A DNA stretch of 64,000 nt from an uncultured Bacilli bacterium (GCA_934155185.1 CAKPGT010000001.1:21684-85683); one strand, 5' to 3'; positions 1 to 64,000 are shown, counted from the first letter of the stretch. The notes: a model not told the origin generated them from the letters alone. A program made the numbers and translations.

Positions 1-1
1 T

Positions 2-913
2 GCTTTTACTAAAATTAAGAATTACATTAATAATGACGGGATTGTTTTTGGCAACGGTGCTGGTTCTATAATATTTGGTCAATGTATTGGCACAGATAAT
101 TATGATTTAAGAGATGATGCAAGTTTAGAAGAACAAATGGGATTTGATGCTGTGAATTATTATTCATTGATATGCCATTTTTCAAATCAAGATAGTCAAA
201 AGCCAAAATTAAATATGGAATACTTGATAGAATTATCAAAAAAAGAAAAAATAGTTGCGCTACCAGAAGAAGTAACTTTATATATTCATGACGGTATTTT
301 TGATATATTAGGAAATAGGCCATTTTATATTTTTGAAGGCGGAAATAAAATAACATATAATGCTTTAAACAATAGAATTAGTGAATTTAATAAAATTAAA
401 ACTGATGAAGAGCTAATGGATTTTATGAATAAAAACATTACTTATGGCTGGCAAGAAAATAATGGTGGACTGCACTTTAATAATCTTACTGATTTTAGAC
501 AAAATTATATAGTTAACTCTATAGAGCTTGCATTATTTAATGGACTTGGAACCTGTATAGAGCAGGCAAAAATTATAAAAGCATTTTTTGACAGAATTGG
601 TTTAGAAAATAAATTATTTTGTCATAGAGGTTATGAGACTGAAGAAAACTTTGACAAAGATGTTAGAATGCATTGCTTTGTACTATTTAAATACAATAAT
701 ATATGGTATCACTTTGAACATTCTAATAGACCAAAAAGAGGAATACATCCGTATGAAAGTATAGAAAAAGCATTAGAAGATATAACAAGTGATTTCGAAA
801 AACAAGATATCAGAGTGTTAACTGAAATACCAGATATTCCGGATAATATAACATTTAAGGAATTCAATAAGTATGTGAATTCTTTTGACAGAACTTATAC
901 AAAATTAAAATAA
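2..913 (+). CDS. 5'-truncated two-domain protein: peptidase S51 / class-I amidotransferase-like N-part joined to a transglutaminase-like Cys-His C-part
   Basis: Frame 2 is open from the window edge into the listed 137..913 ORF. The N-part (AFTKIKNYINNDGIVFGNGAGSIIFGQ...ICHF) resembles an S51 core. The C-part has GLGTCIEQAKIIKAFF, MHCFVLF and WYHFEH, a transglutaminase-core-like Cys/His arrangement. Confidence 0.45.
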   Translation, partial: AFTKIKNYINNDGIVFGNGAGSIIFGQCIGTDNYDLRDDASLEEQMGFDAVNYYSLICHFSNQDSQKPKLNMEYLIELSKKEKIVALPEEVTLYIHDGIFDILGNRPFYIFEGGNKITYNALNNRISEFNKIKTDEELMDFMNKNITYGWQENNGGLHFNNLTDFRQNYIVNSIELALFNGLGTCIEQAKIIKAFFDRIGLENKLFCHRGYETEENFDKDVRMHCFVLFKYNNIWYHFEHSNRPKRGIHPYESIEKALEDITSDFEKQDIRVLTEIPDIPDNITFKEFNKYVNSFDRTYTKLK

Positions 914-1027
914 ATCTTTAACGGTGGAAGGCTATAAAAATATAGATAAATATAAAGGACAATCGTCGGTTTTGGAGGGTTTTGTGAGAGATAATGAATG
1001 GTATAATATGATGCTGGTATAGATAAA

Positions 1028-1288
1028 GCATATTCGTCTTTGCCTCCAGGTGAAAGAATAAGAGTTAATCTTGCTAAAATGGCATTAAATAACACTAATA
1101 TTCTTATATTAGATGAGGATTTGGACAGTGAAGCTTTAAACTTAATATATGAACTTATAGAGACGAATGAAGGAACCATAATAAGTATTTCACATAATAG
1201 AAAATATAATGATAAATTAAAAGCTGATTTGGATTTGAATGTTAAAAAGGGAATTGTAACAAGCGAAAGCTTAGAAAAACATAGATAA
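1028..1288 (+). pseudogene. ABC-transporter ATPase fragment (C-terminal part only)
   Basis: The ORF encodes LPPGERIRVNLAKMAL (degenerate LSGGQ signature) and ILILDE (Walker B) plus an H-loop-like SISHN. There is no Walker A and no upstream coding continuity; only about 85 codons remain. Confidence 0.6.
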
Positions 1289-1305
1289 TTTTTTATAATA
1301 ATTGC

Positions 1306-1452
1306 TTGACAAATAAGTTAAAAATTGTTATTTTATAAGCAATAAGTGAGTTTGAGTGTGATATTATATCTAGCCTCAAAGGGCAAATAAAGGCCTACAC
1401 GTACTTTAAATAAGCACGGAGTCACTATAGGAGTGACTTACGTGCTTTTTGT
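1306..1452 (+). promoter_or_regulatory. Promoter (TTGACA) plus a ~110-nt leader with mutually exclusive antiterminator/terminator helices upstream of two GNAT genes
   Basis: TTGACA lies at 1306-1311. The terminator is AAGCACG-(AGTCACT ATAGG AGTGACT)-CGTGCTTTTTG at 1412-1452. The upstream CACGTA (1399-1404) can pair with TACGTG (1439-1444) and compete with the terminator stem. Confidence 0.5.
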
Positions 1453-1481
1453 TTGTTACTCATAGATAGGAGGAAGAGATT

Positions 1482-2030
1482 ATGAAATATTTTAAGAAAT
1501 TTATAGGACATAGATTATATTTATCACCAATGAATATTTTAGATGTTGAAAAATATACCATGTGGATGAATGATAGAAGTGTAACGGATCCAACTGGTAG
1601 TACTGTTAAAATCATTTCTATAGAAGGAGAAAAAGAATGGATTACTAATGCAGGTAAAAATGGTGATGCAAACTTTGCAATAGTAGATATTAAAACTGAT
1701 GAACTTTTAGGTAATTGTTCATTAATGAATATTAATAGAATAAATAGAAGTTGTACAGTAGGAATTTTTATTGGAGATGAAGAAAATAGGAATAAAGGCT
1801 ATGGAAAAGAAGCGTTAAAATTACTTTTAAACTACGCTTTTAATTTTCAGAATATGCACAATGTTAATCTAGAAGTATTTTCTTTTAATAAAAGAGCAAT
1901 TAAGTGCTATTCGAAAGTGGGATTTAAAGAGTATGGAAGGAGACATGAAGTATACTTTTTAGATGGTAAATATCATGATAAGATTGAAATGGAAATATTA
2001 GAAGATAATTTTAGAAAAGAAAGTAATTAA
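1482..2030 (+). CDS. GNAT family N-acetyltransferase (RimJ/RimL-like)
   Basis: 182 aa with NKGYGKEALKLLLNYAF (acetyl-CoA-binding motif A-like). The RBS AGGAGG precedes the ATG. Confidence 0.75.
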   Translation: MKYFKKFIGHRLYLSPMNILDVEKYTMWMNDRSVTDPTGSTVKIISIEGEKEWITNAGKNGDANFAIVDIKTDELLGNCSLMNINRINRSCTVGIFIGDEENRNKGYGKEALKLLLNYAFNFQNMHNVNLEVFSFNKRAIKCYSKVGFKEYGRRHEVYFLDGKYHDKIEMEILEDNFRKESN

Positions 2031-2053
2031 TAATGACAGATAGAGGTGATAAC

Positions 2054-2830
2054 ATGATACACGTAAGAAGATATAAATATGGTGATGAATTTCAAATAAG
2101 TAAAATAATTACTAAAGATTTATATACTGAAAATATTAAAGATTATGAAGAAATTAAGATAAAAGAATTAGCTAATCAGCTAAATCAAGATTTTATTAAA
2201 AAAAGGGCAGAAGTATTTCATGCATACGTCGTGCTAGATGATGAAAAAATTATTGGAGTTGGAATGATAGGACCATATTGGGGTAGTTCTACAGAAAGTT
2301 CATTTTTTACTATATTTATAGATCCAGAATATAAAGGACAGGGAATTGGAAGAAAAATAATTGAAACTTTAGAAAGCAATGTATATTATAAAAGAGCTAA
2401 CAGATTAGAAATTCCAGCTTCTATAACAGGACTTAATTTTTATAGACACTTTGGATATGGCTTTAAAATAACTGATAAAGTTAATGGAAATATAGTAGAT
2501 GATGAAGGGGAATATAGGCTTGAAAAATATCCTAAAGAATCTTATGATAACAATCAAGATATTTATAATGTAAGACCGTACATTGATAATAAATATCATG
2601 AATTTGATGATTTAATATATAGTTTCATTAAGAAAAATTTTAAGGACTACAGCGATTTCAAGAAGTACATAGATTCTAGTACCAATGATTTATATATAAT
2701 AGAATATAACGGATTAAATATAGGATATTTTGATAGAAAAAACGTTAACAAGATTTATCTAATCAATGAGTATAAGGATAGTGACATAAAGGAAAATCTA
2801 AGAAAGCAATTAATACTATGGGGAAAATAA
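2054..2830 (+). CDS. GNAT-domain protein with an uncharacterised C-terminal extension
   Basis: YKGQGIGRKIIETLE is a motif A. I prefer the ATG at 2054 (RBS AGAGGTGA) over the ORF-track start at 2033. Confidence 0.65.
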   Translation: MIHVRRYKYGDEFQISKIITKDLYTENIKDYEEIKIKELANQLNQDFIKKRAEVFHAYVVLDDEKIIGVGMIGPYWGSSTESSFFTIFIDPEYKGQGIGRKIIETLESNVYYKRANRLEIPASITGLNFYRHFGYGFKITDKVNGNIVDDEGEYRLEKYPKESYDNNQDIYNVRPYIDNKYHEFDDLIYSFIKKNFKDYSDFKKYIDSSTNDLYIIEYNGLNIGYFDRKNVNKIYLINEYKDSDIKENLRKQLILWGK

Positions 2831-2908
2831 GAAACGAATATTTTTAAATATTAAATGTCTAGAAAAAAGTTGAAGAAATATATCCCCAAAAAATAAGGAG
2901 TTGATAAA

Positions 2909-4024
2909 GTGAAATGTGTATACCCAAATTATGATAATAGTTTGCTTAGTTTAATAAGCTCTATAGAAAATTATTATGGAATAAAAAATAATAGAAAAAC
3001 TTTAAAAATAGTAGATGAACAGTTAAAAAATGATTATAAGAATATAATAGTTGTTTTATATGATGGATTTGGCTATAACATATTAAAGAAAAATAAGGAT
3101 ATTACACCGTTCTTAAATGAGAATTTAAAGTGTAGGATATCTAGCGTATTTCCGCCTACTACAACAGCGGCAACTACTAGCGTAATAACTGGACTTAGCC
3201 CGGTGGAACATGGATGGCTTGGATGGGATATGTATATGAAAAAGTATGATTCCGTTGTAACATTATTTTTAAATTGTGAAAAAGAAAGCGGAGAAAAAAT
3301 AAAGGATTACCCCGGAACAAAAAATATTCTTAAAGTAGTTAGTGCAATGAAAAAAATTTCAAAAATAGATGGCCACCTTGGAAGCTGCGTATCACCATAT
3401 GGGAATGTTCCTTATAAAGATATTGATGAAATGAATGATAAAATAGTCGAAATAACTAAAAATGATAAGAAAAACTATATATATGCATATTATGATGAAC
3501 CGGATGGAACTATGCATGATTATGGAACAGATAGTATTGAAGCAAAAGAAAAGTTTAAATTAATAGACGAAAAATTTAAGCAATTATGTAAAAGAATAGA
3601 TGATTCACTTATAATTATGATTGCAGATCATGGACATATAAATATAAAAAATTGGATTACTTTAACAGATTATCCAGATATTATAGAATTACTAAAAGGT
3701 ACAACTGGCATTGATTCGCGTGCTTCTTCTTTTAGGGTTAAGGATGGTAAAGAAAAAGAATTTGAAGGAGCAATTAAAAAAGTAATAAAAGATGATTTCT
3801 TACTTTTAAGTAGTGAAGAGATAATCAAAAATAAGATATTTGGCGATGGAATAGAAAATCCTTTATTCAAGGACGGAATAGGAGATTATATTGCAGTAGC
3901 TATAAATGACAAGGCTATTAGGTATAGTGATAATCATGAAACATTTAAATCAGCACATGCTGGTATTACTGAAGATGAGGTTTACGTACCACTTGTTATG
4001 GTAAGTAAAAAAAGTACTAAATAA
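2909..4024 (+). CDS. Alkaline-phosphatase-superfamily protein (nucleotide pyrophosphatase/phosphodiesterase-like)
   Basis: VVLYDGFGYN, SVFPPTTTAATTSVITG (nucleophile Thr region) and IADHGH are typical of type I phosphodiesterase / PglZ-like AP-fold enzymes. GTG start after AAGGAG. Confidence 0.6.
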   Translation: MKCVYPNYDNSLLSLISSIENYYGIKNNRKTLKIVDEQLKNDYKNIIVVLYDGFGYNILKKNKDITPFLNENLKCRISSVFPPTTTAATTSVITGLSPVEHGWLGWDMYMKKYDSVVTLFLNCEKESGEKIKDYPGTKNILKVVSAMKKISKIDGHLGSCVSPYGNVPYKDIDEMNDKIVEITKNDKKNYIYAYYDEPDGTMHDYGTDSIEAKEKFKLIDEKFKQLCKRIDDSLIIMIADHGHINIKNWITLTDYPDIIELLKGTTGIDSRASSFRVKDGKEKEFEGAIKKVIKDDFLLLSSEEIIKNKIFGDGIENPLFKDGIGDYIAVAINDKAIRYSDNHETFKSAHAGITEDEVYVPLVMVSKKSTK

Positions 4025-4363
4025 AAATAGAAGTGGCTTAAAACACATAATCCAAGATTATTAATAGATGTAGATAATTCAATTAAAAATAATGTTAAAA
4101 TATATGAACCTATGATATCAGAAAAGTTTTAGAAACGAAAAAACTTAAATCAAACTTAATATTTAATATAGGGCTAAAAAGATATTCATCAACAAATTTA
4201 ATGGGTTCAAGAACTTAAAAAAGTAAGGCGTAAGTATGATTAAATAGTTATGCCTTATTTTTCTTTACATTGATATTGACAAATTAAAATTATATGTGTT
4301 ATAATCTTTACGTTGTCAAGTTGTTATATGTTTATAAAAATTGCATATAATAATTATGAAGTT

Positions 4364-4456
4364 GGAGGAATACCCAAGTCTGGTTGAAGGGACCGGTCTT
4401 GAAAACCGGGAGGTCGGGCAACCGGCGCGGGGGTTCGAATCCCTCTTCCTCCGCCA
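4364..4456 (+). tRNA. tRNA-Ser (anticodon UGA)
   Basis: Folds by hand: acceptor GGAGGAA/TTCCTCC, anticodon loop CTTGAAA, long variable arm, T-loop GGTTCGAATCC, encoded CCA. Confidence 0.9.
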
Positions 4457-4467
4457 TTTAATTATAT

Positions 4468-4544
<77 letters not shown>

Positions 4545-4553
4545 ATGATATTT

Positions 4554-4587
4554 AAAGTACATTTCTGTAAGATTTGTACTTTTTTTG
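4554..4587 (+). terminator. Intrinsic terminator after the tRNA-Ser/fMet pair
   Basis: AAAGTACA...TGTACTTT stem followed by a T-run. Confidence 0.6.
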
Positions 4588-4634
4588 TTCTAAACATTCA
4601 TATTAAAAATATAATAATACTACAGGTGAAATGA

Positions 4635-5045
4635 ATGATAGAAAGAAAAATATATGCAAAAGAAAATAAGAAAATAATTACTTTAAGAGTTTCAATAAAT
4701 AGTGAGAAGGTTTATAGAACAATAGCAAACTATGATTTTAAAAGCTTTAACAACGATAATTTTATACTGTTAATTAATAAAATAATAAATTCTGGTGATG
4801 ATATAACCTTAAGCCATTTAATAAGTGAATTATTAAATAATGATTTAATGGTAGATAAGTTCTTTTTACAAAAAATACTATCATGTTTCTATTTTGAAGA
4901 ACATAAAGCTAAGCTAGATTTAACAAAAGCTATATTAAATTATGAATACCATTTAAGCAATTTTAAAGGTAATGAATATTTTATAGATGATGATTTAGTT
5001 TTTGAAAGAATTAAAAAACTTCCATTTGTTAAAAACATAGACTAA
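4635..5045 (+). CDS. Hypothetical protein
   Basis: 136-aa ORF with no motif I recognise. Confidence 0.4.
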   Translation: MIERKIYAKENKKIITLRVSINSEKVYRTIANYDFKSFNNDNFILLINKIINSGDDITLSHLISELLNNDLMVDKFFLQKILSCFYFEEHKAKLDLTKAILNYEYHLSNFKGNEYFIDDDLVFERIKKLPFVKNID

Positions 5046-5095
5046 TTTTGAATACCACCGTAAGTATTTATTCATAATAATATTGGTGATATTAA

Positions 5096-6571
5096 ATGCA
5101 AAAAAGTTTGTGGCAAAAATATGGACAAAAAGTTAATTTAAGTAGTATAAAAAACGATCAAACAGCTGATATAGTAATTGTTGGCGGTGGAATAACAGGG
5201 CTTACTATAGCTTATAATTTGAAAGATTCAAAATATAAAATAATCCTTTTAGAAGCGGATGACTTTTTTTCGTCAACCACGTGTAAAAGTACTGGTAAAG
5301 TAACATACCTTCAGGATCTAAAATATAGTGATATAGAAAGTGTTTATGATTTTAATACTGCAAAGCTGTATTATGAATCACAAAAAGATGCAATAAAATT
5401 AATTAGAAAAACAGTTGAAGATAATTTAATAGATTGCGACTTAAGAAAAGTAAAAACGGTTACTTTTACAACGGATAATAGTGATATAGCAAAGTTTAAA
5501 AATGAGAAGAGTATTCTTGATAGATTAGGCGTTAAGTACTATGACGAGCCATTATCTTTTGATAAAAAAGATATAAAAGATTTTATAATGGTAAAAAATT
5601 CATATACATTTAATCCAGCAAAATATATAGGTGCATTAATTAAGATTCTAGATAACTCAAACGTAAAACTTTATCAGAAAAGTAGGGTAACTAAAATAAA
5701 GAAAGAAGATAAATTATACGTTTTGTATTCTAATGACTTTAAGATAAGTGCAAAGAAAATAATTGTTTCATGTCATTATCCATTTTTTACTTTACCAGGT
5801 TTTATCCCACTTAAAACCTATACAGAAAAATCTTATATATGTGCTACAAAAATAGAAGATGAAGATGATTATTCATGCATTTCGGCTAGTAAACCTGTTG
5901 TTTCATTTAGATATTATAATGATATGATAGATAAATACTTTATATATTTAAACTGTGTATCAAAAACATGTGATAGTTTAAATTACAAGAAAAATTATGA
6001 AAAGTGTACTTTATTATCAAAAGAAATTACTGGTAAAATGCCTAATTTTAAATGGACTAATATAGATGTTATGACAAATGATTTTATGCCAATAGTAGGA
6101 AGAATATCTGATACGGAAAAAAATGTATTTATAGCAACTGGATATAATACTTGGGGAATGACTAATGGTACTATTGCAGGTAAAATTATTTCAAACCTAG
6201 TTTTAGGAAGAAAAAGTAAATATGCTAATTTGTTTTCACCTAAAAGAAATATTGCAGTAAAAAAGGTAATTAATTTTGCAAAAAACACCCTTTTAGGGAG
6301 TGTTAAATCATATGGTTATACTTTAATAAGAAAGAATCCATCTTGGTATAAGAATAAGGCATATATAGAAAATGTAGATGGAAAAAGAGTAGGCATTTAT
6401 ATCGATGAAAAAGGTAGTAAACACATAACATCAAATACATGCCCACATTTAAAATGCCATCTAATATTTAATGAAATAGATAAAACCTGGGATTGTCCAT
6501 GTCATAGCTCCAGATTTGATATAGATGGAAATATAATAAAGGGGCCAAGTTCACATAATATAAAAACATAG
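5096..6571 (+). CDS. FAD-dependent oxidoreductase with C-terminal Rieske [2Fe-2S] domain (YhfW-like)
   Basis: The N-terminus DIVIVGGGITGLTIAY is a dinucleotide-binding motif. The C-terminus CPHLKCH...CPCHSSRF is a Rieske CxH...CxxH motif. Confidence 0.8.
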   Translation: MQKSLWQKYGQKVNLSSIKNDQTADIVIVGGGITGLTIAYNLKDSKYKIILLEADDFFSSTTCKSTGKVTYLQDLKYSDIESVYDFNTAKLYYESQKDAIKLIRKTVEDNLIDCDLRKVKTVTFTTDNSDIAKFKNEKSILDRLGVKYYDEPLSFDKKDIKDFIMVKNSYTFNPAKYIGALIKILDNSNVKLYQKSRVTKIKKEDKLYVLYSNDFKISAKKIIVSCHYPFFTLPGFIPLKTYTEKSYICATKIEDEDDYSCISASKPVVSFRYYNDMIDKYFIYLNCVSKTCDSLNYKKNYEKCTLLSKEITGKMPNFKWTNIDVMTNDFMPIVGRISDTEKNVFIATGYNTWGMTNGTIAGKIISNLVLGRKSKYANLFSPKRNIAVKKVINFAKNTLLGSVKSYGYTLIRKNPSWYKNKAYIENVDGKRVGIYIDEKGSKHITSNTCPHLKCHLIFNEIDKTWDCPCHSSRFDIDGNIIKGPSSHNIKT

Positions 6572-6574
6572 AGA

Positions 6575-7282
6575 TTATTTAATTTTATCTATTAAAAATC
6601 TTTTTTCAGGTATTTCGCTCTCCAAGAAAAAACTTTCACATATTTCTTTTGAGGTAGAGTTATCAAATAAACCATAATTATTTAGCATTATGTTTTTTCT
6701 TATCAAATTATAATTACATTCATTGACTAATTCAAATGTTAAAAGATTAAATAGAAGTATATCAAGTTCTTTTATAACTCCATATTTTTTGATAAATTCC
6801 TGAGTTATATCACTTCCATCTGATATTTTTATAGGACTATTATTATATGAGCAATTATCAAAATCTATAAAATAAGGAATGTTATCTTCCATAATTATAT
6901 TTGAACTTGAAATATCAGAGTGGATTATTCCATAAGAATGCATTTTTTTAATTTCATGCTTAATATTATCTAAGATTTGCACTTTATATCTTAAATCATA
7001 TTCCTCAAGAAAAGCTAGATCTTTTCCATTAAGTAATTTTGTTAAGTATCCACTTGTTTTGCCATCTTTTTTTATCCAAAACTGTGGCGTTACTAAAAAA
7101 TCTTCATCTATTTTATTTATCCTATTTAATTTTTGCTTTTTCCCGTGCAAAAAAGTAGCATCCTCAAATTCTTTATATGCATAGATGCTTCCATTATATA
7201 AACACTCATATATTTTTCCAAACGATCCGGAGGAAAATGCTTGTTTACTAATCTTTAAGCTATTATAATCAATTATTCTCAT
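6575..7282 (-). CDS. Small stand-alone protein-kinase-fold protein (Hanks-like)
   Basis: SGSFGKIY (Gly-loop), YAYKEF (VAIK-like Lys), GIIHSDISSSNIIM (HxD..N catalytic loop) and IDFDN (DFG-like). RBS AAGGGG. Confidence 0.6.
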   Translation of the reverse strand: MRIIDYNSLKISKQAFSSGSFGKIYECLYNGSIYAYKEFEDATFLHGKKQKLNRINKIDEDFLVTPQFWIKKDGKTSGYLTKLLNGKDLAFLEEYDLRYKVQILDNIKHEIKKMHSYGIIHSDISSSNIIMEDNIPYFIDFDNCSYNNSPIKISDGSDITQEFIKKYGVIKELDILLFNLLTFELVNECNYNLIRKNIMLNNYGLFDNSTSKEICESFFLESEIPEKRFLIDKIK

Positions 7283-7416
7283 AGAAATACCCCTTAATAA
7301 TTAATAATGACTAATATTTTAGCATAAAATAATAATAAGTAAAGAAAAAGATTAAAAAGTGCTTGACAAAGAAAATTATAAATAATATAATTATTAGCGT
7401 AATTGAGGTTACAAGT

Positions 7417-7492
7417 GCTTCAATAGCTCAGTTGGTAGAGCATCCGGCTGTTAACCGGCAGGTCGTAGGTTCGAGTCCTACTTGAAGCGCCA
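7417..7492 (+). tRNA. tRNA-Asn (anticodon GUU)
   Basis: Acceptor GCTTCAA/TTGAAGC, anticodon loop CTGTTAA, T-loop GGTTCGAGTCC, CCA. A TTGACA promoter lies at about 7364. Confidence 0.9.
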
Positions 7493-7502
7493 TTTAAAAA
7501 TT

Positions 7503-7527
7503 AAAGTAGCATAAGCTGCTTTTTTTT
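7503..7527 (+). terminator. Intrinsic terminator after tRNA-Asn
   Basis: AAAGTAGC ATAA GCTGCTTT stem-loop followed by a T-run. Confidence 0.65.
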
Positions 7528-7624
7528 GTTGTAATTTTTACAGAATATGTCAAAAAAACACTTTTTTGTTATAAATTTCATAAAATGTGATATAATCTAA
7601 ATATATTTATTAAGCAATGAAGAG

Positions 7625-7852
7625 GAAAAGTATTTAAATGATTCCTAAAAGAGAGCTGATGACGGTGAAATATCAGTAGGATAGTTTATTGAAAGAACAC
7701 CTTGGAGCTTCTTACCGAAATTTAATTAAAGTAGGCTAAGACGTAAGAAAACACGTTAAAGTATCTAAAGTGACTATTTTTAAAATAGTAAGCTGGGTGG
7801 TACCACGGATATAGACAGTTATTCGTCCCTATGGGATGCATAACTGTTTTTT
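7625..7852 (+). promoter_or_regulatory. T-box leader, Asn specifier (AAC)
   Basis: AGAGAG and GGTGAAA stem I motifs, specifier-loop GAAAG-AAC-A at 7696-7698, T-box sequence AAGCTGGGTGGTACCACGG (7790-7808) and terminator ACAGTTAT...ATAACTGTTTTTT (7815-7852). An extended -10 TGATATAAT lies at about 7588-7596. Confidence 0.9.
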
Positions 7853-7870
7853 AATTCTAGGAGGTTTATT

Positions 7871-9247
7871 ATGTTAGATGTAAAAGAATTATATGAAAAA
7901 ACAGAAGAGTACTTAGATAAGGAAGTTACTTTACAAGGATGGATTAGAAACCATAGAAAGCAAAAAGAGTTTGGGTTTATTGATTTTTCAGATGGAACAT
8001 GTTTTAAACATGTGCAACTTGTATATGATAACGAATCAAGTGATTTTGATACAATTCAAAAGTATCATATTGGAAGTGCAATAACAGTAGTTGGAGATGT
8101 TATAAAATCAGTAGGTAAGGGTCAAGACTTTGAAATTAAAGTATCTAGTATAAAATTAGAAGGAGATTGCCCAGAAGATTATCCTATGCAGCCCAAAAGA
8201 CATTCTAATGAATTCTTAAGAGAGCAAGCTTACTTAAGACCAAGGGTAAATTTATTTCAAGCTGTATTTAGAGTAAGAAGTGCATCCGCATATGCAATTC
8301 ATAAATATTTTCAGGATAGAGGATATGTATACTTTCACGCTCCTCTTATTACAGCAAGTGACTGTGAGGGAGCAGGTGAAATGTTTCAGGTAACTACACT
8401 TGATTTAGATAAAGTAGCTAAAAGTGGTAAGGTAGATTATTCTAAAGACTTCTTTGGAAAACAAGCAAATCTTACTGTATCAGGACAATTAGAAGCCGAA
8501 ACATTTGCACTAGCTTATAAAAAGACATATACGTTTGGACCAACTTTTAGAGCTGAAAATTCAAATACTAAAACACATGCTAATGAATTTTGGATGATAG
8601 AACCAGAAATAGCATTCTGTGATTTAAAAGGTGATATGGATATCATGGAAGATATGCTTAAATATGTTGTTACTTATGTTTTAGAGACATGCAAAAACGA
8701 ACTTGAATTCTTTGATAAGTTTGTTGAAAAAGGTTTACTAGATAAACTACATAAACTAGTTAATAGTAAGTTTACTAGAGTAACTCATGAAGAAGTTATA
8801 ACTATTTTAAAGAATGCTAAAGTAGATTTTGAATTTAAGCCAGAATATGGTGAAGATATAGCAAAAGAACATGAAAAATATATAACTGAATATTTTGATG
8901 GACCAGTATTTATAACAGATTGGCCAAAAGATATTAAGGCATTTTATATGAAACAAAATGATGATGGTAAGACAGTTGCAGCAGTAGACCTTGAAGTTCC
9001 TGGAGCTGGAGAACTTATGGGTGGCTCTCAAAGGGAAGAAGATTATGATAAACTTGTAAATAGAATGGAAGAGTTAAATATGCCAAAAGATGGTATGGAG
9101 TGGTATTTAAACTTAAGAAAATTTGGAGGATGCTATCATTCTGGATTTGGAATGGGATTTGAAAGATTATTAATATACCTAACAGGTGTTGAAAACATAC
9201 GTGATGTAATACCATATCCAAGAACACCGGGTAACTGCGATTACTAA
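7871..9247 (+). CDS. asnS: Asparagine--tRNA ligase
   Basis: Class IIb synthetase with FRAENSNTKTHANEFWMIEPE and the C-terminal GFGMGFERL motif. 458 aa, directly behind the Asn T-box. Confidence 0.9.
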   Translation: MLDVKELYEKTEEYLDKEVTLQGWIRNHRKQKEFGFIDFSDGTCFKHVQLVYDNESSDFDTIQKYHIGSAITVVGDVIKSVGKGQDFEIKVSSIKLEGDCPEDYPMQPKRHSNEFLREQAYLRPRVNLFQAVFRVRSASAYAIHKYFQDRGYVYFHAPLITASDCEGAGEMFQVTTLDLDKVAKSGKVDYSKDFFGKQANLTVSGQLEAETFALAYKKTYTFGPTFRAENSNTKTHANEFWMIEPEIAFCDLKGDMDIMEDMLKYVVTYVLETCKNELEFFDKFVEKGLLDKLHKLVNSKFTRVTHEEVITILKNAKVDFEFKPEYGEDIAKEHEKYITEYFDGPVFITDWPKDIKAFYMKQNDDGKTVAAVDLEVPGAGELMGGSQREEDYDKLVNRMEELNMPKDGMEWYLNLRKFGGCYHSGFGMGFERLLIYLTGVENIRDVIPYPRTPGNCDY

Positions 9248-9266
9248 TAAGAAAGGAGACTAAAGC

Positions 9267-9572
9267 GTGCAAAAAATAACAAGAGACAACATACAAGATT
9301 ATGCATTAAAACTTATGTTTAAGATGAAACAACAAGAATTTCCAGCTTTTGAAAAAGAGTTTGAAACAATACTAAAACATATGGATTTAATAACAAAAAT
9401 AGATGGAATAGAAAAGGTAGAACCAATGGTATTTCCATTTAAAAATAAAGATGCACACTTAAGAGATGATGTTGCAAATTCTCTACTTGAAACAGACGAT
9501 GCTGTTAAAAATGCTAAAGAAACAATTTATGATGAAGTAAAAGTGCCAAAGGTAGTTGGAGGTGAAAATTAA
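9267..9572 (+). CDS. gatC: Glu/Asp-tRNA amidotransferase subunit C
   Basis: About 100 aa, GTG start 8 nt after AAAGGAG, immediately precedes gatA with an ATGA-type overlap. Confidence 0.8.
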   Translation: MQKITRDNIQDYALKLMFKMKQQEFPAFEKEFETILKHMDLITKIDGIEKVEPMVFPFKNKDAHLRDDVANSLLETDDAVKNAKETIYDEVKVPKVVGGEN

Positions 9573-11011
9573 TGAATTACTTAGATAAAAGTTTAAAAGA
9601 AATACATGAAGCTTTAAAAACGGGTAAGGTAACAAGTAATGAATTAATAAAAGAATCTCTTAAAAGAGCTCATAAATATCAAGATGAGTTAAATAGCTTT
9701 GTAACAATACTAGATGATGCAAAGGAAGAAAGTGTTACAGATAATGTGCTTTCAGGAATTCCATGTGCAGTTAAAGATAACTTTTCAACTAAGGGAGTTC
9801 TTACAACAGCATCTTCAAATATACTAAAAGACTATGTCCCAGTATTTGATGCAACTTCTGTTAAAAAACTAAAGGATAGTGGCGCTGTTGTAATAGGTAA
9901 AACAGTACTTGATGAACTTGCTATGGGAGGAACTGGTACAACAGGACACACAGGAGTAGTTAGAAATCCTTGGGATACATCAAGGCTTATAGGTGGTTCG
10001 TCAGCTGGCTCTGCAGCAGCAGTAGCACGCGGGATAGTTCCTTATGCACTTGGTTCAGATACAGGAGATTCTATTCGTAAGCCAGCAGGATACGGCGGAA
10101 TAGTTGGATATAAACCTACTTATGGACTTATTTCTAGATGGGGATTATTTGCATTTGCATCAAGTTTAGATCATGTAGGATGTTTTTCTAAAACAGTAGA
10201 AGATTCAGCATATGTAATAGAAAATTTAAAGGGAATAGATTCTAATGACATGACCTCATTTGATTCAAAAGACATAAACATAATTGATAATTTAAATAAT
10301 GATACAAAGGGTAAAAAGTTATTTTATATAAAAGAAATAGTTGATGAATTAAAAGATGATAATAAATACTATGAAAACTTTTTAAAAGTGCTATCATATG
10401 CTAAAGAATTAGGTATCGAAGTTAAAGAAGAAAGCATAGACAAAAACATATTAAACGGAATTTATCCATCATATATGGCAATTTCATGTGCTGAAGCAAC
10501 TAGCAATAACTCAAATCTTACCGGAATTCCTTTTGGTAATAGAATAGATGGAAATACTCCAGATGAAGTTATGATAAATACTAGAACTGAAGGATTTTCA
10601 GAGTTAATAAGAAGGAGATTTGTTATTGGTTCATTTATACTTCAAAGAGAAAACCAGGAAAAACTATTTAAAAATGCTCAGAGAATTAGAAGGCTTGTAG
10701 TGGATAAAATGACAGAATTATTTAAAGAATATGATGCATGTATTATGCCAAATGCAGGCGCTATTGCACCGCACTTTGATGAAGAGATGGACCGTTTATC
10801 AGAAAAATACTTGCTTTTAGAAAACCATCTTGCAATTGGTAATTTTGGAGGCTTTCCATCAATTACAATCCCATCAGGAATTATTTATGACATGCCGGTT
10901 GCAGTAAATATAACTGGACCTATAATGAGTGATGATAAAGTATTTAATATTGCAAAAAAATTAGAAGAAAAAATTGGTTTCGTGCCACTTTCACTAAAGG
11001 AGGAAAACTAA
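9572..11011 (+). CDS. gatA: Glu/Asp-tRNA amidotransferase subunit A
   Basis: Amidase signature GGSSAGSAAAVA and the conserved KDN...T motif. 479 aa. Confidence 0.9.
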   Translation: MNYLDKSLKEIHEALKTGKVTSNELIKESLKRAHKYQDELNSFVTILDDAKEESVTDNVLSGIPCAVKDNFSTKGVLTTASSNILKDYVPVFDATSVKKLKDSGAVVIGKTVLDELAMGGTGTTGHTGVVRNPWDTSRLIGGSSAGSAAAVARGIVPYALGSDTGDSIRKPAGYGGIVGYKPTYGLISRWGLFAFASSLDHVGCFSKTVEDSAYVIENLKGIDSNDMTSFDSKDINIIDNLNNDTKGKKLFYIKEIVDELKDDNKYYENFLKVLSYAKELGIEVKEESIDKNILNGIYPSYMAISCAEATSNNSNLTGIPFGNRIDGNTPDEVMINTRTEGFSELIRRRFVIGSFILQRENQEKLFKNAQRIRRLVVDKMTELFKEYDACIMPNAGAIAPHFDEEMDRLSEKYLLLENHLAIGNFGGFPSITIPSGIIYDMPVAVNITGPIMSDDKVFNIAKKLEEKIGFVPLSLKEEN

Positions 11012-11012
11012 T

Positions 11013-12437
11013 ATGTATAAGGTAACAATAGGACTTGAAGTTCACTGCGAATTAGAGTCAAATTCAAAAGTTTTTTCTCCGGCTGTAAATGGTTATACTG
11101 AAGCTCCAAATAGCCATGTTGCATATCAAGATTTAGGCTTTCCTGGAATACTTCCTGTTGTTAACGAAGAAGCAGTTAAAAGAGCTTTAAAAGTATCTAT
11201 GGCACTTAATTGTAAACAACCAGATGAAATAATTTTCGATAGAAAAAATTATTATTATCCAGATTTACCAAAAGGTTATCAAATAACTCAGATGACTAAA
11301 CCAGTAGGTACAGATGGATATTTAGATATTGATGTTGATGGAAAGATAAAAAGAATAGGGATACATGATACTCATCTAGAAGAAGATTCAGCATCATTAG
11401 ATCACTATGATACATATTCTTTAATAGATTATAATAGATCTGGTGTGCCACTTCTTGAAACAGTAACTGAACCATGCATTCATTCTAAAGAAGAAGCGCT
11501 AAAATTTTTGGAAACATATCGTTCTTTAATAGTTTACTGCGGTGTTTCTGAAGCTAGAAGTGATAGAGGGCAAATGAGATGTGATGTTAATGTCTCAATA
11601 TCTGATACAGATGAATTAGGTTGTAAAGTTGAAATGAAAAACGTAAATTCATTTTATAACGTAGGACGTGCAATAGACTATGAAATTAAAAGACAGACTG
11701 AAATACTTGAAAAAGGCGGAAAAGTAGAGCAGGAAACAAGACGTTTTGATGATGAAACAGGTGAAACGTTTAAAATGAGAAGTAAAGCTGATGCAGTTGA
11801 TTATAAATATTTTATAGAACCAAATATTGCACCAACGCCTGTTACAGATGAAATGCTAGATGAAATTAGGAAGACAATTCCAATGCTACAATTAGATAGG
11901 GTAAAAAAATATACAAGTGAGTATGAACTTTCTAAATATGATTCTGAAGTATTAGTTAAAACTAAAGAAGTATCTGACTTCTTTAATGAAGTTGTTGCAC
12001 TTAACTGTGATCCTAAAAAGGCTTGTAACTGGATAACTGGCATGCTTTTAGGATATTTAAATGCTAATGAATTAACTATAGATGAGGTTCCTGTTAAACC
12101 AGAGGTGATAAAGGAATTAATTGATTTAATTGATAATAAAACAATATCATCAAAGCAGGCTAAAGAAGTATTTGAAGATATGATAGAATCAGGCAAAACA
12201 CCAAGCGTAATTGTAAAAGAAAAAGGTATGATGCAAATAACTGATGATTCAGCTATTCATGATATAGTTATGGAAGTATTAAAAGAAAATGACGACCAAG
12301 CAAGAGAATATAATCCTGAAAAAACAAGAATGATCGATTTCTTTGTAGGACAGGTTATGAAAAAAACTCGTGGTAAGGCAAATCCAGCTAAAACAATGGA
12401 AATGCTAAGAGAAGAACTTGCTAAATATAATAAATAA
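11013..12437 (+). CDS. gatB: Glu/Asp-tRNA amidotransferase subunit B
   Basis: IGLEVHCEL, YYYPDLPKGYQITQ and the C-terminal GatB/Yqey-type tail. 474 aa. Confidence 0.9.
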   Translation: MYKVTIGLEVHCELESNSKVFSPAVNGYTEAPNSHVAYQDLGFPGILPVVNEEAVKRALKVSMALNCKQPDEIIFDRKNYYYPDLPKGYQITQMTKPVGTDGYLDIDVDGKIKRIGIHDTHLEEDSASLDHYDTYSLIDYNRSGVPLLETVTEPCIHSKEEALKFLETYRSLIVYCGVSEARSDRGQMRCDVNVSISDTDELGCKVEMKNVNSFYNVGRAIDYEIKRQTEILEKGGKVEQETRRFDDETGETFKMRSKADAVDYKYFIEPNIAPTPVTDEMLDEIRKTIPMLQLDRVKKYTSEYELSKYDSEVLVKTKEVSDFFNEVVALNCDPKKACNWITGMLLGYLNANELTIDEVPVKPEVIKELIDLIDNKTISSKQAKEVFEDMIESGKTPSVIVKEKGMMQITDDSAIHDIVMEVLKENDDQAREYNPEKTRMIDFFVGQVMKKTRGKANPAKTMEMLREELAKYNK

Positions 12438-12638
12438 TATGAAGAAGGCTAAATTAAGGCTTTCTTTTTGTATACATAGAAAAAGGTTTATTAAAAAATG
12501 TAAAATATCAAGCTTAGATACTACGTGATATGGAGAAATTTTGATATTTATTGTATAATAAGAGGGATTTTAGTTCTATATTACTTTTTTAAAAGTTATC
12601 AAAGAATATATGAACAAATTAAAAGGAGCGTAGATTTT

Positions 12639-13487
12639 ATGGGAGTTTTATATATAGTTGCAACACCTATTGGTAATTTAAATGATTTTTCTAAAAGGGG
12701 GGTAGATACCCTTACAAACTGCGATTTAATATTAGCAGAAGACACAAGGCAGACATTAAAGCTTTTAAGTCACTTTAATATAAAAAATAAATTAATGGCA
12801 TATCACAAATTTAATGAAATGAAAAAAGTAGATGAGATAGTTAAATATTTGAAAGGTGATAGTAATATAGCATTAGTTTCGGATGCGGGAACACCTTGTA
12901 TATCAGATCCGGGCTATATATTAGTTAAAAGAGCAAGAAAAGAAAATATAAAAGTCTTATCTGTGCCTGGGTGCTCTGCCGTTATTTCAGCTTTATCTAT
13001 TTCTGGTTTAGATACTTCTTCATTTTCATTTTATGGATTTGTTCCAAATGATAACAAAGAAAGAAAAAAGCTGTTTGAAGAAATAAATTACTCTAAAATT
13101 AAAACAAAAGTATTATATGAATCTCCTAAAAGAATAATAAAATTATTAGAAGATTTAAAAAATTACTTTCCAAATAGTTATATATCTGTTTGCAGTGAAT
13201 TAACAAAAATACATGAAAAAACCGTATATGGTAAAGTAGAAGAAGTTTATGAAAGCTTTCTAAATGATGAAAATGCAAATAAAGGGGAGTACGTTATTTT
13301 AATAAGTAATGATGTAAAAGAAAAAGAAGATAATAATTTATCTATAGAATCATTATTAGTAGATGAAATAATTAAGAATAACGTATCATTAAAAGAAGCT
13401 ATAGCAAGTGTTAATAAAAAATATGAAAATATAAGCAAAAGAGACATATATAATGCCTCTTTGAACTTAAAAGAATACTTAAGATAA
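12639..13487 (+). CDS. rsmI: 16S rRNA (cytidine1402-2'-O)-methyltransferase
   Basis: MGVLYIVATPIGNLNDFS...SDAGTPCISDPG is the tetrapyrrole-methylase-fold RsmI signature. The start at 12639 (RBS AAAGGAG) is preferred over 12525. Confidence 0.85.
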   Translation: MGVLYIVATPIGNLNDFSKRGVDTLTNCDLILAEDTRQTLKLLSHFNIKNKLMAYHKFNEMKKVDEIVKYLKGDSNIALVSDAGTPCISDPGYILVKRARKENIKVLSVPGCSAVISALSISGLDTSSFSFYGFVPNDNKERKKLFEEINYSKIKTKVLYESPKRIIKLLEDLKNYFPNSYISVCSELTKIHEKTVYGKVEEVYESFLNDENANKGEYVILISNDVKEKEDNNLSIESLLVDEIIKNNVSLKEAIASVNKKYENISKRDIYNASLNLKEYLR

Positions 13488-13492
13488 AACGT

Positions 13493-14737
13493 TTAACTAA
13501 CGTTTTTTTCTTTGCTATAAAGCCAATTTTTGCCCTCAACAAATCTAGATATTAACATACAGCTTGCTGGATTTCCAACAACATTTATAGCTGTTGCAGG
13601 AGCATCAATTATTATTCCTATAGTAGATATAATTGCAAATGCACCAGCAGGGAAACTATACATACTAACAATTAACATTTCACCAATTAATCCACCAGCA
13701 GGAATACCACTCATAACAACACCAGATAGTACTGATATTAAAATAGCTGTTAAAAACGTACCTATACCAGTAAAATCTCTACCGAAGATAGCAAATAGAA
13801 ACGAGATTTTAAGTATAGCACTCATAACACTACCATGCATATTCATACTGCAACCAACACTCATTGAAACTTCACTAATATCTTCTGGGATACCCATTTT
13901 ACTTGCACTTTCTAAATTAGTTGGTAGTGTAGCTAAACTAGATTGAGTTGCAAGTGCAACAACAGTTGGGTTAAGTATGTTTTTATAAAATAATTTAACA
14001 CCTTTTTTACCACCAGCTATAAATGCATAAAGAGTGTAGAAAATAAAGTAATATAATACTCCAACAACAAGGTAAATTAAGAAACTTTTTATATACCCTT
14101 TAACTAAAGTAGTACCAAAAGTACCTATTAGATTAGCAAAATATCCAAATAAACCAATAGGTGCATAAAACATAACTATTTTAATAGCTTTCATCATTGC
14201 GTTAGAACATATTTCTAATAGTTCAGTTAATTTTTTTGCCTTTTCTTTAAGCATACTAATAGATACACCAACAATAATAGAGAAAATAATAAGTGGTAAT
14301 ATATGACTTCTTGATAGAATATCACTAAAATCATTTACTGTTATAGCTTCTACTATTTTTTGACCAACACTTATACTTTCATTTGAAACCGTATTATCTA
14401 TTAACATGTTAGTAGAATCTATAGGGGAGACAATCTTAAGTGAAATAAACATAAATATAGCTGAAATACTACATGTTATTATAAATACTATAAGTGATGT
14501 TACAGCAATTTTACCAAGCCTTTTTAAATCCACCATTTTAGCAATACTACTTGTTACTGTAAAAAATACTAGAGGGACTACTATTGTAAACATTAAGTTT
14601 AAGAAAATATCACCAAGTGGCTTAAAAATAGATGCATTATCTTTCATTATAATACCGGTAATGCTTCCTAATACTACAGAAATTAAAATTATAAGAGAAA
14701 ACCCATAATTTTTAATAAACTTATTTTTGATTTTCAT
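13493..14737 (-). CDS. Dicarboxylate/amino acid:cation symporter (DAACS family)
   Basis: 414-aa polytopic protein with an NMHGS (NMDG-like) motif and typical GltP/SstT architecture. Confidence 0.75.
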   Translation of the reverse strand: MKIKNKFIKNYGFSLIILISVVLGSITGIIMKDNASIFKPLGDIFLNLMFTIVVPLVFFTVTSSIAKMVDLKRLGKIAVTSLIVFIITCSISAIFMFISLKIVSPIDSTNMLIDNTVSNESISVGQKIVEAITVNDFSDILSRSHILPLIIFSIIVGVSISMLKEKAKKLTELLEICSNAMMKAIKIVMFYAPIGLFGYFANLIGTFGTTLVKGYIKSFLIYLVVGVLYYFIFYTLYAFIAGGKKGVKLFYKNILNPTVVALATQSSLATLPTNLESASKMGIPEDISEVSMSVGCSMNMHGSVMSAILKISFLFAIFGRDFTGIGTFLTAILISVLSGVVMSGIPAGGLIGEMLIVSMYSFPAGAFAIISTIGIIIDAPATAINVVGNPASCMLISRFVEGKNWLYSKEKNVS

Positions 14738-14851
14738 TACAACCTCCTAATTAAATATATTAAAAAAAATGATAATATTTACTAAAATAAAGCTTATATT
14801 GATATAAAATCTATACCATGCTATACTTTAATTAGAAAAGAGGGTAATTAT

Positions 14852-16096
14852 ATGTATGATGTAGTAGTTATTGGAGCGGGAGCATCAGGGGTGTTTTTTT
14901 CACTTGTACTAAAAAGCCTAAATTCATTTGCTGATATCTTGATTTTAGAAAAGAATGATAAGCTAGGCAAAAAGCTTTTGATGACAGGAAATGGTAGATG
15001 TAATTTAGGAAATAAAGAAAACTTATTGGAAAATTACTATAGTTCTTCATCTTTAAGTGCTTTTAAAGATAAATTAGAAGTAAAAGATTATGACTTTTTA
15101 GATATATTGCCTAGTGATTTAGAAAATTATTATGAGTATTTAAATGCCTTTGGGATAATTATAAGAAAAGAAGATAATAGTAGTAGATTATATCCGTACT
15201 CTAATCAAGCACTTACTGTTTGTAAATCATTTGAAAGAGCTTTAGAAGAAAAAGGCATTAAAGTAAAATATAATTATGATGTAAAAAAAGTAGAGAAAGA
15301 AAATGAAATATTTATAATAAATGATGAGATAAAATGTAAGAAGCTTGTAGTAGCAACTGGTGGGGTAAGTTATCCTAAAACAGGTTCAACTGGCTTTGGA
15401 CATGAAATATTAAAATCATTTAACCATACTATAACTAAACTATACCCATCATTAACGTATTTAAATACTGATTATAAATATATAAAGGAACTTGCTGGTG
15501 TAAGGTTTGATTCATATGTTAGTTTAAGTGTTGATGGCTTTATAGAGAAAAGTGAAAAAGGACAAGTTCAGTTTACAAAGGACTCATTATCAGGCATAAT
15601 AGTATTTAATTTATCAAGAAATGTTTCAAAGTATTTAGATGAAGGAAAAAAAGTGAAATTGATATTAAACTTAGTTACTAATTATAGTGGGTTTGAGTTA
15701 AAAGATTACTTAAAAGGCTTTTACTCATATAAAGTAGAAGATGCATTATCTACTATAGTTAATAATAAGCTAGCTCTTATAGTTGCAAAAGAATTAAACT
15801 TAAGTGGCTTAATGGTAAAGCAGTTAAAAGAAAACGAGCTAGAAGGGTTATGCTTTAACTTACAAAACATGTATTTTAATATAGTAGGTGTAGGTGGCTT
15901 TGATGCAGCACAAATAACAAATGGAGGAGCATTATTAAGTGAGTTTACTAGTGGTTTAGAATCTAAGAAAACATGCGGATTATATGCCATAGGGGAAGTT
16001 TTAGATGTAGACGGAAAGTGCGGCGGATATAATCTTTCTTGGGCATTTACTAGCGCTTTAGAAGCTGCAAAAGACTTAAGTAATAAAATAAATTAA
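14852..16096 (+). CDS. HI0933/BaiN-like NAD(P)/FAD-dependent oxidoreductase
   Basis: YDVVVIGAGASG and TGNGRCNLGN motifs. 414 aa. Confidence 0.8.
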   Translation: MYDVVVIGAGASGVFFSLVLKSLNSFADILILEKNDKLGKKLLMTGNGRCNLGNKENLLENYYSSSSLSAFKDKLEVKDYDFLDILPSDLENYYEYLNAFGIIIRKEDNSSRLYPYSNQALTVCKSFERALEEKGIKVKYNYDVKKVEKENEIFIINDEIKCKKLVVATGGVSYPKTGSTGFGHEILKSFNHTITKLYPSLTYLNTDYKYIKELAGVRFDSYVSLSVDGFIEKSEKGQVQFTKDSLSGIIVFNLSRNVSKYLDEGKKVKLILNLVTNYSGFELKDYLKGFYSYKVEDALSTIVNNKLALIVAKELNLSGLMVKQLKENELEGLCFNLQNMYFNIVGVGGFDAAQITNGGALLSEFTSGLESKKTCGLYAIGEVLDVDGKCGGYNLSWAFTSALEAAKDLSNKIN

Positions 16097-16137
16097 TATG
16101 CTATAATAGAAATATAAATAATAAAGGGAGTTTTAAT

Positions 16138-17235
16138 ATGAAGGCATCAAGTAGCATTAAAAATAATAGTTTAATTACAATAATGAAATGCTTTATAGTA
16201 TTACTTATAGTAGTATTTATATTTATAAGTAGTTATATAATAAAGAAAGGTGATATAAACACTAATAAAAATAATACTAATAATAAGATAACAATTAGTA
16301 AGATTTCAAAGTCGCCATACGATAAATATAAAAATGTAGAATTTGTAAAGGATACTAAAATAGGCGAAGATGGTGGATTTTTTATCACAGTATATAATAA
16401 TTTAGTTCAATCTAAAATAGAGATAATAAATGGTAAAATAAATGTATCAACTTATAATGATGATAATAGACTTACATCTAAGTATATAATTAGTGATATT
16501 ACTTCGAAAGTTAAATATATAACGGCATTTGATTTAGATAATTATGGACCATTATCTGGACCTATTGCAGCACTTACTGCTAATAATGAAGTATATATAG
16601 GAGATTATAGTGAAAGCACATCTAAAGTGGAATTTAAAAAGTTTCAAAGTAACATATTAGATATGCTTATTGTATCTGATGATGATATAAGTAAAAATAG
16701 TCTTTATTTACTTACCAGTGATGGCAACTTAAAATTAGTTAAATATAATGATAGTGAAAAAGTATATGAATTATCAGATAATTTGTATGAAGATAGATAT
16801 GTATTTATTGGTAATTATCATGAAGGTGGTATTTCTTATATTATGGCAGCTCATGCAAAGGATGGCTCTATAGTATTTGCAAATTATAAGGACTTAAGTA
16901 AAATTTCTTTAGGATATGAACCGGTTAAATTTAATGGCCAAAAAGTATTTGTTAGCTACGTATTTATAAAGGAAGATGGAGAAACATCAAAACTATATAT
17001 AATTACAAAAGATAAAGATATGTTAACAACTAATAAAGATAGGTATTATGGTGCTGATGAAAGTGTTTGTAAGGAATGCTATGGATTAAAGAAATATAAT
17101 AGTTCAAAAGTGAAAAATGTAGAAATTTTAAATAAGGATAAACTTTCTAACAATTACGAAATTAAAATTATTTATGATAATAAAAAAGAAGAAATTATAA
17201 AATCAAACTACTATTATAAAGCTAGTAGCTACTAA
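16138..17235 (+). CDS. Hypothetical membrane-anchored protein
   Basis: N-terminal TM segment followed by an uncharacterised 330-aa ectodomain. Confidence 0.45.
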   Translation: MKASSSIKNNSLITIMKCFIVLLIVVFIFISSYIIKKGDINTNKNNTNNKITISKISKSPYDKYKNVEFVKDTKIGEDGGFFITVYNNLVQSKIEIINGKINVSTYNDDNRLTSKYIISDITSKVKYITAFDLDNYGPLSGPIAALTANNEVYIGDYSESTSKVEFKKFQSNILDMLIVSDDDISKNSLYLLTSDGNLKLVKYNDSEKVYELSDNLYEDRYVFIGNYHEGGISYIMAAHAKDGSIVFANYKDLSKISLGYEPVKFNGQKVFVSYVFIKEDGETSKLYIITKDKDMLTTNKDRYYGADESVCKECYGLKKYNSSKVKNVEILNKDKLSNNYEIKIIYDNKKEEIIKSNYYYKASSY

Positions 17236-17265
17236 AATATAATTACATTAAAAAGGAGAATATTT

Positions 17266-18342
17266 ATGGATACACAGATTACAAAAAAGAAGTTAAAAAA
17301 GAAAGTGAAAATAGCGATTATTATAGTTTTACTTATAATAATTACTGGCTTATCTATTATTTTGATATTTGGTAAGAATAATAGTAAAAATAGCAACAAA
17401 AAGCCTAAGACAACAACTACAACAACCAAGAAAGTAGAAAAAATAAAAGTAGTAGATCCTGATTCTAATTCAAGGCCTATTGCAGTTATGATAAATAATA
17501 ATAAGGCTGTATGGGGATATCAAGCTGGTATTCAAGATGCTTATATTACTTATGAGATGATAGTAGAAGGCGGAATAACTAGAATGATGGCCTTATTTAA
17601 AGATAAAAATACTGAAAGAATAGCATCTGTTAGGAGTTCTAGACATTATTACTTAGATTATGCTTTAGAAAATGATGCAATATATGCTCATATAGGATGG
17701 AGTCCTAGAGCTCAAAGCGATATATCTAGCTTAAACGTGCTGGCTATAAATGCTGATAATAGTAATGCGTTTACATGGGATAATAGCTTAAGAAAAATTG
17801 CTAGGGAGCATAGAGCTTATACAAGTATAGATAGAATAAAAGAAGCTGCTAAAAAAAGAGGATATAGTTTAACTACTAATAAAAAGCTTTTACTAAAATA
17901 TCAAGTAGAACCACTTAATTTATCTAACTACGAAGGCGTAATACCAGCTAATACTGTTAAGATTCCTTACTCAAAAAGTCATATAACAAGCTATACTTAT
18001 GGCCCTGAAAACAAAGTATACAAAAGATACCAAAATGGTATAGAACATAAAGATTATGCAACTGGAATGCAGTATACTGCTAAGAATATAATAACTTATA
18101 AGGTTCATAATTATACTTTAAATGATGGTTATGCTGGAGGAAGGCAAGATTTAAATAACATCGGAAGCGGTGATGGCTATTATATTTCAGAAGGATATGC
18201 AATTCCAATTACATGGCAAAAGTCTTCAAGAAGTGCTCAAACCGTATATAAAGTTAAGCAAACAAACAAAGAATTAGTAGTGAATGATGGCAATACATTT
18301 ATTCAAATACAGCCTGATATACAAACTTTAACAATAGAATAG
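17266..18342 (+). CDS. DUF3048 (YerB-like) secreted/anchored protein
   Basis: RPIAVMINNNKAVWGYQAGIQDAYITYEMIVEGGITRMMALF matches the DUF3048 core as I remember it. N-terminal TM anchor. Confidence 0.65.
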   Translation: MDTQITKKKLKKKVKIAIIIVLLIIITGLSIILIFGKNNSKNSNKKPKTTTTTTKKVEKIKVVDPDSNSRPIAVMINNNKAVWGYQAGIQDAYITYEMIVEGGITRMMALFKDKNTERIASVRSSRHYYLDYALENDAIYAHIGWSPRAQSDISSLNVLAINADNSNAFTWDNSLRKIAREHRAYTSIDRIKEAAKKRGYSLTTNKKLLLKYQVEPLNLSNYEGVIPANTVKIPYSKSHITSYTYGPENKVYKRYQNGIEHKDYATGMQYTAKNIITYKVHNYTLNDGYAGGRQDLNNIGSGDGYYISEGYAIPITWQKSSRSAQTVYKVKQTNKELVVNDGNTFIQIQPDIQTLTIE

Positions 18343-18379
18343 TAAATTTATAAAGGCATATAATTATGTAGGTGATTAT

Positions 18380-19189
18380 ATGTCTTTTATTTATCTATTT
18401 TTAATTGGAATCTTAATTGGAACAGCAATGGTTATACCAGGTGTTTCTGGTGCTGTTATAGCAGTTATTTTTGGTGTTTATGATAAGATGATATTAGCAC
18501 TTACAAACCTGTTTAAAGACTTTAAAAAACACTTTATATTTCTACTTATTTTAGGTATTGGAATATTAATTGGCGCTATATGGTTTAGTAATGTAATGAT
18601 GTTTTTATATGAAAAGCATGAAGCTTTAACAAAGCTTTCTTTTATAGGTCTTATATTAGGAGGAGTTCCATACTTATTTAAGGAAGTTAAGTTTAGAAAT
18701 GAAAAGATTAATTATCTTGCTATTATATTAACAATTCTATTATCAGTTATTTTATTTCTTTTATCAAAAAATAATATTAACTTTTTAGACAAATATGATT
18801 CATATGGAAGCATTATAGGCTTTTCTTTATTGTTTTTAGCAGGAGTTATTTATTCAGTAGGTAAGGTTGTTCCTGGAGTTAGCGGGTCGTTTTTACTAAT
18901 TGTAATTGGGCTTTATGAATATGTTTTATCAGTAATGTCTCATCCTATTACTTTTGGATTAAAAGAGATTAATAAACTAATTCCATTTTCTTTAGGTTTA
19001 TTATTTGGGGTATTAAGTCTTTTAAAGTTAATGAAATTTTTACTAGAGAAAAAATTTGGCCTTATATATAGCATGATAATAGGCTTTGTATTAGGTTCTA
19101 TTGTGGCACTTATTCCTACCAATTTTACTTATATAGGTACGATTTTTATGGTATTATCATTTATATTGTCATATAAATTAGTAAAATAA
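18380..19189 (+). CDS. DUF368 family membrane protein (polyprenyl-phosphate transporter family)
   Basis: The motif PGVSG is duplicated (PGVSGAVIAVIFGVY and PGVSGSFLLIVIGLYE) in a polytopic 269-aa protein. Confidence 0.7.
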   Translation: MSFIYLFLIGILIGTAMVIPGVSGAVIAVIFGVYDKMILALTNLFKDFKKHFIFLLILGIGILIGAIWFSNVMMFLYEKHEALTKLSFIGLILGGVPYLFKEVKFRNEKINYLAIILTILLSVILFLLSKNNINFLDKYDSYGSIIGFSLLFLAGVIYSVGKVVPGVSGSFLLIVIGLYEYVLSVMSHPITFGLKEINKLIPFSLGLLFGVLSLLKLMKFLLEKKFGLIYSMIIGFVLGSIVALIPTNFTYIGTIFMVLSFILSYKLVK

Positions 19190-19272
19190 ATAAAAAAATG
19201 TTATATGGCTATTGACAACAACATATATTTTTTAGTATACTTAAAGAGCTTTAAGGAAAAAGCTATATAAAT

Positions 19273-19348
19273 GGTTCCGTGGTGTAGGGGTTAACACGTC
19301 TGCCTGTCACGCAGAAGATCGCGAGTTCAATTCTCGTCGGAACCGCCA
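19273..19348 (+). tRNA. tRNA-Asp (anticodon GUC)
   Basis: Acceptor GGTTCCG/CGGAACC, anticodon loop CTGTCAC, CCA. A TTGACA promoter lies at about 19212. Confidence 0.9.
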
Positions 19349-19369
19349 TTTTTTTTATAAAGTAATTTT

Positions 19370-19445
19370 GGCTCTGTAGCTCAGTCGGTAGAGCACAGGA
19401 CTGAAAATCCTGGTGTCGGCAGTTCGATCCTGCCCGGAGCCACCA
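19370..19445 (+). tRNA. tRNA-Phe (anticodon GAA)
   Basis: GGCTCTGTAGCTCAGTCGGTAGAGC..., anticodon loop CTGAAAA, T-loop AGTTCGATCCTG, CCA. Confidence 0.9.
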
Positions 19446-19541
19446 TTTTATAAATAAACCCTTTAGAATAAGGGTTTTTATTATAGCTGAATTTTCTAGA
19501 CGCAGTATTAAACACACTTGCATGATGATATAATCATTATG
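19440..19541 (+). repeat. Direct repeat copy A (tRNA-Phe 3' end + terminator + extended -10 promoter)
   Basis: CCACCATTTTATAA..AAACCCTTTAGAATAAGGGTTTTT..CTGAATTTTCTAGAC..ATTAAACACACTTGCATGATGATATAATCATTATG recurs at 20043-20145, roughly 93% identical by hand alignment. Confidence 0.85.
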
Positions 19542-19557
19542 ATAAGGAGGAAAAACG

Positions 19558-20015
19558 TGAGAGTATTATATACAGCTTTTAATGGAAAGTGTAATTCATC
19601 AAAAGTTTTACTTGATAATATTAAATGTAACGAAAGTGATAAACTATATCTAAAAAATAGTTTTGTAACAAGTGTTGAACAACTTCAAAACAAATTGATT
19701 AAAAATAATTATGATTTGATAATATCTTTTGGGGAAGCACCATTGGAGTATAATAATATAAAAATAGAGATTCAAGGTAAAAATAATACTAATATTTATA
19801 ATACTATCTATGATTTTTCTAAACTATGCTATAAATTAAAGGTAAATGGATTTAATGTAATTATTTCACATGATGCCGGTAATTATTTATGTAATAATAT
19901 CTACTATTATGGATTAAAATATATCACAGAGCAAAATTTGAATTGTGATATGATATTTGTTCATATTCCACAGTTAGATAATATAGATATAAGGTTATTG
20001 GCCAAATTATTTTGA
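19558..20015 (+). CDS. Compact pyroglutamyl-peptidase I (C15)-like protein
   Basis: The expected order of catalytic residues is kept: IKIEIQG (Glu), DAGNYLCNNIYYYGL (Cys), IFVHIPQ (His). A GTG start after AAGGAGG is preferred to the track start at 19518, which lies in the promoter. Confidence 0.5.
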
Positions 20016-20020
20016 ATTGA

Positions 20021-20145
20021 TTGTTCTACTTCTTTACTTAGACCACCATTTTATAAGCAAACCCTTTTAGAATAAGGGCTTTTATTATAGCTGAATTTTC
20101 TAGACATACTATTAAACACACTTGCATGATGATATAATCATTATG
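20021..20145 (+). repeat. Direct repeat copy B (decayed tRNA-3'-end-like segment + terminator + promoter)
   Basis: TTGTTCTACTTCTTTACTTAGACCACCATTTTATAA is followed by a near-copy of 19456-19541. Confidence 0.85.
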
Positions 20146-20206
20146 TTTGCTAGTTAAATAGTTAGTAAAGTGTGATATAATATTCATAGATGAGAGTTGA
20201 TTTATT

Positions 20207-20323
20207 ATGAATTATGTAAAGACTTTTTTACCATATGTTGTTTCTGTTTTCACTGCATGGTTGGCATATAAGGAAGCAACAAAAAAATACAGACATCAAT
20301 TGATGAAAAAATTAAAGAACTAG
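20207..20323 (+). CDS. Possible 38-aa hydrophobic/basic peptide (not in the ORF track, below its size cutoff)
   Basis: MNYVKTFLPYVVSVFTAWLAYKEATKKYRHQLMKKLKN: one TM-like segment plus a Lys-rich tail, downstream of TGTGATATAAT, followed by the hairpin AAGAAC..GTTCTT. No clear RBS. Confidence 0.25.
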   Translation: MNYVKTFLPYVVSVFTAWLAYKEATKKYRHQLMKKLKN

Positions 20324-20487
20324 AAAGTAATGTTCTTTACGGGTAGTGTGAGACGTTTTTAAGGATGTAGTCAGTGGCAAAATTTCCCCAGAACAATTAT
20401 AAAAATTGTAAAAGAAATTTTCTTCAAAATAAAATAATTAGATTTAGACTTTTTACTGATTTATGAAAGGTAATACATGGTGATAGA

Positions 20488-21054
20488 ATGGAAGTTTTAA
20501 AAATCATAGAAGAAAGAAGAAGCATTAGAAATTTTAAAAATGACAATGTTAATAGAAAATTAATTGAAGATATATTAAATTGTGGTAGATTAGCTCCATC
20601 TGCTAAAAACAGACAACCTTGGTATTTTGTTGTTTTAAGAAAAAAAATAAAAAACAAGGTAGCAGATATGATGATTAATTACACGTTAAAAAGTAAAAAA
20701 TCAGAAGAAAGAACAATATATGGATTTAATAGTAGCGTTAATCCTACAGCTAACGTAATCAAACAAGCCCCTATATTGATTTTAATATTTAGAGAAAAAG
20801 ATGACAATTGGATTATTGGAGATAGTTTATCTATTGGTGCCTGTGTAGAAAATATGTGTTTAAGAGCAACCGAGTTAGGATTAGGTACTTTGTGGATTAG
20901 AGATATAGTTTATGTAGCAGAAAATGTTGCTAAGATATTAGGACATGAGGATATGGAACTAAATTGTGCTATATCAATCGGTTACCCAAATGAATCTCCT
21001 AAACAAAGACCTAGAAAAAAATTAAAGGATATTGTAGAGTGGTATGATGAATAA
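20488..21054 (+). CDS. Nitroreductase family protein
   Basis: RRSIRNFKND...GRLAPSAKNRQPWYFVV is the classic nitroreductase N-terminal motif. Confidence 0.8.
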   Translation: MEVLKIIEERRSIRNFKNDNVNRKLIEDILNCGRLAPSAKNRQPWYFVVLRKKIKNKVADMMINYTLKSKKSEERTIYGFNSSVNPTANVIKQAPILILIFREKDDNWIIGDSLSIGACVENMCLRATELGLGTLWIRDIVYVAENVAKILGHEDMELNCAISIGYPNESPKQRPRKKLKDIVEWYDE

Positions 21055-21940
21055 CAAAGTATTAGATTTTTATAAACAAACAAGCTTATATACAGATTTG
21101 GGATTATATAAGGATTTTATGAAAAATCAGACCAATGATATTGATGAATTATGTATTTTACAAAGAATGCAGATAATCCATCCAATTGCATACAGTAATC
21201 CCGACATAAGAAAACAAGATAAATCTTTTTGGGGAGACATGACAAAAGTTCCGATAACTAGGTTAGATTATGAAGATGATTTATTTCCAACTGCAATAAG
21301 TATGATAAGTGAATTGCTAAGAAAAGATGGAAATTACCATAAAGAAAGAAAGGCAGAAAATAAAATTCATGTTACTTGTAGAGGTGAAGCAATATTATTG
21401 GCTGCTACTTTAAAGGCTAAGGGATATTCTGCAAGAGTAAGAAGTGGTTTCGCTCCTTATATTAAATATGATGGTGTTAGTTATGACCACTGGATTACAG
21501 AATATTATGATGAAACTAAACAAAGATGGATATTAGTAGATGCTGACGAGCATTGCCCAGACCATGAAATGGGATTTGATTTAAACGATGTTCCTAGGGA
21601 TAAATTTATATTTGGTGCTGAAGCATACTTGGGTATGAGAAGTGGAAAATATAAGGAAGGAGAAATATATTATGCTTCAGATCCTGCAACGTTAGGTTTA
21701 AAAGCGAGTATTCGCGGACTATTTTATGATTTTCATTCTTTAATGAATGATGAAATAATATTTTTGCACTTACCTAAATATATACAATATAAAAATTTTG
21801 AGTTAAGTGAAAAAGAATATATTGAATTAGATAATTTAGCAGAATTATTATTAGAACCTGATAAAAATTTTGATAAAATATTAGACATTTGGAACAACGA
21901 ACCAAAATTTAGAATTATGTCTGGTGCCTTAAACAGTTAA
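21044..21940 (+). CDS. Transglutaminase-like domain protein
   Basis: VTCRGEAILLAATLKAKGYSARVRSGF (Cys), DHWITEYYD (His) and WILVDAD (Asp). Overlaps the nitroreductase stop by 11 nt. Confidence 0.65.
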   Translation: MMNNKVLDFYKQTSLYTDLGLYKDFMKNQTNDIDELCILQRMQIIHPIAYSNPDIRKQDKSFWGDMTKVPITRLDYEDDLFPTAISMISELLRKDGNYHKERKAENKIHVTCRGEAILLAATLKAKGYSARVRSGFAPYIKYDGVSYDHWITEYYDETKQRWILVDADEHCPDHEMGFDLNDVPRDKFIFGAEAYLGMRSGKYKEGEIYYASDPATLGLKASIRGLFYDFHSLMNDEIIFLHLPKYIQYKNFELSEKEYIELDNLAELLLEPDKNFDKILDIWNNEPKFRIMSGALNS

Positions 21941-21988
21941 AGCTATTGATAAATAACTTAATGTTGATATTTCTTTTGGTCTAGAAGT

Positions 21989-22024
21989 TGTTCTACTTCT
22001 TTACTTAGAGCACTACTTTATAAA
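21989..22024 (+). repeat. Direct repeat copy C (partial)
   Basis: TTGTTCTACTTCTTTACTTAGAGCACTACTTTATAA versus TTGTTCTACTTCTTTACTTAGACCACCATTTTATAA at 20021-20056. Confidence 0.8.
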
Positions 22025-22116
22025 CTAGCAATCAGTGGTTGTTTTTTGTATTCTGTAATTGTGGTATTTTGATATTTAGTGATATAATTAACTTATAGTA
22101 GTTGTGGAGGCTTATA

Positions 22117-22608
22117 ATGAAAAAGCAAATTGTTATATTAAATGGTACAGGCGGTAGCGGAAAAGACACGTTTATTAATCTATGTAAAAAATATTGCTCA
22201 TTATCTAGCATTTCATCTGTTGATAAGGTAAAAATTGCAGCAGAATATTTAGGCTGGAGTGGAACAAAAACAGATAAAGATAGAAAGTTTTTATCTGATT
22301 TAAAAGATTTATCTACCAACTATAATGATTTACCATTTAATGATATTATAAAAAAGATAGATGAATTTAATAATGATGATAATCAAATTTTGTTTGTAAA
22401 ATTAAGAGAGCCGGGTGAGATAAAAAAACTAGCTTCTTTATACGAGGTTAAAACGGCATTAATAAGAAGGAAAGATGGAAAAATTATTACATCAAATAGA
22501 GCTGATGCTCTTATAGAAAACTATAATTATGATTATGTTATAGTAAATGGAAAGTTAGATGAATTTGAAGAGGAAGCTAGAAAATTTGTTGAGGAAATAC
22601 TAAAATAA
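22117..22608 (+). CDS. P-loop kinase, phage dNMP-kinase-like
   Basis: MKKQIVILNGTGGSGKDTF (Walker A). Size and layout resemble phage deoxynucleotide monophosphate kinases. ATG at 22117 after GGAGG. Confidence 0.45.
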   Translation: MKKQIVILNGTGGSGKDTFINLCKKYCSLSSISSVDKVKIAAEYLGWSGTKTDKDRKFLSDLKDLSTNYNDLPFNDIIKKIDEFNNDDNQILFVKLREPGEIKKLASLYEVKTALIRRKDGKIITSNRADALIENYNYDYVIVNGKLDEFEEEARKFVEEILK

Positions 22609-22715
22609 TGCAATTATCATGTAAAAATTCATATAATACTATTGAAAAACATCATTATTAGTGTTATAATTATTGGCGTCGCAAGGGATGTTTTACTCTT
22701 GGATTTATGAGATGT

Positions 22716-22792
22716 GCGCTCGTAGCTCAGCTGGATAGAGCACTTGGCTACGAACCAAGGGGTCAGGAGTTCGAATCTCTTCGGGCGCGCCA
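22716..22792 (+). tRNA. tRNA-Arg (anticodon ACG)
   Basis: Anticodon arm CTTGG-CTACGAA-CCAAG, T-loop AGTTCGAATCT, CCA. Confidence 0.9.
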
Positions 22793-22873
22793 ATATTTAT
22801 TTAATACCATTATTATACACGCAAAGTGGTATTGACTTTGATTAAATCATTATGATATAATCATTTTGTTGTT

Positions 22874-22950
22874 CGGAAAGTAGCACAACTTGGCAGTGCA
22901 CGTGGTTTGGGACCATGAGGTTGCAGGTTCAAATCCTGTCTTTCCGACCA
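22874..22950 (+). tRNA. tRNA-Pro (anticodon UGG)
   Basis: Anticodon arm CGTGG-TTTGGGA-CCATG. Own promoter TTGACT..TGATATAAT at about 22834-22862. Confidence 0.9.
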
Positions 22951-23044
22951 GTTAAAAATCAACTATTCTTTTGAATAGTTTTTTTCATGTTTAATAGTGC
23001 TAATTATATATTACGTGATATAATATTTATGTGGAGTTGGTTAT

Positions 23045-23803
23045 ATGAAACTTGTATCTTGGAATGTTGCAGGATTAAGGGCATGTTTAAAGAAAGGTTT
23101 TGAAGATTTTTTCTATACATGTGATGCAGATGTATATTGTCTTCAGGAAGTAAAGGCATTAAAGGAACAAATAGATTTTGAACCAAAAGATTATTATTGT
23201 TACATAAATCCGGCAGAAAAAAAGGGATATTCAGGAACATTAATATATACATTATATAAACCTTTAAATGTTACATATGGACTAGGCATTGATGAACATG
23301 ATCATGAGGGAAGAGTAATAACACTAGAATTTGAAGATTATTACTTAGTAAATCAGTATGTGCCAAATGTAAAAAGAGATTTATCTAGACTAGATTATCG
23401 TATGATATGGGAAGAAGATTTAAAGAAATATTTAAAGAAGCTTGAAGAAAATAAACCGGTTGTAGTTTGCGGTGATTTTAATGTTGCACATACAGAAAAA
23501 GATATAAAAAATGCTAAAGCAAATATAGGAAATGCCGGCTTTACATACGAAGAAAGAGATAAGTTTACTAAATTATTAGATTCTGGTTTTATTGATACAT
23601 ATAGATTTTTTAACCCAGATAAACTTGATTCATATACATGGTGGAGTTATATGGCAAATGCAAGGCAAAAAAATATAGGCTGGAGAATAGATTATTTTAT
23701 AGTATCTAAAAGCATAATAGATAAAGTATCAAAGCCTATAATTTATTCTGATGTATATGGTAGTGATCACTGTCCAATTGGAATTGATATAGAACTAAAA
23801 TAG
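23045..23803 (+). CDS. xth: Exodeoxyribonuclease III
   Basis: MKLVSWNVAGLRA, CLQEVK, GDFNVAH and SDHCPI motifs of the ExoIII/APE1 family. Confidence 0.9.
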   Translation: MKLVSWNVAGLRACLKKGFEDFFYTCDADVYCLQEVKALKEQIDFEPKDYYCYINPAEKKGYSGTLIYTLYKPLNVTYGLGIDEHDHEGRVITLEFEDYYLVNQYVPNVKRDLSRLDYRMIWEEDLKKYLKKLEENKPVVVCGDFNVAHTEKDIKNAKANIGNAGFTYEERDKFTKLLDSGFIDTYRFFNPDKLDSYTWWSYMANARQKNIGWRIDYFIVSKSIIDKVSKPIIYSDVYGSDHCPIGIDIELK

Positions 23804-23812
23804 TTCTTATTT

Positions 23813-23889
23813 GCTCACGTAGCTCAGTAGGATAGAGCGTTACCCTCCGAAGGTAAAGGTCAAAAGTTCAATTCTTTTCGTGAGCGCCA
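23813..23889 (+). tRNA. tRNA-Arg (anticodon CCG)
   Basis: Anticodon arm TTACC-CTCCGAA-GGTAA, acceptor GCTCACG/CGTGAGC, CCA. Confidence 0.85.
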
Positions 23890-23894
23890 TATAT

Positions 23895-23971
<77 letters not shown>

Positions 23972-24074
23972 TAATAAAAATATTTACAATATAGGAAATA
24001 AACCATCCTATATTTTTTTAATTGAATATTATATTAATGAAGATGCATCTTCATGTTATTTGGGGGAATTTTGA

Positions 24075-24383
24075 TTGAATGATATTTTTAATGCCATTTC
24101 TAAGAACCTTATTCAGATTGTATTTACTATTATAACTGGAATTATTGGATACATAGGGGTTAGAATTAAAAAGATGTACCAAGAATACATTCAAGATAAG
24201 CTAAAAAAAGAAATAATTGAAAAAACTGTAAAGTATGTTGAGCAAACATCTAAGGACCTATCTTGTAAAGAAAAAAAGAACAAAGCTTTAAAAAAATCTC
24301 TAGAATGGATGAAGGAAAAGAAAATAAATATTAGTGATACAGAACTTGAAATCCTAATTGAAAGTGCGGTTAATTGTTTATAA
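24075..24383 (+). CDS. Phage holin, LL-H family-like
   Basis: N-terminal TM (IVFTIITGIIGYIGV) and a C-terminal KEKKNKALKKSLEWMKEKKINISDTELEILIESAV pattern typical of LL-H holins. TTG start. Confidence 0.55.
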   Translation: MNDIFNAISKNLIQIVFTIITGIIGYIGVRIKKMYQEYIQDKLKKEIIEKTVKYVEQTSKDLSCKEKKNKALKKSLEWMKEKKINISDTELEILIESAVNCL

Positions 24384-24477
24384 AGAAAGTCTAAATTTAG
24401 GGCTTTCTTTAATTTTATATAAAAAAATGTTTATTAATTTTATTTATGTTCATAATACAAAAGGAGGAGGAAATAAC

Positions 24478-24684
24478 ATGAATCAATATAACGAAGTGCC
24501 AACAATGATATCAGGAAAGGATTTAGATTATCTAAGTGATATTTTTAATTGGAATTTTAATGCTTGTAAATTAGCTAATCATTTTTATTCAGAACTTCAA
24601 GATGAAGAAATAAAAGAGATTATGAAAAAAGTAGAAGAAATTCATAGAGAACATGCAAAAGCAGTATTAAATATTTTAGAATAG
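24478..24684 (+). CDS. Small helical protein, CotF-like / spore-coat associated
   Basis: 68 aa starting at the ATG after AAAGGAGGAGG. GKDLDYLSDIFNW resembles the start of Coat-F domains. Paired with the next gene. Confidence 0.4.
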   Translation: MNQYNEVPTMISGKDLDYLSDIFNWNFNACKLANHFYSELQDEEIKEIMKKVEEIHREHAKAVLNILE

Positions 24685-24696
24685 GAGAAATAAAAA

Positions 24697-25014
24697 ATGA
24701 ATAATAAAATTGGAAATAAAAAAGTAGAAGTTCCTGAAACTAAGGAAATGAATGATAAAGATTATATAACAACTATGTTAACTATAGAAAAGGCTATGGT
24801 AAAAGATTATGCAACTGCATTAACTGAAGCTAGTAATAATGACTTATACAATGATTATCTTGACATGTTTAATGATGTAAGTAATCTTCAAAGAGATATT
24901 TATAACCTTATGTTTAAAAAAGGTTGGTATCAACTTGAAATGGCTCAAGATAACAAGATAGAGGAAAAATTAAACTGTTTAACTAATGAAATCTCACAGT
25001 TAGATGACAAATAA
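24697..25014 (+). CDS. Spore coat protein F (Coat F domain)-like
   Basis: DKDYITTMLTIEKAMVKDYATALTEASNNDLYNDY...KKGWYQ matches the Coat F pattern (L..EK...Y..A..EA.N...GWY). Confidence 0.6.
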   Translation: MNNKIGNKKVEVPETKEMNDKDYITTMLTIEKAMVKDYATALTEASNNDLYNDYLDMFNDVSNLQRDIYNLMFKKGWYQLEMAQDNKIEEKLNCLTNEISQLDDK

Positions 25015-25107
25015 ATCTAAAAAAGCCAAAAAAAGTTGAATAAAGTATTGATTTTTATAATTCTTTTTGATATTATTAATATGCATTCGAGATAATGCAT
25101 ATTATTT

Positions 25108-25184
25108 GGGGTTTTAGCTCAGCTGGCTAGAGCGCCTCGCTTGCACCGAGGAGGTCAGGAGTTCGAATCTCCTAAGCTCCACCA
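25108..25184 (+). tRNA. tRNA-Ala (anticodon UGC)
   Basis: GGGGTTT acceptor with a G3:U70 pair, anticodon arm CCTCG-CTTGCAC-CGAGG, CCA. A terminator hairpin follows at about 25197-25224. Confidence 0.9.
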
Positions 25185-25435
25185 AATATGTAATAAAACT
25201 CTTATAAAATAAGGGCTCTTTTTTATATTTACTCCCAAATTACTCCTAATTGTAAAAACTTGCTTGTTAACATTATTTCATAATCGATGCTTAATGTTAA
25301 AATATTTATAGAAAAACTAAAAAAGTACTTTAATATTATGACCTGAATTATTACGCCATATATAGTATTTTTAATTACATATCTACAAAATGAAATTATT
25401 AATTTAATTATACGTATACTAAAAAGGAGAAAACT

Positions 25436-25747
25436 ATGGAAACTCGAGATTTGAAAGAGCTTTTGTTATTTATATCAAAGGTCAAAAAGAATAATGATTT
25501 TGGTAGTGATACTGAAAAAATAGAGTATTTATATACTGAATTAGAAAAAATACAGACAAAATTACCTACAATTGACGAATTAGAAAAGCTTCAAAAAATT
25601 GAAATATATTTAGAAACTACATATGATGATTTTAATGATTTATCATATTATTTCAGCCCGTATTTCATAAAAATTAGAAATAAAATTCATCAAGAATATG
25701 TGAAAAAAATTAGAAGGGAAAATAAAGAAAAGAAAGGAAACAATTAA
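25436..25747 (+). CDS. Hypothetical protein (helical, Glu/Lys-rich)
   Basis: 103-aa ORF after AAAGGAG. First gene of a tight 3-gene unit. Confidence 0.45.
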   Translation: METRDLKELLLFISKVKKNNDFGSDTEKIEYLYTELEKIQTKLPTIDELEKLQKIEIYLETTYDDFNDLSYYFSPYFIKIRNKIHQEYVKKIRRENKEKKGNN

Positions 25748-25748
25748 T

Positions 25749-26366
25749 ATGTCGAATTTTGATTATGATAAAATAAAAGACATGGAATATGACCCAGATA
25801 GGGGATGCTATGTTGGTAAAAATGGAGAAGAGTTCCATGTAACCCCTTATTCTAATGGCACAGGATATAAATACGATTATTATGATAGAAGCCCATATGG
25901 AAATGCATCACATAATTCTACACATGTAAAATCTGATTTAAATGAAAATTGGGATAGGGTGGATAATGATAGAGATAGAGGGACACAAGAAAAAAGTTCC
26001 GGTTCGGGATGTTATTTAACTACTGCTTGTATGCTCCGTATGCAAGAAAATTTTAATGATAATTGCAATGAATTGATGATGCTAAGATGGTTCAGAGATA
26101 ATTTTGTTAATAAAGATGATATTAAGCATTACTATGACATTGCACCAATTATAGTTAATGAAATTAATTCGTTTCCAGAAAGTATAAAAATTTACACATG
26201 GATTTATGAAAGCGTTATACAACCATGCGTTATAGCAATCAAAGAAGGTAATTATGAGTTTGCATATGATAGATATAAAAACAGCGTTTTAGCATTAGAA
26301 GAGCAATTTGCTAAACCTCTTTTAGAACAAAAACTAGTTAAGGTATTAAAAATGGTTAGGGGATAA
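25749..26366 (+). CDS. Hypothetical protein with a GCYLTTAC...LRWFRD Cys-containing domain
   Basis: D/Y/N-rich N-part, then SGSGCYLTTACMLRMQENFNDNCNELMMLRWFRDNFV. I recall this motif type from uncharacterised Firmicute proteins but cannot name a family. The start is 1 nt after the upstream stop. Confidence 0.45.
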   Translation: MSNFDYDKIKDMEYDPDRGCYVGKNGEEFHVTPYSNGTGYKYDYYDRSPYGNASHNSTHVKSDLNENWDRVDNDRDRGTQEKSSGSGCYLTTACMLRMQENFNDNCNELMMLRWFRDNFVNKDDIKHYYDIAPIIVNEINSFPESIKIYTWIYESVIQPCVIAIKEGNYEFAYDRYKNSVLALEEQFAKPLLEQKLVKVLKMVRG

Positions 26367-26412
26367 TATTAAAATATACCTTTAGAACTAATTAAATTTG
26401 GGAGGCTTATCT

Positions 26413-26631
26413 ATGAATAAATATTTAAAGAAACTATTAAAAGTAGTAGGAATTTATACTGGATATTTAATATTAATTGTAGCATTATTTTATATATTTG
26501 GCTTATATGTATTTAACATGATGCCAACACCATTAGTTTTAACAAGAATGATAGTTTTCCCACTTATATTAACATTAATAACCATAGGATTAGCTAGACT
26601 TATTAAAAAACATAAAAATACAAATAAATAA
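26413..26631 (+). CDS. Small two-TM membrane protein
   Basis: MNKYLKKLLKVVGIYTGYLILIVALFYIF...: two hydrophobic spans. ATG after GGGAGG. Confidence 0.45.
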   Translation: MNKYLKKLLKVVGIYTGYLILIVALFYIFGLYVFNMMPTPLVLTRMIVFPLILTLITIGLARLIKKHKNTNK

Positions 26632-26680
26632 AAGCTCCAAGTTTTCAAACTAAACTTGAGGCTTTTTATATAATCTTATT

Positions 26681-27628
26681 TTAAGTTAAAGCTTCACCAT
26701 TGCTGCATCTATTTCCCCACGAATCAATTTTTTTGCCATCTCTTTTAATAATTATTATTTCACAATGATTAGGGCAGCGTGGACACTCAGTTGCTTTAGT
26801 TATAAAATTACTATTTGCTGTTTTAAAATTAAACGGCTTTTTTAATTTGTTTTTCATAGATATAACAGCAATTCCAAAAGCTCCCATTAAATGTCCATTA
26901 TCATCAGTTATAATTTTTTCACCAAGTATATCCTCAAAAGCTTTTTTAACGCCTATGTTTTTGCTAACACCGCCTTGGAATATAATAGGGGAGTATATCT
27001 TTTTTCCTTTAGCAACATTATTTAAATAGTTAGAAGCTACACTCTTACATAATCCAGCAATTATATCATTTTTACTATATCCCATTTGAATTTTATGTAT
27101 TAGATCACTTTCTGCAAACACAGTACATCTAGCAGCAATATTGGTTGGATTATTACTAGTAAGTGCAATTTTACCAAATTCTTTAACATCAATACCAAGC
27201 CTTTTAGACTGACTAGATAAAAAGCTTCCAGTACCAGCTGCACATAATGTATTCATTGCATAATCAGTTACAATTCCATCTTCTATTAATATTATTTTTG
27301 AATCCTGACCACCGATTTCTATTATTGTTCTAACATCTGGATGAAGATGGAGTGTTCCAATAGCATGAGCAGTTATTTCGTTTTTTATGCTATTTGCGCC
27401 AATCATACTTCCTACTAATTTTCTAGCTGAACCAGTTGTTCCTACGCCTATTATGTTTATATTTTTACCCTTAACTTCTTTTTCTAAGTTTTTAATTACC
27501 TTTAGGGATGCACCAACAGGATCACCCTCAGTCCATATATACGTACTAGCAATTATATTTTTATAATCATCTATTATAACACCCTTTGTTGAAATAGAAC
27601 CTATATCAATTCCTAAATAACCGTTCAT
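26681..27628 (-). CDS. BadF/BadG/BcrA/BcrD-type ATPase (2-hydroxyacyl-CoA dehydratase activase-like)
   Basis: YLGIDIGSISTKGVII, GVGTTGSAR and IEIGGQDSK are actin-fold ATPase motifs. The C-terminus has a Cys cluster CPRCPNHC...RC. Confidence 0.8.
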   Translation of the reverse strand: MNGYLGIDIGSISTKGVIIDDYKNIIASTYIWTEGDPVGASLKVIKNLEKEVKGKNINIIGVGTTGSARKLVGSMIGANSIKNEITAHAIGTLHLHPDVRTIIEIGGQDSKIILIEDGIVTDYAMNTLCAAGTGSFLSSQSKRLGIDVKEFGKIALTSNNPTNIAARCTVFAESDLIHKIQMGYSKNDIIAGLCKSVASNYLNNVAKGKKIYSPIIFQGGVSKNIGVKKAFEDILGEKIITDDNGHLMGAFGIAVISMKNKLKKPFNFKTANSNFITKATECPRCPNHCEIIIIKRDGKKIDSWGNRCSNGEALT

Positions 27629-28701
27629 TTATCTTTACCTTTTTCCTTTCTAAATTTTATTAAATCATAAAAAGCTTCCAATCTAGTTTTAAGTCCTTCA
27701 TTTGCAGTTTGTTCATCAAATGATAGGAAGACAATTGGCATGTTATTTTCCTTAGCAGCCTTCATAATAATTGGCATAGCTCCAATTTCTGGAGTGCATC
27801 CAGATGGTTTAGTATGTATTATTCCATCATAATTATGTTTTTTAAGCCATAAAGTTCTATACACATTATCTAATCCGTCAGCACCAAGAGTATATTTACA
27901 ATATCTTTTGCACTTAATTTTCATAAATGGTGTTATGAATTTCTTTTTCCATAATAGATAACTTAGGTTTGTAAATCTTTTGATTTCAACGTGGTAGCTT
28001 GCTAGTATTTTCTCAAGCTCATATGTTGAAAAAGGCTCCATTGCAGTATAAAGCTCACCAATAATTCCAACTTTTATACAATCTTTTGGCTTATTAATTT
28101 TTACTTTCTTAAGTTTTCTTTTATATTTTTTATATATTAAAAATAATTTTAAGATGCTATTTGTCTTATCGCACTCGTTAAGAAAACTTTTTTTGATTTT
28201 TATAAATGAACCAGTTTCGGCCTCAAAACCTATTTTATGCCTTATTATTTCATCAATTTTATCCATATAATTAACATACATAAATGCAAATATAAGATTA
28301 TGCAAAAACGTTCTTCTTTTTAAGTTTGGATTTAAATCTTTAAATATTTTATAAAGCTCTGATAGTCTTAAATGGTCTCTTTCAATAATTTGTATGAATG
28401 AAAAATCATAACCTAAATCTTTTAGTATTGTTTCTTGCACTTCTGCATAATATCTATATCTACAGCCACCTCCAGCTTGCATTAGAATATTTGCGCCGTT
28501 ATCTAATAATTCTATAAAATTTCCTAGATTATATTTAAATGGAACGCAAACTGAATCAGGACTATATTTACTTCCCAAGCCAATAGTTTTTTTAGTTATT
28601 TTAGGTGCTTGTAAAACATCTAAACCCGTCAAATTTTTTATTAATTTTTTAACAGGATGATAATAATCGGCCAGGTGAGGGAAACCTATTACTTTTTTCA
28701 T
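27625..28701 (-). CDS. Activase-associated protein (COG3580/3581, DUF2229-like)
   Basis: Resembles the C-terminal domains of the large CoA-substrate-specific enzyme activase proteins. Overlaps both neighbours by 4 nt. Confidence 0.55.
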   Translation of the reverse strand: MKKVIGFPHLADYYHPVKKLIKNLTGLDVLQAPKITKKTIGLGSKYSPDSVCVPFKYNLGNFIELLDNGANILMQAGGGCRYRYYAEVQETILKDLGYDFSFIQIIERDHLRLSELYKIFKDLNPNLKRRTFLHNLIFAFMYVNYMDKIDEIIRHKIGFEAETGSFIKIKKSFLNECDKTNSILKLFLIYKKYKRKLKKVKINKPKDCIKVGIIGELYTAMEPFSTYELEKILASYHVEIKRFTNLSYLLWKKKFITPFMKIKCKRYCKYTLGADGLDNVYRTLWLKKHNYDGIIHTKPSGCTPEIGAMPIIMKAAKENNMPIVFLSFDEQTANEGLKTRLEAFYDLIKFRKEKGKDK

Positions 28702-29606
28702 ACGTGTATTCCCCCTTTAAGCATGTCTAAAAAGCTTTCAAGCCTAGTAGTTAATGCAACGTTACTATTTAAATCCTCAAACGTAAGGAGTAGGACTTTA
28801 CTTTTTCCTTTTTTTCTCATAATCATTTCATTAGTTAATGAGTCAGGTCCACATGGAAAAGCTGATATTACTATTACACCATCTACTTTATCTTTAAAAT
28901 ACTCAAATGATGCTAAAATTTCCTTGTTCATTGTCCAGTGTACTTTAGGAGATATTTTATTTGCATACTCGTCTTTATACATAAGATTCATTTCGTAGCT
29001 AAAAATTATTTCTATATCATTTTTATTAAGAAAATCTGTTATTTCTTTTCCAATCATTTCATCTTGCAAGTTATATGAATGACCTAAAAGAAGTATTTTA
29101 GTTTTATTACTCTTAATTTTTTTTAATGTATTTTCATAAATATCTTCTAAGTATTCTTTTTCCTTTTCTTTGGCTATTTTATATGCACTTGATGCTTCTT
29201 TTTTATTAAAACCAAGCTCTTTAGCAAGCATCATATATGCATTCTTTTCATTTTTATGGTGTTTAACATCAATATTAATATGAACTATATTTAGTTTTGG
29301 ATATAGGTTTTTTATAAGATCATAAAGGCAGTTAAAATTTGTACAGACTTGCTCTGTTTTTTTAAGAGAGTATATTCTTGGTATAAAAATATGACTGCAT
29401 TTATCTTTTATACTTTCAATATGACCAATAAATAGTTTAAGAGAAAGGCAGGCCTCATCAATACTTTTTTTCTTTCCTTTACTTAATATATCTATATTAC
29501 TTTTTTTACTAATTACGTATTTTACTCCTAATGCATCAAAAAAACTTTTCCATAAAATTTCATATCTATAATATAGAAGACCTCTAGGAATACCAATTAT
29601 GGACAT
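28698..29606 (-). CDS. Acyl-CoA dehydratase activase-related protein (COG3580-like)
   Basis: MSIIGIPRGLLYYRYEILWKSFFDALG is the characteristic N-terminus of this family. The start at 29606 (RBS AAAGGA) is preferred to 29624. Confidence 0.55.
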   Translation of the reverse strand: MSIIGIPRGLLYYRYEILWKSFFDALGVKYVISKKSNIDILSKGKKKSIDEACLSLKLFIGHIESIKDKCSHIFIPRIYSLKKTEQVCTNFNCLYDLIKNLYPKLNIVHINIDVKHHKNEKNAYMMLAKELGFNKKEASSAYKIAKEKEKEYLEDIYENTLKKIKSNKTKILLLGHSYNLQDEMIGKEITDFLNKNDIEIIFSYEMNLMYKDEYANKISPKVHWTMNKEILASFEYFKDKVDGVIVISAFPCGPDSLTNEMIMRKKGKSKVLLLTFEDLNSNVALTTRLESFLDMLKGGIHV

Positions 29607-29931
29607 TACAATCATCCTTTCCATAAAAGTATATGGTATGTTATAGAAATAATTACATGTTAAATTTAGACATAATATTAATTCAAAAAGGTATAAATTT
29701 TCTTAAAATAGTATTTTTAAAAGCTATCAACGCAGTTTCACTTAAAATACGATGAATAACTGCAAGAATAGGGTTGCTTTAAATAGATTTGTTTTCGTAT
29801 AAATTATTTCAAAAAAAGAGACAAAAATTATCAAAATAATTTATTCCTCTTTTTATTTTATAAAATGTTTGCATAGACATCATGAAATTTACATTTATAG
29901 ATAAATTAATATAAATATATCATCTGCTTTA

Positions 29932-30924
29932 CTAACTATTTTTTATCAAATTTTTCATTTCCTTTAATTTGGTTTCTAATAATTTTTTATTTATCAATTT
30001 TAATTTGTATTCAGAAATCATGGTTTGCGACATAGATTTACTGATTGAATATTCAACAACATCTTTATCCTTAGAACTGCATAGGATAATACCAACGCTT
30101 GGATTTTCTCGTTCTTTTTTAACATCTCTATCTAATGCTTCTAAATATAAATTCATTTTCCCTAAATATTCAGCTTTAAATTCTCCAAGTTTTAATTCAA
30201 ATGCAACTAAACAGGATAATTCTCTATTATAAAATAGTAAGTCAATAAAGAAGTCATGATTTCCAACTTGAACTTTATATTCATCACCAATAAAAGTAAA
30301 GTCTTTACCAACTTCTAATATAAAATCCTTTAAATTTTTAATAATTGCATTTTTCAAATCTTTTTCTGAGAACTCATTTGGTAAATCTAAAAATTCTAGA
30401 CTATAAATATCCAAAATTTTAGTATTTGGATAATCATCTTCATCTGCAGTTTTATTTGCTGTAGGTAATTGTTTACCATCTGAAAGCACATATCTTTCGT
30501 AATAAGATGACGATATTTGCCTATCTAATTCTCTTTTGGAATAGTTATTTTTAATAGAAAGTTTTAAGTAAAAATGTCTTTCTTCTTTAGTTTTAGAGCC
30601 ACTTAATATAAGTAAATTATTTGTCCAAGACAATTGCGTCACCAGTGGTGTCGCAATCTCATCATCTTTATAAGTATTGTAGAATTGAATCATACGTTCA
30701 ATATTTCTCTTGGTAAATCCCTTTATGTTGGGATAATTATTTTTCATAAACTCTGATGCTTTAGTTGTGATTTTATCTCCATAATTACTATTTTCTTTTA
30801 GTTCGTTTAGAAATTTACCAACTTCTAAATATAATAAAATCATTTCTTCATTTACTTTTCTATATGCATTGTTTTTTCTTTTCTCAATCAGTTCAATCAT
30901 TTGATTAAAATTTATATCTAACAT
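29932..30924 (-). CDS. PD-(D/E)XK nuclease, DUF1016 (YhcG-like)
   Basis: The N-terminal DUF1016 helical part is followed by FFIDLLFYNRELSCLVAFELKLGEFK (D...E.K nuclease core). ATG at 30924, 9 nt after AAGGAGG. Confidence 0.7.
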   Translation of the reverse strand: MLDINFNQMIELIEKRKNNAYRKVNEEMILLYLEVGKFLNELKENSNYGDKITTKASEFMKNNYPNIKGFTKRNIERMIQFYNTYKDDEIATPLVTQLSWTNNLLILSGSKTKEERHFYLKLSIKNNYSKRELDRQISSSYYERYVLSDGKQLPTANKTADEDDYPNTKILDIYSLEFLDLPNEFSEKDLKNAIIKNLKDFILEVGKDFTFIGDEYKVQVGNHDFFIDLLFYNRELSCLVAFELKLGEFKAEYLGKMNLYLEALDRDVKKERENPSVGIILCSSKDKDVVEYSISKSMSQTMISEYKLKLINKKLLETKLKEMKNLIKNS

Positions 30925-31137
30925 ATGCAATCACCTCCTTAAAATAAGTATTCATAACTTCACTAAAATTATAGCATTTAATTTAAAAATTTCACATGGT
31001 TTAATTACGAATACGCGAAATTCAAATTAAAATTAACGTTTTGCTAAAAAAAAGGCTAAAAAAAGTATAAAAATATATTGCTTTTTTTCTTTTTATATAG
31101 TAGAATTAAGTAGTCAGTTTTACCAGTTCTATGAAAT

Positions 31138-31214
<77 letters not shown>

Positions 31215-31231
31215 TTTTATATTTATAAACT

Positions 31232-31308
31232 GGCGCGTTGGTGAAGTGGTTTAACACACCGCCCTTTCACGGCGGCATTCATGGGTTCAAATCCCATACG
31301 CGTCACCA
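31232..31308 (+). tRNA. tRNA-Glu (anticodon UUC)
   Basis: Anticodon arm CCGCC-CTTTCAC-GGCGG, T-loop GGTTCAAATCC, CCA. Confidence 0.85.
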
Positions 31309-31318
31309 TTAGAAAAAT

Positions 31319-31343
31319 AAACCCTTATTTTATAAGGGTTTTT
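31319..31343 (+). terminator. Intrinsic terminator after tRNA-Glu
   Basis: AAACCCTTAT TTT ATAAGGGTTT 10-bp stem plus a T-run. A second, similar hairpin lies at about 31416-31445. Confidence 0.7.
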
Positions 31344-31545
31344 AAATGCAATAAATTGCTGCTGGTCTTGCCTTTGGTCTTGCTCTTTTATCTTACACTA
31401 AATTTTATCGAACTAAACTCTTGATTTTATAAGGGTTGTTTTTTGACTTCATTTTACGTAAAGTAATTATATTTAAATTTCATTTCATTTAACTTATATT
31501 AAATTATGATATAATTGGTATATAAAATAGTAAAGGAGAATAGAA

Positions 31546-32475
31546 ATGGGAGTATTTAAAAATGAGGTAGGAAGGCCTAGCAATGAAACTATAAGGAAGA
31601 GGAGTGCCATAAAAGCTATATGTATAGTACTAGTTTTAATAATTATTGGAATGGGTATTTATATTTTAAATGATAAGGGTATTATAACTATAAATATTAG
31701 TAAGGAAAGCAAAACAAATAATAAAAGTGAAACTAAAAGTACACAGAAGCAAACTACAAAAAAAGAATTAGCTAAAGAGGAGAATCTATCTGATGAAGAA
31801 GGAAGAAAAATAGTAAAATCCGTTTTTGGCAATTTTACAATGTTTTGGGCAATTGACTCTAAAAAGTTAGAATTAAATAATGAAAACATGAAGACATATG
31901 TGGCAATTATTAACATGACAGAAGGAACCAAAAAATATACTTGTAAGGAATTATTTGGCGATAATATAAAAGATTATTCAAACCGCTATGAAAAGGGAAG
32001 TTGGCAAGTTGAAGGATATTTATGTAGTGATGGAAAGCAGACATTATATGATTATTCAGAAGTAAATAATCAATATAAAAAAATGTTTGGAGAAGATAAA
32101 AATGCTTTAGCTTCATCAATAGATATTATTGGTGGTGGAAAATATGGTTATTCCAAATTAAAAAATGGTTATTCATTTTTATCATGTGAATGTGGAGGCG
32201 CAATGCCTGCAATGATATCAGGGTTTACAAATGTAAAAAAGCAAGGGACTACTTTATTAGTTGATTATTTAGAGATAGTTGAAGATGATAATCAAAATTT
32301 CGTCTTTAATGATGGAACGAAAATAAGTGCTTTTTATACTAATGAAAGTGAAGAAGAGTTCAAAAAATATAGAGAAGAGCAATTTCAAAAATATAAAGAT
32401 AAAATTAATACAAAATTTACTTTGGTTTTTGAAGAACAAAAAGATGGAAATTACATATTTAAAGAAGTTAGGTAA
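31546..32475 (+). CDS. Hypothetical membrane-anchored protein
   Basis: N-terminal TM (AICIVLVLIIIGMGIYIL) followed by an uncharacterised ectodomain. Confidence 0.45.
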   Translation: MGVFKNEVGRPSNETIRKRSAIKAICIVLVLIIIGMGIYILNDKGIITINISKESKTNNKSETKSTQKQTTKKELAKEENLSDEEGRKIVKSVFGNFTMFWAIDSKKLELNNENMKTYVAIINMTEGTKKYTCKELFGDNIKDYSNRYEKGSWQVEGYLCSDGKQTLYDYSEVNNQYKKMFGEDKNALASSIDIIGGGKYGYSKLKNGYSFLSCECGGAMPAMISGFTNVKKQGTTLLVDYLEIVEDDNQNFVFNDGTKISAFYTNESEEEFKKYREEQFQKYKDKINTKFTLVFEEQKDGNYIFKEVR

Positions 32476-32512
32476 AATAGCAAAAACTCAAGGGAAGTTT
32501 ACCTTGAGTTTT

Positions 32513-33631
32513 TTAAATACTATTTTTTGAAGTTTTTGCATCATAATTAAGTATTAATGCTATGCCAAGCATATAACTTAATAGGGAAGAACCACCATAA
32601 CTAATAAACGGAAGTGTTATACCAGTTATTGGAAGTATTCCTATGTTCATACCTATATTTTGCACTTGCTGGTAAATTATCATTGTGCTAAATCCTACGA
32701 CAACGTATTTAAAAGATTTATCACTTGATTTAGAAGCGATAGAAAATAATCCTTCATCAAAAATAATGATTAACATTATTAAAATAATGCTACCTACAAG
32801 ACCAGTATTACTTGCATAAACTGAGAAAATAAAATCAGTATGAGGTTCAGGAATATAAATTGGTGTATTACCAATACCAAATCCAAAAAAGCCAGACGCT
32901 TTAATAGCAGCTATTGCATGAGTTATTTGCATACCACTTTTGTTTGACCAATTAAGAAGTCTATCTATTCTGTAAAAAAATGATGTGCCAAATATGTTTA
33001 TGAAGTTATCTTGATAGTTAAAATAAAAATATAAAAATGCTGCTATAAATATGCCTATTAAAAGTATTAAAATTATAAATATACTTTTTCTAATACCAAA
33101 TGCAAAGAGCATTACTGTGGATATTAAAAAATATATTATTACCATTCCAGTATCAGGCTCTAGAAATGTTAAAACGCTTGGTAAAGCAGTAATTAACATA
33201 ACAGATAAAAAAATTTTTAAATCAGTTTTAAAAGTAAAACTATTATTATATTTCTGCTCAAAGTATCTAAAAACTTTGACATTAGTTATAATAAGTATTA
33301 ATTTCATAAATTCACTTGGCTGAAAAGAACCTATTTTCGGTATTATAAACCAGCATTTAGAACCATTTATTTCTTTTCCAAAAATCAATAGACCAAGTAA
33401 CATTATATTTCCAATTACATATAAAAGTGGTGAATAATCTATTATTTTCTTACACCTTACTTTACTAGTTACAAGAATTACTAAAAAACCAATTACATAC
33501 CACATTACCTGTTTAGTTAATATGTCAGAGGAAGAAAAACTTTTTGATGCGGAATAAATTGATATATAGCTTATTATAAAAAAGAAAATAAGGGGTATCA
33601 TTATTCGATATTTTACTGTATTTTTTTTCAA
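32513..33631 (-). CDS. SEDS family protein (FtsW/RodA/SpoVE)
   Basis: Polytopic 372-aa protein with QPSEFMKL and PEPHTDFIFS motifs. Confidence 0.85.
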   Translation of the reverse strand: MKKNTVKYRIMIPLIFFFIISYISIYSASKSFSSSDILTKQVMWYVIGFLVILVTSKVRCKKIIDYSPLLYVIGNIMLLGLLIFGKEINGSKCWFIIPKIGSFQPSEFMKLILIITNVKVFRYFEQKYNNSFTFKTDLKIFLSVMLITALPSVLTFLEPDTGMVIIYFLISTVMLFAFGIRKSIFIILILLIGIFIAAFLYFYFNYQDNFINIFGTSFFYRIDRLLNWSNKSGMQITHAIAAIKASGFFGFGIGNTPIYIPEPHTDFIFSVYASNTGLVGSIILIMLIIIFDEGLFSIASKSSDKSFKYVVVGFSTMIIYQQVQNIGMNIGILPITGITLPFISYGGSSLLSYMLGIALILNYDAKTSKNSI

Positions 33632-33702
33632 GGCTAAGACTCCTTTCTAATTTTTGGCATATTTTTAAATTTATATCATAAATTTTTATAGGAGGACGTT
33701 TT

Positions 33703-34020
33703 ATGAGTGATAAAATCCCTAAGATTTATAAAAATAAAATTGATAAACTAAGAACTAAAGTTCAAAAAGACTTCTATTATCACAGTGATAATGAAATTAA
33801 TAATAGGGCTATAACACCATCTAAAATTAGCAGAAGAGAGCTTTTAGACAAGATAAATGCCATTTTTAAAAGACCTGATTTTGTATATCAAGCTGATGTT
33901 ATTATTATGTACAAAACTGGTGAAAATAAGCATAAAAAGGTAGTAGGTTTAAAAGAAAATTATTTAATAACTTTAGAAAATGAAAAAATTATGCTAGATG
34001 ATATTTTAGATATAAAATAA
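33703..34020 (+). CDS. Hypothetical protein
   Basis: 105-aa ORF with an RBS. No family recognised with confidence. Confidence 0.4.
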   Translation: MSDKIPKIYKNKIDKLRTKVQKDFYYHSDNEINNRAITPSKISRRELLDKINAIFKRPDFVYQADVIIMYKTGENKHKKVVGLKENYLITLENEKIMLDDILDIK

Positions 34021-34043
34021 AGACCACAGTTAAGTGGCCTTTT

Positions 34044-34451
34044 TTAGACGTTTTCTACATAAGTATCAGCTAAACATTTGATTGTGCTAAGACAGTTTGT
34101 ATTTGTGGTGCAAAATGAGTTTGTTGCAGTATAAGTATTTGTATCAGTATTATATATTAATACTCTAAGTGTAGCACAGCATCCACTTACTTTTTCTACC
34201 CTAAATATAGTTGATGTTGTTTGTTCGTTTGGAGTATTAGATACAGGCATTGCAAGCGGAGTTCCACTGCAAGTATATAGTGTTACAGGTCTTGTATTAA
34301 AATCTATTCCAGAATTTGGTCCTAAAAAAGCTCTAGTACATGTTTCTAAGCAACTATCTCCTGGACAAACTTCACTTTGAAGAATGTTTATAACTTTTAA
34401 TATTTCTGCGATGCAGTTGCAGCTTGAACTTTGATTAGAATTTTCACACAT
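34044..34451 (-). CDS. CotZ/CotY-like spore coat (crust/exosporium) protein
   Basis: Cys-rich. IFRVEKVSGCCATLRVL parallels the Bacillus CotZ/CotY FFRVE..GSCATL motif. The ATG at 34451 (RBS AAAGGGTGA) is preferred to 34493. Confidence 0.6.
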   Translation of the reverse strand: MCENSNQSSSCNCIAEILKVINILQSEVCPGDSCLETCTRAFLGPNSGIDFNTRPVTLYTCSGTPLAMPVSNTPNEQTTSTIFRVEKVSGCCATLRVLIYNTDTNTYTATNSFCTTNTNCLSTIKCLADTYVENV

Positions 34452-34616
34452 AATATTCACCCTTTCTATCTTTTTCACTAGTAGCATATTCAAAACATGT
34501 TAATAAGTACCAATTAAATAGCCCCGTTTACAAGAATTTGATATGGCATTATGCCATATGATGATAATGTAATTGCATTTTTACTAAACTTGTTATATAA
34601 TTCTTGATAGGGTGAT

Positions 34617-34946
34617 ATGATGTTAGATGGTATGTTAAAGTACATTATAATAATAGTTGTACTTGCTTTAATAGCACTAGTTGTTATTAAGGCTAGTAAG
34701 CCAGGTTTTAAATATGAAGCTAATAAACTTGTAGAGTACTTAGGTGGTATTAAAAATATTACCAATATGGAAGTTAGTGTATCAAGGTTTAAGGTTACTT
34801 TAAAAGACCCTTCAAAGGTTAATAAAGAGGGCATTCAAAAACTTGGAGCAAGGGGTATCGTTGAGATAGATAATACTATGAAAATTATTTTTCAAGATGA
34901 TGCTAAAAAGCTAAAAAAATACATTGAACAACTAAATGAAGAGTAA
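34617..34946 (+). CDS. Membrane-anchored PTS EIIB(Glc)-like domain protein lacking the phospho-Cys
   Basis: LVEYLGGIKNITNMEVSVSRFKVTLKD aligns to the EIIB motif LGG..NI....CATRLR..v.D with Ser in place of Cys. N-terminal TM. Confidence 0.5.
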   Translation: MMLDGMLKYIIIIVVLALIALVVIKASKPGFKYEANKLVEYLGGIKNITNMEVSVSRFKVTLKDPSKVNKEGIQKLGARGIVEIDNTMKIIFQDDAKKLKKYIEQLNEE

Positions 34947-35036
34947 TTTTTACATTTTTTTATAAAAATTTACATAATTCGACAAAATATAACACAGAAC
35001 GTAATATATAATTATAGCCATGAAGGGGGATAGTAT

Positions 35037-36251
35037 ATGATTACTTCTGTGTTTTTATCATCTATCTATTTGATATTTCCAGTATTGATTTATTTTATTT
35101 ACATGTTTTATAGTAAAACTATATATGAAAAGGAAAAACTAGTTTTCCTTGATTTGGCGTTGTTTAGTAGTTTTTACTTATGTACTAAGTTTGGTGACTT
35201 AAAACCTATTACAATGTTTTTAATAAATGTTCCACTTCTTTTGGCACTTCATAAGAAGAGAGCTATTTCTAGTACTGTTTTGGTATTTATAACATCTATA
35301 TATTTATCAAAAACATGTGGTATCAATGTATATTTATATATATTATGTTATTCATTAATATTTATTTTATCGTTCTGTACTAAATTTAAAACGTTAAATA
35401 TATGCGTATTAATAAAATTTTTATTTGATGTTATATTCTTTATGATAACTATTAAATATAAGATTAATTTTAATGTGGCATATTATTTCATTACAAGAGA
35501 GCTAGCAATGTATTTATTATTTTATGCAATGATATTTATGTATACGAAAGTAGAAAATATAGTTAAATTATATAGATCGTTAGAAGAAATAACGAAAGAA
35601 AAAACCATGTATGAATCGTTATTTAAAATAACTCATGAAATTAAAAATCCACTTGCTGTATGTAAAGGATATTTAGATATGATAAATATTAATAATGTTG
35701 CAAAAGCCAATAAATATATAGGAATTATTAAGCAGGAAGTAGAGCGTACGCTAGTTTTATTAAAGGATTTTTCTGACGTATCAAAAATTAATATTGAGAA
35801 AAATTATATGGATATATCTCTGCTTTTAGATGATGTTTATGATGAAACAAATTTATTATTTAAAAGAGAACTTAAGCTTGTGTATGAACCTTGTGAGGGG
35901 GAAGTCTTTATAAATGGTGATTATGATAGATTAAAGCAAGTTTTAATAAATGTTATAAAAAATGCTAAGGAAGCATTAAACCAGGATGGAAAAGTTTTAT
36001 TAGAGAGTAAAACTTCTAAAAATAATTATATAATTACTGTTAAAGATAATGGTGTTGGCATGGATAAGGAAACTCTTAAAAATATAGGAACTCCATTTTA
36101 TACAACTAAAAAATGTGGGACTGGTCTTGGAGTGTGCTTTTCAAAGGAAATTGTTGAAAAGCATGGGGGAACTATGTCTTATTCATCAAAGATAGGTAAG
36201 GGTACCCTTGTTAAAATAACCATTCCTCTTGTAAACAAAAAAAAGCACTAA
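35037..36251 (+). CDS. Orphan sensor histidine kinase (polytopic N-domain)
   Basis: ITHEIKNPLAV (H-box), NVIKNAKEA (N), DNGVGMD (G1), GTGLG (G2). About 5 TM segments. No adjacent response regulator. Confidence 0.8.
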   Translation: MITSVFLSSIYLIFPVLIYFIYMFYSKTIYEKEKLVFLDLALFSSFYLCTKFGDLKPITMFLINVPLLLALHKKRAISSTVLVFITSIYLSKTCGINVYLYILCYSLIFILSFCTKFKTLNICVLIKFLFDVIFFMITIKYKINFNVAYYFITRELAMYLLFYAMIFMYTKVENIVKLYRSLEEITKEKTMYESLFKITHEIKNPLAVCKGYLDMININNVAKANKYIGIIKQEVERTLVLLKDFSDVSKINIEKNYMDISLLLDDVYDETNLLFKRELKLVYEPCEGEVFINGDYDRLKQVLINVIKNAKEALNQDGKVLLESKTSKNNYIITVKDNGVGMDKETLKNIGTPFYTTKKCGTGLGVCFSKEIVEKHGGTMSYSSKIGKGTLVKITIPLVNKKKH

Positions 36252-37081
36252 TTTGAAGTGCTCTTTTCATTTGTTTTATATAGCCTATAAAGATATATAG
36301 TTGGATGATTAAACAACCTTATATTTACTTTACTGGTTCCAATACCAGAATTTATAAACAGTTTTGTTTCATACGCTATTTGATAGTTTTTGTAATAATT
36401 TCCTTTAATAAATAGTTCTTTTAATTTTGGTATGTTTATTTGGCCGTTATGTGTATGACCAGCAAGTGCTGCATCAACTGTGTATCCTTTAGATTTTTTA
36501 ATATCATTTGGATCATGTAAAAGTAGTAACTTAAATTTATCTTCTGCCTTTAATTCCTCTTTTAACCCATTTTTTCCTATTAGTATTATAGGTTTTTTGC
36601 TATCTTTATAGACCATTTCATAAGTGTCATCTAAATTTATAAATGAAGAAATATTTAGTATTTGATTTGAGGATGCATTATCTTCTTCACCAGTTACATA
36701 GTATTTTCCAAGCTCAGCATTTATTTTAGATAATTCCTTTTTTAAGAAGGAAGCATCATCATCTGATATTTCATATGATTTATCAATTAAATCCCCTGTA
36801 AAAATAACTATATCTGATTTAGTATCATTTATTTTATTAACTAAGAGTTTTATTTTATCTTTATATGTGTTTGAATTAAAATGTACATCCGAAAACTGAA
36901 CGATTTTAAGGCCATGCATGTTAGTATCAATTTTTGGGGTTTCAAGCTTATATTCCTTTATAAAAACTCCTTTTGTACCAATAGAATATATTAATAATGC
37001 TATGACAATAATTATAATTATCATTTTTATTTGCCATTTGAGATGTCTTTTTTTCTTAACCTCGTTATTTTTCTTTGCCAT
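36248..37081 (-). CDS. Metallophosphoesterase (YkuE/calcineurin-like), membrane anchored
   Basis: VQFSDVHF, FTGDLID and GHTHNGQ motifs. Confidence 0.8.
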   Translation of the reverse strand: MAKKNNEVKKKRHLKWQIKMIIIIIVIALLIYSIGTKGVFIKEYKLETPKIDTNMHGLKIVQFSDVHFNSNTYKDKIKLLVNKINDTKSDIVIFTGDLIDKSYEISDDDASFLKKELSKINAELGKYYVTGEEDNASSNQILNISSFINLDDTYEMVYKDSKKPIILIGKNGLKEELKAEDKFKLLLLHDPNDIKKSKGYTVDAALAGHTHNGQINIPKLKELFIKGNYYKNYQIAYETKLFINSGIGTSKVNIRLFNHPTIYLYRLYKTNEKSTSN

Positions 37082-37082
37082 T

Positions 37083-37970
37083 TTATCTCCTTAATATCTG
37101 TATTAAAACTAAAATAGTATTGTGTAGCATATGAACCATGATAGGGAGTGTTATATTATTTGTTTTTGTAAGTAAATATGCAAATGTACATCCCATAGAG
37201 CCATAAGGTATTACATAAAGAAAATCAAGTGGGCTTTTAAAACCGGAGCCTATTACATGGAGCAGTCCAAATCCTAGACCACTTACTAATATAAATACCC
37301 ATTTATTATTTATAAGGCCTCTTAAAGCTCTTCTAAAAGTCATTTCTTCAAGTACAGGTGCAACAATAGAACAAGTAAATAACATATAAAGTGGTGCCAT
37401 TTTAATGCTTTGTCTTACAAGTTCTTCATTAGCGGATGTATTTTGCTTTGTTATATAAGATATTATAATTGATGAAGTAGTCATTATTAAGCTTCCTATA
37501 ATCCAGCAGTTTAACGATAAAGTAGCTAGTCTTGGAAAATCTTTTTTTACTTCTTTTAAACCTTTTTTTATTTCCTTTCTAAACATATATAGAACTATAA
37601 AAACGTATATAAGATCATTTAAAACTAATATAATCATTCTTATCCATCTAGGAAGAGTAGTTAATTTTAGTCCAGTTTCACTTACTAGCGCAATAAGAAA
37701 ATTACTTTGATATAATATGTATAATAGTATTACAAGCAAAAACTTTATTTTACTATTGCTTTTTTTATAATTTTTATGCTCCTCTTTAGCTCTTATCCTG
37801 CCTTTTTCAAACTCATAACCCGAATTTTCCATGTCATTAAGTTTAACTTTTACAGTTTCATCATCAATCATATACTGTGCTTTACAATACTCACATTTAA
37901 CAGTCTTACTATTAGAATCTATTTTTAATATAGAACCACATCTTTTACATTTAATATCTATTAGTTTCAT
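37083..37970 (-). CDS. CPBP (CAAX) intramembrane metalloprotease with N-terminal zinc ribbon
   Basis: CKRCGS...CEYCKAQY zinc ribbon; APVLEEMTFRRAL and HMLHN are the CPBP motifs. Confidence 0.75.
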   Translation of the reverse strand: MKLIDIKCKRCGSILKIDSNSKTVKCEYCKAQYMIDDETVKVKLNDMENSGYEFEKGRIRAKEEHKNYKKSNSKIKFLLVILLYILYQSNFLIALVSETGLKLTTLPRWIRMIILVLNDLIYVFIVLYMFRKEIKKGLKEVKKDFPRLATLSLNCWIIGSLIMTTSSIIISYITKQNTSANEELVRQSIKMAPLYMLFTCSIVAPVLEEMTFRRALRGLINNKWVFILVSGLGFGLLHVIGSGFKSPLDFLYVIPYGSMGCTFAYLLTKTNNITLPIMVHMLHNTILVLIQILRR

Positions 37971-38130
37971 TAATTTATGTCACCTCTACTTTAATTGTAC
38001 CATTCTCTATTTCAAAAGAAAAGTCTTGCATATTAAAAAAATATTGAAATATAATAATTATGTGTTATAATTAAGTAGATGAAAAGAGTGGGGTTTAAAT
38101 CCTGCTCTTTATAATTAAGGAGTGATGATT

Positions 38131-38382
38131 ATGATTCAGAAAGTAAAAGACTTAATTGAAGAGCCTTTAAATAATGCAAATATTAAATTATGTGATGTTT
38201 TATATCTTAAGGAAAATGGTATGTATTTTTTAAGGGTAATAATTGATAAGGAACCATTTGTTGATGTTGATACTTGCGTTACTGCAACTGAAATTATCAA
38301 TCCATTAATAGACGAAATTGAAGATGAATTTGATGATGCATACGTTTTAGATGTATGCTCCATGGAAAAAGGAGAGAAATAA
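38131..38382 (+). CDS. rimP: Ribosome maturation factor RimP, N-terminal domain only
   Basis: Position upstream of nusA and RimP-like N-domain sequence (...YFLRVIIDKE..VDVDTCVTATEIINPLID...YVLDV). It stops 1 nt before the nusA ATG. The start is uncertain (38122/38125/38131). Confidence 0.6.
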   Translation: MIQKVKDLIEEPLNNANIKLCDVLYLKENGMYFLRVIIDKEPFVDVDTCVTATEIINPLIDEIEDEFDDAYVLDVCSMEKGEK

Positions 38383-38383
38383 A

Positions 38384-39475
38384 ATGAATAGTAAAGAATT
38401 TATTACAGCGTTAAAAGCAATTTGTAAAGAAAAGCAAGTAAGCGAAGATATTATATTTGATGCTATGAAATCAGCGTTAGAAAAAGCTTATGCAAAAGAA
38501 ACAGGACTACCTAATATAAGAATTGATATTAATAAAGATACTGGTGAAATTAGAGGATACTCGTATCAAAAGGTAGTTGAAAACTATTCTGAAAGTGATT
38601 CTGAAGATGATGAAGATGTAGTTGAAATTCTTCTTGAAGATGCTAAGAAAAAAGTACCTGACATAAAACCAGGTGAAACTATTGAAGAAGAAGTTGCCTT
38701 AAAGGATTTTGGAAGAGTTGCTACAATGTCTGCTAAACAGATATTAGTTCAGAAGGTAAGAGAAGCTGAAAGACAAAGTATTATGGCAGAATTTGAGGAT
38801 AAAGAAGGAGAATTACTTGTTGGTACATTATCTCGTGAAGATGCTCAAAATTACTATGTTGACTTAGGTAGAATGCACGGAATATTACCTAAAAGTGAAT
38901 TAATAAAAGGTGAAGAGCTAACTATGGGTTCATCTGTTAAAGTATATGTAACTAAGATTGATGATACTGGGAAAAGTCCTCTTATACTTCTTTCAAGAAC
39001 ACATTATGGTTTTGTAAAAAGACTACTTGAAAGTGAAATACCAGAGTTAAATGATGGAACTGTTATATTATATAGTGTTGCTCGTGATGCAGGTTCAAGA
39101 AGTAAGATAGCAGTTTACTCAGAAGATCCAAACGTTGATGCAGTTGGAGCTTGCATTGGTGAAAAAGGAACTAGAATTAACAGAATAACCGAAGAGTTAG
39201 GTGGAGAAAAAATAGATGTTGTAAAATATGATAAAGATCCTATAACATTTATTAAAAACGCGCTTTCTCCTGCACGAGATGTTAAAGTATACATATTAGA
39301 TGAAAAGAAAAAAGTAGCACTTGCTGTAGCTGAAGGAGACAACTTATCACTAGCAATTGGTAAGAAAGGACAAAACGTAAGATTAGCAGCTAGACTAACT
39401 CATTATCGTATAGATGTTAAGACAAGTGAGCAAGTTAAAGAAGAAAAGATTGATTTAACAAATGCCTTATCGTAA
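38384..39475 (+). CDS. nusA: Transcription termination/antitermination factor NusA
   Basis: S1 plus two KH domains (GACIGEKGTRINRI, AIGKKGQNVRLAARL). ATG at 38384 after GGAGAG. The track start at 38351 would overlap rimP. Confidence 0.9.
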   Translation: MNSKEFITALKAICKEKQVSEDIIFDAMKSALEKAYAKETGLPNIRIDINKDTGEIRGYSYQKVVENYSESDSEDDEDVVEILLEDAKKKVPDIKPGETIEEEVALKDFGRVATMSAKQILVQKVREAERQSIMAEFEDKEGELLVGTLSREDAQNYYVDLGRMHGILPKSELIKGEELTMGSSVKVYVTKIDDTGKSPLILLSRTHYGFVKRLLESEIPELNDGTVILYSVARDAGSRSKIAVYSEDPNVDAVGACIGEKGTRINRITEELGGEKIDVVKYDKDPITFIKNALSPARDVKVYILDEKKKVALAVAEGDNLSLAIGKKGQNVRLAARLTHYRIDVKTSEQVKEEKIDLTNALS

Positions 39476-39492
39476 GAAAGGAAGGATAAATA

Positions 39493-39759
39493 ATGAAACA
39501 AAAAAAGGTGCCAATGAGAACTTGTGTTGTTACCAGAGAAAAATGTGCTAAAAAAGATTTGATAAGGGTAGTAAGAGATAATCTTGGCAATGTTTTTGTT
39601 GATGAAACAGGAAAACTAAACGGAAGAGGAGCTTACCTAAAAAAAGATTTAGAAGTAGTAGATAAAGCAAGAAAGACAAAAGCTTTAGAAAGATATCTTG
39701 AAGTTTTAATTCCAGAAGAGGTTTATGAAGAATTAGAAAAAGTAATAAGTAAAAAATAA
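39493..39759 (+). CDS. ylxR: YlxR/RnpM family RNA-binding protein (DUF448)
   Basis: PMRTCVVTREKCAKKDLIRVV...GRGAYL motif. Conserved position between nusA and infB. Confidence 0.85.
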   Translation: MKQKKVPMRTCVVTREKCAKKDLIRVVRDNLGNVFVDETGKLNGRGAYLKKDLEVVDKARKTKALERYLEVLIPEEVYEELEKVISKK

Positions 39760-39788
39760 TATAATATAGTAAGAAAGAGGTGGATATT

Positions 39789-41921
39789 ATGATGAGTGTT
39801 TTAGAATATGCAGAAGATATGAATAAAGAAGTAGAAGAAATATTAAGTATGTGTAAATCACTTGGAATAAAAGTTTCAAATGAAGATGATATGCTTAATG
39901 ATGATGCTATTGTTGAGCTTGATAATGCTTTTGCTAATATGGACTCAAAAGATGATAGCGAAGAAGATGCATTAGATGAGGAAATTATTAAAAAGATGGA
40001 TGAGGATGACTACTATGATGAAGTAGTTGACACTTTGATTGATAAAAAGGATACTATCTATAATAGTGAACCACAAGTTGCTAAGAAAAAGAAAAGCAAA
40101 CAAAAAAATATACAAGATGCTAAAAAGGCTATGTATAAAAATAAAGAAAAATTGGTTTCTAATGAAAATAGTGATGAAAACGTAGTTCTTTATAAAGAAG
40201 GTATGACTATTAAAGAATTTTCTACTTCAATAAATAAACCAGTTGCTGAAGTAATTAAAAAGCTTATGGAGCTTGGTATAATGGCTAATATGAATGCCTC
40301 TTTAAGTTTTGATGATGCATCTGTTTTAGCACTAGAATATAATAAAACTCTTAAAAAAGAAGAAACAAGTGATATTTCAAATTTTGAAATGTTTGAAGTA
40401 AATGATGATGAAAAGGATTTAAAAGAACGTCCACCGGTAGTTACTATAATGGGACACGTAGATCATGGAAAGACTTCACTTTTAGATGCAATTAGAAAAA
40501 GTAGTATTGTATCTGGTGAACATGGTGGGATAACGCAACATATAGGTGCATACCAAGTTAAATATAATGATAAAAAAATTACGTTTATAGATACTCCAGG
40601 TCATGCTGCCTTTACAGAAATGAGAGCTAGAGGAGCTTCAATTACAGATATAGTTATTATTATAGTAGCAGCAGATGATGGTGTAATGCCTCAGACTATA
40701 GAAGCAATTGACCATGCTAAAGCTGCTAATGTTCCTATTATAGTTGCTGTAAATAAAATGGATAAGCCAGGTGCTGATCCTGAAAGAGTAATGAGAGAAA
40801 TGAGTGAAAGAGGTATTACTCCAGATACTTGGGGTGGAGATACATTATTTGTTAATATTTCTGCTAAAACTCATGAGGGAATACCAAACTTACTTGAAAA
40901 CATTCTTCTAATAGCAGAAATGCAAGAATTAAAGGCTAATCCAAAACGTTATGCAATGGGAACAGTAATAGAATCTAAACTAGATAAAAATGTTGGGACT
41001 GTTGTTACTTTACTAGTTCAAAATGGTACATTAAGATTAGGTGACCCAGTAGTAATTGGAGAACATTTTGGAAAAATTAGAACTATAAAAAATGATTTAG
41101 GAGAAGAAGTAGTTGAAGTATCACCTTCTACGCCTGTTGAAGTAACTGGTATTAATGGTGTTCCAACAGCTGGTGATAAATTCATGGCATTTGAGTCAGA
41201 AAAACAGGCTCATATGATAGCAGAACAAAGAAGTGAATCCCTTAAACTAAAAGCAAATAAAGCTTCTAATGCACTTAGTCTTGATGATTTATTTGGAAAA
41301 ATATCAGAAGGATTAAAAGAAATTAACATAGTATTAAAAGCAGATGTTAAAGGTAGTGAGGAAGCTGTTAAAAATACATTATCTAAAATTGATGTAGAAG
41401 GATGCAAGTTAAATGTAATCCGTAGTGGAGTAGGTGCTATTACTGAAAGCGATATAGTTTTAGCAAATGCATCTAATGCTATAATAATTGGTTTTAATAT
41501 AAGACCAACTGGTAAAATACTTGATGTAGCAAAAGAATATGGTGTTGATGTAAGACTTCATAATATTATATATAAAGTAGTTGAAGAGATGGAAGCTGCA
41601 ATGAAAGGTATGCTAGATCCTGAGTATGAAGAAAAAGTAACTGGAAGTGCAGAAATAAGAAAGATATATAAATTCTCTAAAACTGGTAATATAGCAGGAA
41701 GTTATGTTTTAGATGGTGTTATAAAATCTAATTCTAATGCTAGAGTAATTCGTGATAGTATTGTTATATATGATGGTAAGATTAATAGTCTTCAAAGAGA
41801 AAAAAACGTAGTTAAAGAAGTTAAAGCAGGATTTGAATGTGGTATAACTCTTGAAAACTACCAAGATATAAAAGAAAAAGATATAATTGAAGCCTATGAA
41901 TTGGTTGAAATAAAGAGGTAA
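39789..41921 (+). CDS. infB: Translation initiation factor IF-2
   Basis: GTPase motifs GHVDHGKTSLLD, DTPGH and NKMD. The ATG at 39789 has better RBS spacing than the GTG at 39780. Confidence 0.9.
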   Translation: MMSVLEYAEDMNKEVEEILSMCKSLGIKVSNEDDMLNDDAIVELDNAFANMDSKDDSEEDALDEEIIKKMDEDDYYDEVVDTLIDKKDTIYNSEPQVAKKKKSKQKNIQDAKKAMYKNKEKLVSNENSDENVVLYKEGMTIKEFSTSINKPVAEVIKKLMELGIMANMNASLSFDDASVLALEYNKTLKKEETSDISNFEMFEVNDDEKDLKERPPVVTIMGHVDHGKTSLLDAIRKSSIVSGEHGGITQHIGAYQVKYNDKKITFIDTPGHAAFTEMRARGASITDIVIIIVAADDGVMPQTIEAIDHAKAANVPIIVAVNKMDKPGADPERVMREMSERGITPDTWGGDTLFVNISAKTHEGIPNLLENILLIAEMQELKANPKRYAMGTVIESKLDKNVGTVVTLLVQNGTLRLGDPVVIGEHFGKIRTIKNDLGEEVVEVSPSTPVEVTGINGVPTAGDKFMAFESEKQAHMIAEQRSESLKLKANKASNALSLDDLFGKISEGLKEINIVLKADVKGSEEAVKNTLSKIDVEGCKLNVIRSGVGAITESDIVLANASNAIIIGFNIRPTGKILDVAKEYGVDVRLHNIIYKVVEEMEAAMKGMLDPEYEEKVTGSAEIRKIYKFSKTGNIAGSYVLDGVIKSNSNARVIRDSIVIYDGKINSLQREKNVVKEVKAGFECGITLENYQDIKEKDIIEAYELVEIKR

Positions 41922-41923
41922 AT

Positions 41924-42265
41924 ATGAGCGTTAAAACACAAAGAATAGCTAGCCTACTAATGGAAGAGATAAGTGATATATTAGCAAATGAAGTATATGA
42001 TAAAGATATCAGGTTTGTAACTATAACACATATTAAATTAGATACAGATTTATCTTTAGCACAAATCTACTGTACTGTTTTAGATGAAAAAACTAAAGAT
42101 AAATGCATACATGATTTAAATGCTGCTAAAGGATTTATTAAAACTGAATTATCAAAAAGAAAGCTAGAAATAAGAAAGATTCCAGATTTAAGATTTATAT
42201 ATGACGATTCAATTGCTTATGGAAATAAAATTGAAAAGATATTTGACGAATTAAATAAAAATTAA
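41924..42265 (+). CDS. rbfA: Ribosome-binding factor A
   Basis: 113 aa directly after infB with a typical RbfA sequence (R..R+A..+..E+S.I). Confidence 0.85.
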   Translation: MSVKTQRIASLLMEEISDILANEVYDKDIRFVTITHIKLDTDLSLAQIYCTVLDEKTKDKCIHDLNAAKGFIKTELSKRKLEIRKIPDLRFIYDDSIAYGNKIEKIFDELNKN

Positions 42266-42292
42266 AAGGTATTTAAATAGTACCTTTTTTTT
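42265..42292 (+). terminator. Intrinsic terminator ending the nusA-infB-rbfA operon
   Basis: AAAGGTA TTTAAATAG TACCTTTTTTTT. Confidence 0.7.
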
Positions 42293-42318
42293 GCTATAAT
42301 TTTTTTAGAGGAAGTGAT

Positions 42319-42789
42319 TTGGTGAAGAAAAATATAACTATAGTTGCTTTAATATCATTTGTGGTAGACCAAATAATAAAACTTGTATGTACGTCTTATT
42401 TAAATAATAGTTTAGTAATTATTCCAGGATTTTTATCATTAATATATGCTGAAAATAGTGGTGTTGCTTTTAGCTTATTAAGTGGTAATAGAATAATTGT
42501 TATATTAATATCTATTATACTAACTTTTCTTCTCATTTATTATATTTATAATGACTATATAAAAATAGGGAAAAATAGTATGTATAAAGAAATATTATAT
42601 GGATTATTATTGGGCGGAATTTTAGGTAATTTATTAGATAGAATTATAAGGGGAGTAGTTATTGACTATGTTTCTTTAAATATATTTGGATATGGATTTC
42701 CAATATTTAACTTAGCTGATACTTTTATAACAGTAAGTGTTATTTTAATTTTGATAAATTATATATTTGAAAACAAAAATGAACATTAA
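42319..42789 (+). CDS. lspA: Lipoprotein signal peptidase II
   Basis: NSGVAFSL, GNLLDR and FNLAD motifs. Coordinates are taken from the ORF track. Confidence 0.85.
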   Translation: MVKKNITIVALISFVVDQIIKLVCTSYLNNSLVIIPGFLSLIYAENSGVAFSLLSGNRIIVILISIILTFLLIYYIYNDYIKIGKNSMYKEILYGLLLGGILGNLLDRIIRGVVIDYVSLNIFGYGFPIFNLADTFITVSVILILINYIFENKNEH

Positions 42790-42891
42790 TTGTAAAGAGT
42801 AAGTATTGAATTTTGATATTGAATATTGCTTGATTATGCGGTTTTTTTATGCTAGTATATTAGGTAACAAAAACGAGGGAGGGTTTTATAA

Positions 42892-43578
42892 ATGAACTTA
42901 AATTTAATACAACTAGATGAAAATCGTGGTATCTCTATTGATGAGGAATCAAATTACAAAGTAGTAGAAAAAGAAAATGAAAAGTATAGTCTTTCATATA
43001 TTTTAAATATGGAAAATGCATTAGAAGACTTAAAAAATAAATTAAATGATTCTAAAGAAAAATTTGATACTAATAATAAAAATGATGAATATGCTAAGAA
43101 ATTAAATATCTTTCTTGTTGCAGACTTGGTTTTTGGTGCATGTATGAATTTTGTAACTTTAAACGGTTTGCCGTTTCAAACTCAATTACTTACTCTCGCA
43201 GTTGCTGATGGATTAACTTATAGTCTTTGCAAACTAATATGTATATCTAAATTTCAGACGAAAGCAAAAAGGGCAGAAAAAGCTAAAAATTTAGAGTCTA
43301 TTATAGATGAGTTAGAAAATGAGGTTGTTGAATTAGAAGAAGAGCTTAAAATGGCAAAAGAAAAAATTATGTATAATGAAAAATCTATTGACGATTTTTA
43401 TATTAATACTTTTAAACAAAATTCTAATTGTATGAATAATTGTGTGAATAAGCAATATAGTGTGAAAGATAGTTTATATGTAGATGATTATTTATATGAA
43501 TTACCGGTATATAATTTATATATGGACAATGAAGAATTATCTAAGGATGAATGTGCCACTTTTAAAAAAACTAAGTAG
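42892..43578 (+). CDS. Hypothetical coiled-coil/membrane protein
   Basis: 228-aa ORF with a central hydrophobic pair and a coiled-coil segment (IIDELENEVVELEEELKMAKEK). Confidence 0.4.
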   Translation: MNLNLIQLDENRGISIDEESNYKVVEKENEKYSLSYILNMENALEDLKNKLNDSKEKFDTNNKNDEYAKKLNIFLVADLVFGACMNFVTLNGLPFQTQLLTLAVADGLTYSLCKLICISKFQTKAKRAEKAKNLESIIDELENEVVELEEELKMAKEKIMYNEKSIDDFYINTFKQNSNCMNNCVNKQYSVKDSLYVDDYLYELPVYNLYMDNEELSKDECATFKKTK

Positions 43579-43704
43579 GATAACTAAAGTAAGCATTTGT
43601 TAAAATGTTTGCTTTTTATTTTGAAAATTAAAAATGATACCTAGGTTGAGGTAAACTTTAGTCTGTGATATAATAAAGTCTAGTTTAATTTATTGGAGGG
43701 TGCT

Positions 43705-44604
43705 ATGAATTATAAAATAGAAGATGAAAAGGAAGCTATAAGAATAGATAAATATTTAAAAGATAAATTAGATATTAGTAGAAGTAAGCTTCAAGAAATG
43801 ATTAAAAAAGATTTGATATTAGTAAATAATAAGCCTACTAAAAATAGTTATATATTAAGACTTAATGATGAAATAAAAGTTATAGATATGTTAAAACATG
43901 ATACTACGGTCTCTCCAGAAGAAATGGATATTGACATAATATATGAAGATGATGATCTTATGGTAATAAATAAGCCTTCTGGCATGGTAGTTCATCCTTC
44001 TTTTGGACATTATTCTAACACCTTAGTTAACGGACTTTTAGCATATACCAATAAACTAAGTACTAATAATGGTGATATAAGGCCTGGTATTGTTCACCGT
44101 ATAGATAAAGATACATCAGGATTACTTATGGTAGCTAAAAACGATAAAGCTCATGAGGCATTAGCAAGTCAGCTTAAAGATAAGACACTTTCTAGAACAT
44201 ATATTGCACTTGTTAAAGGTAGAATAAATCATGATACTGGTGAAATAGATGCTCCAATAGGAAGAGATAAATATGACCGTAAAAAAATGAGTGTAACAGA
44301 TGAAAATGCAAAAGAAGCAATTACTTATTTTAAAGTATTAGAACGTTATAAAAATGCTACATTAATTGAATGCAAATTAAAAACAGGAAGAACTCACCAA
44401 ATAAGAGTGCATTTAAATTATATAAAACACCCAATTATTAATGATCCAGTTTATGGAGATAAAAGAGCAGCAACTAGTTTTGGACAAATGCTTCATGCAT
44501 CCAAACTTACATTTATTCATCCGACTACTAAGAAAAAAATGACATTTACTGCTCCAGCACCAAAAGAATTTTATGATATTTTAAATAAATACAAGGAAGA
44601 ATAG
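43705..44604 (+). CDS. rluD: 23S rRNA pseudouridine synthase, RluD subfamily
   Basis: S4 domain plus HRIDKDTSGLLMVAK and GRTHQIRVH motifs. ATG at 43705 after GGAGGG. Confidence 0.85.
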   Translation: MNYKIEDEKEAIRIDKYLKDKLDISRSKLQEMIKKDLILVNNKPTKNSYILRLNDEIKVIDMLKHDTTVSPEEMDIDIIYEDDDLMVINKPSGMVVHPSFGHYSNTLVNGLLAYTNKLSTNNGDIRPGIVHRIDKDTSGLLMVAKNDKAHEALASQLKDKTLSRTYIALVKGRINHDTGEIDAPIGRDKYDRKKMSVTDENAKEAITYFKVLERYKNATLIECKLKTGRTHQIRVHLNYIKHPIINDPVYGDKRAATSFGQMLHASKLTFIHPTTKKKMTFTAPAPKEFYDILNKYKEE

Positions 44605-44615
44605 GAGGGAATAAT

Positions 44616-45749
44616 TTGACTTCAAATGAAAAAAGAGACTTACTTGTAATGAAATTTCTTCATTATTTCATTACTGAAAAAAACTATAATCCGGTTATAG
44701 TTCATGGAATAGAAAATGAAATATGGCTTGAAAATATGGATAACGATATTAGAATAATTAGAATAGTAACAGGCTATATCCATAACAAAGAACAATTAGA
44801 TTTTGATAACTTTAAGTTAAATAGATTAACAAGACAGATTAAACTTAAAACATTTACTCTTAAAATGAAAACACTTAGTTTATATCTTGATTTAAATGAT
44901 AATGTAGAGTTAAACAACACAAAAAATGATTTTGAGATAAGAGTTAAAAGTGAAAAATCTATTAACAATAATGAGATAATTAAAAACTATTTTCCAGATA
45001 TGCCTGATAAACTTGTATTTAATGAAAAAGGCGTTGTGCTATATCAGAAAATAAATAGTGACATAATGTCTAAAAATATAAATGAAAATGAAAAAATAAA
45101 TAATTTATTTAAGCCTAAAAAACCAATTGTAACATATATATTAATTGGAATCATGGCAATTATGATGGTACTTACATTTATACTCGATACTAATTCTAAA
45201 AACCTAGTTACACTATATAATTTGGGAGCATTAATTAAAAATGGTACACCAATAAGACTAATAACAAGTATATTTTTACATGCAGGTATTATTCATTTCA
45301 CTATGAATGTATGGGCACTAAAGTTACTTGGCTCTCAAGCGGAAAACTTTTACGGTCATATAAAAACACTTATTATATTTATTTATAGTGGTATTGTAGG
45401 AAATTTACTTTCCTTATTATTTATGGGAGAAAACACTATATCTGTTGGTGCATCAGGAGCTATTTTTGGACTTATGGGTGCAATATTATACTTTGCTTTA
45501 AATCAAAGAACATATATGGGGGAAGCATTAAAAAGAGAAATTCTTCCAGTAATTATTATAAACTTATTTTTAGGCTTTATGATATCAGGAATAAATATGG
45601 AAGCACATTTAGGTGGTTTAATAGGAGGAATACTTATTTCAATAGCTCTTGGTATTAAATATAAAACATCTAAATTTGAAAAGATTAATGGTTTTATAGC
45701 AAGTACTATATTAGTTTTATTCCTAGTATTTTTAGTTTATTTTAAATAA
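44616..45749 (+). CDS. Rhomboid family intramembrane serine protease with N-terminal cytoplasmic domain
   Basis: HAGIIHFTMN, GASGAIFGLMGA (GxSG) and AHLGG motifs. Confidence 0.8.
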   Translation: MTSNEKRDLLVMKFLHYFITEKNYNPVIVHGIENEIWLENMDNDIRIIRIVTGYIHNKEQLDFDNFKLNRLTRQIKLKTFTLKMKTLSLYLDLNDNVELNNTKNDFEIRVKSEKSINNNEIIKNYFPDMPDKLVFNEKGVVLYQKINSDIMSKNINENEKINNLFKPKKPIVTYILIGIMAIMMVLTFILDTNSKNLVTLYNLGALIKNGTPIRLITSIFLHAGIIHFTMNVWALKLLGSQAENFYGHIKTLIIFIYSGIVGNLLSLLFMGENTISVGASGAIFGLMGAILYFALNQRTYMGEALKREILPVIIINLFLGFMISGINMEAHLGGLIGGILISIALGIKYKTSKFEKINGFIASTILVLFLVFLVYFK

Positions 45750-45761
45750 AGGTGTGATCAC

Positions 45762-46988
45762 ATGTTTACTCTAGAAATTATTAGTATAAGTTTTATTTTA
45801 GTTGGTATTTTATTATTTTTTGTAACTATTATTTTATCTAGAAAAAATAATAATGTTCCAAAAGAAAAAAATAAAGCAGATAATTTATGTATTCTTATTC
45901 CTGCTAGATATGAATCAAAAGTAATAAAAGGACTTTTAGATAGCATAAAAAATCAAAGCGTTAAAATAAATATGAATGATGTTTATGTTATAGTTGAATC
46001 AGAACTAGATGAAACTGTTAATATATGTAAAGAATATAAAGCAAGTGTATTTGTAAGAGAAAAGTTAAATCTTCAAAGAAAAGGCTATGCTTTAGACGAA
46101 GCGGTAAAGTACATATTAAGTAAAAATAAAAGTTATGATGCATACTTTATTTTTGATGCGGATAACGTATTAGATAAAGATTTTATTAAAAATATGATAC
46201 CCATTATAGAAAAAGGCTATGACATGGCATCTGGTTATAGAAACTGTAAAAATGGAAATAAAAGCGTTGTAGCATCTTCATCAGCACTTACTTTTTCACT
46301 TGTTAATACGGTTTTTAATGAAAGGAAAAATAGAAAGACAAAAAATATAACGTTTTCTGGTACAGGTTTTTATATAAGGGGAAGCTTAATTGAAAAATGG
46401 AAGGGTTACCCGTTTCATAGCTTAACAGAAGATTATGAACTAAGTTCATACGCCGTACTTCATAATTTAACTACATACTATAATATAAAGTCAGTATTTT
46501 ATGATGAACAGCCAGTTAGGTTTAAGGATACAATAAACCAAAGAATAAGATGGATAAGAGGATACTTCGATGTAAGAAAAGAGTATGGAAATAAGATTCT
46601 TAAAAGTATAAGTAAAGATAATTCTAATAATGCATCTAAGATAGATGAATCAGTTGGAATAATACCTTATATATTTATGATAGTAGGACTTGTAATTTGG
46701 TATATATCACTTTTTATTTTTACAATATATAATTTAGTTATTAAAAATAATATATGGAGACGTTATTTAATACATTTACTTATATTTTCTTCATTAATAT
46801 ATATAGCATTATTTACTATGACATTAGTGATAATCATACTAGAAGGAAATAAGATTAATTTAAGTGTTAAAACTAAAATTAAAACACTATTTTATAATCC
46901 GCTATTTATGACAAGCTATATTCCGTGTGCAGTTAAAGCATTAACTAAAAAAGAAGTAAAGTGGACTAGAGTAGAGCACGGAAATTGA
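45762..46988 (+). CDS. Membrane glycosyltransferase family 2
   Basis: ILIPARYES...LLDSIKNQ, FDADN (DxD) and QRIRW (QxxRW-like), plus C-terminal TM segments. Confidence 0.75.
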   Translation: MFTLEIISISFILVGILLFFVTIILSRKNNNVPKEKNKADNLCILIPARYESKVIKGLLDSIKNQSVKINMNDVYVIVESELDETVNICKEYKASVFVREKLNLQRKGYALDEAVKYILSKNKSYDAYFIFDADNVLDKDFIKNMIPIIEKGYDMASGYRNCKNGNKSVVASSSALTFSLVNTVFNERKNRKTKNITFSGTGFYIRGSLIEKWKGYPFHSLTEDYELSSYAVLHNLTTYYNIKSVFYDEQPVRFKDTINQRIRWIRGYFDVRKEYGNKILKSISKDNSNNASKIDESVGIIPYIFMIVGLVIWYISLFIFTIYNLVIKNNIWRRYLIHLLIFSSLIYIALFTMTLVIIILEGNKINLSVKTKIKTLFYNPLFMTSYIPCAVKALTKKEVKWTRVEHGN

Positions 46989-47040
46989 CAATATAAGTAT
47001 ATTATGCTAGCATATAAAAACAAGAAAGAGAGTTTTAAAA

Positions 47041-47781
47041 ATGAAAAAATTAAATAACTTAGTTTTAAGAGTTAAAAATTCAAAATTATCAAATGAGAAT
47101 AAAAAGAGAGTTTTAGCAGGAATTATGGCAGGAGTTATGCTTCTTTCTTCCTCAGGATGCAGTATGGAAGATAATATAGACTTTTCTAACATAACGATAA
47201 AAGAATGTATTGAATTAGTAAGGAACCTTACTAACTTAGATGAGTTTTTAGAAAATACTAATTTTTATGATATAAATGAAGAATATATTAAGGCTAGAAA
47301 GGCTGAGGATATAAAGAAGATTTCAGAAACATTACCTAAACTATATGATTTAGTTCTTGAGGGAACAATAGTTGATACTTTAATAGAAAATGGCAAATTA
47401 GATAATATTAATCAAGTAAAAAACATTGAAATAGTAACGTATGAAGATGATAAAACATATTGCAATATTAAATATGTTGATAGAAAAGAAAGTAAAACAA
47501 TTGGAAAAATTACTCTTGGAGCAGATGTATGTAAGAATTTAAAAATAGAGATAAATAAAAACATATGTAATATGCGTAATGATATAAATAACAAAGATAA
47601 TTTAAGTTTGGTTAAAGCTGATTATGGTTATAGAAGATGCATGGAATGTGTTAGTGGAAAAGGAAATTTTACTGGAACAAAACTTGGAGAATTTTATTTA
47701 AAACAAGATAGTAAAAAGGTAGAAACAATAAATAATAGAGCTTTAGAAAATAACGGAAAGAGAAAAATATTTAAAAAATAA
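47041..47781 (+). CDS. Putative lipoprotein
   Basis: Signal peptide with lipobox LLSSSGC. Confidence 0.55.
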   Translation: MKKLNNLVLRVKNSKLSNENKKRVLAGIMAGVMLLSSSGCSMEDNIDFSNITIKECIELVRNLTNLDEFLENTNFYDINEEYIKARKAEDIKKISETLPKLYDLVLEGTIVDTLIENGKLDNINQVKNIEIVTYEDDKTYCNIKYVDRKESKTIGKITLGADVCKNLKIEINKNICNMRNDINNKDNLSLVKADYGYRRCMECVSGKGNFTGTKLGEFYLKQDSKKVETINNRALENNGKRKIFKK

Positions 47782-47830
47782 TTATCAAGCAATTGGTAAT
47801 TTTTTTGTATTTATTTTTTTTAGAAAAATA

Positions 47831-47859
47831 TTGACGTCAAAAAGTAGAAATGCTATCAT
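47831..47859 (+). promoter_or_regulatory. Sigma-A-type promoter of paralogue 1
   Basis: TTGACG - 17 nt - TGcTATCAT (extended -10). A homologous promoter lies at 60504-60533. Confidence 0.5.
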
Positions 47860-47898
47860 TTAAACATAAGAGTAAGAAAATAGACGGAGATAGTAAGT

Positions 47899-49329
47899 AT
47901 GAGAGATAATAAGCCAAAAAAAATAGCGTTAATAGTACTTGTAGTAGCAGTAATAGGACTTACAGTTGCATTTGCAACATTATCAAGTAATTTAACGATA
48001 AATGGAAATGCTAAGTTAGATCCAATAAACTGGGATATATATTTTGATAATATATCTGGCGTAGATTTAAGCGGAGAAGCTGCTATAGTTAATAATCCTG
48101 AAATAGATAGTAATAATAAAACAAAGATAACAAACTTTAATGTTACGTTAAATAAACCAGGAGATAAGGTGGCATTTACAGTAGACTTAGTAAATGAAAG
48201 TGATATAACAGCAATAATAGATAAAATAGATACACCAACTATAAATTATGATTTTATAGAGTTTAAAGCTATATATACAGGGACTAATACAGAAGTTAAA
48301 GAGGGTAATGTAATAGCAGCTAAAACAGGTGGTGAGCCATCAAGAACAAATATAACAGTATCAGTATATTATAGTAAAGAAAAGGTGACAAATGAAGACT
48401 TAGAAAAAATACCAGTAGGTGGTTTAACAATAGATTTAAAAAACTATGGATTAACGTTTGTTCAGTCAGATAAGACAGCTAATATGCCAACTATTGAATT
48501 TGTAGATGGATGCACAGAGTTTACAAAGAAAGATACCTATGAAGTAGGGGATGTAATATCATTTTGTAATAAGAATAAAGGATATACAAATTCAGATGGA
48601 AAATATGTAAAAGGAAAGAGTGAAGACTTTTATGTAATAAGTGATAATGGAGATACAGTTACAGCATTAGCTAAATATAACTTAATTGTGGGAAATAAAT
48701 TAGTATATGATGACAGTTTTGAAAATTTATTATCAAAAACAGCATTAACAAGTAGTGATAAAGATTATGGCTTACAAAGCGGATTAACTAAAGCGGAAAT
48801 AGAAAACACCAGCTTAAAGATAATTGTTTACGGTACAATTGCATTTGCGAATAAGGATGAAAATAGAAAGAAAGCAGGATGTACTGGAAATGGTTGTTAT
48901 TTAGGATACTGGGCAAATACAGATGGAAGTTTAAAGGATAGTTATAAGAATGAAAGCCAAACTGATTATCCAGCAGATGTATATGATAGTAACTCTATAT
49001 TATATGAACATGTACAAAAATATCAAACATATTTTACAAGTACATTAAAAAAGGCAACATCAAAGATGAGATTAATAACGTATAATGAGCTAGTAGGATT
49101 AGGATGCAAAAAAACTACTAGCGATTCTGGAAGCTGTAAAACAGAAACAGTAGCAACAAATAAAAGAGAATGGATATATACTACCAATTATTGGAGTGCG
49201 TCCGCTTATGCTTATAACGACGTGTGGATGGTTGATTCCGGTGGCTACTTCAGCTCTTTCAACGGCTTTTGGAATGATGACTTCATGGGTGCCCGTCCAG
49301 TTATCACAATTAGCAAATCAGAAATATAA
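47899..49329 (+). CDS. Secreted/anchored protein of unknown function, paralogue 1, with hypervariable lectin-tip-like C-terminus
   Basis: N-terminal signal anchor (IALIVLVVAVIGLTVAFA). C-terminal NYWSASA...GARPVITISK. About 80-90% identical to 60573-61934 except in discrete blocks. Confidence 0.8.
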   Translation: MRDNKPKKIALIVLVVAVIGLTVAFATLSSNLTINGNAKLDPINWDIYFDNISGVDLSGEAAIVNNPEIDSNNKTKITNFNVTLNKPGDKVAFTVDLVNESDITAIIDKIDTPTINYDFIEFKAIYTGTNTEVKEGNVIAAKTGGEPSRTNITVSVYYSKEKVTNEDLEKIPVGGLTIDLKNYGLTFVQSDKTANMPTIEFVDGCTEFTKKDTYEVGDVISFCNKNKGYTNSDGKYVKGKSEDFYVISDNGDTVTALAKYNLIVGNKLVYDDSFENLLSKTALTSSDKDYGLQSGLTKAEIENTSLKIIVYGTIAFANKDENRKKAGCTGNGCYLGYWANTDGSLKDSYKNESQTDYPADVYDSNSILYEHVQKYQTYFTSTLKKATSKMRLITYNELVGLGCKKTTSDSGSCKTETVATNKREWIYTTNYWSASAYAYNDVWMVDSGGYFSSFNGFWNDDFMGARPVITISKSEI

Positions 49330-49392
49330 TATACATAAAAAGACAATTTAATACCTTAATATTTACTATTATTATATTGGTGATTATATAAT

Positions 49393-49566
49393 ATGAAAGT
49401 TAAGATTTTTGATTGTGAGAATGAAAAAGATTTAGAAGAAAATATTAATAATTTTATTAGTGGAAAAGAAGTAGTTGATATTAAATATGAACTATCTACC
49501 TTTGTTGATGGTGGGGACCAAATATACTGCTTTTCTGCTATGATAGTTTATATAGATAAGGGATGA
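49393..49566 (+). CDS. cse60: Sporulation protein Cse60-like (57 aa, below the ORF-track cutoff)
   Basis: MKVKIFDCENEKDLEENINNFI...VVDIKYELS...DQIYCFSAMIVY matches my memory of Bacillus Cse60/YteV. Confidence 0.55.
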   Translation: MKVKIFDCENEKDLEENINNFISGKEVVDIKYELSTFVDGGDQIYCFSAMIVYIDKG

Positions 49567-49571
49567 TGTAA

Positions 49572-51194
49572 GTGAAGAAAAATAGCTTTATTAATGGTGC
49601 TTTAATAGCTACTTTAGGTATTGTGTTAACTAAGTTTTTGGGAATAGTATATGTAATACCATTTTATTCAATTATTGGGGAATCTAATATAGCTTTATAC
49701 GGCTATGCATACACAATATATAATTTGTTTTTATCTTTATCAACTGTAGGCATACCTCCTGCAATGAGTAAGCTAATTAGTGAATATAATACTCTAGATT
49801 ATTATAATACCAAAGAAAGGGCATATAAGCTTGGAAGAAAACTTCTAATATTTATGGGATTTATACTATTTATAGTAATGTTTTTTGGTGCTCCTTTAAT
49901 TGCTAATCAAATAATGGGTAACAATACGGGGGGTAGCTCAAAAGAAAGTATAACATTCGTTATTAGAATAATTTCAACTGCCATACTTGTTGTTCCATAT
50001 TTAAGTGTTACTAAAGGATATTTACAAGGACATAAATTTATTACACCATCTTCAGTAAGTCAGGTAATTGAGCAAGTAGTTAGAATTACTGTTATATTAG
50101 CTGGAAGTTATTTATGCATGAGGGTATTTAAAGTAGGTGTTACAAATGCCGTTGGTGTAGCTGTTTTTGGTGCAACAATAGGTGCTTTAGTTGCTCTTTT
50201 ATACCTTTTAATGAAGATTAGTAGACATAAAAAAGAACTTATCGTTGATAAGGAAGTTACTAAAGAAGAGAAAAAAATAACAAATAAAATGATAGTTAAG
50301 AAACTACTTATATATTCTGTTCCATTTATATCATTTGGACTTGCATTATCTGTTTATGATTATATAGATATGACAACTATAATTAATACTCTAACTAATT
50401 TAGGATTTAAGACTAAAGACGCAGAAAGTATAATTGGTGTTATTAATACTACTGGAAATAAACTAAATAGTGTTGTTCTTGCAATATCAACGGGACTTAT
50501 GACTAGTTTAGTTCCTAACATAACAGCTAGCTTTGTTTCAGGTGACAAAAAAGATGTAAGAAAAAAAGTACATCAATCATTTCTTATGTTACTTTATGTT
50601 ACAATGCCCATGGCTGTCGGATTAAGTATTTTAGCAAAACCAGTATTTACAGCATTTTATGGAGCAAGTAATTGGGGCCCTAAAGTATTTTGTTTTACTA
50701 TTTTTATAGCACTATTTAGATGTATGTTTACAACTTCTATATCAATTGCACAATCCTTAAATAAATTTAAAAACGTATTTTTAAGTATAATAGCAGGAAT
50801 AGTAGTTAAATTAATTTTACAAGTTCCACTAATGCATTTATTTAATAGTATAGGTTTATATCCTTTCTGGGGTGCAACGTTAGCTACTTTAACTGGACTT
50901 TCTACATCTATAATTACTAATTTAGTAGTAATTAATAAAACGGTTAGTTTAGACTTTAAAGAATACTTTAAAGATATGTTTAAGTTTATATATCCTTTAA
51001 TTATCATGATTATAGCTTTAATTATTTTAAAAACATTTATTTCAATTGATGTTAATTCAAGAATATATGCTATAATGTTAATAGGCATATATGGATTTTT
51101 AGGGGCTTTAATATACTTTGCCCTTACTATTAAAAATGGTATCTTTAATAAGATATTTGGTGATAAGTTACTTAATAAATTAAGAAAGAGGTGA
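49572..51194 (+). CDS. MOP-superfamily flippase (MurJ/YtgP/SpoVB-like)
   Basis: 540 aa, about 14 TM segments. The N-terminus SFINGALIATLGIVLTKFLGIVYVIPF is typical of the polysaccharide-biosynthesis/lipid II flippase family. Confidence 0.75.
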   Translation: MKKNSFINGALIATLGIVLTKFLGIVYVIPFYSIIGESNIALYGYAYTIYNLFLSLSTVGIPPAMSKLISEYNTLDYYNTKERAYKLGRKLLIFMGFILFIVMFFGAPLIANQIMGNNTGGSSKESITFVIRIISTAILVVPYLSVTKGYLQGHKFITPSSVSQVIEQVVRITVILAGSYLCMRVFKVGVTNAVGVAVFGATIGALVALLYLLMKISRHKKELIVDKEVTKEEKKITNKMIVKKLLIYSVPFISFGLALSVYDYIDMTTIINTLTNLGFKTKDAESIIGVINTTGNKLNSVVLAISTGLMTSLVPNITASFVSGDKKDVRKKVHQSFLMLLYVTMPMAVGLSILAKPVFTAFYGASNWGPKVFCFTIFIALFRCMFTTSISIAQSLNKFKNVFLSIIAGIVVKLILQVPLMHLFNSIGLYPFWGATLATLTGLSTSIITNLVVINKTVSLDFKEYFKDMFKFIYPLIIMIIALIILKTFISIDVNSRIYAIMLIGIYGFLGALIYFALTIKNGIFNKIFGDKLLNKLRKR

Positions 51195-51199
51195 TAGCC

Positions 51200-52036
51200 A
51201 TGCTAAAAAATTTAAATGAAGCGCTTATGATGGATTTAAAGACATTTCAATTTCAAGATGAAAAAAGTTTAAGTGCATATTTAAAATGGTTGATATCAGA
51301 AGTTTATATGCAAAAATCAGGAAATATGGAAACTTATACACATAGATATATAGATGAGTGTAAGCAAAAAGGCTTAAATGTAAATGATGAATTAGTTAGG
51401 TTATCTCCATTAGCAAATAAATATTTAAGAGTAGAGGACCTTTTTAATCATATAACTAAATATGTATTAAATGGATATCTAACTTTAAATCAAGTTAAGG
51501 AGCCTCATAATGAAAATGAAATTACATCGTTTTATGATGTAATCTTAAAAACGCTAATATATTATCAAGATAAATTTAATAAAAATTTTGAATCAGATAC
51601 TGAAGCATTTATAGTAGAAATATTAAGAAACTATTTGATATATGATAGAGTAGAAGTATTTAGTAAAAGTAATGGAACTAGAGATTATGTTATTAAAAAG
51701 GGAAAAAACAATATAATTGAAGAAATTAAAATGTGCACTAATTATGCTCAGGAAGATCTAAATATAACTATAGATGATTTTTCTGAATTAGCAGCACAAA
51801 GGTGGATGCTTTTAAATCAAAATTTGAAAGATTCTAATTTAGAGGATATAACAAATGCTATTAGAGGAAATATAGCAAGTGCTAGATTAAATGATAAACA
51901 AAAAAGTTATTTGCTAAGCGAACTTGAAAACGGAAATATTGATACATTAGAGTCTTACGTCCCTCCTATTTCAGGTGATTTAATAAAAGCTTATAAAAGT
52001 GCAAAAGGAAATGTAAAGAAACCACGTTCAATTTAA
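51200..52036 (+). CDS. Hypothetical protein, translationally coupled to the flippase gene
   Basis: The ORF overlaps the upstream stop. No recognisable motif. Confidence 0.4.
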   Translation: MLKNLNEALMMDLKTFQFQDEKSLSAYLKWLISEVYMQKSGNMETYTHRYIDECKQKGLNVNDELVRLSPLANKYLRVEDLFNHITKYVLNGYLTLNQVKEPHNENEITSFYDVILKTLIYYQDKFNKNFESDTEAFIVEILRNYLIYDRVEVFSKSNGTRDYVIKKGKNNIIEEIKMCTNYAQEDLNITIDDFSELAAQRWMLLNQNLKDSNLEDITNAIRGNIASARLNDKQKSYLLSELENGNIDTLESYVPPISGDLIKAYKSAKGNVKKPRSI

Positions 52037-52060
52037 AAAGTCTACAAAAGTAGGCTTTTT

Positions 52061-52351
52061 TTACATCATATACATTTCACCATTATAATTGTCATTATTT
52101 TGGGTGGTTTGATATGGAATGTTATTTCCTTGATTATTTTGATAAGGACTTTCTAATCTAGAAATTCTGTTTTCTAGTACCTTAACCTTTTTTTCTAGAG
52201 CAGATACTCTATTATCTAGTGCACTAGAATTAGTATTCATGTAATTTGGATACATCATAGCATTGCCTGGCATTGTTCCCATTCCAGCCATGTTTTGCAT
52301 GTTTGGGAAAGGAAACATTTGCGGCATATAGTTATTTCTATTATCTTTCAT
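52061..52351 (-). CDS. Small N/Q/M/Y-rich protein with a central coiled coil
   Basis: Low-complexity ends flank SALDNRVSALEKKVKVLENRISRLES. RBS AGGAGG. Confidence 0.5.
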   Translation of the reverse strand: MKDNRNNYMPQMFPFPNMQNMAGMGTMPGNAMMYPNYMNTNSSALDNRVSALEKKVKVLENRISRLESPYQNNQGNNIPYQTTQNNDNYNGEMYMM

Positions 52352-52432
52352 TTAACTTCCTCCTAATAAAGCTTTCATTTAATTATATGTATATTTTGGG
52401 TTTTGGTGTATAATAATTTACGGGTGATTTAT

Positions 52433-53068
52433 TTGAGACTAAAAAATGTTAAAGATGCTAGCAAAATAATAAGTGCATCTAATTATGTAATTAAAAATCC
52501 ATCAGAATATAAAAGTAAATGGAATGACTTATTTGAAAACAATAATTCAATAGATATAGAAATAGGAATGGGTAAAGGGGATTTTATAATAGGAATGGCT
52601 AAGAAAAATCCGCATATCAACTATATTGGAATTGAAATGTTTGATTCAGTTATAGTAAGGGCGGTTCAAAAGCTAGAAAATGCCAATATTCCTAATTTAA
52701 AGCTTATAAGAATGGATGCTTCAAATATTGATGATGTATTTAATAAAGAAATAGATACTATGTATTTAAATTTCTCTGACCCATGGCCTAAAAAGAGACA
52801 TGAAAAAAGAAGACTTACATCGCATAACTTTCTAGCTAAATATGATAGTATATTTAAAGGGACAAAGAAAATAGTACAAAAGACTGATAATAAGGACCTT
52901 TTTTGCTTCTCATTAGTGTCTTTTAGTACATATGGCTATGTGATAGATGATGTCACACTAGATTTAAAAAAACTAGATGATATTGAAAATGTTCCAACTG
53001 AATATGAGAAAAAATTTAATGGAAAAAATATTAACATATGTAGAGTAAAAGTACATAAAAAGGATTAG
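52433..53068 (+). CDS. trmB: tRNA (guanine46-N7)-methyltransferase
   Basis: MRLKNVKDA..., EIGMGKGDF and FSDPWPKKRHEKRRL motifs. The TTG at 52433 is preferred because the track start at 52403 lies in a TGTATAAT -10 element. Confidence 0.85.
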   Translation: MRLKNVKDASKIISASNYVIKNPSEYKSKWNDLFENNNSIDIEIGMGKGDFIIGMAKKNPHINYIGIEMFDSVIVRAVQKLENANIPNLKLIRMDASNIDDVFNKEIDTMYLNFSDPWPKKRHEKRRLTSHNFLAKYDSIFKGTKKIVQKTDNKDLFCFSLVSFSTYGYVIDDVTLDLKKLDDIENVPTEYEKKFNGKNINICRVKVHKKD

Positions 53069-53070
53069 GT

Positions 53071-54264
53071 ATGAAAAAGAAAGTTTTAATGTTAGTATCA
53101 TTATTTGTTTTCTTAGTATTATTATCTTTATTGTTATATATATACTTTGATAATAAGCTTAAAGATGATAATTCTAAGTTTTCATTAATAGATGATCTTT
53201 CTATAGAGGTTTATGAATATGTTAACGTAAGTCATTTTATTAAAGACATAGATGGAAAGATAGTAAAAGATAAAAAAATTAATACCAATAAAATAGGAAA
53301 TAAAAAAATATCCTTTATATATCTTAACTCAAGAGGAAAGAAAAGAAGAGGGACATTTAGTATAAAAGTAGTAGATTTAGAAAAACCTTTAGTATGGTTA
53401 TCTAATAAGTATAATATTAAACTTGGAAGTAAAGATAATTTGCTTGATAGTATTATGTGTGCTGATAATTATGATACAAATCCATCGTGTGAAATAAAAG
53501 GTTTTTATGATTTAAATGAAAAAGGTACATATCCTTTGACTTATGTTGCAAAAGATAAGTCTGGTAATGAAAGTTCTACCGATTTTATCTTAAATGTTTA
53601 TGAACAAAGCAAAAATAGCAAGGAAGTTAAAGAAAGTACAACTAATTTTAGTGATGTTTTAAATGAACATAAAACAAGTAATACAGAAGTTGGAATAGAT
53701 GTTTCTAAATGGCAAAAGAATATAGACTTTAAAAAAATAAAAGATGCAGGTGCAACATTTGTTATGATAAGATTAGGATATCAAGATGGTATAAATGGCA
53801 AATATATTTTAGATAAGTATTTTGAAGAAAACATTAAAAATGCAAACGAAAATGGCATTAAGGTAGGGGTTTACTTTTATTCTTATGCTGATAGTAAAAA
53901 AGAAGCTAAAAAGCAGGCTAAGTGGGTTATAGAAAACGTAAAAAAACATAAGATAGAACTTCCTATAGCATTTGACTGGGAATGTTATACGTCATTTAAT
54001 AAAATGAATCTTAGTTTATTTGGACTAGGGGAGGTAGCTGACTCATTTTTGGATGAAGTTAAAAAACTTGGCTATAAACCAATGTTATATGGTAGTAAAA
54101 ATTACTTAAATAGTGTTTGGAAATATAATAATTATGATGTTTGGCTTGCCCATTATACAAATAAGACTAATTATGATGGCAAATACGTAATGTGGCAAAT
54201 TTGTGATAATGGTATAATAGATGGAATAGAAGAAAAAGTTGATATAGACATTTTATATTTTTAA
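53071..54264 (+). CDS. GH25 muramidase (lysozyme) with N-terminal anchor and Ig-like domain
   Basis: GIDVSKWQKNIDFKKIKDAGATFVMIRLGY, GVYFYSYA and FDWE are GH25 motifs. An upstream DUF5011-like Ig segment is present. Confidence 0.8.
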   Translation: MKKKVLMLVSLFVFLVLLSLLLYIYFDNKLKDDNSKFSLIDDLSIEVYEYVNVSHFIKDIDGKIVKDKKINTNKIGNKKISFIYLNSRGKKRRGTFSIKVVDLEKPLVWLSNKYNIKLGSKDNLLDSIMCADNYDTNPSCEIKGFYDLNEKGTYPLTYVAKDKSGNESSTDFILNVYEQSKNSKEVKESTTNFSDVLNEHKTSNTEVGIDVSKWQKNIDFKKIKDAGATFVMIRLGYQDGINGKYILDKYFEENIKNANENGIKVGVYFYSYADSKKEAKKQAKWVIENVKKHKIELPIAFDWECYTSFNKMNLSLFGLGEVADSFLDEVKKLGYKPMLYGSKNYLNSVWKYNNYDVWLAHYTNKTNYDGKYVMWQICDNGIIDGIEEKVDIDILYF

Positions 54265-54321
54265 AAGGTTTTATTTTTTACTTTTTTTTGCTATAATGTA
54301 TGTAAAGTAGGTGAAACTATT

Positions 54322-55035
54322 ATGAGAAAAGGTTTGTTAATTTTACTCACACTAGTTGTATTATCTGGGTGTAGTATATCTAGACTTGATAATTACAATA
54401 ATGATGAGATAATTAATAAAGTATTATCATTTGATATAAAAATGTTAAATAAAGTAGGAAATGGTTATAAATACTATACTCCAAAGGGTGTAGTTAGAAT
54501 TGATTCAAACTCCTATAATGAAACGCTAAAAAGGAAAAATACATTATACTATTTATATGTTGATGTAGTAAGTTATTATTATAAAAATAAAATTGAGTAT
54601 AAAGAAAACAAAAAAGCCTATTATTCTTACGTTATTAATGATAAAAATAATAAGGGATATGTAGAAGTAAACGAAAAAAATAACAAATTGTATGTTAAAA
54701 TGACCTATAATTATGCTAAAATAGAAACGTATACGGATAAGCAAAATTTAAAGCAAACTTTATCTGATATAAGTTATGTTTTATCAAGCATTAAATTTAG
54801 TGATTCACTTTTAAAGAAGATGTATGAATCAGGTGATTTGTCTTCTAAAGAAGAAGTGTATAAGTTATTCGAAAATAAGGGTAAAGAAGGAAATTTCTTA
54901 GAGTATATAAAGGAATATGACAAATATGACGGTGATCAAAAAGATAACCAAACAAAAGAAGAAGAGTTAAAAATAGATGATAAAACCACTACGACTACTA
55001 GTAGTGATGATGTTACAACTTCTTCTAGTAAGTAG
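54322..55035 (+). CDS. Putative lipoprotein
   Basis: Lipobox LVVLSGCS with a Thr/Ser-rich C-terminus. Confidence 0.55.
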   Translation: MRKGLLILLTLVVLSGCSISRLDNYNNDEIINKVLSFDIKMLNKVGNGYKYYTPKGVVRIDSNSYNETLKRKNTLYYLYVDVVSYYYKNKIEYKENKKAYYSYVINDKNNKGYVEVNEKNNKLYVKMTYNYAKIETYTDKQNLKQTLSDISYVLSSIKFSDSLLKKMYESGDLSSKEEVYKLFENKGKEGNFLEYIKEYDKYDGDQKDNQTKEEELKIDDKTTTTTSSDDVTTSSSK

Positions 55036-55059
55036 TAAAGAAAGGTGTGATTTTACATT

Positions 55060-55959
55060 ATGGGATTTATGAATAAATTAAGTAAAATGAAAAGTTTCCT
55101 ATTTGATGAAGAAGAGGTAGAAGAAAAACCATCTAAAAAACAGCCTAAGAAGTTAGCTAAAAAAATGGTTAGTAAACCACAGGAAATTGATATTGATGAA
55201 GAATTTGAGAAAACTCAAGAGATCGAAAGTCTTTATATAGAAGACTTACCAGTTGAAAATGCAGTTATATCAGAGGTTAAATCAAGAACTGTTAAAAATG
55301 AACCTAGCTTTAAGTTTCCTGAGTTTAATGATGATGATTTTGCTATAGCAAATACTAAACCTGAACCTATAGTAAGTGTATCTCCTGTTATTAAAGAGGA
55401 ACCTAAGCCTGTACTATACCAGGGCAGTAAGAGAAAAGAAGAGACTAAGAAGTTTAAACCAAGTCCTATTATTTCTCCTGTATATGGACTTTTAGATGAA
55501 TCAGGAAATAAAATAAAAAAAGATGATTCAAAACCTGATGCTAAAGCAAAGCATAAAGAAGATATGACATTTGAAGAAGTTAGAAGAAAAGCTTATGGTG
55601 AAGTGAAATTAGATGATTATGAAGATACATTAAAGGCTTTGAAAACAAAAACGTTAGAAGAAGCTGAAATGGAGATGGATAATCAAACTAAAGAGCTTTC
55701 AAGGTCAAAGGAAAAAAGCAAAAAGAAGACTGAAGATATAGAAAAAACATTAAAAAAAGAAAAGCAAGATGATATGATTTTACCTAATATAAATTTTAAA
55801 GAAATAGATGTTGATAAAGAAAGATTAGGTAAAAAAGAAAATTACATAAAAAAAGAAACCGTAAATGATGATGAAGATGATGACGAGGAAACTAAAGAAC
55901 AAGATTTATTTAATTTAATTGACTCAATGTATCAAGGAAAGGAGAAAGAAGAAGAGTGA
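55060..55959 (+). CDS. Hypothetical Lys/Glu-rich protein
   Basis: 299-aa highly charged ORF with an N-terminal amphipathic MGFMNKLSKMKSFLF. Confidence 0.4.
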   Translation: MGFMNKLSKMKSFLFDEEEVEEKPSKKQPKKLAKKMVSKPQEIDIDEEFEKTQEIESLYIEDLPVENAVISEVKSRTVKNEPSFKFPEFNDDDFAIANTKPEPIVSVSPVIKEEPKPVLYQGSKRKEETKKFKPSPIISPVYGLLDESGNKIKKDDSKPDAKAKHKEDMTFEEVRRKAYGEVKLDDYEDTLKALKTKTLEEAEMEMDNQTKELSRSKEKSKKKTEDIEKTLKKEKQDDMILPNINFKEIDVDKERLGKKENYIKKETVNDDEDDDEETKEQDLFNLIDSMYQGKEKEEE

Positions 55960-56264
55960 TGGATTATTTGAGTGAATATTTGCCCGTATTAATATATATA
56001 TTATTATGTATTCTTATAATTTTACTTATAGTAATATGTGTAAAAGTAATTAAGACAATGAATAAGGTAAATGACATAGTAGATGAAGTAGATGAGAAAG
56101 TAAAGTCATTAAATGGTATTTTTAGTATAGTAGATGTTGTAACTGATAAGTTATCGGCGCTAACTGAAGTTATTTCAGATTCAGTTGTATTGTTTTTTAA
56201 GAGAATATTTAGAAAGAAGAATAAGAAAAATATAGAAAGTGAGGATAATTATGAAGAAGAATAA
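55956..56264 (+). CDS. DUF948-like membrane protein
   Basis: A single N-terminal TM followed by a helical KTMNKVNDIVDEVDEKVKSLN segment. Confidence 0.5.
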   Translation: MMDYLSEYLPVLIYILLCILIILLIVICVKVIKTMNKVNDIVDEVDEKVKSLNGIFSIVDVVTDKLSALTEVISDSVVLFFKRIFRKKNKKNIESEDNYEEE

Positions 56265-56661
56265 TTGTAAATCAGGAATAGGAAAATTTGTTTTAGGTGC
56301 AACTGTTGGAGCTGCTCTTGGCGTTTTATTTGCACCAAAATCTGGTAGTAAAACTAGAGCAGAGTTAAAAAAGAAGGCAGTAGAATTAATTAATAAGGCA
56401 AAAGAAATAGATGTAAAAGAAGTAAAGGAAAACATAGAAGATAAAGTTGTTAGTATTATGGAAGAAATAAAAGAACTTGATAAAGAAAAAGTTTATGATA
56501 TTGCCAAGAAAAAAGCATCAGATTTAAAGAAAAATGCTGAAAATTTAGTTGCGTATACTAAAGAAAAAGCAACTCCAGTAGTTCAAGATGCTGCTGATGC
56601 ATTAAGAAAAAAAGCTATAGATGTAACAAAGAGCGTTTTAGCAAAATTAGAGGCTAAATAA
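56251..56661 (+). CDS. YtxH-like general stress protein
   Basis: GKFVLGATVGAALGVLFAPKSGSKTRAELKKKA is the YtxH signature. Confidence 0.7.
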   Translation: MKKNNCKSGIGKFVLGATVGAALGVLFAPKSGSKTRAELKKKAVELINKAKEIDVKEVKENIEDKVVSIMEEIKELDKEKVYDIAKKKASDLKKNAENLVAYTKEKATPVVQDAADALRKKAIDVTKSVLAKLEAK

Positions 56662-56683
56662 AAAAAGTGCTAAGGCACTTTTT

Positions 56684-57031
56684 TTAGTACTTATTATAGC
56701 CATGGCTGTAGTCGTCATCGCTGTATGTATTTGCAGTATTATACATAATTAAATGTGAATAATTTTCTTCAAAATCTACATTATCTTTGGCATAATAGTC
56801 AATAGCTTCTTGTTCACATTCTTTATACAAAAACTTTTGATTAAGCTTTGTTTTGCCTTTACAAGAAACTTTTTTTTGAACTACGAACTCAGTTAAAGCA
56901 CTTAGATGCTCAAACTCAATAACTCCTTTTTGCTCGAAATCATTAAATATTTTTTCAATAATATTAATATTTATTTTATAAGTTTCTTTTAAATCATTAA
57001 ATAATAATATTATATTATTGTCTTCCATCAA
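56684..57031 (-). CDS. Hypothetical protein
   Basis: 115-aa ORF with no recognised motif. Confidence 0.35.
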   Translation of the reverse strand: MMEDNNIILLFNDLKETYKININIIEKIFNDFEQKGVIEFEHLSALTEFVVQKKVSCKGKTKLNQKFLYKECEQEAIDYYAKDNVDFEENYSHLIMYNTANTYSDDDYSHGYNKY

Positions 57032-57104
57032 GACACCTCTTTCCTTTTATTTGCCTATTATTATAATTATTAATTAAAAAAAGTCAACATTTTTGTACTT
57101 TAGT

Positions 57105-57113
57105 CATACATTA
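57105..57113 (+). promoter_or_regulatory. Possible mother-cell (sigma-E/sigma-K type) -10 element upstream of cotE
   Basis: CATACATTA matches the CATACA-T / CATA---TA consensus. About 20 nt upstream of the cotE ATG. Confidence 0.3.
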
Positions 57114-57132
57114 ATGTGAGGAGGGGATTCTA

Positions 57133-57651
57133 ATGTATAAGGAAATAGTAACTAAAGCTGTGATTGGAAAAGGAAAAAAATATTTTAAAAACAGCTACAA
57201 TCTTTTAGCAGAGAATAATGCTAATACAATATTAGGCTGCTGGGTTATAAATCACGAATTTAACGGAACCGTAAAAGGTGATAAAGTTGTTATTGATGGT
57301 AACTTTGATATAAATATATGGTATTCTTATGATGATGATAAGAAAACAGCTGTTGCAACTAAAAACATACCATATAATGAAATAGTTTCTATTAAAACTA
57401 AGGAAGGTACAACTATAGCAGGTAGTGATATTATTGTAAGAGCTTTAAAGCAACCTACATGTAGCAATGTTAAAGCAAAAGATGACGTAATAGAATTTGA
57501 CATAGAAAAAGAAATGGGAATAGAAGTAGTTAATGATGAGAAAGTAAAAATTGCTATAGAAGATGATGAAGAACCGTGGGATACAATTGAAGATGATGAA
57601 GAGGAAGCTATAGAAAAGATTGATAAAGAAGTTAAAGAGGATTTTATTTAG
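57133..57651 (+). CDS. cotE: Outer spore coat morphogenetic protein CotE
   Basis: MYKEIVTKAVIGKGKKYF...ILGCWVINHEF...FDINIWYSYDDD parallels B. subtilis CotE (YREIITKAVVAKGRKF...GGWIINH...YDINVWYSY). Acidic C-terminus. Confidence 0.8.
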   Translation: MYKEIVTKAVIGKGKKYFKNSYNLLAENNANTILGCWVINHEFNGTVKGDKVVIDGNFDINIWYSYDDDKKTAVATKNIPYNEIVSIKTKEGTTIAGSDIIVRALKQPTCSNVKAKDDVIEFDIEKEMGIEVVNDEKVKIAIEDDEEPWDTIEDDEEEAIEKIDKEVKEDFI

Positions 57652-57751
57652 AATCCTTTTTATGTGATAGTAAATGAATTGTTAACAAAAATAGTTGACA
57701 GCAAAAAAATGGTGTGATAAAATTGATGTATATGGAGGAGGAATATATATT

Positions 57752-58024
57752 ATGGCAGTTAAATTAAGATTAAAAAGAATGGGAGCTAAAAAACAACCAT
57801 TTTACAGAATAGTAGCAGCTGACTCAAGAAGTCCAAGAGATGGACGCTTTATTGAAACAGTTGGTACATATAACCCACTTACTAACCCAGCTGAGATTAA
57901 AATTGATGAAGAATTAGCAATGAAATGGTTAGGAAATGGAGCAACTCCTACTGATACAGTTAGAAATATTTTTTCAAAAGCTGGTATTATGAGCAAATTT
58001 GCAAATAAGAAACAAGGAAAGTAA
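57752..58024 (+). CDS. rpsP: 30S ribosomal protein S16
   Basis: [35 protein letters not shown]. The ATG at 57752 follows GGAGGAGG, with a TTGACA promoter at 57695. Confidence 0.9.
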
Positions 58025-58026
58025 TT

Positions 58027-58272
58027 ATGAAATTAGTTTTATTAACAGAAACAATTATAAAAGAGCTTGTAGATGATCCAGACAGTATTTCAGTTAAGGA
58101 ATTTCCAAGTGAAAATGACGAAATAAATATTGAGGTTATGATTCCTGAAGATCAGATGGGAAAAGTTATAGGAAAGCAAGGAAGAATTGCAAAGTCAATT
58201 AGAACTATAGTTCAGGCAAGTTCATATATTAATGGGAATAAAAGAGTAAACATTAACATTGATTCATACTAA
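58027..58272 (+). CDS. khpA: KH-domain RNA-binding protein (YlqC/KhpA)
   Basis: GKVIGKQGRIAKSIRTIV (GxxG KH motif). Conserved position after rpsP. Confidence 0.8.
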   Translation: MKLVLLTETIIKELVDDPDSISVKEFPSENDEINIEVMIPEDQMGKVIGKQGRIAKSIRTIVQASSYINGNKRVNINIDSY

Positions 58273-58297
58273 GATACCTAAAGTTAGGTATCTTTTC
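58271..58297 (+). terminator. Intrinsic terminator after khpA
   Basis: AGATACCTA AAGT TAGGTATCT plus a T-run. Confidence 0.7.
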
Positions 58298-58362
58298 TTA
58301 ATAATTTTTAATTATATAATATCAAATAAAATGTTATAATTAAATATATGAAGGTGATTTAA

Positions 58363-59040
58363 TTGAACAGAATACTAGTAGTAGATGATGAAAATGATAT
58401 AGCTGAACTAATAAAAGATATATTAGAAAACGAGGGATATAAAGTTAGAATTGAAAATAATGGAGCTTCATGTATTGATGCTGTTAAAGAAGAGCCATTT
58501 GATTTAATTTTACTTGATGTTATGATGCCTGATTATTCAGGGACGGAAGTATGCGCTAAAATACGAAGCTATACTGCGTGCCCTATAATTTTTGTTACAG
58601 CAAAGACACAGTTAGTTGATAAATTAATCGGTTTTGAGGTAGGGGCTGATGATTATATTACTAAACCATTTATTAATGAAGAGTTAGTAGCACGTGTAAA
58701 AGCTCATATAAGAAGAGAAGAAAGAATAGAAAAAAATAAAAATAATAACTTTATTACAATAGGTGAAATTAAAATTAATAAAGAAAGCTTTGAAGTGTAT
58801 AAAAATAACACTTTAATTACACTATCAACTAAAGAATTTGAACTTTTAGCATACTTAATGGAAAATGCTGGTATTGTTCTTTCTAAAGAACAAATATACC
58901 AAAGTGTTTGGAAAAATAATTATGGTGACATTGGAACTGTTGCGGTTAACATAAAAAGTTTAAGAAATAAATTAGACAAAGAAGAAAAATATATTAAAAC
59001 TATTTGGGGAATGGGGTATAAATTTGTTAAGGTGGTATGA
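58363..59040 (+). CDS. OmpR-family response regulator
   Basis: ILVVDDE...DLILLDVMMPDYSG receiver domain plus a winged-helix output (GMGYKF). Confidence 0.85.
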   Translation: MNRILVVDDENDIAELIKDILENEGYKVRIENNGASCIDAVKEEPFDLILLDVMMPDYSGTEVCAKIRSYTACPIIFVTAKTQLVDKLIGFEVGADDYITKPFINEELVARVKAHIRREERIEKNKNNNFITIGEIKINKESFEVYKNNTLITLSTKEFELLAYLMENAGIVLSKEQIYQSVWKNNYGDIGTVAVNIKSLRNKLDKEEKYIKTIWGMGYKFVKVV

Positions 59041-60323
59041 TGAAAAAAGTCTCGAGTAAAACATTTATGTTAATATCATTGATTGTTTTTCTTTTTGTTA
59101 ATTCATTTTTATTATTTTCATATTATAAGTTTTATCTATCTGATAAGATGTTATCTGACTTGGTTCACGCTAAAAAACAGAACCACGAAAGCCTTTATGT
59201 GATAGCGAGTAGTATTGATGGAAAAACAATAGAAGAAGCTAAAGAATTAGTTAATTTATATGTTAAGAATAATGGTGGATATATAACTCTTAAAGACTCT
59301 TTTGGAAATGTAATATATTCAAATAAAAAAGATACATCTAAGTTCTTTTCTTCAACTACAATTGTCAATATTGATAATATGAATTTTGAGCTTACTTACT
59401 CTAAATTATCAATTAACAGAGGAAATAGCTTAATAACTAATTTTATCTTATATGAGATAATACTTGTATCAAGTTTAGTTATAATAGTGTTTTTAATAAG
59501 TTCAAGAAGAATAATTGATCCTATAGATACTATAACTAAAGATATAAGTGACTATAGATTTGGAAAAAGGCCTTTTAAGAGAAAGATGCCTACTAAGATG
59601 CAAAAAATACAAAATACATTTGTTGAGATGGTTGATAGTTTAGAATTAGAAAAAGAAAATCAAAATAGAATAATAGCATCAATATCACATGATATTAAAA
59701 CACCATTAACTTCTGTAATTGGGTATGCTTCTCTTCTTAAAAATAATAATTTAAGTGATGAGAAGAAAACAAATTATATTGATAAGATATATAATAAAGC
59801 ATTAATGATGAAGGGAATACTTGAAGAATTTGATGATTATCAAAGTTGTAATATAAAAGAAACATTAAAACTAAAAGATATTACTATAGAAGAGTTATTT
59901 AAAATAATAAAAGATGACTATAGTGATGAGTTAGAAAGAAAAAAGATTACTTTAAATATTAATAGTAAGTGTGATAATAGGAGCATAAGAATTGACTTAG
60001 TAAAGATTAAAAGAGTATTTGGTAATATTATTGCAAATAGTGTTACTCATTTTAAAGGAAAGCAAGGAGTTATAAATATAAATGCTGTATTTAAAGATAA
60101 AATGATAAAAATAGAGGTAGGAGATAATGGTGGTGGCATTTCAAATGAAAAAGATTTGAAGAGAATATTTGAACCATTATATACCACTGATGCATCAAGA
60201 AAGATACCAGGCCTTGGGCTTTCTATATGTAAAGAAATAATTGGTGCTCATGATGGAAGAATATATGCCAAAAATAATGATATAGGTGGCCTTAGTATTA
60301 TATTTCTTATACCTGTAAATTAA
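59037..60323 (+). CDS. Sensor histidine kinase (partner of 58363)
   Basis: ISHDIKTPLTSVIGY (H-box), DNGGGIS, GLGLSICKEI. Two TM segments. 4-nt overlap with the regulator gene. Confidence 0.85.
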   Translation: MMKKVSSKTFMLISLIVFLFVNSFLLFSYYKFYLSDKMLSDLVHAKKQNHESLYVIASSIDGKTIEEAKELVNLYVKNNGGYITLKDSFGNVIYSNKKDTSKFFSSTTIVNIDNMNFELTYSKLSINRGNSLITNFILYEIILVSSLVIIVFLISSRRIIDPIDTITKDISDYRFGKRPFKRKMPTKMQKIQNTFVEMVDSLELEKENQNRIIASISHDIKTPLTSVIGYASLLKNNNLSDEKKTNYIDKIYNKALMMKGILEEFDDYQSCNIKETLKLKDITIEELFKIIKDDYSDELERKKITLNINSKCDNRSIRIDLVKIKRVFGNIIANSVTHFKGKQGVININAVFKDKMIKIEVGDNGGGISNEKDLKRIFEPLYTTDASRKIPGLGLSICKEIIGAHDGRIYAKNNDIGGLSIIFLIPVN

Positions 60324-60456
60324 TAAATTTTAATAATTTTAATGTTAAATATTAATATTTATATTTTATAATAAAAGCATAGTTAGAAAATGTGGTGCTT
60401 CTAACTATAACTTATACACTCAAAAAACACTACTTACTCCTTTATACCACATAAAA

Positions 60457-60482
60457 GAAAGACCCGTTATGGGCCTTTTTTT
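60457..60482 (+). terminator. Intrinsic terminator after the two-component operon
   Basis: AAAGACCC GTTAT GGGCCTTTTTTT (one mismatch in the stem). Confidence 0.55.
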
Positions 60483-60503
60483 GTAAACTTATCTTAAAAG
60501 TAC

Positions 60504-60533
60504 TTGACTGGTAAAATGATGTAATGTTATCAT
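60504..60533 (+). promoter_or_regulatory. Sigma-A-type promoter of paralogue 2
   Basis: TTGACT - 18 nt - TGtTATCAT. Homologous to 47831-47859. Confidence 0.5.
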
Positions 60534-60572
60534 TTAAGAGTAAGGATAGAAAAATAGATGGAGGTAGTAAAT

Positions 60573-61934
60573 ATGAGGGATAATAAGCCTATAACAGTAG
60601 CATTGATATTATTAGTTGTATCAATAATAACGTTATCTATAGCATTTGCAATGTTATCAAATAAATTAACCATATCTGGAAATGCTAAGTTAGATCCAAT
60701 AAATTGGAGTATATATTTTGATAATATATCTGGCGTAGATTTAAGTGGGGATGCTGCTATAGTTAATAATCCTGAAATAGATAGTAACAATAAAACAAAG
60801 ATAACAAACTTTAATGTTACGTTAAATAAACCAGGAGATAAGGTGGCATTTACAGTAGACTTAGTAAATGAAAGTGATATAACAGCAATAATAGATAAAA
60901 TAGATACACCAACTATAAGTTATGATTTTATAGAGTTTAGTGCATACTATACAACGGAACCTACAAAGAAAGTTTCAGAAAATGATGTAATAGCTGCTAA
61001 AATAGACGGTGAACCATCAAGAACAAACATAACAATATCAGTATATTATAGTAAAGAAAAGGTGACAAAAGAAGACTTAGAAAAAATACCAGCAGGTGGT
61101 TTAACAATAGATTTAAAAAACTATGGATTAACGTTTGTTCAGTCAGATAAGACAGCAAATATGCCAACCACAACAAAATGGATGAATGGATGTACAACTG
61201 ATTATGTAAAGAAAGCTTCAAATGAAACTTATGAAATAGGAGAATTAATATCATTTTGTAATAAAAATGCAAGATATACAAATTCAGATGGAGTATACGT
61301 AAAAGGAAAGAGTGAAGACTTTTATGTAATAAGTGATAATGGAGATACGGTAACAGCTCTTGCTAGCTATAACTTAATGGTAGGAAGTGAAGCAACAGAT
61401 ACATATGCAACAGCGTTTCCAGGACTTCAAGCAAAAAGCACTACCACATATCCAGTAGCCTTTGCAAATAAGGATGAAAATCACAAAATGACGGTATGTA
61501 CTGGAAATTACTGTTATTTGGGATACTGGACAAATACAGATGGAAGTTTAAAGGATAGTTATAAGAATGAAAGCCAAACTGATTATCCAGCAGATGTATA
61601 TAATGAAAACTCAGCATTATATGAGCACGTACAAAAATATCAAACATATTTTACAAGTACATTAAATAAGGCTACAGCAAAGATGAGGTTAGTAACATAT
61701 AATGAATTAGCAGGACTAGGCTGCGATAGATCAATTAATACTTGTAAAACAAAAACAGTAACAACAAATAAAAGAGAATGGGTATATGCCACCAATTATT
61801 GGAGTGCGTCCGCTCACGATTATAACTATGCGTTGCATGTCAGTGCTGATGGCACCCTTGGAGGTCGCAACTTCTGGTTCGATGGCGTCCTTGGTGTTCG
61901 GCCAGTTATCACAATCTCAAAGTCTGATATCTAG
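60573..61934 (+). CDS. Secreted/anchored protein of unknown function, paralogue 2, with hypervariable lectin-tip-like C-terminus
   Basis: MRDNKPITVALILLVVSIITLSIAFA... The ATG at 60573 follows GGAGG. C-terminal NYWSASA...GVRPVITISK. Confidence 0.8.
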   Translation: MRDNKPITVALILLVVSIITLSIAFAMLSNKLTISGNAKLDPINWSIYFDNISGVDLSGDAAIVNNPEIDSNNKTKITNFNVTLNKPGDKVAFTVDLVNESDITAIIDKIDTPTISYDFIEFSAYYTTEPTKKVSENDVIAAKIDGEPSRTNITISVYYSKEKVTKEDLEKIPAGGLTIDLKNYGLTFVQSDKTANMPTTTKWMNGCTTDYVKKASNETYEIGELISFCNKNARYTNSDGVYVKGKSEDFYVISDNGDTVTALASYNLMVGSEATDTYATAFPGLQAKSTTTYPVAFANKDENHKMTVCTGNYCYLGYWTNTDGSLKDSYKNESQTDYPADVYNENSALYEHVQKYQTYFTSTLNKATAKMRLVTYNELAGLGCDRSINTCKTKTVTTNKREWVYATNYWSASAHDYNYALHVSADGTLGGRNFWFDGVLGVRPVITISKSDI

Positions 61935-62164
61935 CACCGTAAGGTGCTTATAGTCCCGATTTTGGGACAAAATAGGGACTTAAGGGTTTGATTATTTGGG
62001 AAACTTAACCAAATAATCAAACGGCCTTAAACAGGCAATAAAAGGGATAGAGAAAGTAAAAGAAGAGAATGTGAGTGTTTCAGGTCTGCGATTAAGCAAA
62101 GCTGAAACCGATTTGAAATTTTGAATTAAGATAAACTATAGGAGATATAAACTCCTATTTTTTG
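61934..62164 (+). other. Structured, relatively G+C-rich 3' UTR of paralogue 2, ending in an intrinsic terminator
   Basis: Hairpins: GCACC-GTAA-GGTGC (61934-61947); GTCCC-GATTTT-GGGAC with a second GGGAC 6 nt later; a perfect 14-bp stem GTTTGATTATTTGG/CCAAATAATCAAAC (61986-62022); GTTTCAG/CTGAAAC (62077-62108); and the terminator TAGGAG..CTCCTATTTTTT (62139-62164). Confidence 0.6.
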
Positions 62165-62201
62165 TGCTATAATTTTTGTATATGGACTGGAGTGTGTTTA
62201 G

Positions 62202-64000
62202 ATGAAGAAAGTTGAGCTTTTAGCGCCTGTAGGTGATATGGCATGTCTTCGTGCTGCTATAAATGCTGGGTGTGATGCTGTTTATTTGGCAGGTAAGTTA
62301 TTTGGTGCAAGGGCATTTATAAATAATTTTAATGATGATGAATTAATTGAAGCAATTAAATATGCTCATTTACATGGTGTTAAAGTATATTTAACGGTTA
62401 ATACAATTATATATGAAAGGGAAGTAGAAAACTTTATTAAATATATTAGGTTTGTTCATAAGAACAGCATAGATGCTGTAATAATTGAAGACCTTGGTAT
62501 GCTAGATTTAATTAGAAAGAAGTTTCCTAATCTTGAAGTTCATGCATCAACACAGATGCATATTCATAATTATGAAGGTGCTTTGTTTGAAAAAAAGATG
62601 GGTGTTAAAAGAATTGTAATTGCAAGGGAAACGCCACTTGATGTTATAAAGAAAATTAAAGATGAAATAGATATAGAAGTTGAAGCATTTATTCATGGTG
62701 CACTATGTGTTAGTTACTCAGGGCAGTGTTTAATGAGCTCTTTAATTGGAAATAGAAGTGGTAATAGAGGAACATGTGCGCAGTGCTGTAGGAAGAAATA
62801 TGATTTATACGATTTAGATGGTAGAAAATTAAATAATGATGAGTATTTACTTAGTATGAAAGACTTATGTACGCTAGAATATATAGATAAAATAATATCA
62901 TCTGGTGTAGATAGCCTAAAAATAGAAGGAAGGGTTAAAAGACCATCATATGTTTATATAGTAACTAGCATATATAGAAAGGTAATAGATAACTATTATA
63001 AATATGGAAAGTTAAAAATAGATGAAGCTGACATAATAGATCTAAAAAAGATATTTAATAGGTGCTTTACTAAAGGCTTTATTATGAATGAGGAAAATAA
63101 ACTTATAGTAAATCAAAAAAGACCTAATCATATGGGAGTTAGTCTTGGCAAAATAGTAGGCTTTAAAAATGGTTATATAGATATAAAACTTGAAGATAAA
63201 TTAAACATTCATGATGGTCTTAGAATTATTGGCAAGGAAGATAAAGGCCTTGTAGTTAATAAAATGTTTATAAATAAAAAAGAGGTTAATTCTGCAAAAT
63301 GTGGTGATATAGTATCGATAAAGTATAACGAAAAAGTAACCATAGGATCTAAAGTAATTCTTACAACAGATTCACTTAGAATAAAAGAAATAGATGATAT
63401 TTTAAAAGAAGATATAAGAAAAGTTAAAGTAGATATAGAAGTGTCCGCTAAAATAAAAAATAAAATGGTTATTAAAGTGTGCGATGGCAAAAATACTGTT
63501 ACCTTATCATCACTATTTACTATAGAAGAAGCTTTTAAAAATCCTACTACTAAGGATATGATAGAAAAACAAATAACAAAGCTAGGTGGTACTATTTATA
63601 GCGCGGGTAGTATTAAACTAGATGTTTCAGATAATATATTTATAAATATAAAAGACATAAATGAACTAAGAAGAGAAGTATTTAAAAAACTAGATGAAAA
63701 AAGATTATATAATATAGAATTTATAGAAAAAGATTATGAAATTTCTGTTCCTTCTTTTAAAAAAGAAAATCTTAAAAGTATTTTGATTAATACTAAGGAA
63801 GAATATGAAAAATATAAAGATAAATACGATATACTTTATACTAATGATAAAGCTTTATTGCTAGATGATAAATGCGTTCTTAAAATCCCAAGGGTAAATA
63901 GTAAGTACACTTCTTATAGTGGGAAAGTACTAATAGGTGAGGTTGGTAGCTTACTTAAATATGATGATTTTGCAACCGATTTTTCATTTAACGTGGTAAA
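62202..64000 (+). CDS. Peptidase U32 family protein (3' end outside the window)
   Basis: MKKVELLAPVGDMACLRAAINAGCDAVYLAG...EAFIHGALCVSYSGQC...NRGTCAQCCR are U32 hallmarks. The frame stays open to the window edge, so it is absent from the ORF track. Promoter TGTGCTATAAT lies at about 62163. Confidence 0.85.
   Translation, partial: MKKVELLAPVGDMACLRAAINAGCDAVYLAGKLFGARAFINNFNDDELIEAIKYAHLHGVKVYLTVNTIIYEREVENFIKYIRFVHKNSIDAVIIEDLGMLDLIRKKFPNLEVHASTQMHIHNYEGALFEKKMGVKRIVIARETPLDVIKKIKDEIDIEVEAFIHGALCVSYSGQCLMSSLIGNRSGNRGTCAQCCRKKYDLYDLDGRKLNNDEYLLSMKDLCTLEYIDKIISSGVDSLKIEGRVKRPSYVYIVTSIYRKVIDNYYKYGKLKIDEADIIDLKKIFNRCFTKGFIMNEENKLIVNQKRPNHMGVSLGKIVGFKNGYIDIKLEDKLNIHDGLRIIGKEDKGLVVNKMFINKKEVNSAKCGDIVSIKYNEKVTIGSKVILTTDSLRIKEIDDILKEDIRKVKVDIEVSAKIKNKMVIKVCDGKNTVTLSSLFTIEEAFKNPTTKDMIEKQITKLGGTIYSAGSIKLDVSDNIFINIKDINELRREVFKKLDEKRLYNIEFIEKDYEISVPSFKKENLKSILINTKEEYEKYKDKYDILYTNDKALLLDDKCVLKIPRVNSKYTSYSGKVLIGEVGSLLKYDDFATDFSFNVV

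Follow-up and report, generated by a model that had tools for sequence, protein, structure and literature searches.

[quoted passage not shown] The DGR of the Bordetella phage BPP-1 comprises the variable region (VR) of mtd, avd, the template repeat (TR), and the reverse transcriptase (RT) gene brt. BPP-1 needs, behind its VR, a hairpin or cruciform whose 4-nt loop has the form GRNA (Guo et al. 2011, PMC3240598). The RNA motifs RT-1 to RT-19 have been described near RT genes, and a link to DGRs was made only for RT-10, the structured RNA 3′ of the TR in BPP-1 (Weinberg et al. 2017, PMC5737381). Remote DGR targets are also known, examples being the Treponema denticola DGR, which has seven non-adjacent targets, and the 'Lineage 4' DGRs (Wu et al. 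2018, PMC5758913).

In the 64-kb window (the whole stretch of DNA that was analyzed), comparison with related strains makes it likely that the segment 49198–49300 is the VR of a chromosomal DGR target gene and that this region, VR1, is now a dormant remote copy. The gene family to which it belongs shares with BPP-1 the adenine-specific differences, the AAY codons, the 3′-terminal VR, a probable structured RNA 3′ of the TR and, just behind a second VR of the window (VR2), a hairpin with a 4-nt loop. Unlike BPP-1, the family system is cellular and has multiple targets, no Avd or RT was seen, and the hairpins have stems that are short or rich in A/T and a loop (GTAA, GAA or GAAA) that fits GRNA in part. 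Like the remote-target chromosomal DGRs, the family has scattered paralogous targets whose 3′-terminal VRs agree with a single TR outside its adenines, and its RT would be distant from them. In contrast to those systems, the TR of the family, at the loci with sufficient flanking sequence, is also not beside an RT but directly behind a target gene.

The variable tract and its gene family

The window carries two members of the family, both on the strand shown. The coordinates used below are as follows.

47899–49329, + strand: paralogue 1 (P0001), 476 aa, with an N-terminal membrane anchor, a beta-rich body, and a C-terminal variable domain
49198–49300, + strand: VR1, the TR-homologous segment of paralogue 1 (GCG TCC GCT ... 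CGT CCA G), with 66% identity to the TR at 203–302 of contig L275
49293–49329, + strand: VR1 tail, the conserved RPVITISKSEI and stop codon ('SKSEI' type), with no stable hairpin after it
60573–61934, + strand: paralogue 2 (P0004), 453 aa, with same-locus orthologues in other strains (L270, L271, L272, and L273)
61806–61905, + strand: VR2, the segment of paralogue 2 that is homologous to the TR, with 76% identity to the L275 TR

A sequence-only reading of the window had reported 17 adenines in the 105 nt before the conserved end of paralogue 1 and a G+C content of about 50%. Our recount of 49192–49296 agrees (17 A/105 nt, or 16.2% A, and 50.5% G+C), against 43.7% A and 29.2% G+C in the remainder of paralogue 1 (47899–49191) and 39.4% A and 27.7% G+C in the whole 64-kb window. 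When the whole stretch was scanned, 0.03% of the 105-nt segments were equally A-poor and G+C-rich; the remaining segments of such composition are tRNA genes, the tail of paralogue 2 (61779–61968), and a marginal one at the start of the next gene (62210–62315). The borders of the tract are sharp. Its left flank, AATTATTGGAGTGCGTCCGCT, is identical between the paralogues (49186–49206 and 61794–61814), as is its right flank, CCAGTTATCACAAT (49297–49310 and 61902–61915). Between them lie 87–90 nt, in which 38 of the 87 aligned positions differ by hand count and paralogue 1 is one codon longer, as expected of the variable segment that had been claimed. The tail encoded by paralogue 1 also reads as previously quoted, NYWSASAYAYNDVWMVDSGGYFSSFNGFWNDDFMGARPVITISKSEI. 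A search of genome contigs with the 15-mer TGGAGTGCGTCCGCT was uninformative, returning more than 119 unrelated matches in G+C-rich genomes. The tail of paralogue 2, on whose composition the earlier reading was silent, has the same signature (15% A and 53–55% G+C).

The genes around paralogue 1 have housekeeping and sporulation functions (RsgA, Cse60, and CotE), and this neighbourhood is conserved. Its locus is syntenic with L121 from another strain, where RsgA is likewise upstream and Cse60 and a polysaccharide-synthesis gene are downstream. Paralogue 2 has a two-component system on one side and a U32 peptidase gene on the other, as do L270–L273. A third family copy is present on the same contig, outside the 64-kb window. 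A protein collection search found 643 relatives, nearly all of them unnamed proteins whose sources are gut metagenomes and MAGs with the labels Bacilli, Clostridium sp. CAG:594, or Lachnospiraceae. There are several family copies per genome, and assemblies are frequently broken within the copies. All members share the N-terminal hydrophobic anchor and the beta-rich body, and the protein is probably membrane-anchored and surface-exposed. Their tails all consist of YW(S/T)ASA, approximately 30 hypervariable residues, and G-x-RPVITISKS(D/E)(I/L), and the tip scaffold in the last ~45 residues can be written as YW-x-ASA ... VW-V ... G-F ... FW ... G-x-RPVITISK. In most members, the tail contains 11–19% A and 46–58% G+C, and the upstream part has 29–33% G+C. 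The paralogues L131, L135, and L137–L140 have the same scaffold with ordinary A/T-rich tails, in which even AGA is used for Arg. Therefore, the A-poor composition reflects mutation and is not something that the fold demands.

The tip had been described earlier as resembling a C-type lectin or DUF1566 domain. The sequence layout is indeed similar to that of the Lcl_C (DUF1566) and DUF6273 domains, YWS(S/A)...VW.V...G......G.RP(V/C)V, but no family match reached a curated or significant threshold. Among 40 members searched against Pfam, Lcl_C was found in three and DUF6273 in five, all weakly (best E about 1.5e-3) and below the curated thresholds; paralogues 1 and 2 themselves match no Pfam or NCBIfam family. 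The structure models are confident, with pLDDT values of 87 for the full-length protein and 88.6 for the C-terminal part. Foldseek searches with both models against the PDB and BFVD gave no match at E ≤ 0.001 and no match of the Mtd or TvpA type; weak matches to a phage DUF6273 protein were not significant. A profile search of the C-terminal domain against the PDB returned nothing. The searches did not confirm the proposed lectin-like fold.

Template repeats and the adenine signature

In the sister clade (CAG:594-like), TRs were sought by a six-frame search of all fetched loci, using an Asn-rich guess of the template as the query. TR copies were found approximately 175 nt 3′ of the stop codon of 'SKSDI'-type genes; one example is L185 11308–11433, which encodes ASANNNNNVWNVNSNGNFDSNNFDNSGNYGLH, and there are 13 more copies. 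Thirteen distinct VRs from different loci match the sister-clade TR at 90–99% of the non-A positions and at 71–83% overall, a pattern that, at the sequence level, is the classic DGR signature. Many TR copies of this clade have decayed, with stop codons, truncation, or loss of the 3′ RNA. The 'relic' at L133 was considered as a replaced gene end and rejected; a truncated TR explains it better.

For the lineage of the window, a search of the protein collection with an Asn-rich template guess led to two tiny ORFs, one of which is on L275, a 617-nt contig from another strain or sample. The TR at L275 203–302 (ASARDYNNVWNVNANGNFEGNNFWNDDNLGARP) served as the reference for all comparisons within the window lineage. 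L275 contains, in order, the 3′ part of a spacer element of the VR2 type, a short leader, the TR, and the conserved 3′ flank; its first 96 nt match 62022–62118 of the window at 92%. No TR is present in the 64-kb window or in the next 10 kb beyond its end, and the TR and spacer (Sp) patterns had no match in viral contigs or genome contigs.

Differences from the L275 TR are concentrated at its adenines. Mismatches occur at 15 of the 27 TR-A sites and 2 of the 73 non-A sites in L228 (p = 7e-9), at 15/27 and 3/73 in L271 (p = 3.6e-8), and at 11/27 and 5/73 in L270 (p = 1.6e-4). L121, the orthologue at the VR1 locus, differs at 22/27 TR-A and 11/73 non-A sites (p = 1e-9). VR2 differs at 13/27 and 11/73 (p = 1e-3), and nine of its 11 non-A changes are exchanges between C and T. 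For VR1, the bias is marginal when measured against this TR of another strain (13/27 TR-A and 20/73 non-A sites, p = 0.06), and VR1 has one codon more than the TR. Some of its 20 non-A differences are beyond the reach of A-mutagenesis of the L275 TR. A search for a template matching the tract at every non-A position had been proposed; a TR of a related strain was found, but VR1 departs from it at those 20 positions.

The position of the variation within codons shows the same tendency. Of the L275 TR adenines, 25 of 27 are at codon positions 1–2, in AAY codons. Among ten VRs of the lineage, including both window copies, at least three bases occur in 15 alignment columns at codon position 1, in 17 at position 2, and in 3 at position 3, and these variable columns fall together with adenines in a TR-like tail (odds ratio 11, p = 2e-7). 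The TR itself has 50% G+C because its adenines are located almost only at positions 1–2 of AAY codons and are avoided elsewhere. Once approximately 50% of the TR adenines are replaced, the expected composition is 14% A and 59% G+C. The A-poor, G+C-rich composition of the tract is thus accounted for quantitatively, since adenine replacement in the TR predicts values near those observed.

RNA elements and the search for a reverse transcriptase

Behind VR2 lies a structured region of DNA. It contains hairpin 1, TTATAG, and two more hairpins, and its fold has a z score of −5.5. Two features were designated in it.

61933–61948, + strand: hairpin 1 (AGCACC GTAA GGTGCT), which overlaps the stop codon of paralogue 2
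61935–62114, + strand: structured non-coding element of ~180 nt, which accompanies 'SKSDI'-type tails

In three lineages, the stem sequence of hairpin 1 differs but still pairs, so that the stems are compensating, and a GTAA-type loop and TTATAG after the hairpin are likewise conserved. The element further contains hairpin 2 (61953–61979), hairpin 3 (61986–62022), and a conserved 3′ part ending in GCTGAAACCGATTT. It is 88–100% identical among strains and paralogues despite differing neighbour genes. In most copies other than the master copy (in the window, L120, L228, and L271), it stops at a similar point (62114 in the window), whereas in L275 it runs on to the leader, the TR, and an RT-14-like RNA. 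The element matches no Rfam family, and its pattern identified no genome contig beyond the known one.

Directly 3′ of the L275 TR, positions 303–452 match the full length of the Rfam family RT-14 (RF02921). The match has E = 0.015 in a search of 617 nt, and its 32.2 bits do not reach the gathering score, which is 48.1. We surveyed 120 loci that carry the most conserved RT-14 string. Approximately 60 of these loci have an RT of about 338 aa with the DGR hallmark IGN(Y/L)TSQ...Y(L/M)DD. The canonical order is RT, leader AGGGATAAATCRAAA, Asn-codon-rich TR, and RT-14, with VRs upstream of the RT. A VR was found at 11 canonical loci; in four of them, all VR/TR mismatches are at TR adenines (17/17, 19/19, 20/20, and 21/21), and in the remaining seven between one and four mismatches are at non-A sites. 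From the surveyed loci, it follows that A/T-rich gut bacteria have a large class of DGRs in which RT-14 is the RNA immediately 3′ of the TR.

The family resembles these RT-14-type DGRs, which are found in A/T-rich gut Clostridia MAGs (for example, L292, L334, L360, L305, and L325), in its leader (TAGGGTAATGTTAWAA, compared with AGGGATAAATCRAAA), in its AAY-rich TR, in an RNA of probable RT-14 architecture that starts at the 3′ end of the TR, and in its A/T-rich hosts. The order in the RT-14-type DGRs is VR gene, an accessory gene in some cases, RT, leader, TR, and RT-14, whereas the family has no RT before the leader. Judged by its parts, the family cassette (leader TAGGGTAATGTTAWAA, TR, and RT-14-like RNA) looks like a canonical RT-14 DGR minus the RT gene. 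It differs also in that its RT-14 match is below threshold (32 versus 48 bits) and that the TR sequences are unrelated; nucleotide searches with the L275 leader, TR, and spacer (Sp) found no close relative among the canonical RT-14 loci.

RTs were searched for by regular expressions, phmmer, and a profile of the RT-14-type RTs. The earlier statement that no RT, Avd, or TR is visible in the 64 kb holds. The wider search for an RT that had been proposed came out negative as well: none was found in the 10 kb downstream of the window (L269), which contains housekeeping and two-component genes only, and the ~1.23 Mb surrounding 108 family loci gave none either. In Pfam searches, ten large ORFs of the window were housekeeping genes, with no RT among them. 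A protein search with the profile of RT-14-type RTs returned 2694 members of that RT family, and among the 120 listed, none is traceable to a genome carrying the target gene family. Wherever enough sequence surrounds a TR, it is found behind a target gene, and no RT is present within 10 kb.

The only RT seen beside a family gene, in L158, was rejected as an assembly chimera, in which a shared string of 19 nt, located midway through a phage ORF, joins the family contig to the DGR of an unrelated phage. The partner DGR is common in gut phages and has an unrelated VR and TR (in L230, VR 5443–5557, TR 5677–5791, and RT 6001–7278).

Status of VR1 and alternative explanations

The mechanism that we propose for the family begins with a TR located 3′ of one 'master' paralogue, in the order VR gene, hairpin element, short leader, TR, and RT-14-like RNA. 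The TR would be transcribed and then reverse-transcribed with misincorporation opposite adenines, and the cDNA would replace the VRs of the paralogues in trans. A DGR RT elsewhere in the genome would do this work. Randomization of the TR adenines would leave an A-poor, G+C-rich tract in each VR.

Strain comparisons within protein clusters at 90% identity give a view of recent changes. In P0007, P0185, and P0186 of the window lineage, 11 of 40 VR residues differ and none of the 412 residues elsewhere does (p = 6e-13); ten of the 11 positions correspond to A-containing codons in the TR. The confinement of the change to the VR implies very recent activity of the DGR in the window lineage. The VRs of the P0002 and P0003 clusters and of most sister-clade clusters are stable. 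VR1 is also stable, being identical in P0001 and P0179, two strains in which 16 other residues differ.

The sequence-only reading had suggested a remote DGR target or the fossil of one. This is borne out by the family TRs, the adenine-specific differences of the family and of VR2, and the preference for codon positions 1–2, all of which, like the recent VR-only change in a sister gene, were directly observed; the RT-14-like RNA supports it further. Of the sequence tests that can be run on DGR targets, the family passes those for the adenine pattern, the AAY codons, the 3′-terminal VR, a hairpin (present behind most copies), and recent change restricted to the VR, while VR1 itself fails or marginally passes several. 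Between the two suggestions, 'fossil' fits VR1 better than 'active target' because its adenine bias is weak and it is unchanged between two strains. Together with the extra codon and the lack of a downstream hairpin, these properties are the reason why we read VR1 as quiescent; it is probably an old copy that is now dormant or decaying.

The alternative closest to this reading is that VR1 is a currently active remote target, rewritten in trans by a distant TR and RT like its sisters. The orthologue in L121 has a wholly different VR with a strong adenine signature (see the counts above), and the lineage shows the recent VR-only change. Several sister-clade VRs with strong adenine signatures are also without the special hairpin element and have an ordinary terminator hairpin only. 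Nevertheless, we regard an active VR1 as unlikely. VR1 is the same in two strains despite 16 residue differences elsewhere in the protein, and this identity stands against it, as do the one-codon difference in length from the TR and the 20 non-A mismatches. In addition, the 60 nt after the stop codon form no stable hairpin (z +0.77; −2.5 kcal/mol).

A second alternative dispenses with a retroelement. Recombination or gene conversion among paralogues, combined with diversifying selection, would diversify the tails, and the 'TR' copies would be leftover duplicated gene ends. Such a process would suit the mosaic structure of the family, in which identical tails occur on different bodies (P0006 and P0010) and the tail cassettes and the non-coding element occur in different genomic contexts, and it would also suit the truncated TR relic at L133 and the stability of most VRs within clusters. 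However, the VR/TR differences fall on adenines (15/27 versus 2/73 in the clearest case, and similar elsewhere), the variation avoids third codon positions, one gene has changed at 11 of 40 VR residues and at 0 of 412 others, and the RT-14-like RNA and the leader beside the TR are probably DGR parts. Taken together, these observations make an origin without a retroelement very improbable. Almost no weight can be given to a horizontally acquired G+C-rich cassette, or to a composition forced by the amino-acid and codon needs of the fold, although the sharp borders and a composition foreign to a 28% G+C genome would suit either, because same-scaffold paralogues have ordinary A/T-rich tails (L131, L135, and L137–L140), the signature recurs in many genomes exactly across the TR-homologous span, and the TR predicts the composition quantitatively.

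Within the preferred reading, that of a DGR target family in which VR1 is dormant, the arrangement of the parts allows a more speculative proposal. In this architecture, which the family may exemplify, the template cassette of a DGR (promoter-like leader, TR, and RT-14-type RNA) would be separated from the RT, parked directly behind a target gene, and duplicated with that gene. One RT, located elsewhere or borne by a mobile element, would then act on several TR cassettes and on many VRs at remote sites. We put this forward tentatively, as a possibility that we hold to be somewhat doubtful.

The tract illustrates that a DGR VR in an A/T-rich genome can be recognized from raw sequence alone, as a sharp-bordered, A-poor, G+C-rich tract of ~100 nt at the end of a gene. 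The analysis adds an unannotated, multi-copy family of surface proteins from uncultured low-G+C gut bacteria to the DGR targets. The position of RT-14 directly 3′ of the TR in the canonical loci examined gives direct genomic support to the suggestion that further 'RT' motifs belong to DGRs (Weinberg et al. 2017, PMC5737381). If TR cassettes do work without a linked RT, surveys anchored on RTs would undercount DGR templates and targets, and if the cassettes are detached in this way, DGR finders that start from the RT would overlook them, and their persistence, decay, or renewed activity could be independent of the RT.

The RT-14 RNA in canonical retroelement loci

In the original description of the RT motifs, membership in diversity-generating retroelements (DGRs) was speculation only for motifs other than RT-10 (PMC5737381). 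Among the 120 fetched loci with the most conserved string of the Rfam motif RT-14 (RF02921; L276-L395), about 60 encode a DGR-type reverse transcriptase (RT) of ~338 aa (IGNYTSQ...YxDD), which is followed by RT-14; examples are L292 (5617-6962), L334, L360, L305, and L325. In the loci examined, the 3' end of the template repeat (TR) is the point where RT-14 begins, and the elements are arranged in the order RT, AGGGATAAATCRAAA leader, TR, and RT-14. The variable regions (VRs) lie 1-2 kb upstream, with mismatches only, or nearly only, at adenines.

A standard DGR is also carried by a widespread gut phage (L230 5443-7278):

VR 5443-5557, in the target, a 760-aa tail-fibre-like protein
TR 5677-5791
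RT, 425 aa

The contig OGPT01014729.1 (L158 1290-3232), in which a family gene is joined to this phage, is a chimera formed through a 19-nt shared string.

Further family members and their tails

A third family member, P0181, is located outside the window on ERZ27287456:k141_799938 (116,043 nt), a contig that it shares with paralogue 2 of the window. Its VR matches that of family member P0002 (L120) exactly in three strains and is therefore another stable VR. The tail of one family gene (L132 573-710), NYWTASARDYDNVWNVNYNGSFDGNNFWNDNNFGLRPV, is TR-like, rich in AAC, and almost unmutated; it could be either a VR that was recently reset or a template located within a coding region. The source of L132 is a MAG labelled Muribaculaceae, which is probably mis-binned; its other paralogues have ordinary A/T-rich tails.

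Non-coding elements in the window and related loci

The following RNA features were found in the window:

7608-7833, T-box leader (128 bits), upstream of a 458-aa ORF (7871-9247)
4364-4541, 7417-7489, 19273-19442, 22716-22947, 23813-23968, 25108-25181, and 31138-31305, tRNA genes

Immediately downstream of two tRNA genes, an 86-nt direct repeat (19456-19541 and 20060-20145, 93% identity) is placed on both sides of an ORF (19518-20015). A T-run followed by TGCTATAAT is repeated at 7519-7552, 42284-42317, 54281-54314, and 62157-62190. This unit looks like a terminator tail combined with an extended -10 promoter, reused before several genes, one of which is the U32 peptidase gene behind paralogue 2.

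In L275, a contig with the window-lineage TR cassette, 50 nt located 3' of the cassette (463-512) share 90% identity with an intergenic stretch of the window's genome (L269 20203-20252), ~8.8 kb past the window's end and upstream of a SufC-like gene (suf genes). The shared stretch includes the palindrome-like TGTGTGTAGA(C/T)A.

Hairpin 2 of the spacer element has a 17-nt centre that in L191 (~5810-5840; AATTTCTGGAAGAAATA) is the exact reverse complement of its counterpart in L185, a sister-clade TR locus (~11160-11190; TATTTCTTCCAGAAATT), and the stem arms are unmoved. The segment between the inverted-repeat arms has been inverted, which suggests that the arms pair in vivo.
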